Source: Candidatus Pacearchaeota archaeon CG10_big_fil_rev_8_21_14_0_10_32_14 (lineage in GTDB: Archaea; Nanobdellota; Nanobdellia; Pacearchaeales; GW2011-AR1). From it: a DNA stretch of 34,318 nt. The stretch is taken from positions 1-34,318 of the forward strand of contig PFCY01000075.1 of assembly GCA_002763085.1 (NCBI GenBank), given 5' to 3'. Shown piece after piece: positions 1 to 34,318 of this stretch; within the stretch, counting starts at the first letter, position 1; every line of letters starts with the position of its first letter. The notes below the pieces were generated by a model. The model was not told the DNA's origin and ran no database searches. It saw nothing but the letters and a program-made list of their open reading frames with translations. Position numbers and translations under genes: made by a program.

Positions 1-87
1 TCTATTTGTTTATTGTTCATGTTTATACCTCCCAATAAACAAAGATAATTGGATATATAAATCTTGGGGAATAATTAATGTCTTAGG

Positions 88-306
88 CTATAAGATAGCA
101 TATTGAATTTTATAGCATAGAAAATACAATCTTTTTTCACCAAATCTCTTCTCTCGAAAAAATGGAACTTGAAGTGGCTTTCCGATCGTCTCACCTTGTT
201 CATTTAATTGTTCTATTATCTTTCTCACTCTTTGCTTATCAGATTCATCAAGTTTTTCATAATCTCTATCAAATTCGTCAGTCGTAAAGATTCTATACCT
301 CTCCAT
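88..306 (-). CDS. RelE/ParE-superfamily toxin-like small protein
   Basis: 72-aa ORF. Core GKPLQVPFFREKRFGEKRLYFLCY aligns with the interrupted paralog at 33378-33695 (KPLGYKFFREKKFNGKRALFLVY). TATA-like tatttataaatag at 326-338 lies about 26 nt upstream of the start. No antitoxin ORF seen upstream. Confidence 0.5.
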   Translation of the reverse strand: MERYRIFTTDEFDRDYEKLDESDKQRVRKIIEQLNEQGETIGKPLQVPFFREKRFGEKRLYFLCYKIQYAIL

Positions 307-372
307 ATTCTAACTAAGATAGAACTATTTATAAATAATAGTTTACTTTCCAAAATATAAAAAAGAGTCATC

Positions 373-1227
373 ATGTCAACCGTAATAAAAAAATCACGCG
401 CGCCAGTTCGGATCGATTTTGGAGGTGGAACAACCGACATAAAGCCATTCACAGATACGCATGGCGGAGCCGTCCTTAACGCTACAATTAATCATTACGT
501 TTATGGAACTTTGATTGCTTCACCAACTTCAACAAAAGTCGAGTATCATGCTGACATTCCAACATCAAGCGGTCTTGGAACATCTTCAGCTATGAACGTC
601 GTATGGACTTCTCTTATAACTCCATTAAAAGATAAAAAAGAAATTTGCGAATCAGTTTATAAAATTGAACAAGCGACTTCGTCTTCAGCAGTAAACGGCA
701 AACAAGATTTTTATGCAGCAGCCTTCGGCGGAATAAATTATATGGAATTCAAAGGTGACAAAACAACGGTCGAAAGATTAAATCTCGACAAAAAAACCCT
801 GTACGCTCTAGAAAATAATTTAGTTTTAGTTTATTCTGGAATCACGCACCTTTCAGGTTCGTCAAATAAAGCTGCAATTGATAATCTGCTTAAAGGAAAA
901 AACACAAATGAATTAATCGCTTTAAGAGAAATCGCAAAATCAATGAAATCTGCATTACTAAAAAATAATCTTGATAAATTTGCAGAACTTATGAATCAAG
1001 AAACTCGGTTCCGGTCGTTGGTTTCAAAACAAACCGTCTCGCAGCCTCTACAAAAAATAATAGAATCTGGAAAAAAGAACGGGGCTATTTCGGCTAAAGT
1101 TTGCGGGAGTGGAGGCGGGGGAAGTATTTTATTTTATACAAACGATCCAGTTAAGTTAAAAAAATTCTTTAGAAAAAAAGTTATTAATTTTAAGTTTGAT
1201 TTTGAAGGTTTGACTTGGATTAAATGA
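373..1227 (+). CDS. GHMP-family kinase (HddA/fucokinase-like sugar kinase group)
   Basis: 284 aa. N-terminal APVRIDFGGGTTD, GHMP motif II PTSSGLGTSSA, motif III KVCGSGGGGSILFY. Confidence 0.85.
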   Translation: MSTVIKKSRAPVRIDFGGGTTDIKPFTDTHGGAVLNATINHYVYGTLIASPTSTKVEYHADIPTSSGLGTSSAMNVVWTSLITPLKDKKEICESVYKIEQATSSSAVNGKQDFYAAAFGGINYMEFKGDKTTVERLNLDKKTLYALENNLVLVYSGITHLSGSSNKAAIDNLLKGKNTNELIALREIAKSMKSALLKNNLDKFAELMNQETRFRSLVSKQTVSQPLQKIIESGKKNGAISAKVCGSGGGGSILFYTNDPVKLKKFFRKKVINFKFDFEGLTWIK

Positions 1228-1239
1228 ATTTTAATATAA

Positions 1240-1503
1240 TTATAATAGACGTAAATAAGGGGGTCCAAGATATTTTTTTCTAGCTTCATCGTAAGTTATT
1301 CCTTCGCTTTCAGCTAATTCCGTGATCTTCTCATGAAGTTCGTTATAAAAATTATGTTGCGTCCTTCCAATAATTGAAACTAAAGAAACTAATCCACCCA
1401 TGAGCAAATAATCGCTATCATGAGCTATGGCTCCTAACCCTGCAATAGTTCCTCCAGCAACTAATAACCCATCATAAAACGAATAATAACAAAGTTTATT
1501 CAT
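1240..1503 (-). CDS. hypothetical small membrane protein
   Basis: 87-aa ORF with Gly-rich hydrophobic segments (LLVAGGTIAGLGAIA, LLMGGLVSLVSIIG). No family recognised. Confidence 0.4.
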   Translation of the reverse strand: MNKLCYYSFYDGLLVAGGTIAGLGAIAHDSDYLLMGGLVSLVSIIGRTQHNFYNELHEKITELAESEGITYDEARKKYLGPPYLRLL

Positions 1504-1510
1504 TCGTATT

Positions 1511-1840
1511 TTAAAAATAATTTGATCCTAAATAAATTCCTAATCCCATTAAATAAGCGCTAGCTTTCATCCCTTCAAGCGGGTAAGCTAATATTTTTCT
1601 TTTAATATCAGAAACTCCTATAGGAGGTAAATCAAGTTCAGGAAATAATTTTTTAACAATATCCGTTCGAGTAGTATGCCTAAATGTTGATCCGGGTACA
1701 AGTAATATAGACAAAATTTGCTTAAAACTACCTTCGGAATCTAAGTATTCTTGAAGTAAATCCTTTTCTTCTTGAGTATGTCTTGCATCAATAGAATCTG
1801 AATTAATTGCCTCATAGAAAAGTCTACCAAAATATGGCAT
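1511..1840 (-). CDS. hypothetical protein
   Basis: 109-aa ORF directly upstream of 1240-1503 on the same strand, in a different frame. Hydrophobic C-terminus. No family recognised. Confidence 0.4.
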   Translation of the reverse strand: MPYFGRLFYEAINSDSIDARHTQEEKDLLQEYLDSEGSFKQILSILLVPGSTFRHTTRTDIVKKLFPELDLPPIGVSDIKRKILAYPLEGMKASAYLMGLGIYLGSNYF

Positions 1841-1890
1841 ACGCGATGTATCTATTTTTGTTTCTATATCATTTTCTCAAAATCCGCAAT

Positions 1891-1900
1891 ATTTAAAAAT
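1891..1900 (+). promoter_or_regulatory. TATA box (atttaaaaat) for the TrmB-like gene
   Basis: Centred about 29 nt upstream of ATG 1924. A 5-bp hairpin gtccc/gggac (1905-1919) lies between the box and the ATG and is a possible operator. Confidence 0.5.
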
Positions 1901-1923
1901 GAGTGTCCCTCTAAGGGACTACC

Positions 1924-2673
1924 ATGAATGAGATATATAAGATATTTGGACTCAATGAAAACGAAATAAAAGTCTACAAAGCATTGCTGAAATTAAAGAA
2001 AGGAACCAAAACTCCAATAGTTAAAGAATCTGGAGTTTTGTCTTCAAAAGTCTATGAAATTCTCGATAGATTAATCCGAAAAGGTCTTGTTTCCACATTC
2101 ACTGAAAACTCTGTAAAGAATTACGTTCCAGTGCCCGCTTCAAGTATTAAAATTCTTCTTGATGAAAAAATTGAATATATGAATGAACAAAAGAAATCAT
2201 TTGAAAAAAATATAAATAATCTTTTCCCTCAAAATGTAGATTATTTAACAGACGTTCAATTATACAGAGGATGGAACGGACTTAAAAACGTCTTTCACAT
2301 TCTGGCTGGAGATTTGAAAAAAGGTGACACCTATCACATTTTAGGAGTAAATCCTGGAGAAGATATTGACAAATCAATTGAATTCTTTTCTAAAACAGAT
2401 CAATTATTTTTTAGTAAAGACATTAAAATAAAAGCTATCGGTCACAACAAAAGAAAAAAAGAATCAGAATCATTCCTAAAAACGTTCGGCAGAAAAAACT
2501 TTGAAATAAGATATTGTGACCTTGTGGGACCATTCGAAATCGGAATAACCAATAATTTAGTCGTATTATTGTTGCTCGAAAAAAATCCTACAGCGTTTCT
2601 TATAAACAATAAAAAGATAAGAGATTCATTTTACGATTACTTTAATACAATATGGAAAATTTCGAAGAAATGA
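1924..2673 (+). CDS. TrmB-family winged-helix transcriptional regulator
   Basis: 249 aa. The N-terminus FGLNENEIKVYKALLKLKKGTKTPIVKESGVLSSKVYEILDRLIRKGLV is the typical TrmB HTH, followed by a C-terminal effector-type domain. Confidence 0.8.
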   Translation: MNEIYKIFGLNENEIKVYKALLKLKKGTKTPIVKESGVLSSKVYEILDRLIRKGLVSTFTENSVKNYVPVPASSIKILLDEKIEYMNEQKKSFEKNINNLFPQNVDYLTDVQLYRGWNGLKNVFHILAGDLKKGDTYHILGVNPGEDIDKSIEFFSKTDQLFFSKDIKIKAIGHNKRKKESESFLKTFGRKNFEIRYCDLVGPFEIGITNNLVVLLLLEKNPTAFLINNKKIRDSFYDYFNTIWKISKK

Positions 2674-2691
2674 TTTCTCTAAAATATAATC

Positions 2692-2704
2692 ATATTTAAA
2701 AATA
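2692..2704 (+). promoter_or_regulatory. TATA box (atatttaaaaata)
   Basis: Centred about 26 nt upstream of ATG 2724. Confidence 0.5.
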
Positions 2705-2723
2705 AGCTTTTAACTAAATTTTT

Positions 2724-3254
2724 ATGACATGTAAACTCATTGATAAAGCCCAAATTTTTGAACATGAACGATTAACGATGATAGGAATTGCAGGAACAAC
2801 TTCAACTCCATTAAATGATATTGAAGAGCTAATCAGGAAAAGATATGATTCTGCCGAAATTGCAGAAGTCCAAAATCACGAAAAAAGAGATTTTTTAGCT
2901 ACATTCTTTACAGATCCGGTTATAGATTTAACTTTTGATCAATCCAATAAAACCGATACTGGAATTATTGCATATAGTTTAAATAAACAAACCCTTTCAA
3001 AAATTATTGATGATATTGCCTCTTCTATCTCATTTGTTCCTTATGAAAATCAACCCCCATACTGGGAATCCGGATTTGAAATTGAAAAATTGACATACGG
3101 AAAATCTGAGTTGATTTCACAAGTTTTACATCAACCATTGGAAAAAATATTTGGAATAATCAGATATGCAAACTTTCTTTCAATGTATAATGGATTTCCC
3201 CGAGAAAGAGCGCAAACATTAGCATTCAAAAAATTTGATGTTGGTCTTATATAA
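2724..3254 (+). CDS. hypothetical protein
   Basis: 176-aa ORF with its own TATA box. No family recognised. Confidence 0.5.
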   Translation: MTCKLIDKAQIFEHERLTMIGIAGTTSTPLNDIEELIRKRYDSAEIAEVQNHEKRDFLATFFTDPVIDLTFDQSNKTDTGIIAYSLNKQTLSKIIDDIASSISFVPYENQPPYWESGFEIEKLTYGKSELISQVLHQPLEKIFGIIRYANFLSMYNGFPRERAQTLAFKKFDVGLI

Positions 3255-3258
3255 AAAT

Positions 3259-4041
3259 TCAAACTCTTCGTCTTTCAAGCACCTTTCGAGAAAACCATGT
3301 CACAAAATCTCGCGGAGCAAATCGAATTAAAAAAATAGCAAATTTATTTCTCACACCATTTATCGCAACAGATTTCTTTTTTATCATTGATTTATATCCA
3401 TACTCCGCAACTTCTTTAGCAGAAACAAGTTTTATTCCTTTTACAAGCTTTGATTGATTCATATTCGCATGATATTGAAAACCTGATTGCGTCGGTCCAG
3501 GGCATAAAACTGTAACACTCACTCCAGTTCCTTTTAGTTCATTGTTAACCGCCTGTGAAAACGATACAACATATGCTTTGGTCGAATAATATATTGTCAT
3601 TAGAGGTCCAGGCAAAAAACCCGCCATCGACGCGACATTCAGTATCATTCCGTTTTTTCTTGAAACCATATCTTTAGAGAATAACTTCGTTAAATGCGTC
3701 AACGCCACAACATTAAGTTCAATCATCTCTTTTTCTTTTTGCCAATCAGTTTTTATAAATTCTCCATAATCTCCAAAACCCGCATTATTTATCAAAACAT
3801 CAATCTCAATTTTATCATCTTTAATTTTTTTATAAAGTTTAAAAGCAGAATTTTCTCCACTTAAATCAATTTCAAAATAAATTACTTTGACTTTATACTT
3901 ATTTTCAAATTCATCTTTTATTTCTTTTAATTTCTTTTTATTTCTAGACACAAGAACAAGATTGTAACCTTCTCTTCCAAGAATATTAGAAAATTCATAT
4001 CCTATCCCTCTCGACGCGCCAGTGACTAATGCTGTTTTCAT
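3259..4041 (-). CDS. short-chain dehydrogenase/reductase (SDR)
   Basis: 260 aa. TGASRGIG cofactor motif, NNAG, catalytic YSTKAY (YxxxK). Confidence 0.9.
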   Translation of the reverse strand: MKTALVTGASRGIGYEFSNILGREGYNLVLVSRNKKKLKEIKDEFENKYKVKVIYFEIDLSGENSAFKLYKKIKDDKIEIDVLINNAGFGDYGEFIKTDWQKEKEMIELNVVALTHLTKLFSKDMVSRKNGMILNVASMAGFLPGPLMTIYYSTKAYVVSFSQAVNNELKGTGVSVTVLCPGPTQSGFQYHANMNQSKLVKGIKLVSAKEVAEYGYKSMIKKKSVAINGVRNKFAIFLIRFAPRDFVTWFSRKVLERRRV

Positions 4042-4051
4042 GTTTATAGTC

Positions 4052-4693
4052 TCACTTCTTCAAAAGTTTAAACGCGTGATTCCAATTATTATTCTTAAAA
4101 CCATATTCAATCCAAAGTAAAGCAAAAGCTTCAAGTAAAAAAGATTTTGAAAGATCGCCTAAATCAATTACTGATTTCCATCCAAGTTGTTTTGCTATTT
4201 CATCAACTTTTTTCTTTGCTTTCTCATCGTTACCGCAAATCCAAAGATCGGGTTCACCCTCTTCTCTTTTAGGAGAGATCATAATATTCGCGCTTATTGT
4301 ATTAAACGCTTTAACAACCCGACTTCTAGGTAGAATTTTTTGAATTTGTTCTCCTAGAGAATTTCCCTGCGTTGAGAAAAGTTTTGGCGGTACTCCCTTA
4401 GAAGAATCAAGTGCATTAGTGACATCGATTAAAGTTTTTCCTTCAAACTTTTCTTTATCACATTGATTTATAACTTCTAAAACAACATCACCCTTCGTCG
4501 CCAAAAAAATCATCTCTCCATATTTCACAGCTTCATTTGCGGTCCCTATAAATGACCGTTGTGGATTTTTCTTTATCCATTCAACAAGTTTTGATGCATC
4601 CCGTGTTCCTATCATAACTTCATGCCCACAACTTATCAAACCACTTCCTAATTGTTGCCCCACAACACCACTCCCAAGAATCCCAATTTTCAT
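4052..4693 (-). CDS. NAD(P)-binding oxidoreductase, F420-dependent NADP reductase (NpdG/ProC-like) family
   Basis: 213 aa. MKIGILGSGVVGQQLG Rossmann start and overall NpdG-like layout. Confidence 0.75.
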   Translation of the reverse strand: MKIGILGSGVVGQQLGSGLISCGHEVMIGTRDASKLVEWIKKNPQRSFIGTANEAVKYGEMIFLATKGDVVLEVINQCDKEKFEGKTLIDVTNALDSSKGVPPKLFSTQGNSLGEQIQKILPRSRVVKAFNTISANIMISPKREEGEPDLWICGNDEKAKKKVDEIAKQLGWKSVIDLGDLSKSFLLEAFALLWIEYGFKNNNWNHAFKLLKK

Positions 4694-4747
4694 AATAAAT
4701 GTTAGAAAACGTATTTTATATATTTATTGTAAACTATTTTTAAAAAA

Positions 4748-5482
4748 TTAATTAACTTTTTTGGCTAAAATAACAAAATGTGATGCAAGAGTTGGTCGTT
4801 TTGAAAAGATTTTATCTATTTTCAGAACACTCGATGGAAATCCAGATTCATATACCGCACCTTTTACCTCAAGAATCTTAAATCCGTGCATTTCTAAAAT
4901 ATCTTTTAATGCTTCAAGTGTAAATATCCTGACATGCCCTACCGGAACGCTGTCTTTCTTGAATTTCTTTAAAGGTCCGGCCCCAACCAGTTTAGATTTT
5001 GTCGACGGTTCCACAAATAATGGTTGAACTCCCATAGGCACCAGAATTCTATTGAACCAAGCGAGTAAGTTTGGAGTTGAAATAATTAAGTGACCGTCCT
5101 TTTTCAAAATCCTTCCCGCTTCCTCCAAAAAATGATCCGGATTAAAAAGATGTTCAATCACTTCTCCAGCATAAACTACATTAAATTTGTTTGAATTAAA
5201 CGGAAATTTTTCTTCAATATTTCCTTGTTTAACATTCAATCCTCGTTTATTCGCTAAATCAACTTCTTCTTGAGAAAAATCAAGCCCATTACATTTTTGA
5301 GACGGAAAAACTTTCATTACTTTAGATAAAAAAAGTCCATCTCCACACCCAACATCCAAAAACTCTCCATCCCTAAAAACTTTTACTAAAAATCTCATTG
5401 ATTCAATTTCCCTATGTTGAAGCGATCTTTTCTGATCTCTTATTTTACTCCAGTGAGCATAATGATCTATAGTTTTTGACAT
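4748..5482 (-). CDS. class I SAM-dependent methyltransferase
   Basis: 244 aa. Motif I LDVGCGDGLF and post-I LDFS, Methyltransf_11-like. Confidence 0.85.
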   Translation of the reverse strand: MSKTIDHYAHWSKIRDQKRSLQHREIESMRFLVKVFRDGEFLDVGCGDGLFLSKVMKVFPSQKCNGLDFSQEEVDLANKRGLNVKQGNIEEKFPFNSNKFNVVYAGEVIEHLFNPDHFLEEAGRILKKDGHLIISTPNLLAWFNRILVPMGVQPLFVEPSTKSKLVGAGPLKKFKKDSVPVGHVRIFTLEALKDILEMHGFKILEVKGAVYESGFPSSVLKIDKIFSKRPTLASHFVILAKKVN

Positions 5483-5521
5483 TCTAATACAAATCTACTT
5501 TTAATTTTTAAAGATATATGT

Positions 5522-5710
5522 GGGCTTCATCCCATATTACAAAAATTAATTTATTTATAATAGAGATTTTGTTTGGTATTATGGTGGGACTCGATTTGGG
5601 CGAGCAACTTCGTGTTAAGGGGTAAGGTCTTGGTTGGTGGTCGAAGTTGTGTGTTTGGCAAGTTAATTACAAACAAAATCTCACAAAAAAATTTAATTTG
5701 GGATGAGGCC
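5522..5710. repeat. Long imperfect palindromic element with GC-rich core hairpin (repeat family copy 1)
   Basis: Outer arms ggcttcatccca (5523-5534) and tgggatgaggcc (5699-5710). Middle arms gagattttgtttg (5563-5575) and caaacaaaatctc (5670-5682). Core stem 5604-5612/5642-5650. A 30-mer at 5598-5627 matches 23029-23058 at 28/30 positions. Confidence 0.8.
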
Positions 5711-5762
5711 ATATATGTGCAAAAGTTTATAATCAATAAGTTATTATAAAACAAAAGAGAAA

Positions 5763-6149
5763 ATGAAAAAGAGAGTTAAAAAAAATATGAACTTGATCAT
5801 AGGAACTGTACTTCTGATCATAGTATTTATTGTTATCATAATCTTATTTATTTTAAATTTGAAAAATACCTTTTTTGATAATTATGGATATATCAGATAT
5901 GGAAAGGGAGATTTGTATAATTTTTGTCCCAATGAGGATAATCAAATGAATTGTTATATAACTTCTTTTGATAATATGAATATAGATAAGGAAAATTTAA
6001 AATATTATATTGATAATAAAATCCCTATAAGATTAAAGGGTGAATTTAAAACTATAAATAATAATGAACACTATTGTGAAATATCCCAAACTGGATGTGG
6101 TAAATTAGAAATTATTTATGCTAAAAAAATTGAGAAACTTTATGATTAA
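5763..6149 (+). CDS. hypothetical N-terminally membrane-anchored protein
   Basis: 128 aa. Basic N-terminus then TM helix LIIGTVLLIIVFIVIIILFIL. Several Cys in the extracytoplasmic part. Confidence 0.5.
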   Translation: MKKRVKKNMNLIIGTVLLIIVFIVIIILFILNLKNTFFDNYGYIRYGKGDLYNFCPNEDNQMNCYITSFDNMNIDKENLKYYIDNKIPIRLKGEFKTINNNEHYCEISQTGCGKLEIIYAKKIEKLYD

Positions 6150-6150
6150 A

Positions 6151-6903
6151 ATGAAACCAATCAACCTCTCGTCAATAACAAAAAACGGAAAAGCGATTTA
6201 TCTCGCGTACGATCAGGGAATTGAACACGGTCCGGAAGATTTTAACGATAAAAATGTTGATCCTCTTTACATAATAAGCATAGCAAAAAAAGGAAAATTT
6301 AACGGAATTGTTTTCCAGAAGGGAATTGCAGAAAAATATAACCCTGAAATCCTTAAATCAAAAGTTCCCCTAATTGTAAAATTAAACGGAAAAACAAAAT
6401 TGCAAGGCAGCGATCCGATTTCTGAACCAATTTGCACAGTAGACGAAGCCATAAAACTTGGAGCAAAGGCAGTCGGTTTCACAATTTACATCGGAAGTAA
6501 ACACGAATCGCATATGTTTAAACACTTTGCAGAAATAGAAAAACAAGCTCACGCTAAAGGTCTTCCAGTAATTTTATGGTGTTATCCAAAAGGACAAAGC
6601 GTAAAAGACGATTCGTCCAAAGAGATGATGGCTTATGCGGCTCGAACGGGCCTCGAACTCGGCGCAGACATAGTCAAAATAAAATATAATGGTAATCCTT
6701 CTGATTTAAAATGGGCAGTAAAATCTGCCGGAAGATGTAAAGTCGTTATCGCGGGTGGAGTAAAAAAAGAAGGAAATGATTTTATTGAATATACAAAGGG
6801 GCTTATGTCCGCTGGCGCAATTGGTCTAGCAGTTGGAAGAAATGTCTGGCAATCTGACAATCCGTATAAACTTGTAGATGAAATTAAAAATATAATTTTT
6901 TAA
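6151..6903 (+). CDS. archaeal-type class I fructose-bisphosphate aldolase / ADH synthase family (DhnA/FbaB)
   Basis: LAYDQGIEHGP, the Schiff-base region PLIVKLNG, and DIVKIKY are typical of the DhnA family. ATG 6151 is preferred over the ORF-track start 6118 because it does not overlap the upstream ORF. Confidence 0.8.
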   Translation: MKPINLSSITKNGKAIYLAYDQGIEHGPEDFNDKNVDPLYIISIAKKGKFNGIVFQKGIAEKYNPEILKSKVPLIVKLNGKTKLQGSDPISEPICTVDEAIKLGAKAVGFTIYIGSKHESHMFKHFAEIEKQAHAKGLPVILWCYPKGQSVKDDSSKEMMAYAARTGLELGADIVKIKYNGNPSDLKWAVKSAGRCKVVIAGGVKKEGNDFIEYTKGLMSAGAIGLAVGRNVWQSDNPYKLVDEIKNIIF

Positions 6904-6959
6904 TTTTAATATCTTTTAGAGTATAATTATCTTTAAATAAGACCAAGATTTGCAACATT

Positions 6960-7694
6960 ATGAAAAAGGGGCAAATTATTCTTCTGTGCAGTATTTTATT
7001 GATTTCATTATTTGCAATAAATATCTCGGCATCAAGGGATTTTTATTATAGAAACAACTTTGAATCTTACTCATATGGTAATGTAATAAATTATTTTGAC
7101 ATATTTTCGCAGTATCCTCAAAGAGTTAATATCGTTCCAAGAGATAGAGATAAATCATTGTCAATAAATAGTTTATCCCCTTACAACAACGACGGAGATA
7201 TACATATAACATATAATAAATTATTTACCCCGGCTAAAAATGAAAAGTATATAGTCTCTTGGGAATTTGAAGTTGAATCGTGCAACAGCAGCTGGGTTAA
7301 AATAAAAAAAGTTACTCCTCAAGCTTCTTCATTATACTTATATTTCAATAACATTAAAGATTTTTTATCTGTAGAATTCAAAGTTTTCGCCAATAAAGAT
7401 TCGTGTGGAAACGGTAAAGGACAGATATCTGCGTTCAAAAGGACAAATGGAAAAACAACATCGATCATCCCTTACACCTCTTATGATTTTGAACTGAATA
7501 AAAAATTCAAACCTCAAGTTGTTTTAGAAAGGATTAATGAGACAGATTATATCATGACGATATATCTTAAAAATAGAGAGATTGTTTCATCTTCATATAT
7601 TAATATTAAAGAAATAAAACCGGGAAACATTCTTCTTGAAAACGGCGGTGCGAAAACCTACTTTGACGACTTTACAATTAAGAGATATATCTAA
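6960..7694 (+). CDS. hypothetical secreted protein
   Basis: 244 aa. Signal-peptide-like N-terminus MKKGQIILLCSILLISLFAINISA. The C-terminal YFDDFTI is faintly lectin/LamG-like, unverified. Confidence 0.5.
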   Translation: MKKGQIILLCSILLISLFAINISASRDFYYRNNFESYSYGNVINYFDIFSQYPQRVNIVPRDRDKSLSINSLSPYNNDGDIHITYNKLFTPAKNEKYIVSWEFEVESCNSSWVKIKKVTPQASSLYLYFNNIKDFLSVEFKVFANKDSCGNGKGQISAFKRTNGKTTSIIPYTSYDFELNKKFKPQVVLERINETDYIMTIYLKNREIVSSSYINIKEIKPGNILLENGGAKTYFDDFTIKRYI

Positions 7695-7704
7695 TGATTT
7701 ATAT

Positions 7705-8586
7705 TTACAATTTCCAATGCGTATTGACATAACTGCCGAAAATCCTTAATGTTTCATTATATTCTCCATCAGGATCAAGATATTTTCTCAATCTATCTAC
7801 TGCATTCTTCACATTAGCATCATCTTGATGTCCAATTAGTTCAATATAAAAATGATAACCATCGGTCCCATCCGGACGAGATTGAATAGATTCTAAATTA
7901 ATATCATTTTCAGAAAATATTTCTAAACAACTTTTTAAAACTCCAGGTTTATCCTTTACTATTGGATGAATTGCAATAAATGTTTTATCTTCTCCACTCG
8001 AAGTTTGTATTTGTTTCCCAAGCACAATAAATCTAGTTTTATTATGCGGACAAATATTTTCGGCTATGATTTCAAGCCCATTTGATTCAAGCGCACTTTT
8101 CGACGCTATAACTCCTGCATCATAAATTTTTCCATATATTATATCTTCAATCGCTTGAGCGATACTACTCGTAGCAATAGTTTCAACTTTTGGATAAAAT
8201 TGACAAAGATATCTACTGCATTGTTCAAGAGCTTGATCTTTAGATAATATCTTTTCAATTGTTTTATGCTCTTTCAAAGCGCCTAAACAATGGACTATCT
8301 CCATACTCCTTTCGGCAATTATTTTAGTATTTGTATTCTCAAGCAAAGAATCAAGAGTTTCTCTTACTTCACCATTATAATAATTATCTAAAGATACAAC
8401 CCTGTAATCCAAAGATACCGTCTCAACGCCTATAACAACTTTTCTTATTGGAATTATTGGAAAATACTGAACTTCTCCTAAAATCTCTTTTGTCGCTTTC
8501 TCCGTAAACGTCTTAGACGATCCAAGATAGCCAACTTTCAAATTATTTAATAGAATATGTTCATTAAAAAAAGAAAAGACTACCAA
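7705..8586 (-). CDS. pheA: prephenate dehydratase (PDT + ACT domains)
   Basis: 293 aa. VGYLGSSKTFTEKA start, NKTRFIVLG, ACT region KPGVLKSCLEIFSENDINLESIQSRP. The start codon is uncertain (TTG in the ORF track). Confidence 0.8.
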   Translation of the reverse strand: MVVFSFFNEHILLNNLKVGYLGSSKTFTEKATKEILGEVQYFPIIPIRKVVIGVETVSLDYRVVSLDNYYNGEVRETLDSLLENTNTKIIAERSMEIVHCLGALKEHKTIEKILSKDQALEQCSRYLCQFYPKVETIATSSIAQAIEDIIYGKIYDAGVIASKSALESNGLEIIAENICPHNKTRFIVLGKQIQTSSGEDKTFIAIHPIVKDKPGVLKSCLEIFSENDINLESIQSRPDGTDGYHFYIELIGHQDDANVKNAVDRLRKYLDPDGEYNETLRIFGSYVNTHWKL

Positions 8587-8770
8587 CGCTTTTATTCGAC
8601 GTTTCCTCTACATGATTGTTGTTTATACTATGATAATTTTCTTCAATTAAATTAGATATTCTCGAATTATTTAAACGTTTGTATAATAATGACCTCTTGA
8701 AAAAGTGATAAGTTTTCCGTTTTTCCGGTTACAAGTTTTTGGCACGTTCAGCTTAGAAAAAAGTAGGAGA

Positions 8771-9058
8771 TATCCTTACACTAACCTCTAAAAATGATAC
8801 CAAAAATAAAATTTGAATTTTATCTTTATTAAAAGAATTTGGATTAATTTTTTCGTTCGAAAAAATCTCGTTCTCCGTGTCTCATAATTTGTGAGCATTA
8901 ATCTGCGAAGTCGAGCATTTACGTCTTGGCAAATTTTTATATATATCAAGACGTGGATGGGAGTAGAGAGTTTATGACTTGAACAAAATTTCAAATCAAT
9001 AACAAGTCGTGGGCTCGAGCAACAAATAACAGAATAAAAAAAGATTTTCAACAGAGCC
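8771..9058 (+). repeat. Intergenic mosaic repeat, copy A (direct repeat of 10068-10293)
   Basis: Shares the blocks tatccttacac, atttgaattttatct, tttggattaattttt, gagcattaatctgcgaag and aaaaagattttcaacagag, in the same order, with 10068-10293. Contains a perfect 8-bp hairpin acgtcttg/caagacgt (8921-8953). Confidence 0.8.
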
Positions 9059-9084
9059 TATAAAACTGTTGTAAATTTTATTCC

Positions 9085-9855
9085 CTAAACATTGAACAAT
9101 CTCGTAGGTGAATTATCTAAAGAAACAGATAAATTTGTATTAAGATCACTTCTTTCTCTTAAAAGATTTCCAAAAGTATTCATAGCAACATCTGGAGAAT
9201 TATTCGTTTTGCTTATATGAGAAAGGACAATATGTTTTAATCTTCTATGTCCATGCTCGAGAACAGCAAGCGCCGCTTGATTATTTGACAAATGTCCCAA
9301 ATCACTCTTCACCCACTTCTTCAGAAATGCGGGATAACCTCCATTTTCAAGCATCTTGATGTCATGATTAGATTCAATGAACAAAAAATCGGATTTTGAG
9401 ATTTTGTCGTGAATATTCTCGCAAGCATAACCAGCATCGGTGATCACACAAGCTACTTTATTTTTATCTGAGATTGAATACGATACAGGGTCCGCAGCTT
9501 TATGCGATTTTTTGAATGCTTCAATTTCAAATTCTCCTATATCGACTATATCATTATTTTTTATTGGATTTATCAAATTTCTATTAGAGCATAAATGTCC
9601 ATTAGTAATTGTTCCCTTCGTTGCAAATATTGGAATATTATATCTTCTTGAGAAGACATCCACTCCGATGATATGATCTGTATGTTCATGCGTTATAAAA
9701 ATTCCTTTTATTTTTTCAACTTGACAATTAAGCAAATTAAGTCTTTCCTCAACTCTTTTCGCACTTATTCCAATATCTACCAAAATTGCAGAATCATTTT
9801 TCTCAATATAAAAACAATTACCACTAGATCCAGACGATAACGCAGATACTTTCAT
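9085..9855 (-). CDS. MBL-fold metallo-hydrolase
   Basis: 256 aa. Metal-binding motif HEHTDH. YycJ-like small MBL architecture. Confidence 0.85.
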   Translation of the reverse strand: MKVSALSSGSSGNCFYIEKNDSAILVDIGISAKRVEERLNLLNCQVEKIKGIFITHEHTDHIIGVDVFSRRYNIPIFATKGTITNGHLCSNRNLINPIKNNDIVDIGEFEIEAFKKSHKAADPVSYSISDKNKVACVITDAGYACENIHDKISKSDFLFIESNHDIKMLENGGYPAFLKKWVKSDLGHLSNNQAALAVLEHGHRRLKHIVLSHISKTNNSPDVAMNTFGNLLRERSDLNTNLSVSLDNSPTRLFNV

Positions 9856-9944
9856 TTAAACCTCTTTTTCTTATGACAATGACGAAAAATAAGTATTTAA
9901 CTTTTGTGATTAAGATTAGGCTATCACATATTACAAAATTTAAT

Positions 9945-9989
9945 TTAATCGTTATACCCCGCAGCTCTGCTGCGACTGGGTCGTTGATT
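9945..9989 (+). repeat. 45-nt GC-rich hairpin repeat
   Basis: ttaatcgttataccccgcagctctgctgcgactgggtcgttgatt. The reverse complement of 16786-16829 matches at 43/45 positions. Stem cgcagc/gctgcg with loop tct. Confidence 0.8.
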
Positions 9990-10067
9990 TATTTAATATA
10001 GAGGTTTTGTTTGGTAATCGGGAGGTATTCAATTTGGATGAGATACTCCTAGCCCTAAATTGAGGGG

Positions 10068-10293
10068 TATCCTTACACAAATCTCTAAAGATCATAACAA
10101 AAATAATATTTGAATTTTATCTCTATTAAAAATTTTTGGATTAATTTTTCTGTACGATCAAATTCTGACGAAGTCAAATTTGAGAGCATTAATCTGCGAA
10201 GCAGCAAAATATTAATCAATTTTTCTTTTCCCCTCCCAGATTAGGGGGAATCGGATTCAAAAAACAAAAATTAAAAAGATTTTCAACAGAGTC
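10068..10293 (+). repeat. Intergenic mosaic repeat, copy B
   Basis: Same ordered blocks as 8771-9058. The preceding 9991-10040 resembles the left part of the 5551-5600 element (tagagRttttgtttggta). Confidence 0.8.
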
Positions 10294-10304
10294 TTTAGAA
10301 CAAA

Positions 10305-10317
10305 AAATTTTAAATAC
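10305..10317 (+). promoter_or_regulatory. TATA box (aaattttaaatac) for aspartate kinase
   Basis: Centred about 27 nt upstream of ATG 10338. Confidence 0.5.
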
Positions 10318-10337
10318 TCATCCGAAATATCTTTTTC

Positions 10338-11678
10338 ATGTCAAAATATGTCATGAAGTTTGGAGGAACCTCTCTCAAAGACGCCACTGCCATAGAAAGG
10401 GCGCACAAGATTGTAAAAGATTTTTACGGAAAAAATAATCCAGATCAGCTCATCATCGTTGTTTCTGCTGCAGGCAAACTTGGAGATGGACCATTAGAAG
10501 ACAAAGTCACAGATCTTCTTGAAAATATTTACAGAAACGAAAATCCGATCGCATCAAAAAACGAGGTCATAAGAAGATACAAAGATATTGCAGAGACTTT
10601 TGACGTTTTCTCTCCAGATGATTTGCTCCAAGAATTGAGCGAAGAGAACTCATCTGGATCAGACAAAGATTATTCAAGGATCGTTTCATATGGTGAAAGA
10701 CTTTCATCGCAGATTGTAAATGCGGTATTCTCAAAAGATTTAGAATCGATTGTTTTAGATTATGATCAATTTGGTATGGTAACATTAGGGGACAGAGACG
10801 CTGTTGCATCGTATGATTCCACCTATGAAATAGAAAGACAGCTGAAAAGAAAAGGTCCGATAGTGGTTCTTCCGGGATTTTTAGGATATAACTCTAATGG
10901 TGAAGTCACAACTTTAGGAAGAGATGGGAGCAATTATACTGCAACAAAGGTTGGGGAGGCGATTTTAACTCAAGGTGTTTTCATATTCAGCGATGAACCT
11001 GGAGTCCGAAGAGCAAATCCTAAAATAGTTTCAGACGCTGAAGTCCTTAAAGAGATGAGTTACAATGAAGCGATTGAATTTGCTGAACTCGGCGCAAAAA
11101 TAATTAATGCAAAATCCATAGAACCTGCAAAAAATCAAAACATACCGATTCATATTGTTGACGAAAGATACAAAGGAACAACGATATCCGGAAATGTCAG
11201 TCTTGAACACCAAGGTGCAAAGATAATCGCTTCTTCTCCCAACCACTCAATTTTAAGTATTCATTATGATACAGACAAACCTGGAGTCCTAGCAGACGTC
11301 GCAAAAAAATTCGCAGATTCTAAAATAAATATTGAATGTATAGCCGACGAAAGACATGCATTAAGTGTCGCCTACCTTTCATCATCTAAGGGCGACCTCT
11401 CAAAATTATTGAGACATTTTGATTCTAGTTACAAATTAAGTTTAGAAAACTCGTTTGCTAGGATATCTATAATCGGTGAGGAGATGCGAAATCAAGTCGG
11501 AGTTTTAGCAAAAATTGCACAATCATTCCAAGACGGCGGAATATCAATAGAGATGATAAGTCAGGCATTGACGCAACTGAACGTCACAACTTTTGTTCCT
11601 CAAGAATATGAACGGATCGCTGTTAAAAGATTATATGACGATTTGTTCAGGAATAATGGTAATTCATCAGATGAATAA
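10338..11678 (+). CDS. lysC: aspartate kinase
   Basis: 446 aa. VMKFGGTSL start, amino-acid kinase fold, two C-terminal ACT-like regions (KPGVLADVAKKFADSKINIE, QVGVLAKIAQSFQDGGISIEMISQ). Confidence 0.9.
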   Translation: MSKYVMKFGGTSLKDATAIERAHKIVKDFYGKNNPDQLIIVVSAAGKLGDGPLEDKVTDLLENIYRNENPIASKNEVIRRYKDIAETFDVFSPDDLLQELSEENSSGSDKDYSRIVSYGERLSSQIVNAVFSKDLESIVLDYDQFGMVTLGDRDAVASYDSTYEIERQLKRKGPIVVLPGFLGYNSNGEVTTLGRDGSNYTATKVGEAILTQGVFIFSDEPGVRRANPKIVSDAEVLKEMSYNEAIEFAELGAKIINAKSIEPAKNQNIPIHIVDERYKGTTISGNVSLEHQGAKIIASSPNHSILSIHYDTDKPGVLADVAKKFADSKINIECIADERHALSVAYLSSSKGDLSKLLRHFDSSYKLSLENSFARISIIGEEMRNQVGVLAKIAQSFQDGGISIEMISQALTQLNVTTFVPQEYERIAVKRLYDDLFRNNGNSSDE

Positions 11679-11801
11679 TCTTCTAAAGATAGATATAATT
11701 GAGTTCTTTATTGTTTTTATTCTTCAAAACAACTTTTTATAAATTTTATAGACATTCTTAATCACAAATAAACTTAAAAACGCCAATTTGTTATGAAATA
11801 A

Positions 11802-12002
11802 ATGGGATTTGATGATTTTAAATTACCTCCATTAAAAGAGTTGAAAGATGAGAGAAGAGAAAATTCTATTTGTAAGAAATGCAATGATACTGGAATAGTC
11901 AAAGAATCTAACGGCAGCGTCCATGTATGTTTCGACTGTTTAAACGCAGGAAGACTTGATGTACATACCAAAGACCTAAAAAAATCCGGTGTAAAGATAT
12001 AA
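11802..12002 (+). CDS. small zinc-ribbon protein
   Basis: 66 aa with CKKC...CFDC. TATA-like cttaaaaacg lies about 25 nt upstream. Preferred over the overlapping minus-strand ORF 11774-11971. Confidence 0.45.
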   Translation: MGFDDFKLPPLKELKDERRENSICKKCNDTGIVKESNGSVHVCFDCLNAGRLDVHTKDLKKSGVKI

Positions 12003-12021
12003 ATTAATGTTTTTTGAAATC

Positions 12022-12732
12022 TTATTTTCTGATTAATTTCAAAGCTAAATCATAAACTTCTTCGGCAATATCTTGAGGTGTTCTAAGTGAATTCATAGTC
12101 CCATCTGGAGCGCAATCTATTTTAGCCCATTTCCACCAAAAATGTTTTGATAAATGAAGATAAGATTCTTCTGCTCGTTTTAGATGTTCAGAATTAATTT
12201 CATGTCCATCAGGTTCCTCTCCCCGTCGTTTTCTTAGTTCAAATGCAACATTACATGGCATATATAGAAAAATGACTCCTTTCTCTTCTGGAATCTTTAA
12301 AGTATCAACTTCAAGCATTTTAATAAAATCAAATATGAGCATTCTCTTTGATTCATCAATTATTTTTCCACCTTGATGGGCCATATTAGATTGGTAGTAT
12401 CGGTCAAGAACTAAATGAGTTCCACTCTCAAGAATCTGCTCCATTTCATGCGCCGCTGCCATCCTATCCGCAGCATAATATAAAGATGCAATATGAGGAT
12501 CAACTTTGTCAGCATCCCCAAACCATGCTTTATCTTCATTCCATTTTGGATTTGATTTTCCAAGATAAGCTTGCGCAATCACTCTTCCCGTCGGCGTTTC
12601 ATATCTCGGAAAAGAAATATGTTTTGTAGTATTGCCTTCTTTATTTAATCTATCGACGAGCATCTTGGTTTGAGTCTCTTTTCCTGATGCATCTGTCCCT
12701 TCAATTACAATTAATGATCCATATTTTGTCAT
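12022..12732 (-). CDS. tmk: thymidylate kinase
   Basis: 236 aa. P-loop LIVIEGTDASGKETQ, DRY motif (LDRYYQS). 4-nt overlap with the upstream thyX. Confidence 0.85.
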   Translation of the reverse strand: MTKYGSLIVIEGTDASGKETQTKMLVDRLNKEGNTTKHISFPRYETPTGRVIAQAYLGKSNPKWNEDKAWFGDADKVDPHIASLYYAADRMAAAHEMEQILESGTHLVLDRYYQSNMAHQGGKIIDESKRMLIFDFIKMLEVDTLKIPEEKGVIFLYMPCNVAFELRKRRGEEPDGHEINSEHLKRAEESYLHLSKHFWWKWAKIDCAPDGTMNSLRTPQDIAEEVYDLALKLIRK

Positions 12733-14384
12733 ATTACCCTCTCCGCCATAACTTTTTCAATTGAATATCTTTCTTCCCCATCTTTCGCCCGCCAAACTGG
12801 AACACCGCAGTATCTATCCTTTTCAGGACAATAAGGTTTATCGCCAGAATCATGTCTTAAATAACAAGGAGGTCCGAACATTCCCTTAAGTTCCGGATGA
12901 ACACTCTCGACATCTTGTCTTTGCTGAAGAGTAATTCTTCCAATTTCTTCTTGCGCATTCAAACATTCTCTTTTTGTATCTTTTTGAGCAAAATTGAGGA
13001 GATCAACATTTTCCCTATATCTTATAGCTACTGCATTAGGGAGTATATAATTCGCCATCTCAGGACTAACATTCATATCGATGAGTTTATTTCTATATCC
13101 CCAAATTCTTTGCATTCCTTCACAGTATTCAACAACAGCTTGATCTCCAGAAGCTTTTACAAGCGACGGAATAATATAATCTGGTTGCCGTCCAACAACG
13201 TTTTCTAAAATAGGTCTTGTTGCAGGACTCATTCTTTGTCTTTGAGCTTGAGAATCTGCGGTATGACTTAATTTGACAGCAAATGTAAAATGGGGAATAT
13301 TTCCTGCACGAGAAAGTTTTGTAGTATGATCGAGCGTCAAAGTCATTCCTCTTAGAGTATTATAAGACGGATCAATCACAATTCTAATTGCTTCTTTGTC
13401 AGATAAAGAACTTCTAGGAAGTCCAAGTATGTCTCTTACAGAATTTGCCATTTCTTGTACAGCATGAGGTTTATAATCAACTAATCTTGAACGTCTATCT
13501 TCACCAAGTGTTCTATCAAATCCAAGAACATTATCAAATTCGGCCCTCCATTGAGCGAGTTCATTCTCTCTATTACTTCCCAAATATGATTTGGATTTAT
13601 GTTCTATAAATCTCTCTTTTTCTATTGAAGGTTTAATGAGTCCAAGATCTTTGTATTCAGGATTTCTTTCTAAAACTAAATCTACCATTTTCTTGACAAT
13701 GTAACGAATTTCTGTTGGTACATCGGATGAATTAAGTGCACTTTGATACCGTGCAAGGGTAATAAAATTTATTGAATGATAAAGATTTGCATGCATTGCG
13801 ATAGGAGAAAAATATCTCGCGACTTCTTGAGTCTTTTTATGGATCTCGGAATCATATTTTTTTATTTTCTTTTGATCTGTAAGTTTTTCTCTCGATGGAA
13901 ATCTTTCAAAGTAAGCTTCTTTAGCCGCAGGTAAAAGAGTTTCATTCCTAAATTTTTCATACATACTCATTTGAAATTCAATACATTCTTCATACACTTC
14001 TCGAGCTTTATCTTCAAGATTTGGAATAATAACTCCAGCCTTACTCATCGGAACATATCTTTGTGACACTTGTTCAGAATTATAAAAAGGATGTGTGTGA
14101 AAAAAACTCCAAAGCGCCTGCCTGCTCACTCCGCTTATTCCAAAATTGAAATTCGTATGCTGATATACAGTATGATGTCCTGCTTGCCAAGTGCCGCTCG
14201 AAATATTTCTTGCTAGTTCAATCTTTTCTTCAATCTCGTCCGGATCAACTAATTTAGAAGAATAACAGGATCTCGCTGCTGCAATAGCCAGATTAAAATC
14301 CGCATTAGGAGGATAATCTACCCTGATTAATTTAACTTTTGGGACTAAAGAATCAAAATTTTCGTACCACTCTTTTTCATCCAT
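12729..14384 (-). CDS. thyX: FAD-dependent thymidylate synthase ThyX-like, fused double-domain form
   Basis: 551 aa. First half has GHHTVYQHTNFNFGISGVSRQALWSFFHTHPFYNSEQVSQRY (ThyX signature with HTH in place of RHR). Second half has SQAQRQRMSPATRP (RQR in place of RHR). Confidence 0.75.
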   Translation of the reverse strand: MDEKEWYENFDSLVPKVKLIRVDYPPNADFNLAIAAARSCYSSKLVDPDEIEEKIELARNISSGTWQAGHHTVYQHTNFNFGISGVSRQALWSFFHTHPFYNSEQVSQRYVPMSKAGVIIPNLEDKAREVYEECIEFQMSMYEKFRNETLLPAAKEAYFERFPSREKLTDQKKIKKYDSEIHKKTQEVARYFSPIAMHANLYHSINFITLARYQSALNSSDVPTEIRYIVKKMVDLVLERNPEYKDLGLIKPSIEKERFIEHKSKSYLGSNRENELAQWRAEFDNVLGFDRTLGEDRRSRLVDYKPHAVQEMANSVRDILGLPRSSLSDKEAIRIVIDPSYNTLRGMTLTLDHTTKLSRAGNIPHFTFAVKLSHTADSQAQRQRMSPATRPILENVVGRQPDYIIPSLVKASGDQAVVEYCEGMQRIWGYRNKLIDMNVSPEMANYILPNAVAIRYRENVDLLNFAQKDTKRECLNAQEEIGRITLQQRQDVESVHPELKGMFGPPCYLRHDSGDKPYCPEKDRYCGVPVWRAKDGEERYSIEKVMAERVI

Positions 14385-14527
14385 AAAATCACAATAAATT
14401 TTTATCTTTTTAAAGAAATATCTTATTGAGAATATATTTAGTCATGCAACTTATTAATTTAAATCTTTATTTTCAAGTAACAACAACAAAATGCAATTTT
14501 TATATAGTTAACAATAGTTAATAAATT

Positions 14528-14962
14528 ATGAAACAATGGCACGAGTTGCTTCAAGAGCATCTCTTGATTCGTGGTTTGTTGGATCAGCTTGAGGTATTTA
14601 TAATTGAGCAAGATGAAATCGACCTAGATAAACTTTCCCGTACCCTTTCAAATATTGACACGTTATGGAATGCCCACGAAGAAAAAGAGGAAAAATTTCT
14701 TAAAAAAATAAGTGATTGGGGTGTTAATCTTCCAAATGAAAAGATGATCATTGAAGAACACAGAGAAATAAGGGGGCACTGGAAAATTCTTCAGAAATCT
14801 TTGAAAAGTAAAAATAAACAAGAAGTTTTGGTGACTCTAGACACAGACGGTAAAATGGTCATAGAAAAATTTAGAAGCCATATGGCAAGAGAAGAAGGGT
14901 CTATTCAAAAAGCTTTGATGACCTCAAATCCTTTGCCTAATCAACTCGAGGGTAATTTTTAG
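14528..14962 (+). CDS. hemerythrin-like (HHE cation-binding) domain protein
   Basis: 144 aa with repeated H/E pairs: WHELLQEH, NAHEEKEEKF, EEHREIRGH, SHMAREE. Confidence 0.6.
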   Translation: MKQWHELLQEHLLIRGLLDQLEVFIIEQDEIDLDKLSRTLSNIDTLWNAHEEKEEKFLKKISDWGVNLPNEKMIIEEHREIRGHWKILQKSLKSKNKQEVLVTLDTDGKMVIEKFRSHMAREEGSIQKALMTSNPLPNQLEGNF

Positions 14963-14998
14963 AAATTAATTTTAAATTGTATTTATTAAGAATTCAGT

Positions 14999-15286
14999 TT
15001 ATTCTATTCTGTACTGCTCTAATACTTCTCTACTCCTACTACTGCTAAACCTACTTAGATCGTTGACCTGTCCAACTACGAGATTTCCATCAGTATAGAT
15101 TTCGTTTCCTTGAGCTGAAATATAATCTCCAACTCTCAATGCTGTTGAACCCTGATATTTAACACTATTGATTTTAACATCTGAGGAATTATTAAGGATA
15201 AATAAAGTCGAGTCACCAGTAGAAGTCGTTCTTTGTACTAGACCACTTATTTTTCCTCTTATATGAAAAGTTTTTTTCTCAGCCAT
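14999..15286 (-). CDS. hypothetical protein (possibly OB-fold)
   Basis: 95-aa ORF with beta-rich pattern. No family recognised. Confidence 0.4.
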   Translation of the reverse strand: MAEKKTFHIRGKISGLVQRTTSTGDSTLFILNNSSDVKINSVKYQGSTALRVGDYISAQGNEIYTDGNLVVGQVNDLSRFSSSRSREVLEQYRIE

Positions 15287-15392
15287 TTTATTCCAAGAAA
15301 TAAATCCTTTTTAAATATTATACCGATGAATATATATGATGACATTTCAAACCTTCCTTCATCTCAATTTTCTAGAAACGTAGCTTGCCATT

Positions 15393-15425
15393 CAAATTTC
15401 AATCCAATTCATTCGGTGGAAAAAT
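15393..15425. repeat. Degenerate copy of the small AT-rich hairpin at 16841-16874
   Basis: caaatttcaatccaattcattcggtggaaaaatt compared with aaaatttcaatccgatttactcggttgaaatttt. Confidence 0.5.
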
Positions 15426-15502
15426 TAGTATCTTACCTAAAATTTCGTTAGAAATTTTACCTAGTCTTTCTGTTAATTTTAATTAGAATGGCTAATCTTT
15501 GA

Positions 15503-15811
15503 TTAGTCTTTCATCTCAATTTTGATATTGACAGATTTAGGAATTCTAAGTCTCATGATATGATGCAGAACCTTTTCGTTGGCTGGAAGATCAATCAGTC
15601 TTTTATGTATCCTCATCTCAAATCTATCAAAAGTAGCAGTCCCATCACCACAAGGCGATTTTCTTGTTGTTATCTTGAGTTTCTTTGTTGGCAGTGGAAC
15701 AGGCCCTCTAGGAATAATTCCGGATTTTTTTGCAATATCAATTATAGAATTACAAATATCATTAAGCATATTGATATCAATACTATTTAACCGAATTCTT
15801 ACTGTTGGCAT
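15503..15811 (-). CDS. rps10: 30S ribosomal protein uS10 (archaeal S10)
   Basis: 102 aa. PLPTKKLKITTRKSPCGDGTATFDRFEMRIHKRLIDL is the conserved uS10 core. TATA ggtttttaaactaa lies about 25 nt upstream. Confidence 0.95.
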   Translation of the reverse strand: MPTVRIRLNSIDINMLNDICNSIIDIAKKSGIIPRGPVPLPTKKLKITTRKSPCGDGTATFDRFEMRIHKRLIDLPANEKVLHHIMRLRIPKSVNIKIEMKD

Positions 15812-15848
15812 GGATTATGAATAAAAAATTAGTTTAAAAACCTTATGA

Positions 15849-16727
15849 TTACCTTCTTCCGCTTCTTAGATTATCAAGCTCTCTTCTGTCCCTCTCAAGC
15901 CTATCTTCCGCTTCTTTTATTCTATCTTGATTTTTAACGATGTTGAGTTGTTCCTGTGCTTTCCTGAGGCGCATTTCAGCATCTTCAATTTCCTTTTTTA
16001 TCGATCCAGTATTCTTAGTTTCTTTCTGGATATCCGACAATTTTCTTACTTTAATTTGCGATTGAGGAGGTTCATAATCATCATATACCGACTTTCTTTT
16101 TGAAACCCTTTTAGATATGAGAAATATTGCAATAGCTAATAATAAAACTCCTCCAATAATATAATAAGTCATATTAGACATCAAAAATGAAGATTTATTT
16201 TGCCCAGTTATTAAACCAGTTCCACCAACTTTTTCTAAATTTATATCATTGTTCGGTTTCTGACTATCATCAATGACGACAGAGGGATCAACAACAACAG
16301 TATCATTATCTTCTATAGTTAATTCAGTATTATTACTGACTATTATAATCGAGGAATTCGTATCAGTTGTTGAATTAGAGACTACTTCTGTAGGAACATA
16401 ATTATCAGGAAATACTTCCAAATTTATATCTGAACTTGTTGATAAATCCTTAAAGACTTTACTCGTCACTTTTTTCCCAAATATTGAAACAAAAACAATA
16501 ACTCTTAATGTACTCGCACTGCCTGCATATTGATAGGTGATTGTATCGGAGTTGGAAGTATTTGTTTTATAAATATCAAAAACTTCAGATGAATCTCCTT
16601 GATAAACAGTTATTGTTACATCATGATCAGGAATTGTTTTAACAGTTATAGGAACTTCAGCCGACACAACTCCAACGAGAAACACTACCAATAAAATTAA
16701 TGAAACATTCAACACACTCTTTTTCAT
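15849..16727 (-). CDS. type I membrane protein with Ser/Thr/Asn-rich ectodomain and cytoplasmic coiled coil
   Basis: 292 aa. Signal peptide, TM helix YYIIGGVLLLAIAIFLI, charged C-terminal heptad-like tail. Confidence 0.6.
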   Translation of the reverse strand: MKKSVLNVSLILLVVFLVGVVSAEVPITVKTIPDHDVTITVYQGDSSEVFDIYKTNTSNSDTITYQYAGSASTLRVIVFVSIFGKKVTSKVFKDLSTSSDINLEVFPDNYVPTEVVSNSTTDTNSSIIIVSNNTELTIEDNDTVVVDPSVVIDDSQKPNNDINLEKVGGTGLITGQNKSSFLMSNMTYYIIGGVLLLAIAIFLISKRVSKRKSVYDDYEPPQSQIKVRKLSDIQKETKNTGSIKKEIEDAEMRLRKAQEQLNIVKNQDRIKEAEDRLERDRRELDNLRSGRR

Positions 16728-16785
16728 AACTAAAACAAATAAACGATGTTTTTAAATTTTATTGTATAGAAAAATAACATAAATA

Positions 16786-16829
16786 ATCAACGACCCAACC
16801 GCAGCAGAGCTGCGGGGTATAACGATTAA
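16786..16829 (-). repeat. 45-nt GC-rich hairpin repeat (inverted copy of 9945-9989)
   Basis: 43/45 identity after reverse complement. Stem ccgcagc/gctgcgg. Confidence 0.8.
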
Positions 16830-16840
16830 ATCAAATCTCA

Positions 16841-16874
16841 AAAATTTCAATCCGATTTACTCGGTTGAAATTTT
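16841..16874. repeat. Perfect 10-bp inverted repeat hairpin
   Basis: aaaatttcaa (16841-16850) pairs with ttgaaatttt (16865-16874). Lies downstream of the DUF2283 gene, so it may be a terminator-like structure. Confidence 0.6.
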
Positions 16875-16910
16875 GCTATAGTTCGTCCTAAAAAATCACC
16901 TTGCGATTTT

Positions 16911-17135
16911 TTATTTAAACTTACTTGCATTAAGAATCGTTAAACCGACGACCTCGCCATTTCTTTTATGAACTAGAATATTATCCTGCATTACGCTATC
17001 GTCGGCATTCTGTGGTTTTTCAAAACTAATATAAAGAACATCTGTTTCACTATCAAAATCTATCCATAATGGCTTAGCTATCTTCACAAATTCCGGAATC
17101 ATCTTCTCGACTTTATTTATCAATTGTTTTTCCAT
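16911..17135 (-). CDS. DUF2283-family protein (putative antitoxin partner)
   Basis: 74 aa. WIDFDSETDVLYISFEKP...GEVVGLTILNASKF matches the DUF2283 pattern (YDxExDxLYI ... GIEILxAS). 16-nt overlap with the upstream toxin-like ORF. Confidence 0.7.
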   Translation of the reverse strand: MEKQLINKVEKMIPEFVKIAKPLWIDFDSETDVLYISFEKPQNADDSVMQDNILVHKRNGEVVGLTILNASKFK

Positions 17136-17398
17136 AATATTTTCCTATCTTTCCTGACTCTATCTATCTCACTTGTAATAAATGAGGTTATGACAAATCC
17201 ATCTCGGTCATTTACTTCTCTATATATAACTACAATGTGCTTCTTATTAAGCTTTTTGATGGCGATCCTTTCAACCTCATCCCCCTCAATAATCTCTTCT
17301 GGAGATTTGATTGTTTCAAGAACTACGTCGCTAAGCCCAGACATATAATCATGAGATTCGGTGATATGAAACTATCTTTCCTCTGTTAATCTTATCAT
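17120..17398 (-). pseudogene. toxin-like gene (paralog of 32434-32739) interrupted by in-frame TAG
   Basis: Reading MIRLTEER*FHITESHDYMSGLSDVV... aligns with KIRLTKERWGHITSPESLHPY... of the paralog. The TAG at 17372-17374 aligns with the conserved Trp. The ORF track only shows the downstream 74-aa part (17120-17344). Shared C-terminal motif DGF[VI]TSFIT. Confidence 0.55.
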
Positions 17399-17492
17399 TA
17401 CTTTATTTTTTGAAAGAGTATAGCCGATCATTTGTATAAAATAATTTAAAACTATCTAAATGTTTCTATAAATTAGATTTTTTATTTCCAAA

Positions 17493-17698
17493 CGCCCCCA
17501 CCGGGATTCGAACCCGGGTCACGGCCGATCTTCTCAACCTTTCTTATAATTCGCGTTAGCGATCTCTTTAGGAGAGGTTTTGTCGAGCGACTTCACGAAG
17601 GACTTTTATTATCAATCCCAAGTGGGGTCGCAAGTAGGAGAACCTTAGGTTCTCCAGCGTTGAAAGGGCCGCATTCTTGGCCTCTAAACTATAGGGGC
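17493..17698 (-). tRNA. tRNA-Glu(UUC) with 133-nt intron (exons 17661-17698 and 17493-17527)
   Basis: Hand-folded. Acceptor GCCCCTA/TGGGGGC, D stem GTTT/GAAT, anticodon stem CGGCC/GGCCG, loop CTTTCA|C, variable TGAC, T arm CCGGG-TTCGAAT-CCCGG, discriminator G. No CCA encoded. The exact splice junction (37/38) is assumed, and a BHB motif was not verified. Confidence 0.8.
17584..17631 (+). repeat. GC-rich hairpin repeat family copy 3 (inside the tRNA-Glu intron)
   Basis: Left arm cgagcgacttcacgaag. Stem gcgacttc (17587-17594) pairs with ggggtcgc (17624-17631). Homologous to 17961-18012. Confidence 0.7.
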
Positions 17699-17700
17699 AT

Positions 17701-17813
17701 GCGTGATTTATATTTGCTCCTTAAATCTAGGCTAAGAATGTTTGCATTCTTGGTCTCTCGTTTGGATTTATACGAACGAGGTATCAGTTTACTGATGCCT
17801 AAACTATAGGGGC
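17701..17813 (-). pseudogene. Duplicated 5' portion of tRNA-Glu with inserted hairpins (tRNA fragment)
   Basis: GCCCCTATAGTTTAG (identical 15-mer) and CCAAGAATGC recur 115 nt upstream of the intact tRNA. About 42 nt of two hairpins (ATCAG/CTGAT, CTCGTT/AACGAG) are inserted in the D-loop position. No matching anticodon stem or T arm. Confidence 0.5.
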
Positions 17814-17835
17814 ATAAAATAAGTTACAAAAAATA

Positions 17836-17844
17836 GTTTTTAAA
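17836..17844 (-). promoter_or_regulatory. TATA box (ttttaaaaa on the minus strand) upstream of the tRNA fragment
   Basis: Centred about 27 nt upstream of position 17813. Matches the ttttaaaaa-type boxes seen before protein genes. Confidence 0.45.
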
Positions 17845-17960
17845 AGCTTCTGTATTGTTGAGGCAACTTCCCAATTGCACATAAATTTCCTTTGGAAGGT
17901 TTTTATTTATTTGAAAAGTTATCATCTTAATACTATCGTAACAAAGAAATCCAAGCGTAA

Positions 17961-18049
17961 GCCGAGCAAGTTCACGAAGATGAAATATAGATATCCATTC
18001 CGAGTGGGCTTGGGAGTTGAATTTCTGAGCATTTAATCTGCGAAGCAGC
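17961..18049 (+). repeat. GC-rich hairpin repeat family copy 4 plus the gagcatttaatctgcgaagcagc block
   Basis: Stem caagttc (17967-17973) pairs with gggcttg (18006-18012). The block at 18027-18049 matches 8893-8910 and 10184-10201. Confidence 0.65.
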
Positions 18050-18089
18050 TAATGCCCCAGTTAAAGGGCGTACTTTAGATGTATTCAAA

Positions 18090-18251
18090 TTATCCAAGAG
18101 CATAAATAAAGGGGCTCAACACCGAGCTCTGTCCGAATATTATCAAAACCCCGACTAAAACTAACATTAAAATAATCGGAAGCAACCACCATTTCTTTCT
18201 GATTCTAAGATAACTCCAAAGTTCACTTATCATCCCTTTATTCTCTGACAT
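18090..18251 (-). CDS. DUF5989-like small membrane protein (not in ORF track, 53 aa)
   Basis: MSENKGMISELWSYLRIRKKWWLLPIILMLVLVGVLIIFGQSSVLSPFIYALG. The pattern LWxxLRxRKKxWLLPIIL...PFIY is typical of DUF5989 proteins found next to NodU-type carbamoyltransferases. Confidence 0.65.
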   Translation of the reverse strand: MSENKGMISELWSYLRIRKKWWLLPIILMLVLVGVLIIFGQSSVLSPFIYALG

Positions 18252-18287
18252 ATTATCATAAAAAAATGCCTCTTTATTAATTTTTCT

Positions 18288-20048
18288 CTAATCTTTCGCC
18301 AGTTTCTCACTATCCCAAAAATCAACTGGATTGTCATCTCTCTTTATCAAATACGATCCAATAACTAAATAATCAATTCCAGTTCCCATCATGCATCTAT
18401 ACGCATCAAAAGGAGTGCAGACAATCGGTTCTCCTCGAATATTAAAAGAAGTATTTATCAAAATTGGAATCCCAGAAAGATTCCCAAATTTTTTAATTAG
18501 ATCGTAATACAATTTATTCTGATTTCTTCGAACGGTTTGTAATCTCCCGCTCCCATCGACATGCGTTACCGCCGGAATTTTTGACCGCCACTTTTTTTTA
18601 ACAGGATATACCATCAACATATAATCGGTTGAGTATGGCAAAGGCAGATCAATATTAAAATATCTTTCAGCATCATCGTCACAAACAACTGGTGCAAAAG
18701 GTCTAAACTTTTCTCTGTGTTTAACTTTAAGATTCAATACTTCTTGCATATTTTTATTACAAGGATTTGATAAAATACTTCTTGCTCCAAGTGCACGAGG
18801 ACCCCACTCCATTCCAAGCTGAAACCATCCCACAACATTATTTTTGTAAATTAATTCGGAAACATTATCTAATAATTCTTTATCATTTTCAAAGGCAGTA
18901 TAATTAATTTTATTGTTATCTAAAAATATTTTTATTTCAGCATCACTAAATTGTGGTCCTAAATAAGCATCTGTTAACTTGTATTTTCTTTTATTTTTTA
19001 ATATACCATAATACACAAATAATGCGGCACCCATAGATGTGCCCCCATCACCTGGATCAGGATTTATCCATATGTTCTTAAATGGAGTATTATTCAGTAT
19101 TTTACCATTAGCGACGCTGTTTAAAGCGACCCCTCCAGATAAAACGACACTCTTGCACTTTTTTTCTTTATGCAAATGATTTAAAATTTTAAGAATTACA
19201 TCTTCAGTTATTAATTGAACTGCAGCCGCAATATTTTGGTGTCGCTCATCAATCTCTTCATTTCCTTTTCTGATATGACCATCCAAAAGATCGCATAGCT
19301 TTTTGGAAGGCATTCTATTTAAATAACTATAAGTAAAATATTTTTGATCGAGCCGATAACTGCCATCTTCTTTAATATCAATGACATTCAACAACTTTTT
19401 ATAATAAGGATTTTTTTCTCTATCCATAGATCCATAAGCTGCCAGCCCCATAACTTTATACTCTGAATTATTTACACTAAACCCAAGATAAGCGGTTATC
19501 GTAGAATAAAGTAATCCTAAAGAATGAGGAAAAATTATTTCTTTATCCAATTTAATTTCATTTTTATCTCCCATCCCATATGCTGTTGTTGTCCACTCTC
19601 CAACCCCGTCCATTGTCAAAATCGCAGATTTATTGAATGGAGAAGCAAAAAACGAGGAAGAGGCATGAGCCATATGATGCTCAACAAAAAGAGTTGTTCC
19701 TTTATATCCAAGTTCTTTTTTAACTTTATTTGTAATCCGTAGTTTTTCATTGAACCACGATGGCATATTAGACAAAAATACTTTATAACTTTTAGGGAAA
19801 TAATCTATATGTTGATATAATAATCTTTCAAACTTTAAAAGTGGTTTTTCATAAAATGCGATATAATCTACTTGATCAATGGTTATTCCCGCTTTTTCCA
19901 GACAAAATTCAGCTGAATTTTTTGGAAATGAAGTGTCATGTTTCTTTCTTGTAAATCTTTCTTCCTGCGCAGCTGCAATAACCTCTCCATCTTTCAGTAT
20001 GGTTGCCGACGAATCATGATAAAAACAACTTAGTCCAAGAATATACAT
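18288..20048 (-). CDS. carbamoyltransferase (NodU/CmcH family)
   Basis: MYILGLSCFYHDSSATILKDGEVIAAAQEERFTRKKHD N-terminus (ASKHA-like) plus a C-terminal carbamoyltransferase domain. ATG 20048 is preferred over the ORF-track start 20087. Confidence 0.9.
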   Translation of the reverse strand: MYILGLSCFYHDSSATILKDGEVIAAAQEERFTRKKHDTSFPKNSAEFCLEKAGITIDQVDYIAFYEKPLLKFERLLYQHIDYFPKSYKVFLSNMPSWFNEKLRITNKVKKELGYKGTTLFVEHHMAHASSSFFASPFNKSAILTMDGVGEWTTTAYGMGDKNEIKLDKEIIFPHSLGLLYSTITAYLGFSVNNSEYKVMGLAAYGSMDREKNPYYKKLLNVIDIKEDGSYRLDQKYFTYSYLNRMPSKKLCDLLDGHIRKGNEEIDERHQNIAAAVQLITEDVILKILNHLHKEKKCKSVVLSGGVALNSVANGKILNNTPFKNIWINPDPGDGGTSMGAALFVYYGILKNKRKYKLTDAYLGPQFSDAEIKIFLDNNKINYTAFENDKELLDNVSELIYKNNVVGWFQLGMEWGPRALGARSILSNPCNKNMQEVLNLKVKHREKFRPFAPVVCDDDAERYFNIDLPLPYSTDYMLMVYPVKKKWRSKIPAVTHVDGSGRLQTVRRNQNKLYYDLIKKFGNLSGIPILINTSFNIRGEPIVCTPFDAYRCMMGTGIDYLVIGSYLIKRDDNPVDFWDSEKLAKD

Positions 20049-20049
20049 T

Positions 20050-20319
20050 TTAAAACTGTCTATAATATTCCTCCTTTTCCTTAACACCTAAATTAAATTC
20101 TTCCCAATATGAAGTTTTTTCTTTGTCAATCTTTTCGTTCAAGAATTTTTTACCGGTAATTTTTGCAAATAAAGACGTAGCTCCAACACCAAGAATATAA
20201 ACAATTGAAAGTAGTATTGAATTTATGATTACAGCAATATCATCTCCAAACATTTTCTGACCTTGTTTAAATTTATCGAATTTTTCATTTCTCTTTTTAT
20301 TTATTGATTGTTTTATCAT
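20050..20319 (-). CDS. SxtJ-like membrane protein, C-terminal-half equivalent
   Basis: 89 aa. INSILLSIVYILGVGATSLFAKITGKKFL...TSYWEE...YYRQF resembles the C-terminal part of the SxtJ family as recalled from memory (ends in QF, has SYW). Confidence 0.5.
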   Translation of the reverse strand: MIKQSINKKRNEKFDKFKQGQKMFGDDIAVIINSILLSIVYILGVGATSLFAKITGKKFLNEKIDKEKTSYWEEFNLGVKEKEEYYRQF

Positions 20320-20320
20320 T

Positions 20321-20611
20321 TTATTTTCCCAGCCACGTTTTTATAAATCTGCCAAATATGACGATGAAGCATGATATAGATAATATATGCAAATAGGTCC
20401 AAGAGACAGGAAGTTTTTTAGTCATGGTCAAGATAATAAACAATCCAATTGAAAATATAAAAAGCATCGACAAATAACCTAAAACAACAAAGCTAGTATA
20501 TCTCTTTTTATTATGCATATCCATGATTATCATAAAAAATCCCATTTTATAAGAATTTATATTGTTAAAATAAATACCACTTATAAAGATAAATCTAACA
20601 AATTTTTGCAA
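20321..20611 (-). CDS. small membrane protein (possible SxtJ N-terminal-half equivalent)
   Basis: 96-aa ORF (TTG start in the track, so the real start is probably further in). Two TM helices. Ends 1 nt before the next ORF, in a different frame. Confidence 0.4.
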   Translation of the reverse strand: MQKFVRFIFISGIYFNNINSYKMGFFMIIMDMHNKKRYTSFVVLGYLSMLFIFSIGLFIILTMTKKLPVSWTYLHILSISCFIVIFGRFIKTWLGK

Positions 20612-20679
20612 TACTCCGCATCATTTAAATAGTACTGCAATTTTATTTCAGTACTAAAACATAAATTCAAAAACTTAAA

Positions 20680-21000
20680 ATGACCGTATTAAACTTAACA
20701 GACAAAAATTTCAAAGAAGAAGTTATAGATTCGCTAGTTCCAGTAGTCATAGACTTCTATGCAGATTGGTGCGGACCATGTCGAGCGATGAAACCAGTTT
20801 TTCATTCAGCAAGCGATGAACTTAGTGGAAAAATAAAATTCATGACTCTAGATACTATGCAAGAACAATCTTTAGCCCATCATTTTAACGTAAGAGGAAT
20901 CCCCACTTTTTCCGTCATTAAAAACGGAAAAGAGATTGGACGATTTTCAGGTTTCATGCCAGAGGACATGTTTATTGAAAGACTTCAGGAAATATTATAG
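20680..21000 (+). CDS. trxA: thioredoxin
   Basis: 106 aa. Active site WCGPC. VIDFYADWCGPCRAMKPVF. Confidence 0.9.
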   Translation: MTVLNLTDKNFKEEVIDSLVPVVIDFYADWCGPCRAMKPVFHSASDELSGKIKFMTLDTMQEQSLAHHFNVRGIPTFSVIKNGKEIGRFSGFMPEDMFIERLQEIL

Positions 21001-21013
21001 ACAAAAATTTAAC

Positions 21014-21358
21014 ATGCTCGACTTTGGATGTAAAAAACTTAATATTGAAGATATCATTAGATGCAGCTTCGCACTTTCAAAATCAGACTATAAAATCCTT
21101 TTATTCTTTTTAAAAAATAAAGATTTCGTTTCGACTACAGAAGTCAAAGAAAAACTTAAAATGGATTTAAGCACAGTTTAAAGAGCCACAAAAAAACTTC
21201 ACGAAAAAGATTTACTTGCGCGTCAGCAAAAAAATTTAAGTTCTGGTGGTTACGTTTTTTGTTATAAAATAAAAAGTAAAGACGTGGTTAAAAATAAAAT
21301 TAAAGATATACTTACCGTTTGGACAAAAAATGTTGAATCTTCTTTAGATTTATGGTGA
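21014..21358 (+). pseudogene. small winged-helix (MarR/TrmB-like) regulator interrupted by in-frame TAA
   Basis: MLDFGCKKL...LSKSDYKILLFFLKNKDFVSTTEVKEKLKMDLSTV*RATKKLHEKDLLARQQ...GGYVFCYK. The TAA at 21179-21181 falls inside the recognition helix (typical STVQRALKKL). The frame was verified by hand. Confidence 0.55.
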
Positions 21359-21571
21359 AGGACTTACGAGATTCCAAAGTTTTCGTCTTCCCATGACTTC
21401 TCCTCTATCATCTCTCAATTCACCATCGTAAACAACTTTATAGACTCTCAAAACTTCAGTTCGAGATAATTCATTAAAACTTAGAATTGGTAATTCTTTT
21501 CCCTCTTCATAATCTTGAGCCATACACAGTCCATCAAATGCATATAGACTCTCTTTTTGATGCATAATCAT
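21350..21571 (-). CDS. hypothetical protein
   Basis: 73-aa ORF convergent with the regulator pseudogene. No family recognised. Confidence 0.35.
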   Translation of the reverse strand: MIMHQKESLYAFDGLCMAQDYEEGKELPILSFNELSRTEVLRVYKVVYDGELRDDRGEVMGRRKLWNLVSPSP

Positions 21572-21697
21572 AGAAATAAAACAAGGTTATAAATCTATTC
21601 CTAATTCTTAGATTGAAATTATTTTGATATTCCAAATAAAAAATAGTATATATTTCATAGTATAAAATCTTTTAAAGAAATCTAGTCTAGTTTTAAT

Positions 21698-22810
21698 ATG
21701 AGAAAGAGTATTTCAAGAAGAAATTTTATCCTTACGGGGCTAGCAGGACTTGTTTCTACTTCTTTACCAAATTTAGTTTTGGCGTCAACTCATGAAAATG
21801 GTGCATTAAAAGATGTGGAAATTAGTTCGCAAGAATGGAATCCTCAAGATATAACAAGTTTAATCGAATTACCTTTTTATGTTGATGGCAAGGAGGAAAA
21901 TCAAGCTAAGGGAGAGAAATTTATAAGTACAGACATGTATCAAACGGCTTTGTGCTCTGATGGAGCATTTTCAAGAAACAGACGATGGGTAGTATCACCT
22001 CCTGTTAAAGAATTTTATGGAGATAAATTCAATGGGAGTTTTATATATGATACCGTTTCTGGAAGAGTTTTCAGCCTTGATATAGATCCAAGTTCTAAAG
22101 CATCTCCAAATATTGTCTGTAACGACGGTAGTTTTATAGTAAAATTAAGAGCTAATGAATTTATTTATGGCGACATCAAAAATGGAAGAAAAATAAAACT
22201 TCGAGGTAAATCTGAAAATAATCCGGATTCAATAAAACCTGCACTACTTCAATATTGTAATTTAAGTGACGATGGAAAAGTTATGGCGCTAAATCTAAAA
22301 GAAAGATCTCTCGTTCCACGCGAGTCATGGGAGCTGTTATATTCTCAAGGCAGCACTCGGGCAGTTTATTCTCCTCACTTTTATTTAGTTGATACTCAAT
22401 CATTTACTTTGATTGACCATAACCAGGGAAATTTACTTGTCATGGACGAAGATGCTTCAGTCTTGATCACAAGATCTCAAGGTCTTACGACAAGAGTGGA
22501 TCGAGATCAAGTAAAATCAACACTTATCGGAAACCGAAACGGAAATTATTTTCCAATGATTATAAGTCCAAACGGAAACTTTTGCGCCTATGTTCAAAGA
22601 GATAAATCACCATACTCAACAAGAATTGAGGTCAACTCTACAGGTGCTTTGTATGATATAGAGGGCTTCGTTCCCGATGTTCGAACTATCCAAGACGACG
22701 GAGGTTTTGAATCAATTCAGGGCAAATTCGATTACAAAGACGGAAATTACGTTTCAATTGACTCCTCAGAAAGAACTCACCAAAACATGAAAATCACAAA
22801 ATTAAGATAA
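21698..22810 (+). CDS. secreted protein with twin-arginine (Tat) signal
   Basis: 370 aa. SRRNFILTGLAGLVSTSLPNLVLAS fits the S-R-R-x-F-L Tat consensus. TATA tcttttaaagaaa lies about 24 nt upstream. Beta-rich, possibly propeller-like. Confidence 0.6.
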   Translation: MRKSISRRNFILTGLAGLVSTSLPNLVLASTHENGALKDVEISSQEWNPQDITSLIELPFYVDGKEENQAKGEKFISTDMYQTALCSDGAFSRNRRWVVSPPVKEFYGDKFNGSFIYDTVSGRVFSLDIDPSSKASPNIVCNDGSFIVKLRANEFIYGDIKNGRKIKLRGKSENNPDSIKPALLQYCNLSDDGKVMALNLKERSLVPRESWELLYSQGSTRAVYSPHFYLVDTQSFTLIDHNQGNLLVMDEDASVLITRSQGLTTRVDRDQVKSTLIGNRNGNYFPMIISPNGNFCAYVQRDKSPYSTRIEVNSTGALYDIEGFVPDVRTIQDDGGFESIQGKFDYKDGNYVSIDSSERTHQNMKITKLR

Positions 22811-24394
22811 TTTCTTGACCATATATTCACCATCTAATTCATAACCCATTTTTTTATAATACTCTCGAACTCCAACCCCCGAAATCACCGCAATTTTTTT
22901 GAATCCATTTTTAGAAGAAATTTCTTCCGCTTCTTTCATGAGTTGTTTTCCTAAACCTTGATGCTGAGCAACATTCTCATGTGAAATTGCGGTTTCATTT
23001 TTATTTTTCTTACTATCCGGGGGGGAGAGGGCGAGCGACTTCGTGGTAAGGGGTAAGGAAGTGGAGGTGTGCGAGGTCGCGAGTTGGGGGAAAGTGGAGG
23101 GTTTTGCGAAATCGTTTTTAATCTTTTCAAGTTCCAATGCCTGTCCATAAACATGAAGTTCTCTTACAATCGCGCAATCTTTTAATTCATGAATAAAATT
23201 TCCATTCTTCGACGGAAAACGCAATCGCAAAAGTCCATATAAAATATCTTTATCATCGACAATTTCAAGAAATAATTCTTTACCCCCGCTTGAATCATAT
23301 TCTATAATTTTCAATTTAATATTTTTTCCAAGAATTTTTTGAAAACCAACTTCTCTCATCCTTATTTCTCTCAAATGAATATTATCTTTTTTAAGATCGT
23401 CTTCAATATCTTTTCTCAAATCAAGTTTTTCTATGCCTTGAACGACAAGTTCTTTAGGGATCTCTCTCATTATCCTCATTATCCTGCAATACTCTGGAAT
23501 AAGTTTCATCATCTCTTCAACGACTTTCTTCGTCGTTTTTTCGTCATAAGGTTTGTATCCAGAAACTTTTGCAATTTTTTCTAATGGTGCTCCGGCAACA
23601 ATTTGACAAGGATAAATCTTCAATTGATCGGGTCTGAATCTCTCATCATCAAAAATCATCTTGAATAATTTTATATCTTTTTTTGGATCGCTTCCAGGAA
23701 GACCAGGCATAATATGATACCCCACTTTAAATCCAGCATCTTTTAATCGCTTTGATGCTTCAATAACATCTTGTAAAGTATGTCCTCGATTAATATTCTT
23801 GTAGATTTCATTATCAGGCATTTGAATTCCGATTTCAACTCTCGTCGTCCCGAAACGCAACATCTGTTTTATTTCTTCTTCACTGCAATTATCCGGCCGA
23901 TTTTCTATACAAAGTGCAACAACTCTATGTTGAGCTTTTTCATTAAGTTTTTTCGCCGCTTCAAGTGTTTTAGATCTGACACGTTTTTCAGTGTCTCGCG
24001 ATGCGTATGCGTAATCGCCATTTAAAACGTCATAAGTAGATTTGATCACGTATTCTTGATACTCTTTTTCATACTGCAAAAATGTTCCGCCAAGAATTAT
24101 AACTTCAATCTTATCCGTCGGATGATTCATTTTTACAAGTGCATCAAGTCGAGCAGAAACTTGTTTTACAATATCATAATCAAAAGCCATGGCTCGCATT
24201 ATCGCTGGTGATTTATCTGTATAACTCTGTGGAGTTGTTTCGCCCCCTGGACAATAAACACACGTTCCATGATTGCATTTTCGAGGTTTGAGTACAACAG
24301 TCAAAACTGTAACTCCCGCTTTGCTTCTAACAGGTTTCTTGACGGTCCCTTCTTTGACTTCTTTCTGATAAGTTTGTTGATTTGCGATTTCCAT
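22802..24394 (-). CDS. elp3: Elp3 (radical SAM + GNAT tRNA U34 modification enzyme homolog) carrying a repeat-derived in-frame insertion
   Basis: 530 aa. Cys cluster CNHGTCVYCPGG, VRELHVYGQ, GNAT QHQGLGKQLMKEAEEI. An anomalous S/T/P-rich segment lies between YG and QHQG. Confidence 0.9.
   Translation of the reverse strand: MEIANQQTYQKEVKEGTVKKPVRSKAGVTVLTVVLKPRKCNHGTCVYCPGGETTPQSYTDKSPAIMRAMAFDYDIVKQVSARLDALVKMNHPTDKIEVIILGGTFLQYEKEYQEYVIKSTYDVLNGDYAYASRDTEKRVRSKTLEAAKKLNEKAQHRVVALCIENRPDNCSEEEIKQMLRFGTTRVEIGIQMPDNEIYKNINRGHTLQDVIEASKRLKDAGFKVGYHIMPGLPGSDPKKDIKLFKMIFDDERFRPDQLKIYPCQIVAGAPLEKIAKVSGYKPYDEKTTKKVVEEMMKLIPEYCRIMRIMREIPKELVVQGIEKLDLRKDIEDDLKKDNIHLREIRMREVGFQKILGKNIKLKIIEYDSSGGKELFLEIVDDKDILYGLLRLRFPSKNGNFIHELKDCAIVRELHVYGQALELEKIKNDFAKPSTFPQLATSHTSTSLPLTTKSLALSPPDSKKNKNETAISHENVAQHQGLGKQLMKEAEEISSKNGFKKIAVISGVGVREYYKKMGYELDGEYMVKKLS
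23018..23107 (+). repeat. GC-rich hairpin repeat family copy 2, inserted in frame in elp3 (30 codons)
   Basis: 23029-23058 matches 5598-5627 at 28/30 positions. Stem gcgacttcg (23035-23043) pairs with cgaggtcgc (23072-23080). Translated on the minus strand as AKPSTFPQLATSHTSTSLPLTTKSLALSPP. Confidence 0.8.
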
Positions 24395-24439
24395 ATAAAA
24401 GACTACAAATTTGATTTTAAAAGAGTTTGCAAAATTAGG

Positions 24440-24569
24440 GCTTTGTTGAAAAAATCAAAATAAATGAGCAAGTTCGTTTATTCAATTCACTCTTTCGGGA
24501 GGGCGTGGGAGGGGGAAGGTGGTCGGATTTACGAACTTGCTAGAAATAGAAAAAGATTTTCAACAAAGC
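24440..24569 (+). mobile_element. MITE-like palindromic element (repeat family copy 5)
   Basis: Terminal inverted repeats gctttgttgaaaaaatc (24440-24456) and gattttcaacaaagc (24555-24569). Perfect 11-bp inner stem agcaagttcgt (24467-24477) with acgaacttgct (24531-24541). G-rich loop. Confidence 0.65.
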
Positions 24570-24587
24570 AAATAATTAATTCGCACA

Positions 24588-24599
24588 ATTTAAAAATGA
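24588..24599 (+). promoter_or_regulatory. TATA box (aatttaaaaatg)
   Basis: Centred about 25 nt upstream of ATG 24618. Confidence 0.5.
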
Positions 24600-24617
24600 T
24601 CATTTCCGTCTATTATA

Positions 24618-25628
24618 ATGCGTAAAGCAAAAAAAGAGAGTGGACTTTCAGATGTTTACAAATTTATATTAATCATATTCCTAATATTTTTTATCGGATT
24701 TTTCTTAAATGAATCTTACAATATTGGCCTGATCGCACCGGCAGCAATATCAATTTTTGCAGGAATCTCATTTTTTTATCAATGGAAAAAAAGTTTTTTT
24801 AATTTTATTTTATTTTTCTTGACTGCAGTTTTTATTTTCATAGCAATTGAGATTAGTTTCAACTTCTTGATTTATATTCCATTAATAAGTTCTATAGTCT
24901 GTGCATATGCAGTTTCATACATCTATGACAAATCACCTAAGGACAAAACATACAATCTTCTCTTGCTTGTTGTTTTCATTGTTCTATGGATAATTCTAGC
25001 ATTTAACGTCAGCTACAGGGACGATTGGGTTATGGAAAACGTTATCAATGTTCCTTTTGTTATTTTATTGATCGTCATAAGTAGATGGTTCAAATTCTCT
25101 AAACTTTCATACAGCTTAATTTTTCTTTTTATGTTATTGAATATCATCGGAAGTCACTACACTTACGCCGAAGTTCCATTCGGTTTCTGGCTTCAAGATT
25201 ATTTTAATCAAAGTAGAAATCATTACGATAGGATCGTTCATTTCTCTTTTGGACTTTTGTTCGCTTATCCTATTAGAGAAATTTTTATGCGTATAGGAAA
25301 ATCAAAAGGATTCTGGGCGCTTTGGACGCCTATAGAATTAGTTTTAGGTCTAAGCGCAATTTATGAAATACTAGAATGGTGGATTGCGGTAATGTTTGGA
25401 GGAGACTTAGGAATTGCTTATCTCGGTACTCAAGGAGACATCTGGGACGCGCAATGGGACATGTTTTTAGCAGGTTTAGGAAGTATGATTACTATTTTTA
25501 TTGTCCTCGCAGTTTTATTAATATTCAAATACAAAGACTATCTTAAAGAATTGAAAGAGAGTTTCAAAGTAAATAAAAAACCACTTGGTGAAAAAGCTTT
25601 AGAAAAAATTCAAAGAAGAAAAAGATAA
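24618..25628 (+). CDS. DUF2238 (YjdF-like) integral membrane protein with extra N-terminal TM region
   Basis: 336 aa. GSHYTYAEVPFGFW, RNHYDRIVHFSFGLL, YEILEWW, YLGTQGDIWDAQWDM are DUF2238 hallmarks. Confidence 0.7.
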   Translation: MRKAKKESGLSDVYKFILIIFLIFFIGFFLNESYNIGLIAPAAISIFAGISFFYQWKKSFFNFILFFLTAVFIFIAIEISFNFLIYIPLISSIVCAYAVSYIYDKSPKDKTYNLLLLVVFIVLWIILAFNVSYRDDWVMENVINVPFVILLIVISRWFKFSKLSYSLIFLFMLLNIIGSHYTYAEVPFGFWLQDYFNQSRNHYDRIVHFSFGLLFAYPIREIFMRIGKSKGFWALWTPIELVLGLSAIYEILEWWIAVMFGGDLGIAYLGTQGDIWDAQWDMFLAGLGSMITIFIVLAVLLIFKYKDYLKELKESFKVNKKPLGEKALEKIQRRKR

Positions 25629-25675
25629 TTTTATACTATACATATTCTTTTAAATAATTATATCTATAGGTTATT

Positions 25676-26020
25676 ATGCAAACCAACTTTTATCACTCAC
25701 CATTAAGCTTAGAAGATATGTTCAAAGATTTAGCGGAAAAAAATAAAATTAGTTGTTTTTCTCTTCCAGTCTTCAAGCAAAGCCCAGACCCGATCTTCTA
25801 CGAAAATCCTGCACTTCTCAATGTTCATGATTTTGAAAGGATTTCAACTCTTCCAGTAAATCAATTAAAAGACGGATTCAAATTCTCTAGAATGGGAAGA
25901 AAATCTGAAAACGTAGTCGGAATTTCATCTCTTGTTGAATACGATCGCCCAGGAAATGAGGGTCATATGAGACAATTAGATCTTGATTTTAGCGGAGATA
26001 TTGAAAACGGTTTGAGATGA
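25676..26020 (+). CDS. archaeo-eukaryotic primase (PriS-like) N-terminal fragment with motif I
   Basis: 114 aa. SSLVEYDRPGNEGHMRQLDLDFSGD resembles PriS (S.A.Y..P....M....LvFDlD.D, the DxD metal motif). Stop overlaps the next start (ATGA). Confidence 0.55.
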   Translation: MQTNFYHSPLSLEDMFKDLAEKNKISCFSLPVFKQSPDPIFYENPALLNVHDFERISTLPVNQLKDGFKFSRMGRKSENVVGISSLVEYDRPGNEGHMRQLDLDFSGDIENGLR

Positions 26021-26286
26021 TGCGAATTGTATTTGACGATCTCTTTCCAAAAAAAGAAAAGGAAGGTTATGTAGTATTTTCAGGTCGTGGTTATCATTTT
26101 TACGGAAATGGTTTGATGGATCAAAACCAGTGGCATGATTGGATCCAAAGAGCCAGAGAACAGGGAGATGTAGAAAAGAAATGGTGCGACATCCAAATGA
26201 AAAGAGGATATTCTATTTTGAGATTGACAAATTCATCTCAGAAAATATTTGAACCAAAAGTTCTTTATCGTGTTAATAGATATTAA
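26017..26286 (+). CDS. archaeo-eukaryotic primase (PriS-like) C-terminal fragment with motifs II and III
   Basis: 89 aa. VVFSGRGYHFYG (the sGxGxH motif) and CDIQMKRGYSILRLTNSSQK (D...lRlpgS.n.K-like). Confidence 0.6.
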   Translation: MMRIVFDDLFPKKEKEGYVVFSGRGYHFYGNGLMDQNQWHDWIQRAREQGDVEKKWCDIQMKRGYSILRLTNSSQKIFEPKVLYRVNRY

Positions 26287-26295
26287 TATATTGTA

Positions 26296-26309
26296 AAATT
26301 TTAAAAACC
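26296..26309 (+). promoter_or_regulatory. TATA box (aaattttaaaaacc)
   Basis: Centred about 26 nt upstream of ATG 26328. Confidence 0.5.
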
Positions 26310-26327
26310 TCTAGTTTAATTATTTTC

Positions 26328-26678
26328 ATGATAAACCCCCAAGATTATCCCATACTTCTCGCAGAAGACGATTCTCATTTAAGAAAAAAATTCGTTTCAC
26401 TCTTGAAGAACAGAGGTTTTAGACGAATAATTCAAGCGTGTGATGGATCCGAACTCTACAAAGCAGAAATTAATCTACGAGGAATTCAAAATCTTGTCAT
26501 CGTCTCAGACACATTGATGGAGAATGAAAAAGAATGGAAGATAAGAGATAATCTCCCCGAACATCTTCTAACATATCGAGCAGGTTGGAAAACTCAAGAA
26601 TCTGTGAGAGTTAAGACTTACAAGATGCTAGGACATATGATAAACTATCTTTTGATTGGAGGAGAAAATGAAAAGTAA
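26328..26678 (+). CDS. stand-alone receiver (CheY-like REC) domain protein
   Basis: 116 aa. ILLAEDDSHLRKKFVSLLKNRGF..IIQACDGSE fits the REC N-terminus, with candidate phospho-acceptor Asp in LVIVSDTLM. The C-terminal half is divergent. Confidence 0.55.
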   Translation: MINPQDYPILLAEDDSHLRKKFVSLLKNRGFRRIIQACDGSELYKAEINLRGIQNLVIVSDTLMENEKEWKIRDNLPEHLLTYRAGWKTQESVRVKTYKMLGHMINYLLIGGENEK

Positions 26679-27339
26679 AGGAACTGTTCTCATTGCCGGA
26701 ACAAACGAGAAGTCCATTGGAAGAATGATTGCCAAAAGATTACATGATGAAGGATATGAAATCTGGCTTTACGGAAGAAGTGCTAAAAAGATAGAGGGGA
26801 ATAATTGACATGAAAGAGCTTATGATATTACAAGCAACTCTTTGAATTCCCTTTCTCTAGAAATCCAAACTCCAGATATAATAATTTTCTCTGCAGATTC
26901 TGGAACGGGGAAGGGAAATCTTGAAAATATTTCAAAAGAAGATATAAGAAAATTTATAGAAAGTAAGATTATCGGAAGTTTAAATTTATTAAAAATGATT
27001 CTCGATAAAGATCCAGAACGAAAAATAATTGCTATTTGGTTGAGTCGATCGATCACTAGTAAACCAAAACATTTAATTTTATATTCGTTAGTGAATGCTG
27101 GACTTAAATCTTTAGTTACAGAATTAAATACATTTTATGGAAATATTCTCAATGCTTATTATCTTGAAACGCCATTAGTATTGCCATCAACCCTCGGGGA
27201 TTCTTACATCAATAAATACGGAAATACGTCTAAAGTTGCACAAAGACCAGAAGAGGTTGCTAAAAGAGCGATAGAACTTATTAATAAAAAAGTTTCTCCA
27301 GGATTTATTCAATTAAAAAATAAAGAAATGAGGTTGTAA
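26668..27339 (+). pseudogene. SDR-family oxidoreductase interrupted by in-frame TGA
   Basis: MKSKGTVLIAGTNEKSIGRMIAKRLHDEGYEIWLYGRSAKKIEGNN*HERAYDITS...DIIIFSADSGTGKG...SKEDIRKFIESKIIGSLNLLK. The TGA at 26806-26808 is in the same frame as ORF 26842-27339 (checked codon by codon). Confidence 0.6.
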
Positions 27340-27342
27340 AAA

Positions 27343-28191
27343 ATGAAAAATTCGGAAAATATCACAAGAAAAAAGTTTAATTCATTAAAGAAATATTATG
27401 ATAAAACTTGGGATGAAAAAAATCATACTTTGCATGTAGGTTATTTTGAGAATGGAGCAAAATCTCTCCAGAAAGCATATAAGGATGCCACATTAAATTT
27501 AATTGAAAAAATAAATAGAGTGTCAGAGATAAAAGAGAGTTCAATTGTTTTAGATATAGGTTGCGGAACAGGAAGAACTCTTGCAGACATATGTAAAAAG
27601 TATGGTTGCAGAGGAGTAGGAATTGATTTGAGTGACGAAATGATTAAAGACGCTAAACAGCACCTTAATGTTTTAAATAGAAATACTGGGAACAAAATAA
27701 ATATCAAATTTATTAGGGCTAGTGGAAGTGACTTAAAAAAGACATTCAAACAAAAAGAAATCTTTACTCATATAATAAGCCAAGATGCGCTTTTTCTAGT
27801 AAACGATAAAAAATCTTTGTATGAAGGAATTGGAAAACTTCTTGTAAAGGACGGTGCTTTTGCAATTGATGATTTCTTATCAGAAAAAAATAAAGAAACG
27901 CTTAAAGAAAATGATAAAAAATTAGTTTACAATCTTGTTAATTGGTCCGAAGGATTATCGTTTGAAATATATAAGAAAGTGTTAAACTCCAACAATCTTG
28001 AAGTGACCTACTCGGAGAATATGAAAAAAGATATAATAATTACCTATAAGCTACTTTCAAAAAAGATGGAAAAGTATCTAGCCTCTAAAGATGTTCATTA
28101 TATAACTCTCTATGAAAGATATATGGCGATTGTCAAACAAGTTAAGAATAATGAGATGGGCTGGGGAATTTTTATAGGAATTAAAAGATAG
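27343..28191 (+). CDS. class I SAM-dependent methyltransferase
   Basis: 282 aa. Motif I VLDIGCGTGRT, GIDLSDEM. gaggt RBS-like sequence upstream. Confidence 0.85.
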   Translation: MKNSENITRKKFNSLKKYYDKTWDEKNHTLHVGYFENGAKSLQKAYKDATLNLIEKINRVSEIKESSIVLDIGCGTGRTLADICKKYGCRGVGIDLSDEMIKDAKQHLNVLNRNTGNKINIKFIRASGSDLKKTFKQKEIFTHIISQDALFLVNDKKSLYEGIGKLLVKDGAFAIDDFLSEKNKETLKENDKKLVYNLVNWSEGLSFEIYKKVLNSNNLEVTYSENMKKDIIITYKLLSKKMEKYLASKDVHYITLYERYMAIVKQVKNNEMGWGIFIGIKR

Positions 28192-28252
28192 TTAATTAAG
28201 TGAAAAGAGCACTTGACCGTCAAATTTTGGGAAGTAATTTTTAGTAGAAAAT

Positions 28253-29056
28253 TTAATACAAAACATTTATTCCGTTAATATCGCCAACTTCTAAAGTTTG
28301 TTTATTAGTCTCACCGAAATCTGCATAACCATACATTGTCTGATCTGAGCATGAAGTATCATAAAGATCATCCATTCCAAAACTATGTCCTAATTCATGC
28401 GTTGCAATATTATCGTAATCCATTCTTCCAGCCTGACCACTTAAAGACCAAGAATAATCGTTTTGATCAAACACTTGATCGTATTCAACTATCTGTCCGA
28501 GATTATTGACGTCAAAACGTGTTGCCCAAACTATCGTGACCGCAATTGCGCCAGGCGATTTAACATTCCCAAAATAAACTTCATTTTTACCATCTGGTCT
28601 TCTAGAATCTGCTGTTAATCTTTTAGTTGTTGATGTTCCAACACCAATGATCTCAAGCGGAGTCGTTAAAACGTTTTCCCATTTTGAGACGTCAGCATTA
28701 TGATGTGAAACTATAGATGCTTTATCAAGCCCCCAATTATTATTAGGATTAACCAAATAGTTTTCTTTAGTTGTCCATTTTGCTCCCATAAGCCCATAAC
28801 ACTCACTTGAATTTATAGAACTCGTTGACGAAACTAAGCCATTAGGATTTGAATATTTAACAAAAGCGTAACCTTTAACATCATTCCCGTTCACATCTTT
28901 AGAATGTCCTAAATAAAATACTCCTGAAGCAACTTCAATAGCATTTTCAGGTAAAGAGACACCATCAGGAACATTTGATTGTGTTGGAAGGGCTGTGACA
29001 AAAACAACACTTACAAATAAGATAGTAATCATCATGCCAATCATTATTTTCTTCAT
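28253..29056 (-). CDS. secreted metzincin-type zinc metalloprotease (matrixin-like)
   Basis: 267 aa. Signal peptide, HELGHSFGMDD (HExxHxxGxxD) and Met-turn-like QTMYGY. Confidence 0.8.
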   Translation of the reverse strand: MKKIMIGMMITILFVSVVFVTALPTQSNVPDGVSLPENAIEVASGVFYLGHSKDVNGNDVKGYAFVKYSNPNGLVSSTSSINSSECYGLMGAKWTTKENYLVNPNNNWGLDKASIVSHHNADVSKWENVLTTPLEIIGVGTSTTKRLTADSRRPDGKNEVYFGNVKSPGAIAVTIVWATRFDVNNLGQIVEYDQVFDQNDYSWSLSGQAGRMDYDNIATHELGHSFGMDDLYDTSCSDQTMYGYADFGETNKQTLEVGDINGINVLY

Positions 29057-29174
29057 AATAATTAACGATTATTAAAGTTTATATATTTTTCGAGCATTCA
29101 ATATTCTATATATTTATTACTATTGAGTTACACTAATACGTAAGTTTTATATACCTTAAAAATTATAATCAAAT

Positions 29175-29633
29175 ATGGTAAAAAATAAGCCAGTAACCAA
29201 AAAAACACAGATTCAGAAAAAAGATGTAATTTTAGATGTTGCTCTAATTGTAATGTATAAAGGTCGGGTTTTACTTGGTGAAAAAATGGCTTCTCGACAC
29301 GACGGAATTGTTTGGGACTTGCCAGGAGGAAAAAGAGAAGGTTATGAATCACCAATGGAATGTGGAATTAGAGAAACTTTAGAAGAAACGGGACTTGATG
29401 TTAAACTAATTGACCGACATTCCTGTGCAGAGACGTATGATGAATATGCTACTGGAAAAACAGAATCCACTCTAATTTATAGATCTAAACCAATTATTAA
29501 TTACGAACCAAGCACAATGGAAAAAAATAAATTTCTTCAATGGGCTTATTTCCCATGGAACGCTCTCCCAAAGAATAAATCATTATGTTTAAGAAATCTT
29601 AAAAAACAAAGATACGATCCATTTAAGAAATAA
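29175..29633 (+). CDS. NUDIX hydrolase
   Basis: 152 aa. Nudix box GGKREGYESPMECGIRETLEETG. Confidence 0.9.
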   Translation: MVKNKPVTKKTQIQKKDVILDVALIVMYKGRVLLGEKMASRHDGIVWDLPGGKREGYESPMECGIRETLEETGLDVKLIDRHSCAETYDEYATGKTESTLIYRSKPIINYEPSTMEKNKFLQWAYFPWNALPKNKSLCLRNLKKQRYDPFKK

Positions 29634-29646
29634 TTCTTTAAAATTT

Positions 29647-30321
29647 ATGTTAAATACTTTTTTAAACAGACTATTTTATTATTTATCTATGGATATAAAT
29701 CAATCTCAAGTTGAAGTCTGGAATTCAATCGCACCAGAATGGCACGGCTTCAAAGTCCATCCTTCCCAGCATGTAAAACAATTTTTGGAAGATTTTAAGG
29801 GAAAAGAATTTAAAATATTGGATCACGGAAGCGGTTCAGGTAGACATATTCTTGACCTCCCAAAAAAATTTGAATCTGAATTATATTTCGTAGATTTTTC
29901 TAGTGAAATGATAAAACTTGCAAAAAAAAGAGCAAAAGAATCAAAACTAAAAAACATAAATTTCGATGTTGCAGATATTGCATCTCTCCCTTATGAAGAC
30001 AATTTTTTCGATGCTCTATTTTCTATAGCATCGATCCACTGTCAAAAAAAAGAACTTCAGGAAAAAACCGTTCAAGAGATTTATAGGATCCTTAAACCAG
30101 GCGGTAAGGCTTTAATTGAAGTGTGGAACAAACACTCAAATCGTTTCGAAAAACACAAAGGCCAAGAAAAAATGGTTAGATGGAGAGATAAAGGAAAACG
30201 ATATTACTATTTATTTGAAGAAAACGAAATCCATTCTATATTCGAAAAAAACAATTTAAAAATCATAAAAAAGTTAGAACATGGAGTTAATATCTCATTC
30301 ATTGTTGAAAAATCTAGTTAA
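29647..30321 (+). CDS. class I SAM-dependent methyltransferase
   Basis: Motif I ILDHGSGSGRH, YEDNFFDALFS, LKPGG. The real start is possibly ATG 29689 (MDINQ), which has a TATA-like tttttaaac about 25 nt upstream. Confidence 0.85.
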   Translation: MLNTFLNRLFYYLSMDINQSQVEVWNSIAPEWHGFKVHPSQHVKQFLEDFKGKEFKILDHGSGSGRHILDLPKKFESELYFVDFSSEMIKLAKKRAKESKLKNINFDVADIASLPYEDNFFDALFSIASIHCQKKELQEKTVQEIYRILKPGGKALIEVWNKHSNRFEKHKGQEKMVRWRDKGKRYYYLFEENEIHSIFEKNNLKIIKKLEHGVNISFIVEKSS

Positions 30322-30599
30322 ACATTGTCCTCATCAACTTCAAATTCAATCTCTTCACAATTATAAGGAAGTAATTCTTCTTCAATATCAAAATCTCCGC
30401 AACAATAATTTTTTGGGACTCCACCCCTTACCATCCAGCTTTTTGAAGTTACATAGTTAACCTTTTTTCTTGATTCTTCACATAAAGGAATAACAAAACC
30501 CATCTCTGGTGATAAAGTTGTTTCATGCTGAATAAAAGAAAATAAATCTTTCATAAAGTAATTTACTTCATTAAGATTATAAAGTTTATTGTTCTTCAA
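30318..30599 (-). CDS. hypothetical protein (acidic, Cys-containing C-terminus)
   Basis: 93-aa ORF with a 4-nt overlap with the upstream ORF 30596-30820. No family recognised. Confidence 0.45.
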   Translation of the reverse strand: MKNNKLYNLNEVNYFMKDLFSFIQHETTLSPEMGFVIPLCEESRKKVNYVTSKSWMVRGGVPKNYCCGDFDIEEELLPYNCEEIEFEVDEDNV

Positions 30600-30820
30600 T
30601 CATCAACAGTTCCTCTAAAAAAATCCACTCCCGGATCCCCATAAAAATCTTCTCCGATATATTTTTGTAATCCACCAATATAAGCACTTAAATTAAATTT
30701 ATCAGGAAATTTTCTCTTTGGATCATCTACATGCTCGACATTATGTTCAATATACCGCCTCTGATTTATTGGATAAGTCGGTCGTCTATACTTTTTTTCA
30801 GTTTCATGCCTTCTATCCAT
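30596..30820 (-). CDS. hypothetical protein
   Basis: 74-aa ORF with a basic N-terminus. Translationally coupled to 30318-30599. Confidence 0.45.
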   Translation of the reverse strand: MDRRHETEKKYRRPTYPINQRRYIEHNVEHVDDPKRKFPDKFNLSAYIGGLQKYIGEDFYGDPGVDFFRGTVDD

Positions 30821-30863
30821 AAATGAATATAACCTATTTATTTATAAAAATATCTTTTTATTA

Positions 30864-31439
30864 CTACTTTGATTTTCTGAGCATATCAAAAAAACTTTTC
30901 TTCTCAAAAAACAAAACTTTCCCGCCACCATCATTCGCATCTTCAATGATAACTTTCAAAATTCCAAGCCCGGATATGAACACAGTGCAGATATATTTCT
31001 CAACTTCGCCAGAACCTGTCTGTCTTTGCAAAACCATTAGAATTTTTTGAATTTTATTTGTAATATTCTTTTTATCCATTTCTTCTTGGATCAATCTTTG
31101 AATTTCGTCAAACTCAATTGTAGATTTTGCAGTAATCTTTGGCGGATTTTTTATGAAATCTGGAATTTCTTCAAATTTTACGTCTTTCATATCCATTTTT
31201 TGAAGTTGCTCAAGTTCAATTCCATTTTCAAGTTTAAAACTCCACCACGTTCCGAGTTCATCTTTCGTTTTCAGTGTCGTAGGCACAAAAAAATCAAGAT
31301 GATATTGATTGTTCTTCTCTTTTCCTTCTATATCAACAGTGATGAAACAAGACGTCAAATATGATTTAGGATTTTCTTTCTTGAATTTTTTGAATTCATC
31401 ACTTCCTTTTAACTTTTCCAAAAAAAATTGTATGTTCAT
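30864..31439 (-). CDS. hypothetical protein
   Basis: 191-aa ORF. No family recognised. Confidence 0.5.
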   Translation of the reverse strand: MNIQFFLEKLKGSDEFKKFKKENPKSYLTSCFITVDIEGKEKNNQYHLDFFVPTTLKTKDELGTWWSFKLENGIELEQLQKMDMKDVKFEEIPDFIKNPPKITAKSTIEFDEIQRLIQEEMDKKNITNKIQKILMVLQRQTGSGEVEKYICTVFISGLGILKVIIEDANDGGGKVLFFEKKSFFDMLRKSK

Positions 31440-31498
31440 GATTCAACTAGAAAAATGAAGTTTATAAGAATTTGTGATATATTTGAAAAATTAGTTTT

Positions 31499-31759
31499 TT
31501 ATTTTGAATGCAAATCCAAATTATACTCGTTTGCAGATAAATAAATTCTTTTAATTCGTGATACAATCTCATCTTTAAATTGTCTATAATTCATAGAGGA
31601 CATTCCATCCACCTCAACAAATTCATTGTTTGACAAACCACATAATTGTTCTAAAGCACCAATATCATTCATAACAACATTAAATTTAGTTGAATCCTCA
31701 TCACTATAGGAATGAATCCAAGCTAAAGTACTTCCGTTGAATCTAAGAGCATAACTCAT
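31499..31759 (-). CDS. hypothetical protein
   Basis: 86-aa ORF. No family recognised. Confidence 0.45.
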   Translation of the reverse strand: MSYALRFNGSTLAWIHSYSDEDSTKFNVVMNDIGALEQLCGLSNNEFVEVDGMSSMNYRQFKDEIVSRIKRIYLSANEYNLDLHSK

Positions 31760-31813
31760 AATTTGATGAACACTATAAATTATTTAATCTATCTCAAGAA
31801 AAATCATTTCGTT

Positions 31814-31863
31814 CTCATCGTCCCGTCGAACATAAAGCCATGACGGATGTCTGGCTTGAAGCT
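31814..31863 (+). repeat. Cassette-junction repeat R1
   Basis: 31824-31863 is identical (40/40) to 33266-33305. ctcatcgtcccg (31814-31825) recurs at 33891-33902. Hairpin aagcca/tggctt. Confidence 0.85.
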
Positions 31864-31914
31864 CCATTAATAAGCTCACGACTTTGGAGTAAGCATGATA
31901 TTTAATCTCACCAA

Positions 31915-32163
31915 TTATATAGAAACAGTAATGGGTAGCCTAAGATTAATTTTCTCAAGAACTTTCTTTAATATAACTGCTCTTTTCTTGAAATCTAAAA
32001 TACCAACATTTTTTATATCTTTAGTTTCTATATCTCGTGTTATAAAAATTCCAGATTCAATTTCTTCAGTTATACCTTCTTGAGCAGATAATCCAAAGGA
32101 AACTTCTAAGAAATCCCCTTCTTCATCATAATACACCTCATAAGTATTAAATTCTTCTTTCAT
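31915..32163 (-). CDS. DUF2283-family protein
   Basis: 82 aa. YEVYYDEEGDFLEVSFG...NVGILDFKKR fits the DUF2283 pattern. Confidence 0.65.
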   Translation of the reverse strand: MKEEFNTYEVYYDEEGDFLEVSFGLSAQEGITEEIESGIFITRDIETKDIKNVGILDFKKRAVILKKVLEKINLRLPITVSI

Positions 32164-32189
32164 TTCCTCTCTGTCACTTCCTTCTTAAT
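32164..32189. repeat. 26-nt box forming the 5' UTR/RBS of the DUF2283 gene
   Basis: ttcctctctgtcacttccttcttaat is identical to 33184-33209. On the minus strand it reads ...GGAAGTGACAGAGAGGAA-ATG. Confidence 0.75.
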
Positions 32190-32197
32190 CATTTCTT

Positions 32198-32437
32198 CTA
32201 AGAAGTTATATTAACATTTGCAGGAAGATGGATTTTTATTTTATTCATGTCTTCAAACCCGCCTCTCTTTAGAAAATTAAAAATCTTGTAACCCTTGAGT
32301 TCATTTGTTTTTTCATCTCTTGCTTCGTATAAATCATCATCAACTTCATCAAAAATACAGGATGAAGATTCTCCAATAGTTATCTCTAAAATATCCGCTT
32401 CAATATCATAATATATATCTAATTTCTTATTATTCAT
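32198..32437 (-). CDS. DUF2283-family protein (putative antitoxin partner)
   Basis: 79 aa. LDIYYDIEADILEITIG...LKGYKIFNF. 4-nt overlap with the upstream toxin-like ORF. Confidence 0.7.
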   Translation of the reverse strand: MNNKKLDIYYDIEADILEITIGESSSCIFDEVDDDLYEARDEKTNELKGYKIFNFLKRGGFEDMNKIKIHLPANVNITS

Positions 32438-32739
32438 CGTTTTTTTATCCTTCGAGTTATAAATGATGTAGTAATAAAACCATCGCCATTTAAATATTTA
32501 ACTGCAACGAGCAAATATTGTTTCCTTTCCTTGAGAAACTTATAATAATTTGCTTTCATATCATCATACTTATTACATACTATAACCTCAGGTTTTTCTA
32601 AAGTTTGTTTAACTTCTTCTAGATAATTTGTAATATAAGGATGTAATGATTCTGGGGAAGTTATATGACCCCATCTTTCTTTCGTCAATCTTATTTTTCT
32701 CCCAGTTTTATCAAGAATCTCAAAAACATTTTCAGACAT
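32434..32739 (-). CDS. toxin-like small protein paired with DUF2283 (DUF4258/RelE-barnase-like, unverified)
   Basis: 101 aa. IRLTKERWGHITSPESLHP and C-terminal LLVAVKYLNGDGFITTSFIT. Paralog of 17120-17398. Gene order is toxin-like then DUF2283 at both loci. Confidence 0.55.
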   Translation of the reverse strand: MSENVFEILDKTGRKIRLTKERWGHITSPESLHPYITNYLEEVKQTLEKPEVIVCNKYDDMKANYYKFLKERKQYLLVAVKYLNGDGFITTSFITRRIKKR

Positions 32740-32815
32740 GTTAGAAAAAGATGAAAGGAGTTTATAAAAATTTGGGGAAGAAAAGAAATAAAAAGTTAAA
32801 AAACCTAAGTTCTTT

Positions 32816-33172
32816 ATGAAAAAGATTAAAATATATTCCCCGATTAAAACAAAGGAAACGAGAAAATATGCCTACTTTATTCTATTAGATATTCTTTTTC
32901 TATTTACATCTCTTTTATTCATAGGGACAATAATTCCCTTTTTTATTCTTGGAATGTTTTTTATCATTTATGGGTACTTGGAATTTAAAATAAGTACAGA
33001 ATTTTATAAGAAAGGTGTCATATATGGAAGCTTTATTGCTGTGCCAAGAAAGATTTATAAAAATAATGAGGAATTTAAAATGGCGCATAATAGAAGCTTA
33101 TCCTATAGTTTTTTAATTATATTATTTGGTTTAATTATAATCTCTTTTACTGTATGGAAATATATTGTGTGA
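32816..33172 (+). CDS. hypothetical membrane protein
   Basis: 118 aa with three predicted TM segments. Confidence 0.5.
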   Translation: MKKIKIYSPIKTKETRKYAYFILLDILFLFTSLLFIGTIIPFFILGMFFIIYGYLEFKISTEFYKKGVIYGSFIAVPRKIYKNNEEFKMAHNRSLSYSFLIILFGLIIISFTVWKYIV

Positions 33173-33183
33173 GAAACCTCTAC

Positions 33184-33209
33184 TTCCTCTCTGTCACTTC
33201 CTTCTTAAT
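33184..33209. repeat. Orphan copy of the 26-nt UTR box
   Basis: Identical 26-mer. On the minus strand no ATG or ORF follows (GGAAGTAGAGG...), so it looks like a relic. Confidence 0.75.
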
Positions 33210-33265
33210 TAAATCAATAAACTTTCACGCGCTCACATCCTAAATATATTTTTGTAGGATATTTT

Positions 33266-33329
33266 CGTCGAACATAAAGCCATGACGGATGTCTGGCTTG
33301 AAGCTGCAGAAATGAGCGAGCTTGCGAGC
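33266..33329 (+). repeat. Cassette-junction repeat R2
   Basis: 40-mer identical to R1. The 19-mer aatgagcgagcttgcgagc (33311-33329) is identical to 33946-33964. Confidence 0.85.
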
Positions 33330-33377
33330 CAATCTTATTTAAACGATATTTATAAAACCTAATTTCTTTAACAAGTC

Positions 33378-33695
33378 ATGTTTAGAGTATTCCGTTCAGA
33401 TTGGTATACAAAAAAACTAGAAAAACTTGACACTTCAGAAAGGAGGAGAGTTGAAAAATTTGAACAGCAACTTAAAATTGAGCCCTATTCTTGAAAACCA
33501 CTGGGTTACAAATTTTTTCGAGAAAAGAAATTCAATGGCAAAAGAGCTTTATTTCTAGTGTATGAAGAACACAGTTCGGTATTTTTAATAACAATCACCG
33601 ACAAAAAAGCCCAGCAACATGAAATTGATTTGATAAAAGCAAATCTTGATATTTACAAAGAAACTATTCAAAAACTCGTTGACGATCTGGATTAA
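33378..33695 (+). pseudogene. RelE/ParE-like toxin gene interrupted by in-frame TGA
   Basis: MFRVFRSDWYTKKLEKLDTSERRRVEKFEQQLKIEPYS*KPLGYKFFREKKFNGKRALFLVYEE... The TGA at 33492-33494 aligns with the Gly of GKPL in the paralog 88-306. Frame checked by hand. Confidence 0.6.
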
Positions 33696-33832
33696 ATCTC
33701 TTTGATTCTACCTTCAAGGATATCTTTTATTCCCCTAGCTATATCTTGAAGAAGTTCTTTATCAACACTTGATTGTCTGATTAACTCCTCATATCTTTCT
33801 CTTGAGATTATAATTTTATCTTCAGATTGCAT
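33692..33832 (-). CDS. 46-aa ORF, possible antitoxin-like protein (not in ORF track)
   Basis: MQSEDKIIISRERYEELIRQSSVDKELLQDIARGIKDILEGRIKEI. Convergent with the RelE-like pseudogene, whose 3' end it overlaps by 4 nt. The helical, charged profile is antitoxin-like, but support is weak. Confidence 0.3.
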   Translation of the reverse strand: MQSEDKIIISRERYEELIRQSSVDKELLQDIARGIKDILEGRIKEI

Positions 33833-33876
33833 GATAAATATTAAACTTAGATTTATTCAAAGTTTTCTACTACAGA

Positions 33877-33965
33877 AAATTCGTTTCAATCTCATCGTCC
33901 CGCCGAGCGTAGAAATCTGCCGCAAGGCGATTTTGAAGCGGCATGAATGAGCGAGCTTGCGAGCG
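33877..33965 (+). repeat. Cassette-junction repeat R3 (divergent)
   Basis: Shares ctcatcgtcccg with R1 and the 19-mer with R2. Internal perfect hairpin tgccgc/gcggca. Confidence 0.65.
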
Positions 33966-33989
33966 TATTTCTTCTAATAAATAAAATCT

Positions 33990-34277
33990 TTAATTCTCAT
34001 GATACTTAACAACTGGAGAATTTATTTTTATTTCATACTTTTTTATTGAATATTCAATAAAAATAAATAAGAATGGAAACCAAAGATAATAATAACCAAA
34101 AGGCAGCAAAATAACAAAATGGGTCATTCTATAAATATACATTAAAATCGGGAGACCCCAATATAAAGCACCGAGTACAAAATAATATGGATAAGACTTC
34201 ATCAAAAGTTTAACTTTAACCTTATCTGACTTAGAGCCTATCCACATAGACAGGCTCTCCAAGTAATAATTCCACAA
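33990..34277 (-). CDS. hypothetical membrane protein
   Basis: 95-aa ORF (TTG start in the track; an ATG at about 34247 is possible). Very hydrophobic. Confidence 0.4.
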   Translation of the reverse strand: MWNYYLESLSMWIGSKSDKVKVKLLMKSYPYYFVLGALYWGLPILMYIYRMTHFVILLPFGYYYLWFPFLFIFIEYSIKKYEIKINSPVVKYHEN

Positions 34278-34318
34278 GCCAAATGAAGCATCGCAAGATA
34301 ATTTTCAGCCTTTTTGCA

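Follow-up and report, generated by a model that had tools for sequence, protein, structure and literature searches.

The locus at 5523-5710 raises the question of whether a GC-rich hairpin that has look-alikes elsewhere in the same DNA is a mobile element or a structured RNA. From the letters of the window, by which we mean the whole 34,318-nt stretch of DNA that was analysed, the original prediction had drawn a family of five hairpin loci and had named both of these readings. On readback all ten arms of these hairpins proved exact in position and in sequence. The features on which the following argument depends are collected in Table 1.

Table 1. Features of the window that bear on the hairpin loci, in order of position
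Feature	Position	Strand	Basis or remark
9-bp target-site duplication ATATATGTG	left 5514..5522, right 5711-5719	none	read directly
MITE copy, 188 bp	5523..5710	+	derivative of 242-bp element via 54-nt internal deletion
Terminal inverted repeats of window MITE	GGCTTCATCCCATATTAC 5523-5540 / GTAATTTGGGATGAGGCC 5693-5710		18 nt each
Hairpin module, the MITE apex	5594..5659, stem 5604-5612/5642-5650	+	model R1, 73 bits, E = 1.8e-19
Weak degenerate module-like hairpin	8905..8969	+	R1, 17.1 bits, E = 0.0036, filters off
Longer element sharing MITE left end	9917..10320	+	repeat families; similar to L023 1833-2200, L019
Covarying variant hairpin GATACTCC/GGGGTATC	10042-10049/10064-10071	+	at module position of 9917..10320
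tRNA-Glu(UUC), intron-interrupted	17493..17698	-	Rfam tRNA 41.2 bits; ARAGORN with introns allowed, Glu(ttc)
133-nt intron, canonical position 37/38	17528..17660	-	blastn joins window 17527 to 17661 in L009
Module inside tRNA-Glu intron, antisense to tRNA	17577..17640, stem 17587-17596/17622-17631	+	R1, 58.1 bits, E = 3.9e-15
Intergenic hairpin module	17956..18022, stem about 17966-17975/18004-18013	+	R1, 64.6 bits
Elp3 (radical SAM/GNAT tRNA-modification enzyme), 530 aa, intact	22802..24394	-	homologues E = 0 to 1e-175; PF04055, PF16199
46-codon in-frame Elp3 insertion (FAKPST...AISHEN), GNAT-domain loop	22973..23110	-	protein alignments, L009 DNA comparison; peptide FAKPSTFPQLATSHTSTSLPLTTK
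Module in Elp3 insertion, antisense to gene	23025..23089, stem 23035-23043/23072-23080	+	R1, 69.5 bits, E = 1.9e-18
Perfect 11-bp palindrome, G-rich loop	24467..24541	none	fold z = -4.1; R1 6.5 bits (+), 5.9 (-)

Comparison of the loci shows that the unit they have in common is a module of about 65 nt, with the form GGCGAG-[10-bp stem, variable loop]-CGAGTWGG. The motif GAGCRASTTCRYG has four exact matches in the window and one-mismatch matches at 24466 (the fifth locus) and at 13553, all of them on the + strand. Shuffled sequences gave 0.00 exact and 0.19 one-mismatch matches, and the resemblance of the left arms is therefore far above chance. The 30-mers at 5598-5627 and 23029-23058, in copies 1 and 2, are identical at 28 positions as had been claimed, and the description of the loci as GC-rich islands is equally sound, with a GC content of 0.57 at 23001-23100 against about 0.32 overall. 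The loops of the module are 28-50 nt long, and its stem is flanked on either side by a conserved CGAG tetranucleotide.

The compensatory changes that had been seen in the stems of the five loci persist, and extend to more sites, when further copies are added. In nine hand-aligned copies of the module 94% of the cells pair, a value that drops to 27-41% when the partner columns are slid, and both sides have changed in 4 of the 10 stem pairs. Two larger alignments agree, with the caveat that they were fitted to the structure of the covariance model (R1): 92% of the cells paired in 28 distinct copies drawn from a related metagenome and the window, with double changes in 7 of the 10 pairs, and 97% paired in 38 distinct copies from GTDB MAGs, with double changes in 5 of 10. 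The covariation score of the 28-copy alignment was reached by none of 500 shuffles. The wobble cells comprise 47 G·U and 4 A·C, in keeping with the earlier observation that wobbles are found on the + strand only, and this excess of G·U indicates that the hairpin belongs to the G-rich strand. A search for further copies with model R1 yielded 39 matches in 199 kb of DPANN module loci, and the E-values of modules against this model go down to 1e-15 to 1e-22. Searching Rfam, in contrast, gave no family match that reaches its gathering threshold on the modules of the window or of 16 MAG loci, and found only tRNAs. As had been supposed, neither Rfam nor the literature searched contains a description of this module family in DPANN archaea.

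The flagged locus itself derives from a 242-bp MITE by loss of an internal segment. Its ends and the 54-nt deletion were set by alignment to 17 other copies, with which the boundaries coincide sharply. The terminal sequences, GGCTTCATCCCATATTAC and GTAATTTGGGATGA(A/G)GCC, match at 16-17 of 18 positions, and 18 copies have the same ends. The related metagenome contains at least 17 near-identical copies of the 242-bp type; 18 MITE copies are spread over at least 14 contigs of sample Ga0210057, plus the window. The near-identity among these other copies suggests that the element was active recently. Nearly all of the complete copies on related contigs for which both ends could be matched, about 12 cases, are flanked by a 9-bp duplication of their own, for example GGTACTTGT, AAAACAACC, AATCACTCG, TATCCCTAA and CCCTCTTTA. 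The element is non-coding, overlapped only by spurious short ORFs, both in the 188 bp of the window and in the 242-bp consensus, and the window copy folds as a single long, rod-like hairpin (-67.8 kcal/mol, z = -6.7). The flagged locus thus combines several of the features by which a MITE is recognised (short non-coding length, under about 600 bp, inverted ends, target duplications of fixed length and many dispersed copies), and for this locus the first of the two predicted readings, a mobile palindromic element, is borne out.

Other elements, which are truncated (L014:127, L024:153), share the right end of the MITE. A screen of the window and of approximately 190 kb of related contigs, covering multi-copy ORFs and a few neighbours, revealed no transposase with corresponding ends; the multi-copy ORFs of these contigs are HEPN, MNT and PD-(D/E)XK genes or encode proteins of unknown function. 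In GTDB genomes the MITE end gave 18 matches, all due to chance and located in unrelated bacteria, and the exact 26-mer gave none. The MITE is likewise absent from the phages, plasmids and IMG/VR sequences searched. Two further ideas about this locus were discarded. A common insertion site for the window copy and the copy in L031 was rejected, as the flanks are alike only in an AT-rich, TATA-like stretch. A tRNA-derived, SINE-like core had been prompted by one chance 21-mer match in a bacterial tRNA, and cmscan found no tRNA similarity in 5480-5760 at E-values up to 10, nor can a T-arm and acceptor be drawn there.

The original prediction had overlooked that the unit common to the loci is the module and not a whole element, and also that copy 3 lies in a tRNA intron and copy 2 in the Elp3 frame, with the host genes on the opposite strand. 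Inspection of the remaining loci bears on how the module is carried. An approximately 56-nt block of the intergenic copy at 17956-18022 is exactly missing from the otherwise homologous contig L031 and is present in L024. In the longer element at 9917..10320 a covarying variant hairpin takes the place of the module. The core of the module occurs in MITEs with differing ends, GGCTTCATCCC in one type and AGTATCTCCGAT in another, and a single MITE may contain one, two or three modules; in L061 the units are arranged head-to-tail in tandem. The module is therefore a separable unit found in varied contexts, and the five loci do not represent repeats of a single element. The proposal that all five form a single family stands insofar as they share this module. 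It is doubtful for the fifth locus, which scores only 6.5 bits and is a distant family member at best; its palindrome is nested in an outer inverted repeat (about 24440-24456/24556-24570).

Two copies of the module lie within genes, and in both cases the surrounding insertion is absent from relatives, in one from the closest relative and in the other from all aligned homologues, as would be expected of mobile DNA. The insertion in Elp3 is missing even from a homologue that is 75-85% identical. Its GC content is 0.51, against 0.36 for the gene, and only a core of about 60-75 nt resembles other copies of the module. The insertion is presumably translated and kept in the protein. An intron was also considered here and rejected: scanning of the region gave no bulge-helix-bulge candidate that fits the expected boundaries, spans a multiple of three nucleotides and also has flanking helices, and the local fold is no better than that of shuffled sequences (z = +1.5). 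In other MAGs the module is found in frame in genes for class I aaRS, RIO kinase, RsmB/F and arginase, in both orientations, so that the RPE-like behaviour that had been suggested extends to several protein genes. Every genic copy found is in frame and free of stops. The only candidate for a gene split by the module, at L081 2272, turned out to be two separate genes. Insertions in the Elp3 proteins P0004, P0062 and P0081 fall outside this family according to the model, that of P0004 being a different GC-rich palindrome.

The second genic copy occupies part of the intron of tRNA-Glu. The relative L009 possesses a near-identical tRNA without the 133-nt intron, the 3' exon being 100% identical; this comparison rests on two genomes, and gain and loss of the intron are not separable in it. 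When the region was scanned for bulge-helix-bulge motifs, the site at 17528..17660 ranked first, with a 6-bp outer helix, a 4-bp central helix that includes one G·U pair, and two 3-nt bulges. The motif is relaxed in that it has no inner helix, and constraining the window arm to the motif costs 3.8 kcal/mol relative to its unconstrained minimum-energy fold. Judging from this geometry, the intron is probably removed by the splicing endonuclease. The default settings of ARAGORN and Rfam missed this tRNA.

An independent case is found in L076, a Pacearchaeota MAG, where 66 nt of a 67-nt intron, at the canonical position 37/38 of tRNA-Gln(CUG), belong to the module. Here the module begins exactly at the 5' splice site, and the motif consists of a 6-bp outer helix, a 4-bp central helix, a 1-bp inner helix and two 3-nt bulges. 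The intron may be described as the module plus a 14-nt tail with a sequence complementary to that of the anticodon loop. The helix beside the splice sites is formed, in both tRNAs, by intron tails that are specific to the host anticodon loop, and not by the module. Like the insertion in Elp3, the copy in the window's tRNA intron is a solo insertion, with neither inverted ends nor a target duplication of its own.

The original prediction had guessed at a DPANN host from the sequence, and the distribution of the module agrees with this. In GTDB, 28 of the 32 matches to the structured pattern are in MAGs of Nanoarchaeota, Woesearchaeota and Pacearchaeota, about 20 MAGs in all; the other four, like 2 of 20 in the metagenome, are chance matches in GC-rich bacteria. 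The sequence of the module is conserved across lineages in which Elp3 identity is only 55-60%. The orientation of the copies depends on the set considered. In the window's lineage the G-rich strand of the module lies on the locally C-rich strand in 35 of 40 copies and at 14 of 16 loci with a single orientation; this C-rich strand is antisense to most of the neighbouring genes. Copies carried by inverted-repeat MITEs are biased as well (14 vs 4). Across the wider GTDB set the numbers are 21 vs 18, and an orientation bias was therefore rejected as a general property of the module. The commonest arrangement in that set, seen in 11 of 39 copies, is the sense orientation between co-directional genes.

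As a whole, these results make it probable that the loci contain copies of a module of about 65 nt that belongs to a mobile, non-coding repeat family widespread in Nanoarchaeota, Woesearchaeota and Pacearchaeota. The ends and 9-bp duplications of the MITE at 5523-5710 are the footprint of cut-and-paste or copy-paste transposition, carried out by a transposase that was presumably a DDE enzyme acting in trans. The bare module, on the other hand, appears and disappears alone, within other repeats, tandem arrays, intergenic DNA, tRNA introns and reading frames. For this route the presence and absence of the module are observed, and the likely mechanism would be recombination or slippage between copies, or else the action of some hairpin-specific enzyme. 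The family may persist because each insertion does little harm, the module being short and free of stops in several frames. In protein genes, copies that lie in frame in surface loops would survive and be translated, as in the example of Elp3, and in tRNA genes the splicing endonuclease would excise introns at position 37/38, as their bulge-helix-bulge geometry suggests.

This reading must be weighed against others, of which the first follows from the strand specificity of the hairpin. The module could be a functional structured RNA, kept by selection and copied only secondarily by MITEs. It might represent small RNAs that combine a constant stem with a variable loop, or else act in cis, for instance as a terminator or as a stabiliser of 3' ends. 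The excess of G·U over A·C cells is in line with this, as is the observation that U·G pairs are in the majority at three stem positions over about 20 MAGs in which 97% of cells pair. Conservation across orders, despite the divergence of Elp3, together with these conserved U·G pairs, is what one would sooner expect of a functional RNA than of a sequence that is purely parasitic. In addition, neighbouring hairpins have GAAA or GTAA loops, which are GNRA tetraloops only on the module's strand, and the sense placement between co-directional genes, the commonest in the GTDB set, also speaks for this reading. However, besides the lack of a match in Rfam, inspection by eye of the conserved GA flanks led us to reject K-turn, C/D-box and H/ACA readings, since the required boxes and bulges are absent. 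Furthermore, the module lies in either orientation inside tRNA introns and reading frames, 35 of the 40 copies known from the window's lineage are placed on the antisense side, mostly opposite their neighbours, and the eighteen near-identical MITE-borne copies resemble a burst rather than a set of genes. We therefore regard a functional RNA as unlikely, and the strand-specific hairpin does not make this reading necessary. Still less weight can be given to the idea that the module is a mobile bulge-helix-bulge intron, cut by the tRNA splicing endonuclease and spreading by re-insertion of RNA, although two independent tRNA introns contain it, with the same geometry at 37/38 in the window as in L076, where it accounts for nearly the whole intron from the 5' splice site onward. 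Families of similar introns in different tRNAs of Thermoproteales have reportedly been described by Fujishima et al. in 2010. An intron of this kind is very unlikely, since most copies are intergenic, the Elp3 region lacks a motif that would give a sensible in-frame splice, and the genic copies simply maintain the frame. Moreover, an outer helix cannot be built from the module's own flanks, both of which are rich in G; as noted above, the helix at the splice sites is supplied by the tails.

It is also conceivable that the bare module is a REP-like single-stranded DNA hairpin moved by an HUH/Y1 transposase (RAYT or IS200-type), which would explain the solo copies and tandem arrays. The imperfect, strand-specific hairpin with CGAG on both sides of its stem, the head-to-tail units of L061 and the orientation bias within one lineage (35 of 40 copies, 14 of 16 loci) are all compatible with such a mechanism. 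Nevertheless we consider it quite unlikely. No Y1 transposase was found among the proteins scanned, the loops are much longer than those of REP sequences, and the bias vanishes in the wider GTDB set. That the bias is also present in MITE copies points to selection after insertion. The tag is CGAG, and neither GTAG nor CGTC, the two tags given for the REP superfamilies (PMC3733652). To a last reading, that the similarity is due to chance, low complexity or faulty assembly, we attach almost no credence. Chance matches do occur in GC-rich bacteria, as described above, but the shuffles contain no matches to the motif, the E-values are far too low, neither the shuffled nor the slid controls come close to the observed covariation, and assemblies made independently from four samples agree exactly over the same region; the artefact is already refuted by these results. 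The mobile repeat family thus accounts best for the data.

Beyond this, we tentatively suggest a possibility, about which we are rather doubtful, that the module is the raw material of nanoarchaeal tRNA introns. It would land in an anticodon loop, where a tail that pairs with the loop would turn it into a bulge-helix-bulge intron; in frame in an essential protein, it would be translated as a peptide loop. Its mobility could depend on an intermediate of the G-rich strand, either RNA or single-stranded, and such an intermediate would explain the strictly strand-specific pairing. To our knowledge the gain of archaeal tRNA introns is an old open question, in which intron "transposition" has been deduced purely from similar sequences and no vehicle has been recognised. 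If this suggestion were correct, the element would join MITEs, RPE-type protein inserts and intron gain. In any case, one repeat family is found here in three settings, as mobile DNA with target duplications, as nearly the whole of a tRNA intron and a portion of a second one that is missing in a close relative, and as in-frame inserts in essential enzymes, and this offers a testable link between small mobile repeats, the birth of introns and the creation of protein loops in the AT-rich, reduced genomes of DPANN archaea. At a practical level, such GC-rich islands disturb the detection of tRNAs, inflate protein lengths and probably fragment assemblies.

How does this family compare with known systems? 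Prokaryotic MITEs include the Correia elements of Neisseria, the SM-type MITEs of Sulfolobus and MITEHwa1 of Haloquadratum. The element at 5523-5710 is like them in its short non-coding length, inverted ends, 9-bp duplication, near-identical copies, rod-like fold and intergenic site. It differs in that the screen turned up no parent insertion sequence sharing its ends, and in that its apex is a modular hairpin cassette that also exists outside the MITE as well as in MITEs whose ends are unrelated. Rickettsia palindromic elements (RPE), reportedly described by Ogata et al. in 2000, are similar to the module as small GC-biased palindromes of AT-rich, reduced genomes that lie in frame, in either orientation, in essential genes and also in RNA genes and intergenic DNA. 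In contrast to RPE, the module has an archaeal host, no evident sequence similarity to them and a length of about 65 nt rather than 100-150 nt, is carried on inverted-repeat MITEs and forms tRNA introns. It may be called RPE-like by analogy, and we make no claim that it belongs to that family. BOX elements of Streptococcus pneumoniae are built from constant end modules and variable internal hairpin modules. Both they and the present elements are modular with a stable predicted fold, the internal module being present here in one to three copies, but BOX elements are bacterial and unrelated in sequence, and we know of no BOX modules that serve as introns or in-frame inserts. General treatments of prokaryotic MITEs are available in PMC10969869 and PMC11602168. 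With REP/BIME sequences and their RAYT transposases (PMC3733652, PMC12306157) the module shares GC-rich imperfect hairpins, covarying stems that tolerate G·T, a flanking tetranucleotide and an occurrence both singly and in clusters; it is set apart by CGAG on both sides in place of GTAG/CGTC, by long variable loops and by copies inside genes. The module resembles RPE, REP and BOX and is not regarded as a member of those families. Finally, archaeal bulge-helix-bulge tRNA introns (PMC3293823, PMC3239211, PMC4090602) are like copy 3 in its location at 37/38, in its outer helix, 4-bp central helix and pair of 3-nt bulges, in a presence that varies between relatives and in the sharing of sequence between introns of different tRNAs. 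The module is distinguished from them by being mostly without a splice motif and by its nature as a genome-wide repeat, found in either orientation outside tRNA genes as well as within them.

All ten hairpin arms were read back from the window and agree exactly with the original observation in position and sequence. Their common left-arm motif, GAGCRASTTCRYG, has four exact matches in the window, all on the + strand; at one mismatch the fifth locus (24466) and one more site (13553) are added, both on the same strand. Dinucleotide-preserving shuffles gave 0.00 exact and 0.19 one-mismatch matches. The 30-mer attributed to loci 1 and 2 (the hairpins at 5604 and 23035) is identical at 28 of 30 positions, and the GC-rich islands are evident (e.g. 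GC of 0.57 at 23001-23100, against a window mean of about 0.32). When nine copies were aligned with hand-picked boundaries and a 10-bp stem was tested, 94% of the cells paired and both sides had changed in 4 of the 10 pairs, bearing out the compensatory substitutions; as a control, sliding the 3' partners by 1-3 columns lowered pairing in this alignment to 27-41%. Since arm positions, motif, 30-mer, composition and pairing all check out, the observation is upheld. The five loci, however, share no whole element but a module, a GC-rich hairpin of about 65 nt. Through this module the loci form a family, of which the perfect palindrome at 24467 (locus 5), with 6.5 bits against the family covariance model, is a doubtful relative.

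The nine copies were the basis of that covariance model, which found 40 matches in 210 kb of the window and related contigs. Covariation persisted as copies were added: 28 distinct sequences, fitted to the model structure, pair in 92% of cells with both-sided changes in 7 of the 10 stem pairs, a covariation score reached by none of 500 shuffles. A scan of GTDB (one genome per species) for the left arm, a gap of 20-50 nt and the right arm returned 32 stretches. Four of these, from GC-rich bacteria, are chance matches, and the remaining 28 come from about 20 MAGs of Nanoarchaeota, Woesearchaeota, Pacearchaeota or Nanoarchaeia. On these loci the model identified 39 copies in 199 kb, head to tail in one contig (L061); among the 38 distinct sequences, likewise fitted to its structure, 97% of cells pair, with double changes in five pairs. 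The consensus is GGGTGG-GCGAG-CGATTTCGTGGTAGAGA...loop...CTCGTGCGARRTCG-CGAG-TAGGGTGGG. Within a limited search, the literature on DPANN MITEs and palindromic repeats does not describe this family, and a recent survey of 208 genomes of the phylum makes no mention of it.

The first interpretation placed on the hairpins, a mobile palindromic element, was right, and locus 1 shows the anatomy of a MITE (a mobile inverted-repeat element). It folds at -67.8 kcal/mol on the + strand (z = -6.7), compared with -45.9 on the - strand. A metagenome scan with a 21-nt module-derived pattern yielded 20 stretches, 18 of them from AT-rich contigs, nearly all of sample Ga0210057. Seventeen of these 18 carry a near-identical 242-bp element whose similarity to the window copy begins and ends exactly at the terminal inverted repeats; 54 nt are cleanly deleted from the interior of the window copy, and nearly all complete 242-bp copies possess their own 9-bp target-site duplication. 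Locus 1 is a MITE, with four of the five features that define such elements; a parent insertion sequence, which would be the fifth, was looked for in the window and the related contigs and not found. A second MITE type in related contigs has unrelated ends (AGTATCTCCGAT...) and holds one to three modules in tandem, with a GAAA-loop hairpin after them. The stem of the longer window element is the module stem with two adjacent pairs swapped (C:G to A:U and G:C to U:A). The locus 4 block is present in the homologous stretch of L024, and exactly that block is missing from the L031 homologue. The module, whose stem covaries, is a cassette separable from the elements around it, and closely related sequences differ in whether they have it.

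Features in the window
Feature	Position	Strand	Remarks
MITE copy (locus 1)	5523-5710		One long hairpin; terminal inverted repeats GGCTTCATCCCATATTAC and GTAATTTGGGATGAGGCC
Direct repeat flanking MITE	5514-5522, 5711-5719		ATATATGTG
Longer element	9917-10320		Starts with the MITE's left end; GATACTCC...GGGGTATC at the module position
tRNA gene	17493-17698	-	Rfam tRNA model on small region; 135-nt gap in anticodon loop
Module in tRNA-Glu intron (locus 3)	17577-17640		Antisense to tRNA
Module copy (locus 4)	17956-18022		Intergenic
Elp3 gene (host of locus 2)	22802-24394	-	Contains module 23025-23089
46-codon insert FAKPST...AISHEN	22973-23110		Between conserved HVYGQ and QHxGxG motifs (alignment)
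Motif GAGCATT(T)AATCTGCGAAGCAGC	8893-8915, 10185-10206, 18028-18050	+	Adjoins modules
58-nt repeat	9938-9995, 16780-16836	opposite	93% identical; hairpin CCCCGCAGCTCTGCTGCGG inside
Three-copy repeat	31824-31875, 33266-33317, 33901-33952		62-92% identical, then ...GAGCGAGCTTGCGAGC...

Other repeats accompany these elements. The GAGCATT(T) motif belongs to a longer non-coding repeat that is present also in contigs L019, L023, L024, L031 and L033; the 58-nt repeat copy at 9938 sits inserted within the longer MITE-related element; and GAGCGAGCTTGCGAGC looks like the two CGAG flanks of the module without a hairpin between them. On L023, MITE-type ends with the 9-bp duplication TCTTTGGTG bound a 2.9-kb segment (1833-4754) encoding a PD-(D/E)XK nuclease and a HEPN/MNT pair, so such ends can mobilise larger cargo. 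HEPN or MNT genes adjoin repeats on three further contigs (L024 224-745, L026 3277-3950, L021 3613-4137).

Elp3 comprises 530 residues in the window and about 450-480 in relatives, and its 46-codon insert is missing from every aligned homologue. Resemblance of the insert to other module copies is confined to its central 60-75 nt. A bulge-helix-bulge scan found no splice motif for its in-frame removal, and the fold of the region is no more stable than those of shuffled sequence. Related Elp3 proteins (P0004, encoded at L052 1032-2516, and P0045, P0062, P0081, P0092 and P0027) bear unrelated inserts of 20-50 residues at the same two GNAT-domain loops; the Elp3 loop is insertion-tolerant in general. 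The P0004 insert is another GC-rich palindrome (AAGGGTG...CACCCTT); none of the homologues' inserts matches the family model. In the GTDB MAGs, modules lie in frame, and in both orientations, in genes for a class I aminoacyl-tRNA synthetase, a RIO kinase, an RsmB/F methyltransferase and an arginase-family protein. The reading frame is kept in every genic copy found, and no recognisable gene split by a module was encountered among the module-bearing loci examined. Because splicing should tolerate out-of-frame copies as well, this uniformity argues that genic copies are translated. The frame for RtcB, the tRNA-splicing ligase, reads into a module at its 3' end in a Woesearchaeota MAG (L063 917-2113).

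The tRNA gene containing locus 3 was missed by ARAGORN and Rfam in default runs; with introns allowed, ARAGORN reported tRNA-Glu(UUC) with a 133-nt intron. In the nearest relative available, contig L009 of GCA_040960315.1 (Elp3 75% identical by local and 85% by multiple alignment), tRNA-Glu is intronless and the equivalents of 17527 and 17661 are adjacent, placing the intron at the canonical position 37/38. The bulge-helix-bulge scan ranks this site first, with a 6-bp outer helix, two 3-nt bulges and a 4-bp central helix (C32-U35 with GAAG); the inner helix is absent, and the arm, when folded freely, gains 3.8 kcal/mol of stability over its motif-constrained fold. A tRNA on L076 has a 67-nt intron at 37/38, of which the module, in sense orientation, makes up 66 nt, its first base being the exact 5' splice site. 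The 14-nt tail of this intron is predicted to pair with the anticodon loop, and from the splice geometry we read the tRNA as Gln(CUG), where ARAGORN instead calls Glu(ctc). The module occurs, then, both in tRNA introns and in reading frames.

Several further observations concern tRNA genes. About 6 of the 39 modules in the GTDB loci (L065, L067, L068, L076) lie less than 300 nt from one, against a rough expectation of about 1. Long introns (46-155 nt) overlooked by default tRNA finders are frequent in these lineages (L016 2322-2442 and 7240-7454, L023 1657-1787, L073 3347-3574, window 17528-17660), and the hairpin GGAAACC-GTTA-GGTTTCC, common to several introns of different tRNAs, suggests that introns carry a second repeat. 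The first 16 nt of tRNA-Glu are repeated about 100 nt upstream of it (GCCCCTATAGTTTAGG, 17812-17797), followed by two hairpins and then by CCAAGAATGC and a palindrome; this block (17699-17853, - strand), 86% conserved in the intronless relative (L009 8387-8500), could be a tRNA 5' fragment or a novel small RNA. On paper the left half of the module fits a D-arm and an anticodon arm, yet a tRNA-like module gains no support from any tRNA model. A bacterial tRNA at L032 11096-11169 is a chance match of the 21-nt pattern over D-stem and anticodon arm.

As originally proposed, the wobble pairs fit one strand: stem cells of the 28 distinct copies include 47 G·U and 4 A·C, and at three stem positions most copies of the GTDB set have U·G. 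It is thus the G-rich strand that forms the hairpin, as RNA or as single-stranded DNA, and the module is not a symmetric site in duplex DNA. That the structure is real and specific to one strand is the main argument for a functional RNA element, a reading that we nevertheless consider unlikely. No Rfam family matches the module, and in the window its G-rich strand runs antisense to the two genes that host it, tRNA-Glu and Elp3. Also at odds with a simple RNA gene, in the window's lineage the G-rich strand coincides with the locally C-rich, mostly non-coding strand in 35 of 40 copies and the upstream gene is on the opposite strand to the module in 22 of 30, while across the GTDB MAGs the orientation bias vanishes (21 versus 18). 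The hairpin may function as part of an RNA, of a single-stranded DNA that arises as an intermediate when the element moves, or of both.

We propose that a transposase encoded elsewhere acts in trans on the MITE and cuts its target with a 9-bp stagger. Recombination or slippage between copies may spread solo modules and alter how many there are; alternatively, a hairpin-specific enzyme is a candidate for their movement. Genic copies would persist only if in frame, free of stops and in tolerant loops, where they would be translated, and tRNA-intron copies would be excised by the splicing endonuclease.

As a whole, the hairpins add to a known type of system and do not form a new category. Closest in behaviour are the Rickettsia palindromic elements, which likewise insert in frame into essential genes of a reduced, AT-rich genome. 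The module, however, is archaeal, shorter and unrelated in sequence, and we therefore do not claim membership. Pneumococcal BOX elements are modular, with a variable count of internal hairpins, and the module-bearing elements resemble them in this build. The module resembles REPs in its imperfect, covarying hairpin and conserved tetranucleotide, but the tag here is CGAG, whereas REPs have GTAG or CGTC (PMC3733652). No RAYT was seen among the proteins scanned, which derive from genome fragments. Families of tRNA introns exist in the Thermoproteales. For Caldiarchaeum, a mobile element was proposed as the driver of intron gain (PMC3293823). The link between module and tRNA introns recalls both cases, in neither of which was the intron sequence recognised as a small repeat present throughout the genome. 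The interest of this family is that MITE cargo, protein inserts like those of Rickettsia and tRNA-intron formation are combined in one repeat family across a major DPANN clade; through this combination, the question of how archaeal tRNA introns arose becomes open to direct test.

Follow-up and report, generated by a model that had tools for sequence, protein, structure and literature searches.

A dispersed hairpin-centred repeat as the probable source of a recently gained tRNA-Glu(UUC) intron in a DPANN archaeon

The gene for tRNA-Glu(UUC) in the stretch of DNA analysed here (34,318 nt, hereafter the window) is interrupted by a 133-nt intron which, judged from its alignment with a syntenic gene of a relative, is a recent gain. 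Nearly the entire intron is one copy of a composite repeat of 90-125 nt that also occurs in non-tRNA contexts. The intron probably goes back to a small, non-autonomous, structured element that inserted as DNA in the anticodon loop and has persisted there because it is spliceable; from comparison of the copies, it looks like a tRNA-Glu intron born recently from selfish DNA.

The interrupted tRNA-Glu(UUC) gene and its splice motif

The window has a G+C content of 32% and contains housekeeping genes for Elp3, ThyX, dTMP kinase, aspartate kinase, ribosomal protein S10, a carbamoyltransferase and thioredoxin. The S10 protein shares 79-93% identity with those of MAGs labelled Woesearchaeota, Pacearchaeota or Nanoarchaeota, and the window sequence is present in groundwater and aquifer metagenomes. 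The host is therefore considered a DPANN archaeon of the Pacearchaeota/Woesearchaeota group.

The tRNA-Glu(UUC) gene spans positions 17698-17493 on the minus strand and is interrupted once (Table 1). Its joined exons constitute a canonical tRNA-Glu, and CCA is not encoded at the 3' end. Both ARAGORN with default settings and Rfam at gathering thresholds missed the gene in the window. With introns allowed, ARAGORN reports tRNA-Glu(ttc) at c[17492,17699] and places an intron of 133 nt behind position 37. When its filters are relaxed, the Rfam tRNA model yields 41.2 bits (gathering score 29) for 17493-17698(-), with an insert of about 135 nt in the anticodon loop. The gene call and the intron coordinates given in a preliminary description of this DNA thus proved exact, and the exon boundaries that it had proposed to verify with tRNA finders are those of the same gene in ARAGORN intron mode. 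Annotators should be warned that default tRNA finders overlook tRNA-Glu(UUC) here. Over 1.6 kb including the locus, the sequence agrees at 100% identity with an independent JGI contig (L001), and a single Logan contig of run X4 covers positions 17200-17700 with zero differences; consequently, the locus is not an assembly artefact.

Table 1. Features of the window discussed in the text, with the evidence for each
Feature	Position	Strand	Evidence or context
tRNA-Glu(UUC) 5' exon, 38 nt, tRNA positions 1-37, 3' end CCCUUUCA	17661..17698	-	ARAGORN -i, Rfam tRNA model
Intron, 133 nt, canonical 37/38 site	17528..17660	-	ARAGORN -i, Rfam tRNA model
tRNA-Glu 3' exon, C38 to discriminator G73 (CGGCCG...UGGGGGC-G)	17493..17527	-	ARAGORN -i, Rfam
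C32-U35, 5' strand of central 4-bp helix	17663..17666	-	hand mapping, script check, constrained folds
GAAG (17533-17530), 3' strand of central helix, then 3-nt bulge A,U^C38 (17529-17527)	17527..17533	-	
Composite-repeat core: hp1, then type-I hairpin, then AAAACCTCTCCTAAA	17567..17658	-	metagenome contigs, L097 285-372, L013
hp1, perfect 8-bp hairpin GGAGAACC-TTA-GGTTCTCC	17637..17655	-	
Type-I copy C, inside intron	17578..17637	-	R1 77.5 bits, stem covariation
Type-I copy D, intergenic	17957..18019	-	R1 75.9 bits
Type-II copy A, intergenic, 114 nt upstream of minus-strand ORF 4748-5482	5596..5657	-	R2 78.6 bits
Type-II copy B, inside Elp3 CDS	23027..23087	-	R2 81 bits; R1 cross-match E 0.0013
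Weak type-II-like hairpin, 10-bp stem AGCAAGTTCG/CGAACTTGCT	24466..24540	-	R2 12.2 bits, E 0.076
Two diverged family hairpins, outer stem/CC-AA internal loop/inner stem	8907..9030	-	weak R1 and R2 matches
In-frame insertion in Elp3, 135 nt (45 aa), copy B in the middle	22976..23110	-	absent from P0002/L192
5' tRNA-Glu fragment: ATGCCCCTATAGTTTAG, 40-nt two-hairpin insert, AGACCAAGAAT	17744..17815	-	49 nt upstream of the gene
Promoter-like box CTTTTAAAAAC, 22 nt before the first G of the fragment	17836..17846	-	box in relatives

The outer helix of the splice motif is the 5-bp anticodon stem CGGCC/GGCCG, and the central helix CUUU/GAAG forms 4/4 pairs, one of which is a G-U. The 3' splice site falls inside the 3-nt bulge A-U^C38 between these two helices, a bulge that forms in the cloverleaf-constrained minimum-energy fold as well as in a fold in which the motif was forced. 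The 5' cut site is located between 17661 and 17660, in CA^A (C36-A37^A), and the inner helix h' at this site comprises 0 contiguous pairs, short of a strict hBHBh' motif. Instead, the cloverleaf-constrained minimum-energy fold pairs the 5' site within an extended helix, CUUUCAAC/GUUGAGAAG. The motif-forced fold lies 3.8 kcal/mol above the constrained minimum, and the conserved CUCGAC that follows the family hairpin (see below) stacks in it on the central helix. As the inner helix is absent, the motif is classed as relaxed (hBH or bulge-helix-loop, BHL). A valid bulge-helix-bulge (BHB), which the preliminary description had named as a point to be confirmed, is therefore present in part: the 3' bulge and the 4-bp helix are proper, whereas the inner helix of the 5' site is missing and a strict BHB is not formed.

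Those introns of relatives that have a full 4-bp central helix (in the ARAGORN register) mostly show an h' of 2-4 bp; over all ARAGORN intron predictions in relatives, h' ranges from 0 to 8 bp and is at least 2 bp in most. With its 133 nt, the intron is the longest when set among 15 intron-bearing tRNA genes in about 0.7 Mb of relatives (18 to 85 nt). Several DPANN lineages possess alpha4 endonucleases with an extra L3 loop and markedly more disrupted tRNA genes, as concluded from a survey of DPANN genomes that took in Pacearchaeota and Woesearchaeota (PMC5829648). No splicing endonuclease gene was found among the scanned ORFs of the window. The modelled folds lead to the prediction that the tRNA-Glu intron is spliced.

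Recent gain of the intron at an orthologous site

The assembly GCA_040960315.1 (L192), identified via the closest Elp3 homolog, is partly syntenic with the window, and in the alignment its syntenic tRNA-Glu(UUC) gene lacks exactly bases 17528-17660. The exons of the two genes are identical at 73/73 positions (the 3' exon is 100% identical to L192 8601-8636), while identity falls to 79% in the Elp3 DNA and the spacers that flank the tRNA can hardly be aligned. Perfect exon identity despite such diverged flanks indicates continued constraint on tRNA-Glu, and its combination with an intronless ortholog marks the intron, on this comparison, as a clean and recent gain. The tRNA-Glu genes of L087, L090 and L093 are likewise intronless and equal the joined exons at 72/73 positions, and intronless, too, are the tRNA-Glu(UUC) genes of relatives found by a 3' exon pattern. 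An exact search with the 5' exon in species-representative genomes found nothing, and S10-anchored synteny in 80 relatives revealed no tRNA-Glu beside S10. The metagenomes that contain the window genome also contain intronless tRNA-Glu contigs; these are several-fold deeper (141 vs 18) and hence come from other organisms. A different intron occupies the same site in at least one further tRNA-Glu of these metagenomes.

It could be argued that the repeat killed this copy and that another tRNA-Glu(UUC) does the work, which would render the locus a disrupted pseudogene. Such a loss would be compatible with a motif that falls short of strict hBHBh' (h' = 0) and whose 5' site is paired in the minimum-energy fold, and also with the insertion of the same repeat family where splicing plays no part (Elp3, intergenic DNA). 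The exons, however, have remained identical to those of the ortholog, whereas differences of 4-13% separate the intron paralogs and the neutral flanks have diverged heavily. Moreover, the insertion lies exactly at 37/38 and displays a canonical 3' bulge and 4-bp helix, the locus is orthologous to the tRNA-Glu(UUC) gene of L192, and one gene per isoacceptor is usual in archaeal genomes (PMC3293823). A pseudogene is thus considered unlikely, and the gain of a spliceable intron in a maintained gene is the reading followed here.

The gene is preceded by a 5' fragment of tRNA-Glu, in which ATGCCCCTATAGTTTAG repeats the first 15 nt of the gene together with the preceding 2 nt and AGACCAAGAAT resembles the D-arm. 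L192 carries the same fragment, 78/79 identical, though the spacer and upstream DNA have diverged, and judged from this comparison the fragment appears constrained. As L192 has the fragment and lacks the intron, the fragment is older than the intron. No bulge-helix-bulge that would join fragment and gene was found in the window or in L192. Upstream of the fragment lies the box CTTTTAAAAAC, a putative promoter: the same box is located 21-35 nt upstream of the tRNA-Glu genes of relatives, and the intact tRNA-Glu gene of the window exhibits a degenerate box only. A strict promoter-to-+1 spacing, as for leaderless tRNAs, was rejected since the spacing ranges from 21 to 35 nt. Similar upstream repeats of the first 14 nt of a tRNA were identified for 5 of 59 tRNA genes in the fetched loci of the clade (Glu twice, Leu, Ser, Ile), compared with 0 downstream and 0 reverse-complement occurrences as controls, and the repeats that were read (Glu, Leu, Ile) diverge from the tRNA in the D-loop. 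By analogy with the Caldiarchaeum model (PMC3293823), these upstream fragments look like traces left by site-specific recombination in the 5' part of tRNA genes.

The fragments bear on another mechanism for the same gain, namely recombination with the intron-bearing tRNA-Glu attachment site of an integrating plasmid or virus. The locus does resemble a site-specific integration at a tRNA 5' part, upstream fragments recur in the clade and not in the controls, and the same model has been proposed for tRNA-Thr of Caldiarchaeum (PMC3293823). Nevertheless, the presence of the fragment without the intron in L192 uncouples it from the gain, only 98 nt separate the two repeats, with no integrase or element body between them, and the intron sequence is also found in non-tRNA contexts. 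Recombination of this kind is accordingly held to be improbable, and insertion of the repeat itself as DNA is preferred.

The composite repeat and its hairpin family

The 3'-terminal part of the composite core follows a type-I hairpin, which is in turn preceded by hp1 (Table 1). The preliminary description had already recognized a perfect 8-bp hairpin in the intron, and hp1 is indeed present with its arms GGAGAACC at 17637-17644 and GGTTCTCC at 17648-17655. When 27 nt of the intron served as query, a single metagenome scan returned one locus, L097. An intron homolog of about 125 nt is situated there outside any tRNA; it lies downstream of an intact tRNA-Leu(UAG) gene, on the same strand and at a distance of about 65 nt. 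Homology extends from intron nucleotide 3 (GCUGGAGAACC...) to about nucleotide 128 (...UUGAG), so that about 2 nt at the 5' end of the intron and a few at its 3' end lie outside it; by manual count, about 84 of 97 aligned columns are identical over the core, and the similarity is weaker beyond the core. Among Logan contigs of the metagenomes that contain the window genome, the sequence of 17567-17655 was found in two further contexts with flanks unlike those of the window. The first variant has 3 mismatches, and its depth in four runs (18.8/6.9/3.7/2.4) tracks that of the window genome (18/7.9/4/3.9), for which reason it is probably a second copy of the repeat in the same genome; the second variant is of the L097 type. 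A more distant relative, L013, has the same order, hp1 ahead of a family hairpin; in its hp1 a G-C pair is replaced by A-T, a compensatory change. The copies in L097, the Logan contigs and L013 show that the intron as a unit, beyond the hairpin alone, belongs to a repeated module.

To account for the repeat in the intron, the preliminary description had offered either intron mobility or insertion of the repeat into a pre-existing intron. According to the latter, an older and shorter intron later received the hairpin, and a hairpin of about 55-60 nt does insert alone, for example in the D-loop of a tRNA-Leu fragment in L097. Yet the syntenic ortholog and all near-identical tRNA-Glu genes in relatives are intronless, and the homology with L097 covers about 125 of the 133 nt; with both observations combined, this reading is highly improbable and was set aside. 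Intron mobility is borne out insofar as a dispersed repeat makes up the intron as a whole, and the element probably moves as DNA.

Several known classes of structured RNA were considered for the intron and rejected. A group I intron, a class known in Pacearchaeota (PMC6125680), did not fit, as no Rfam match was obtained at gathering or relaxed thresholds and 133 nt is too short. A C/D box guide RNA of the tRNA-Trp type was dismissed because the transcribed strand contains no CUGA, only UUGAUAA, and gave no Rfam match. Readings of the hairpin as a C/D box, H/ACA or K-turn element were rejected on inspection.

Members of the hairpin family share a common layout which, in the sense of the host gene, consists of (A)ACUCG, an outer stem of about 5 bp, a CC/AA internal loop (or a U-A/C-A pair), an inner stem made up of either CAC/GUG or UCG/CGA, a top that varies, the 3' arm of the outer stem and finally CUCGNC. 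Type I has an A+U-rich apical stem and comprises copies C and D of the window and three copies in L097, while type II has a C-rich loop of about 30 nt (...CCUUACCCCUUA...) and comprises copies A and B and two copies in L097. Covariance models for the two types (R1 and R2), built from 4 and 3 copies, respectively, find each other's members weakly. With these models, at least four strong and three weak copies were identified in the window, all seven on the minus strand and in the same sense as the neighboring genes. The weak hairpin at 24466-24540 lies 72 nt upstream of the Elp3 start. There are 4 occurrences of the core CGAGCRANTTC in the window versus 0.08 expected; all are on the plus strand, and one is inside the Elp3-like ORF. 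Copies C and D are mutual best matches (71% over 55 nt) and score similarly with R1, which substantiates the earlier claim that the repeat in the intron is homologous to the nearby intergenic copy. The same applies to the claim that one family occupies a tRNA intron (C), a protein-coding gene (B) and intergenic DNA (A and D).

Elsewhere, 1 kb of L097 contains six family copies (one at 911-971, 69 bits), and further members were found in L002 (5809-5870, 59 bits), L075 (41-103, 35 bits) and L013; several weak ones were found in L096. The dispersed copies have different flanks. Type-I hairpins end exactly at +1 of tRNA-Leu in L097 and of tRNA-Asp in L075. Within L097, the tRNA-Leu fragment with a hairpin in its D-loop and the intact tRNA-Leu gene represent a filled and an empty site.

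A second filled/empty pair between the window and L192 is provided by Elp3. The Elp3-like ORF 22802-24394(-) encodes 530 aa, compared with 446-505 aa in most of the homologs listed, and its extra block FAKPSTFPQL...ISHE lies between the conserved KND and VAQHQGLGK motifs. The insertion is missing from the closest homolog, P0002 of L192 (75% identity by BLASTP, 85% over the alignment), as well as from 10 other homologs and from the solved Elp3 structure 5l7j. Since no in-frame bulge-helix-bulge motif was found around it, the insertion is, judged from the reading frame, most simply translated; a spliced mRNA intron was rejected, the only candidates being weak and out of frame. The insertion is composed of 25 nt, a hairpin of about 60 nt and about 53 nt, and the 133-nt intron is laid out likewise; outside the hairpin, the arms of the two are unalignable by eye.

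The stems of the family covary: in a count over 12 copies, for which variable loops were cut out and segments were picked by eye, 92.9% of stem cells pair and 7/7 pairs have changed on both sides, 0/500 shuffles attain these figures, and slid controls pair at 20-43%. Covariation in hp1 and in the family hairpin, the uniform sense of all window copies relative to neighboring genes, and type-I hairpins that end at +1 of tRNA-Leu and tRNA-Asp would all be expected if the intron hosted a functional small RNA, either a guide or a stable circular RNA, and if the copies were paralogous RNA genes. This is nonetheless deemed very unlikely, as the sequence has no Rfam match, lacks a CUGA D box, a proper C box and a pseudouridylation pocket, and has one copy in-frame and most simply translated in Elp3. 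In addition, type-II stems exhibit, always at one position, a C-A mismatch on the gene-sense strand; on the opposite strand it becomes a G-U (G-T) wobble, which argues against selection of a sense RNA. This asymmetry favors a single-stranded DNA or antisense form over an mRNA-selected structure. A mobile element is thus preferred over an RNA gene.

The hairpin family is seen in this clade alone and in few sequences, the sample of copies being small. A hairpin 19-mer gave only chance high-GC bacterial matches in species-representative genomes, none below 45% GC, and a single, likewise high-GC match in viral contigs. In genomes, the sole matches to a gapped type-I pattern came from two cyanobacteria; viral contigs yielded no match either to this pattern or to a type-II pattern. 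The ends of the composite repeat show partial complementarity of the GGAGA...TCTCC type only, and terminal inverted repeats are not definable. At the three sites for which an empty state is known (tRNA-Glu, Elp3 and the tRNA-Leu of L097), no target-site duplication was found, nor was a transposase or integrase found among the scanned ORFs of the 34-kb window.

Proposed origin of the intron and relation to known systems

The following scenario is proposed. A non-autonomous selfish element, represented by the non-coding composite repeat (hp1, family hairpin and tail), would enter the anticodon loop as DNA. The purine-rich 3' end of the resulting intron, GAAG, would pair with C32-U35 of the U-rich anticodon loop and, together with the anticodon stem, form a bulge-helix(-loop) that could be cut by the archaeal splicing endonuclease, after which an RtcB-type ligase would join the tRNA-Glu exons. 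In this proposal, the insertion is tolerated because the GAAG pairing yields a structure that the endonuclease can remove. A broader and more tentative suggestion, for which we see slightly less than an even chance, is that hairpin-centred units of about 133-135 nt are undescribed small mobile elements of DPANN archaea whose insertion in an anticodon loop directly creates a spliceable intron. If true, the window and L192 would constitute a before/after pair for the birth of a tRNA intron from selfish DNA, and the same family would enter proteins in frame as well as the 5' parts of tRNAs, either inside or beside them.

Two groups of repeats invite comparison. Rickettsia palindromic elements (Ogata et al., 2000, Science) are reportedly short selfish repeats that lie in-frame within intact protein genes, and they also occur in RNA genes and intergenic DNA. 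The family described here resembles them in its in-frame protein insertion and in its RNA-gene and intergenic sites; in contrast, the Rickettsia elements are bacterial and are not known to be associated with splicing, and the likeness is one of behavior. REP/RAYT and IS200/IS605-type elements as well as MITEs are small hairpins that do not code for protein; the bases flanking them are conserved, target duplications are not visible, their orientation is strongly biased and G-T wobbles fall on one strand. The hairpin, the absence of a duplication, the strand bias and the wobble asymmetry are shared features, a resemblance only, while the 34-kb window contains no cognate transposase and the ends of the repeat are undefined. 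As a lead, the hairpin family may be said to recall REP or IS200/IS605-type single-strand elements.

The intron also shares hallmarks of archaeal BHB tRNA introns, namely the 37/38 site, the anticodon stem as outer helix, the 3-nt 3' bulge, the 4-bp central helix and exons that give a canonical tRNA-Glu; it differs from them in its missing inner helix and hence relaxed motif. In Thermoproteales, near-identical introns at unrelated sites imply a late gain at the DNA level (Fujishima et al., 2010, as summarized in PMC4090602). Near-identical intron sequence at unrelated sites is found here as well, but the copies in Thermoproteales are located in other tRNA genes, whereas those described here lie outside tRNAs, with a related hairpin in a protein gene. 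Further differences are the syntenic empty site and the host, a DPANN archaeon instead of a crenarchaeon. For tRNA-Thr of Caldiarchaeum subterraneum, a population-level intron gain accompanied by an upstream 5' tRNA fragment has been described (Sugahara et al., 2012; PMC3293823). An intron gain together with such a fragment is common to both cases; in Caldiarchaeum, however, a 1.8-kb insert bearing a recombinase separates fragment and gene, while the corresponding 98 nt in the window are gene-free and the fragment is older than the intron.

The origin of archaeal tRNA introns is an old question, and similar introns shared by different tRNAs have been taken as a sign of late gain by "transposition". 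The locus described here brings together the orthologous site in its empty and its filled state and copies of the same sequence that are not introns, and the same hairpin family also forms the center of an in-frame insertion in the conserved enzyme Elp3. What is new relative to Thermoproteales is that the donor family is visible outside tRNAs and inside a protein, and that a syntenic empty site exists. A pre-tRNA with a relaxed motif, a single element family and the filled and empty alleles that occur naturally in groundwater communities open to sampling together make a testable system, which bears on how selfish DNA may become an intron and on the permissiveness of DPANN splicing endonucleases.

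Repeats of tRNA sequences and candidate disrupted tRNA genes

Among 59 tRNA genes of the clade, five were found to carry a repeat of their own first 14 nt upstream, compared with none in the controls (the downstream side and the reverse complement), and the upstream repeats of tRNA-Glu, -Leu and -Ile, which were those read, end within the D-loop. The tRNA-Glu 5' fragment, which carries a 40-nt D-loop insert, is identical at 78 of 79 positions between the window and its partly syntenic relative L192, while the surrounding non-coding DNA has diverged. A promoter-like box stands before this fragment and not before the intact tRNA-Glu gene. Two upstream 5' fragments accompany the tRNA-Leu gene of the relative L097, and the D-loop of one of them contains a type-II hairpin.

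In L088, another relative, one tRNA has two inserts (in the anticodon loop and the T-arm region) and the 5' acceptor strand of one tRNA-Glu is unpaired with the 3' strand. ARAGORN detected neither in L088; both may represent multiply disrupted tRNA genes.

Coordinates of tRNA-associated features and small repeats in the window and in relatives (L numbers)
Feature	Sequence	Position
tRNA-Glu 5' fragment	window	17744-17815 (-)
	L192	~8432-8510
tRNA locus with upstream 5' repeat	L097	437-786
	L004	~7614
	L087	~6116 (-)
	L192	
	window	
Candidate disrupted tRNA gene	L088	~917-1075; ~1258-1331
Type-I hairpin ending at tRNA +1	L097, tRNA-Leu	521-578
	L075, tRNA-Asp	41-103
GGAAG(G/A)TTAAGCGAAGGAAACCTT(T)GGTGTCCTCGC	L093, adjoining tRNA-Glu 5' end	~125-163
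	L097, adjoining tRNA-Leu 3' end	~395-432
GCTCTGTTGAAAATCTTTTT	window	9033-9063; 10268-10298; 24545-24575
	L097	~1020-1045
	L002	~5730-5750
Leader or promoter-like block	window	5529-5609; 9923-10047
Diverged hairpin	window	10036-10080
Copy A	window	5596-5657
52-nt repeat	window	9938-9989; 16785-16836
	L192	6978-7030
GCATT(T)AATCTGCGAAGCAGC	window	8905-8925; 10187-10206; 18030-18050

Modules beside tRNA genes and family hairpins

In two different genomes, the 3' end of a type-I hairpin (...GCTCA) falls exactly at tRNA nucleotide +1, and a further module shared by L093 and L097 adjoins tRNA ends. The promoter-like module GCTCTGTTGAAAATCTTTTT recurs in the window, L097 and L002; family hairpins lie within ~10-60 nt downstream of those copies that were read (window ~9040-9060 and 24545-24575, L097, L002). 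A leader or promoter-like block of ~80 nt occurs upstream of two plus-strand ORFs of the window, the second instance running on into a diverged hairpin (GAGATAC...GTATC) whose place matches that of copy A, a type-II hairpin, in the other.

Further repeats, Elp3 insertions and strand bias

A 52-nt inverted pair with the G+C-rich core CCCCGCAGCTCTGCTGCGACTGGG (94% complementary) is a further small repeat family, found in L192 at a different place with 85% identity. The motif GCATT(T)AATCTGCGAAGCAGC, which encloses the small hairpin CTGC-GAA-GCAG, is present in three copies. Alignment of clade Elp3 homologs (P0004, P0045, P0062, P0081 and P0092) revealed several insertions that are lineage-specific and independent of one another; they measure 12-60 aa and fall at two or three sites, one of them near the insertion site of the window's Elp3.

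All hairpin-family copies in the window lie on the minus strand. Across positions 1-34318, nearly all 1-kb bins have a negative GC skew, and the cumulative skew drops almost steadily. The window is probably situated on one replichore, and the orientation bias of the hairpin family could therefore be linked to replication.

Follow-up and report, generated by a model that had tools for sequence, protein, structure and literature searches.

How did the gene for the tRNA-modifying enzyme Elp3 come to stay open through a block of G+C-rich repeat DNA, and is that block translated, spliced out of the mRNA, or retained for some role of its own? The question arises in contig PFCY01000075.1 of Candidatus Pacearchaeota archaeon CG10_big_fil_rev_8_21_14_0_10_32_14, which was analyzed as one stretch of 34,318 nucleotides, referred to here as the window. 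The G+C content of the window is 32% overall. The gene and the block are located as follows.

22802..24394, minus strand: elp3, encoding 530 aa with radical-SAM and KAT/GNAT domains, for tRNA U34 modification (ORF, Pfam, PDB and AlphaFold).
23018..23107, minus strand: 90-nt G+C-rich block, encoding AKPSTFPQLATSHTSTSLPLTTKSLALSPP, residues 430-459 (translation and composition).

The original prediction was that elp3 remains open through a copy of a hairpin repeat. The frame is indeed open throughout its 530 codons, and the block translates into exactly the peptide that had been quoted. The block contains 63.3% G+C with a GC skew of +0.68, while the adjacent 90-nt bins contain 34% and 31%. Pfam assigns Radical_SAM (PF04055), Radical_SAM_C (PF16199) and GNAT to the protein, whose PDB matches are full-length Elp3 structures (E ~1e-116 to 3e-116). 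The CX4CX2C Fe-S motif is kept, its C40, C45 and C48 being invariant in 120 homologs. GNAT motif A (Q/RxxGxG/A), the acetyl-CoA pyrophosphate-binding element, is intact and in frame 3' of the insert; the QHxGxG columns (Q477, H478, G480, G482) are invariant in the same 120 homologs, and every other column 3' of the insert that is invariant among them is also kept. Over residues 476-530, the dN/dS relative to the closest ortholog, on contig L001, is about 0.2. Judged by its sequence, elp3 appears to be a gene still under constraint.

The motifs ELHVYG and QHQGLG are separated by 59 aa in this protein; in 116 of 124 close homologs the spacing is 11-16 aa, in agreement with the original figure of about 15 residues. 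The unmatched residues (423-473) fall between positions 396 and 402 of DmcElp3, within its blocking loop (390-406), and the alignment of the C-terminal domain covers DmcElp3 402-458. The insertion lies in the acetyl-CoA blocking loop, within the KAT/GNAT domain, and not at the junction of the radical-SAM and GNAT domains, where it had been placed. According to a published proposal, this loop makes acetyl-CoA binding dependent on tRNA binding; when it was replaced by GSGSG, the Elp3 fold was kept, and MinElp3 carrying the GSGSG loop retained both tRNA-induced acetyl-CoA hydrolysis and acetyl-CoA affinity (PMC6367351). Being naturally variable and experimentally replaceable, the blocking loop is a tolerated site. 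In the AlphaFold model of the 530-aa protein (pTM 0.85; TM 0.90-0.94 against solved Elp3 structures), pLDDT is below 50 over nearly all of residues 420-475 and in the 90s on either side, so that the insert is placed between well-modelled elements, on the surface, where the fold can accommodate it. The model predicts a disordered surface loop, with the Elp3 fold intact elsewhere. The insert peptide is of low complexity, besides being predicted to be disordered. The 39 added aa lie in a loop with a supposed gating role in acetyl-CoA access, and some impairment of the enzyme is possible.

Elp3 loops vary in length among homologs and the peptide is of low complexity, so the segment might instead be an ancestral or independently expanded linker, or even an assembly chimera. 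However, it is missing from the closest ortholog (P0002, on the syntenic contig L001, with 79% nucleotide identity) and from the other 123 homologs examined; the net length difference from this ortholog is 132 nt. The ancestral linker had been foreseen as a segment shared with relatives that lack the repeat family; contig L001 has neither the segment nor, by nhmmer, any copy of the hairpin module. The identical 530-aa protein and insert DNA are present on eight contigs from several samples and assemblers (including JGI samples 3300004210 and 3300004208 and ENA assemblies ERZ27293400 and ERZ27293414), and the insert is therefore not an assembly artefact. Since the segment also belongs to a nucleotide repeat family (E=8e-15), with homology reaching into a MITE arm, the linker or chimera reading is already effectively refuted, and we give it almost no weight. 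As part of the explanation that we favor as a whole, the insertion probably postdates the split of the window's lineage from that of L001. In our own in silico reconstruction, removal of 22992-23108 yields ...EKIKNDFAISHENVAQH..., a loop of 20 aa that lies within the natural range; the expected empty-site allele reads ...KNDFAISHENVAQH..., and the protein database contains no such empty-site variant. All the recovered copies of the insert-bearing gene are identical and thus provide no post-insertion divergence for testing selection on the insert.

The repeat to which the block belongs is represented in the window by a reference copy, and its hairpin by two arms within elp3.

5523..5710, plus strand: MITE1 reference copy, 188 bp, with terminal inverted repeats (TIRs) GGCTTCATCCCATATTAC... 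and a hairpin module at 5597-5665.
23035..23045, plus strand: 5' arm of the module hairpin in elp3, GCGACTTCGTG (folding and pair counts).
23070..23080, plus strand: 3' arm of the same hairpin, TGCGAGGTCGC (folding and pair counts).

Positions 23029-23058 match 5598-5627 at 28 of 30 nucleotides. This match, on which the original prediction relied, is real and recurs in independent assemblies; none with three or fewer mismatches appeared in 100 dinucleotide-preserving shuffles. The module family has about 30 copies in related metagenome contigs and the core GGGCGAGCGACTTCGTG-GTAAGGGGTAAG-N-GGTG-NN-CGAAGTCGCGAGT, with a stem of 9-11 bp. The elp3 copy fits this core and matches the module profile at 23028-23091 (nhmmer E=8.1e-15). 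Across 13 distinct copies, 86.8% of the stem cells are paired, compared with 31-47% when the partners are slid. A 9-bp duplication, ATATATGTG, flanks the MITE1 reference copy at 5514-5522 and 5711-5719, and its hairpin folds with z=-5.8. The metagenome Ga0210057 holds at least 18 MITE1 copies of 243 bp that are ~97% identical, and every one of them is flanked by a 9-bp duplication of its own; MITE1 has no ORF. A second TIR sequence besides GGCTTCATCCCATATTAC of MITE1 is GTATCTCCGATAC. No consistent target-site duplication (TSD) was found for the MITE2 copies elsewhere. Besides lying in spacers on its own, the module occurs in both of these MITE backbones, which are unrelated to each other, and it forms tandem arrays of 1-3, a pattern which suggests that it spreads or duplicates independently. 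Rfam searches of the window, at the gathering threshold and at E<=1, and of four related loci returned only tRNA and left the module and the MITEs unmatched, and module scans gave no match in 185,579 GTDB representative genomes or in viral contigs. A protein search with the module peptides in four frames retrieved nothing at E<=10, P0001 included, which is uninformative because a low-complexity correction is probable. With no match in Rfam or among the representative genomes, the family is undescribed; its comparison with the Rickettsia palindromic elements (RPEs) is one of layout.

The inserted DNA in elp3 and its edges were delimited with the second MITE family.

22992..23103, plus strand: inserted DNA with MITE2 homology, consisting of an A+T-rich left arm of ~26 nt, a G run, the hairpin module and a G-rich linker.
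22987..22991, plus strand: left copy of the 5-nt direct repeat TTGCG, abutting the MITE2-homologous segment.
23104..23108, plus strand: right copy of TTGCG, at the other edge of that segment.

MITE2 queries (L019, L021, L010 and L014, in single-sequence nhmmer searches) match from 22992/22995 to 23085/23103 with E down to 2e-8. The homology begins at MITE2 position 24-27, past the TIR, and stops in the linker; the arm match is collinear, at 18 of 20 nucleotides, and only 9 of 2979 natural 57-mers match as well. The 90-nt block originally described is real, but by this homology the inserted DNA is longer and includes A+T-rich MITE-arm sequence. Neither MITE1 nor MITE2 TIRs are found at or near the elp3 insert. 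For the TTGCG at both edges, target duplication and microhomology are both conceivable; by our own estimate its chance probability is ~0.09, which is not significant. A target duplication was also considered for the A-rich direct repeats AAGATTAAAAACGAT and AAGAAAAATAAAAATGAA and was dropped, the right-hand A-rich stretch being homologous to the MITE2 arm. The G-rich strand of the insert is the plus strand, and the sense strand of elp3 is the C-rich one; two of the three frames are open on the C-rich strand, whereas the G-rich strand has TAA stops in two of three.

We consider it probable that elp3 carries a translated and tolerated in-frame insertion of a non-autonomous repeat fragment, comparable to those of RPEs. 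The comparison was already made in the original prediction, and it is sustained by the family match, the absence of the segment from all 124 homologs and the predicted disorder of the loop. A MITE2-like fragment of 112 nt, or 117 nt with one flanking TTGCG, would have entered the gene, bringing part of the A+T-rich left arm, the G run, one hairpin module of ~60 nt and the G-rich linker, and no TIRs. With neither a TIR nor a convincing TSD, entry may have occurred by illegitimate or templated repair, or a full MITE insertion may have decayed. Its length is divisible by three and its C-rich strand is the sense strand, an orientation presumably set by selection because of the distribution of stops on the two strands. 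The blocking loop, between the strand ...VRELHVYG and the helix QHQGLGK..., would have had ~20 residues before the insertion and has 59 with it. Transcription and translation of the insert are most likely, the product being an S/T/P-rich, disordered loop (KPSTFPQLATSHTSTSLPLTTKSLALSPPDSKKNKNETA) tolerated by the enzyme, and we infer that Elp3 with the insert is still active. Peptides within the insert include SLALSPPDSK and PSTFPQLATSHTSTSLPLTTK. The open frame is in itself weak evidence of translation, two-thirds of the C-rich-strand frames being open anyway.

The same insertion could instead have crippled Elp3, in which case the gene would be a recently struck, impaired copy that has not yet suffered further damage. 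The proposed role of the loop as an acetyl-CoA gate dependent on tRNA binding would fit such an outcome, the identity of all the recovered copies allows the event to be very recent, and the lineage appears to be reduced and A+T-rich, a setting in which gene loss would be common. Nevertheless, the loop is dispensable in vitro (PMC6367351), the invariant catalytic and binding columns are all intact, and the predicted fold is unperturbed. The allele is found in several samples and has no empty-site counterpart in the protein database, and an insertion that is stop-free and preserves the frame suggests passage through selection. We regard a crippled enzyme as unlikely.

An alternative raised together with the original prediction is that the insert never reaches the protein: the tRNA-splicing endonuclease would cut it out of the elp3 mRNA as a bulge-helix-bulge (BHB) intron, leaving a mature loop of normal size. 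The reason to consider it lies in another gene of the same genome.

17528..17660, minus strand: 133-nt intron of tRNA-Glu(UUC), of the endonuclease type, with a degenerate module, in the gene at 17493-17698 (Rfam and ortholog comparison).

Rfam recognizes this tRNA with 41 bits and a 135-nt insert; ARAGORN reported no tRNA in the window and missed the intron-containing gene. The ortholog on L001 is intron-less and has identical exons. The module in the intron has the stem GCGAC/GTCGC between CTCCTACTTGCGAC and GAAGTCGCTCGaCAAAA and the same orientation as in elp3, being transcribed in the C-rich sense. In gapped local alignments, the intron scores better against the elp3 insert and against L012a than 2000 of 2000 and 1000 of 1000 shuffles, and it matches the MITE2 junction at 16 of 17 positions; a strict local alignment with the elp3 insert finds only an 11-mer, equalled in 16 of 1000 shuffles. 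What had been called a sister copy does share its stem and flanks with the elp3 copy but is too diverged for nhmmer (E>1); it is only a degenerate relative.

For a BHB motif, we required two 3-nt bulges, a 4-bp helix between them and at least one stable flanking helix; the scanner recovers the BHB of the tRNA-Glu gene, with a 7-bp flanking helix and the 133-nt intron. Over the elp3 block, relaxed candidates number 103, not enriched over the 91.6 +/- 18 obtained with shuffled flanks. One BHB-like candidate in the loop would remove a 144-nt intron (23123..22980) in frame and leave the plausible loop ...QALELENENVAQH..., but it has a single exon-side pair and three A-U intron-side pairs, and its energy is +4.3 kcal/mol, compared with -11.3 for the tRNA-Glu junction under the same scoring. 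The sense strand over the insert folds no better than its shuffles (z=-0.2 and -0.9), with its ends unpaired, and the insert keeps the frame and is free of stops, neither of which an intron requires. The flanks hold no credible BHB fold, and splicing of the elp3 mRNA is very unlikely; equally improbable is the wider proposition that one mobile hairpin family supplied both the newly gained tRNA-Glu(UUC) intron and a spliceable insert in the Elp3 mRNA. If excision did take place, it would represent an endonuclease intron of a protein gene outside Crenarchaeota and a direct view of archaeal tRNA intron gain from mobile DNA. In that reading, Elp3 would modify the very tRNA that bears the intron. 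BHB introns in archaeal protein genes are known from cbf5 of Crenarchaeota, and transposition of tRNA introns from Thermoproteales. The elp3 case resembles them in having an extra segment in a conserved gene and a related one in the intron of a tRNA gene of that genome, and differs in that the junction motif was not found and the frame is preserved.

A nucleic-acid function is also conceivable, in which the hairpin would be retained in elp3 as, for example, an antisense RNA or a regulatory structure of the G-rich strand and would not be a passenger. The family does keep its stem, with one compensatory change from G-C to A-U and about five G-U wobble columns that pair only on the G-rich strand, and in both MITE families this strand follows a TATA-like box. 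A second hairpin with a G-rich loop lies just upstream of elp3.

24467..24541, plus strand: possible diverged module with an 11-bp stem AGCAAGTTCGT/ACGAACTTGCT and a G-rich loop, 74-146 nt upstream of the elp3 start.

This upstream hairpin folds with z=-4.4 and is weakly similar to the elp3 block (equalled in none of 300 shuffles); the module profile finds no nhmmer match in it, and it is possibly a further diverged copy. However, the TATA-like part of the MITE arm is missing from the elp3 copy, and transcription of the tRNA intron reads its module in the opposite, C-rich sense. The relatedness of the copies inflates the covariation: only two pairs show changes in both partners, a result matched by 293 of 500 shuffles. 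Rfam contains no matching family. A retained function of this kind seems to us highly improbable.

In-frame repeat insertion is known from Rickettsia and other bacteria, and the elp3 case is an archaeal example. Like RPEs, it involves a hairpin-capable repeat of ~100-150 nt lying in frame in a conserved housekeeping gene, where it contributes a peptide at a fold-compatible position; in each case the genome is A+T-rich and reduced, and there are copies in non-coding DNA too. It differs in its archaeal host, in its low-complexity peptide with predicted disorder, and in being a fragment (arm, module and linker) instead of a whole element. Roughly half of the copies are intragenic in some RPE families (Ogata et al. 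2000, summarised in PMC10969869), whereas the elp3 copy is the only one in a real ORF among the ~30 from the window and 24 further loci, a small sample chosen with a 23-nt pattern. With a single copy in a real gene, there is no RPE-like pattern of repeated in-frame insertions. Intragenic in-frame insertions of prokaryotic MITEs (ERIC, BOX, Correia and cyanobacterial MITEs) have been called 'not unusual' (PMC10969869). The reference copy at 5523-5710 is like these in its TIRs, 9-bp TSD, near-identical copies and lack of an ORF; the elp3 insert is unlike them, having neither TIRs nor a clear TSD, and what is shared is a hairpin module from the interior of the elements.

The mobile G+C-rich clusters of yeast mitochondrial DNA, which include an optional in-frame cluster in var1, are palindromic, mostly intergenic, nested, and occasionally translated inside coding sequence. 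The module family is similarly scattered through a very A+T-rich genome, in another domain of life and with no sequence relationship. Its architecture, with one hairpin common to two MITE backbones, tandem arrays and a tRNA intron, is unusual and may inform the spread of G+C-rich hairpins through A+T-rich genomes and the origin of new archaeal tRNA introns. The absence of the event from a syntenic sister genome makes elp3 a clean, dated example, in which small mobile repeats would be able to remodel a core, universally conserved archaeal enzyme as RPEs do in Rickettsia. The blocking loop is the proposed link between tRNA binding and the access of acetyl-CoA, and its natural 59-residue variant therefore also offers a ready test of its importance. 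Extra loop sequence is present in other lineages as well: P0004 has 15 additional aa encoded by G+C-rich DNA, which other loci match over 12 nt only (E=0.69), and P0073, P0081 and others have 10 additional aa.

The 530-aa product of the open reading frame listed here is identified as Elp3 by its Pfam domains (Radical_SAM, Radical_SAM_C and GNAT), by its structure matches (Dehalococcoides Elp3, 5l7j, 3e-116; Methanocaldococcus infernus Elp3; eukaryotic Elp3) and by the Fe-S cysteines and the QHxGxG motif, which are invariant in 120 homologs.

22802..24394, minus strand: elp3, open reading frame of 530 aa

As the original prediction held, this frame stays open through a G+C-rich 90-nt block (23018-23107), whose in-frame translation is AKPSTFPQLATSHTSTSLPLTTKSLALSPP. 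The G+C content of the block is 63.3% and its GC skew +0.68, while the adjoining 90-nt bins have 34% and 31% and the whole window 32%. The predicted 28/30 identity between the 30-mer 23029-23058 and the repeat copy at 5598-5627 was reproduced, and 0 of 100 shuffled controls gave any match with three or fewer mismatches. The block is not an assembly artefact, since the identical protein, with the insert DNA, recurs on 8 contigs of several samples and assemblies (JGI 3300004210 and 3300004208; ENA ERZ27293400 and ERZ27293414).

The closest relative of this protein is P0002 (475 aa), encoded on the NCBI contig L001, which is syntenic with the window. The two elp3 genes share 79% nucleotide identity, the segment is missing from that of L001 (132 nt net, equal to 44 codons), and a module profile search found no repeat copies on L001. 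The spacing between HVYG and QHxGxG, put beforehand at about 15 residues, is 11-16 aa in 116 of 124 close homologs; six have 18-25 aa, the homolog P0004 has 30 aa, and 59 aa is seen only in the window. An ancestral linker would be expected in relatives free of the repeat; L001 has neither segment nor repeat and the spacing is unique among the 124, which effectively rules out a linker: the segment is an insertion.

The insertion site had been placed at the radical-SAM/GNAT junction, a location that the alignment to the bacterial DmcElp3 contradicts. This alignment is split into two pieces (query 19-422 with chain 2-396, query 474-529 with chain 402-458), so that about 51 residues of the window's Elp3 stand opposite 5 residues of the bacterial enzyme. 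The gap falls within the acetyl-CoA blocking loop (DmcElp3 390-406, MinElp3 466-486; PMC6367351), and thus the site is inside the KAT domain, where strand beta (..VRELHVYG) precedes it and the motif-A helix follows. Lin et al. swapped this loop for GSGSG with the fold kept, and MinElp3 with the GSGSG loop retained tRNA-induced acetyl-CoA hydrolysis and acetyl-CoA affinity (PMC6367351). The loop is a permissive site, a point underlined by independent extra sequence in other lineages: in the same loop, P0004 has a net 45 nt (15 aa) more than the homolog P0003, within a 66-nt stretch (contig L006, 2271-2336) of 55% G+C in a genome of 33%. Elp3 inserts were compared in alignment A2, columns 440-500. 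Inserts of 30-60 aa occupy a different KAT-domain loop, after LRLRIF, in P0027, P0045, P0062, P0081 and P0092, and the rSAM domains of the window's protein (P0001), P0003, P0004 and P0073 have a 12-aa insert in common, DYAYASRDTEKRV.

When metagenomes were scanned with a 23-nt pattern taken from the common core of the repeat, 22 matches in 18 stretches came up, nearly all in sample Ga0210057. The majority are copies of MITE1, a 243-bp element with terminal inverted repeats (TIRs) GGCTTCATCCCATATTAC... and 9-bp target duplications that differ copy by copy, of which Ga0210057 holds at least 18 copies at ~97% identity. The ~60-nt hairpin module is also carried by a second, unrelated backbone, MITE2 (TIR GTATCTCCGATAC, 194-451 bp), whose length range is caused by the number of tandem modules, from 1 to 3, with G-rich linkers between them.

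5523-5710 (5514-5719 with target duplications): MITE1 reference copy, a complete MITE of 188 bp and a deletion variant of the 243-bp element; TIRs GGCTTCATCCCATATTAC and GGCCTCATCCCAAATTAA, 9-bp duplication ATATATGTG on both sides
Contig L019, 4047-4188, minus strand: MITE2 copy
Contig L014, 5582-6032: MITE2 copy
Contig L010, 2698-2921: MITE2 copy
Contig L021, 3712-3905: MITE2 copy

Free module copies occur in spacers of contigs L012 and L024, and among the ~30 module copies seen only that of elp3 lies in a genuine ORF; a profile built from six modules detects it with E=8.1e-15. No Rfam family matches the module, and scans of 185,579 representative genomes and of IMG/VR did not find it. This is a new repeat family, unusual in being built of modules and nested. 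Across 13 distinct copies, 86.8% of the cells of the 14-pair stem are paired, compared with 31-47% for slid partners. Stem changes comprise one compensatory pair (G-C to A-U) and five columns with one-sided changes, all of them G-U on the G-rich strand, which hints, short of proof since the copies are related, that this is the folding strand. The MITE1 copy of the window has a TATA-like box, TTTATTTATAATA, upstream of its G-rich hairpin. The MITE2 arrays each end in a conserved GAAA-tetraloop hairpin, CTTCGGCGAAAGCCGAA, of which the free L024 copy has a compensatory variant, TTCGTCTGAAAGACGAA, and a nested insertion adds to the length of the L014 copy.

Queries from the left half of MITE2 align to the window from 22992/22995 through 23085/23103, with E down to 2e-8, starting at MITE2 position 24-27, past the TIR and the TATA-like box, and stopping in the linker before the second module. 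The match of the A+T-rich arm (TTTCATTTTTATTTTTCTTA versus TTTAATTTTTATTTTTCCTA) runs collinear with the module, and its score is reached by only 9 of 2979 natural 57-mers. Because of this collinear homology, the proposed 90-nt insert stands as a repeat copy but not in its extent: the inserted DNA consists of arm, G run, module and linker, about 112 nt, which accounts for the tail ...PPDSKKNKNET. TTGCG is found at both ends (22987-22991 and 23104-23108; chance probability ~0.09 by our estimate), and deleting one TTGCG together with the segment leaves ...EKIKNDFAISHENVAQHQGLG, a 20-residue loop inside the natural range. No TIRs were found in the insert, which is therefore not a complete MITE, and the other MITE2 copies have no consistent target duplication. 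The segment may derive from a MITE2-like copy through illegitimate or templated repair, or may be what is left of a full insertion after trimming.

The alternative that the element is removed from the mRNA as a bulge-helix-bulge (BHB) intron, as in crenarchaeal cbf5, was addressed with our own scanner for the archaeal motif, which recovers the junction of the tRNA-Glu gene of the window (7-bp exon helix, 4-bp central helix, two 3-nt bulges, 133-nt intron).

17493-17698, minus strand: tRNA-Glu(UUC) gene, Rfam tRNA 41 bits
17528-17660, minus strand: its 133-nt intron, at the canonical position 37/38

In the elp3 mRNA, 103 relaxed candidates enclose the block, versus 91.6 +/- 18 with shuffled flanks. 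Only one is both in the variable loop and in frame (23123..22980, 144 nt); it has a single pair on the exon side and three A-U pairs, and its energy is +4.3 kcal/mol versus -11.3 for the tRNA junction. Folding of the sense strand across the insert is no stronger than that of shuffled sequence (z=-0.2, -0.9), with its ends unpaired, and on these grounds a BHB intron is improbable. The open frame alone is weak evidence of translation: two of three frames are open on the C-rich strand and one of three on the G-rich strand (TAA in two frames), which explains the orientation seen. An AlphaFold model built with 120 homologs has a pTM of 0.85, with pLDDT below 50 over nearly all of residues 420-475 but in the 90s to either side, and its superposition on solved Elp3 structures gives a target-normalised TM of 0.90-0.94, in line with the surface loop for which modelling had been suggested, the rest of the fold being kept. 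For the part of the gene downstream of the insert, comparison with L001 gives a dN/dS of ~0.2. Most likely, the insert is translated as a tolerated loop, predicted to be disordered.

In-frame MITE fusions have been reviewed as 'not unusual', with Rickettsia palindromic elements as the extreme case (PMC10969869). The likeness to these elements drawn originally holds in function, as the elp3 insert does the same as they and other intragenic MITEs do; the elp3 copy itself is not classed as one of them, since many in-frame copies are their hallmark, whereas here only 1 of ~30 is in an ORF. It differs from a complete MITE in lacking TIRs and from an archaeal intron in failing the BHB test. The phenomenon is of a known kind, in a new family.

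The tRNA-Glu intron, which ARAGORN misses along with its gene, folds well (z=-3.8). In the L001 ortholog (8563-8635) the exons are identical and the intron is absent, so a recent gain or loss is indicated. The intron had been described as a sister copy of the repeat; it is related, but only as a degenerate copy that the module profile search does not detect. Under strict scoring, intron and insert share only an 11-mer (16 of 1000 shuffles are as good), while gap-tolerant alignments, joining CTCCTACTTGCGAC... with ...GAAGTCGCTCGaC...CCTCTCC, beat all shuffles, and GAAGTCGCTCGACAAAA in the intron agrees with the module-arm junction of MITE2 in 16 of 17 positions. We take the intron to hold a degenerate module with its loop replaced, oriented in the transcript as it is in elp3; this lineage would therefore have gained two segments, 132-133 nt long, that are related to one repeat family. 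Paired gains in elp3 and in a tRNA modified by Elp3 are intriguing and may be coincidence.

A further strong hairpin lies in the divergent spacer between elp3 and the DUF2238 gene.

24467-24541, plus strand: hairpin with an 11-bp stem (AGCAAGTTCGT/ACGAACTTGCT) and a G-rich loop, z=-4.4, 74-146 nt upstream of the elp3 start

Two compensatory changes aside, its arms resemble those of the module, which makes it a possible diverged copy. Elsewhere, an inverted repeat pair (9938-9989 and 16785-16836; 52 nt, 94% complementary, 6.8 kb apart) carries a different small G+C-rich hairpin, CGCAGC-TCT-GCTGCG, and its first copy is nested in a MITE1-like left arm (9923-10050), which suggests that several G+C-rich hairpin families nest in A+T-rich DNA here. 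A conserved non-coding block at 9984-10240, upstream of the ORF 10338-11678 (GGATGAGATnCTCCTnGCCCTAAAnnGnGGGGTATCC ... TTTGGATTAATTTTT ... GAGCATTAATCTGCGAAGC), is common to Ga0210057 contigs (L012 4930-5130, L024 about 1180-1230, L016 1347-1495), where hairpin modules flank it. No Rfam family matches this block, which may be a structured RNA or a leader that has gone unannotated. Towards the right end of the window, a relatively G+C-rich direct repeat family, unrelated to the hairpin module, has three copies of 45-52 nt with 62-92% identity (31824-31875, 33266-33317 and 33901-33977), spaced 1442 and 635 nt apart.
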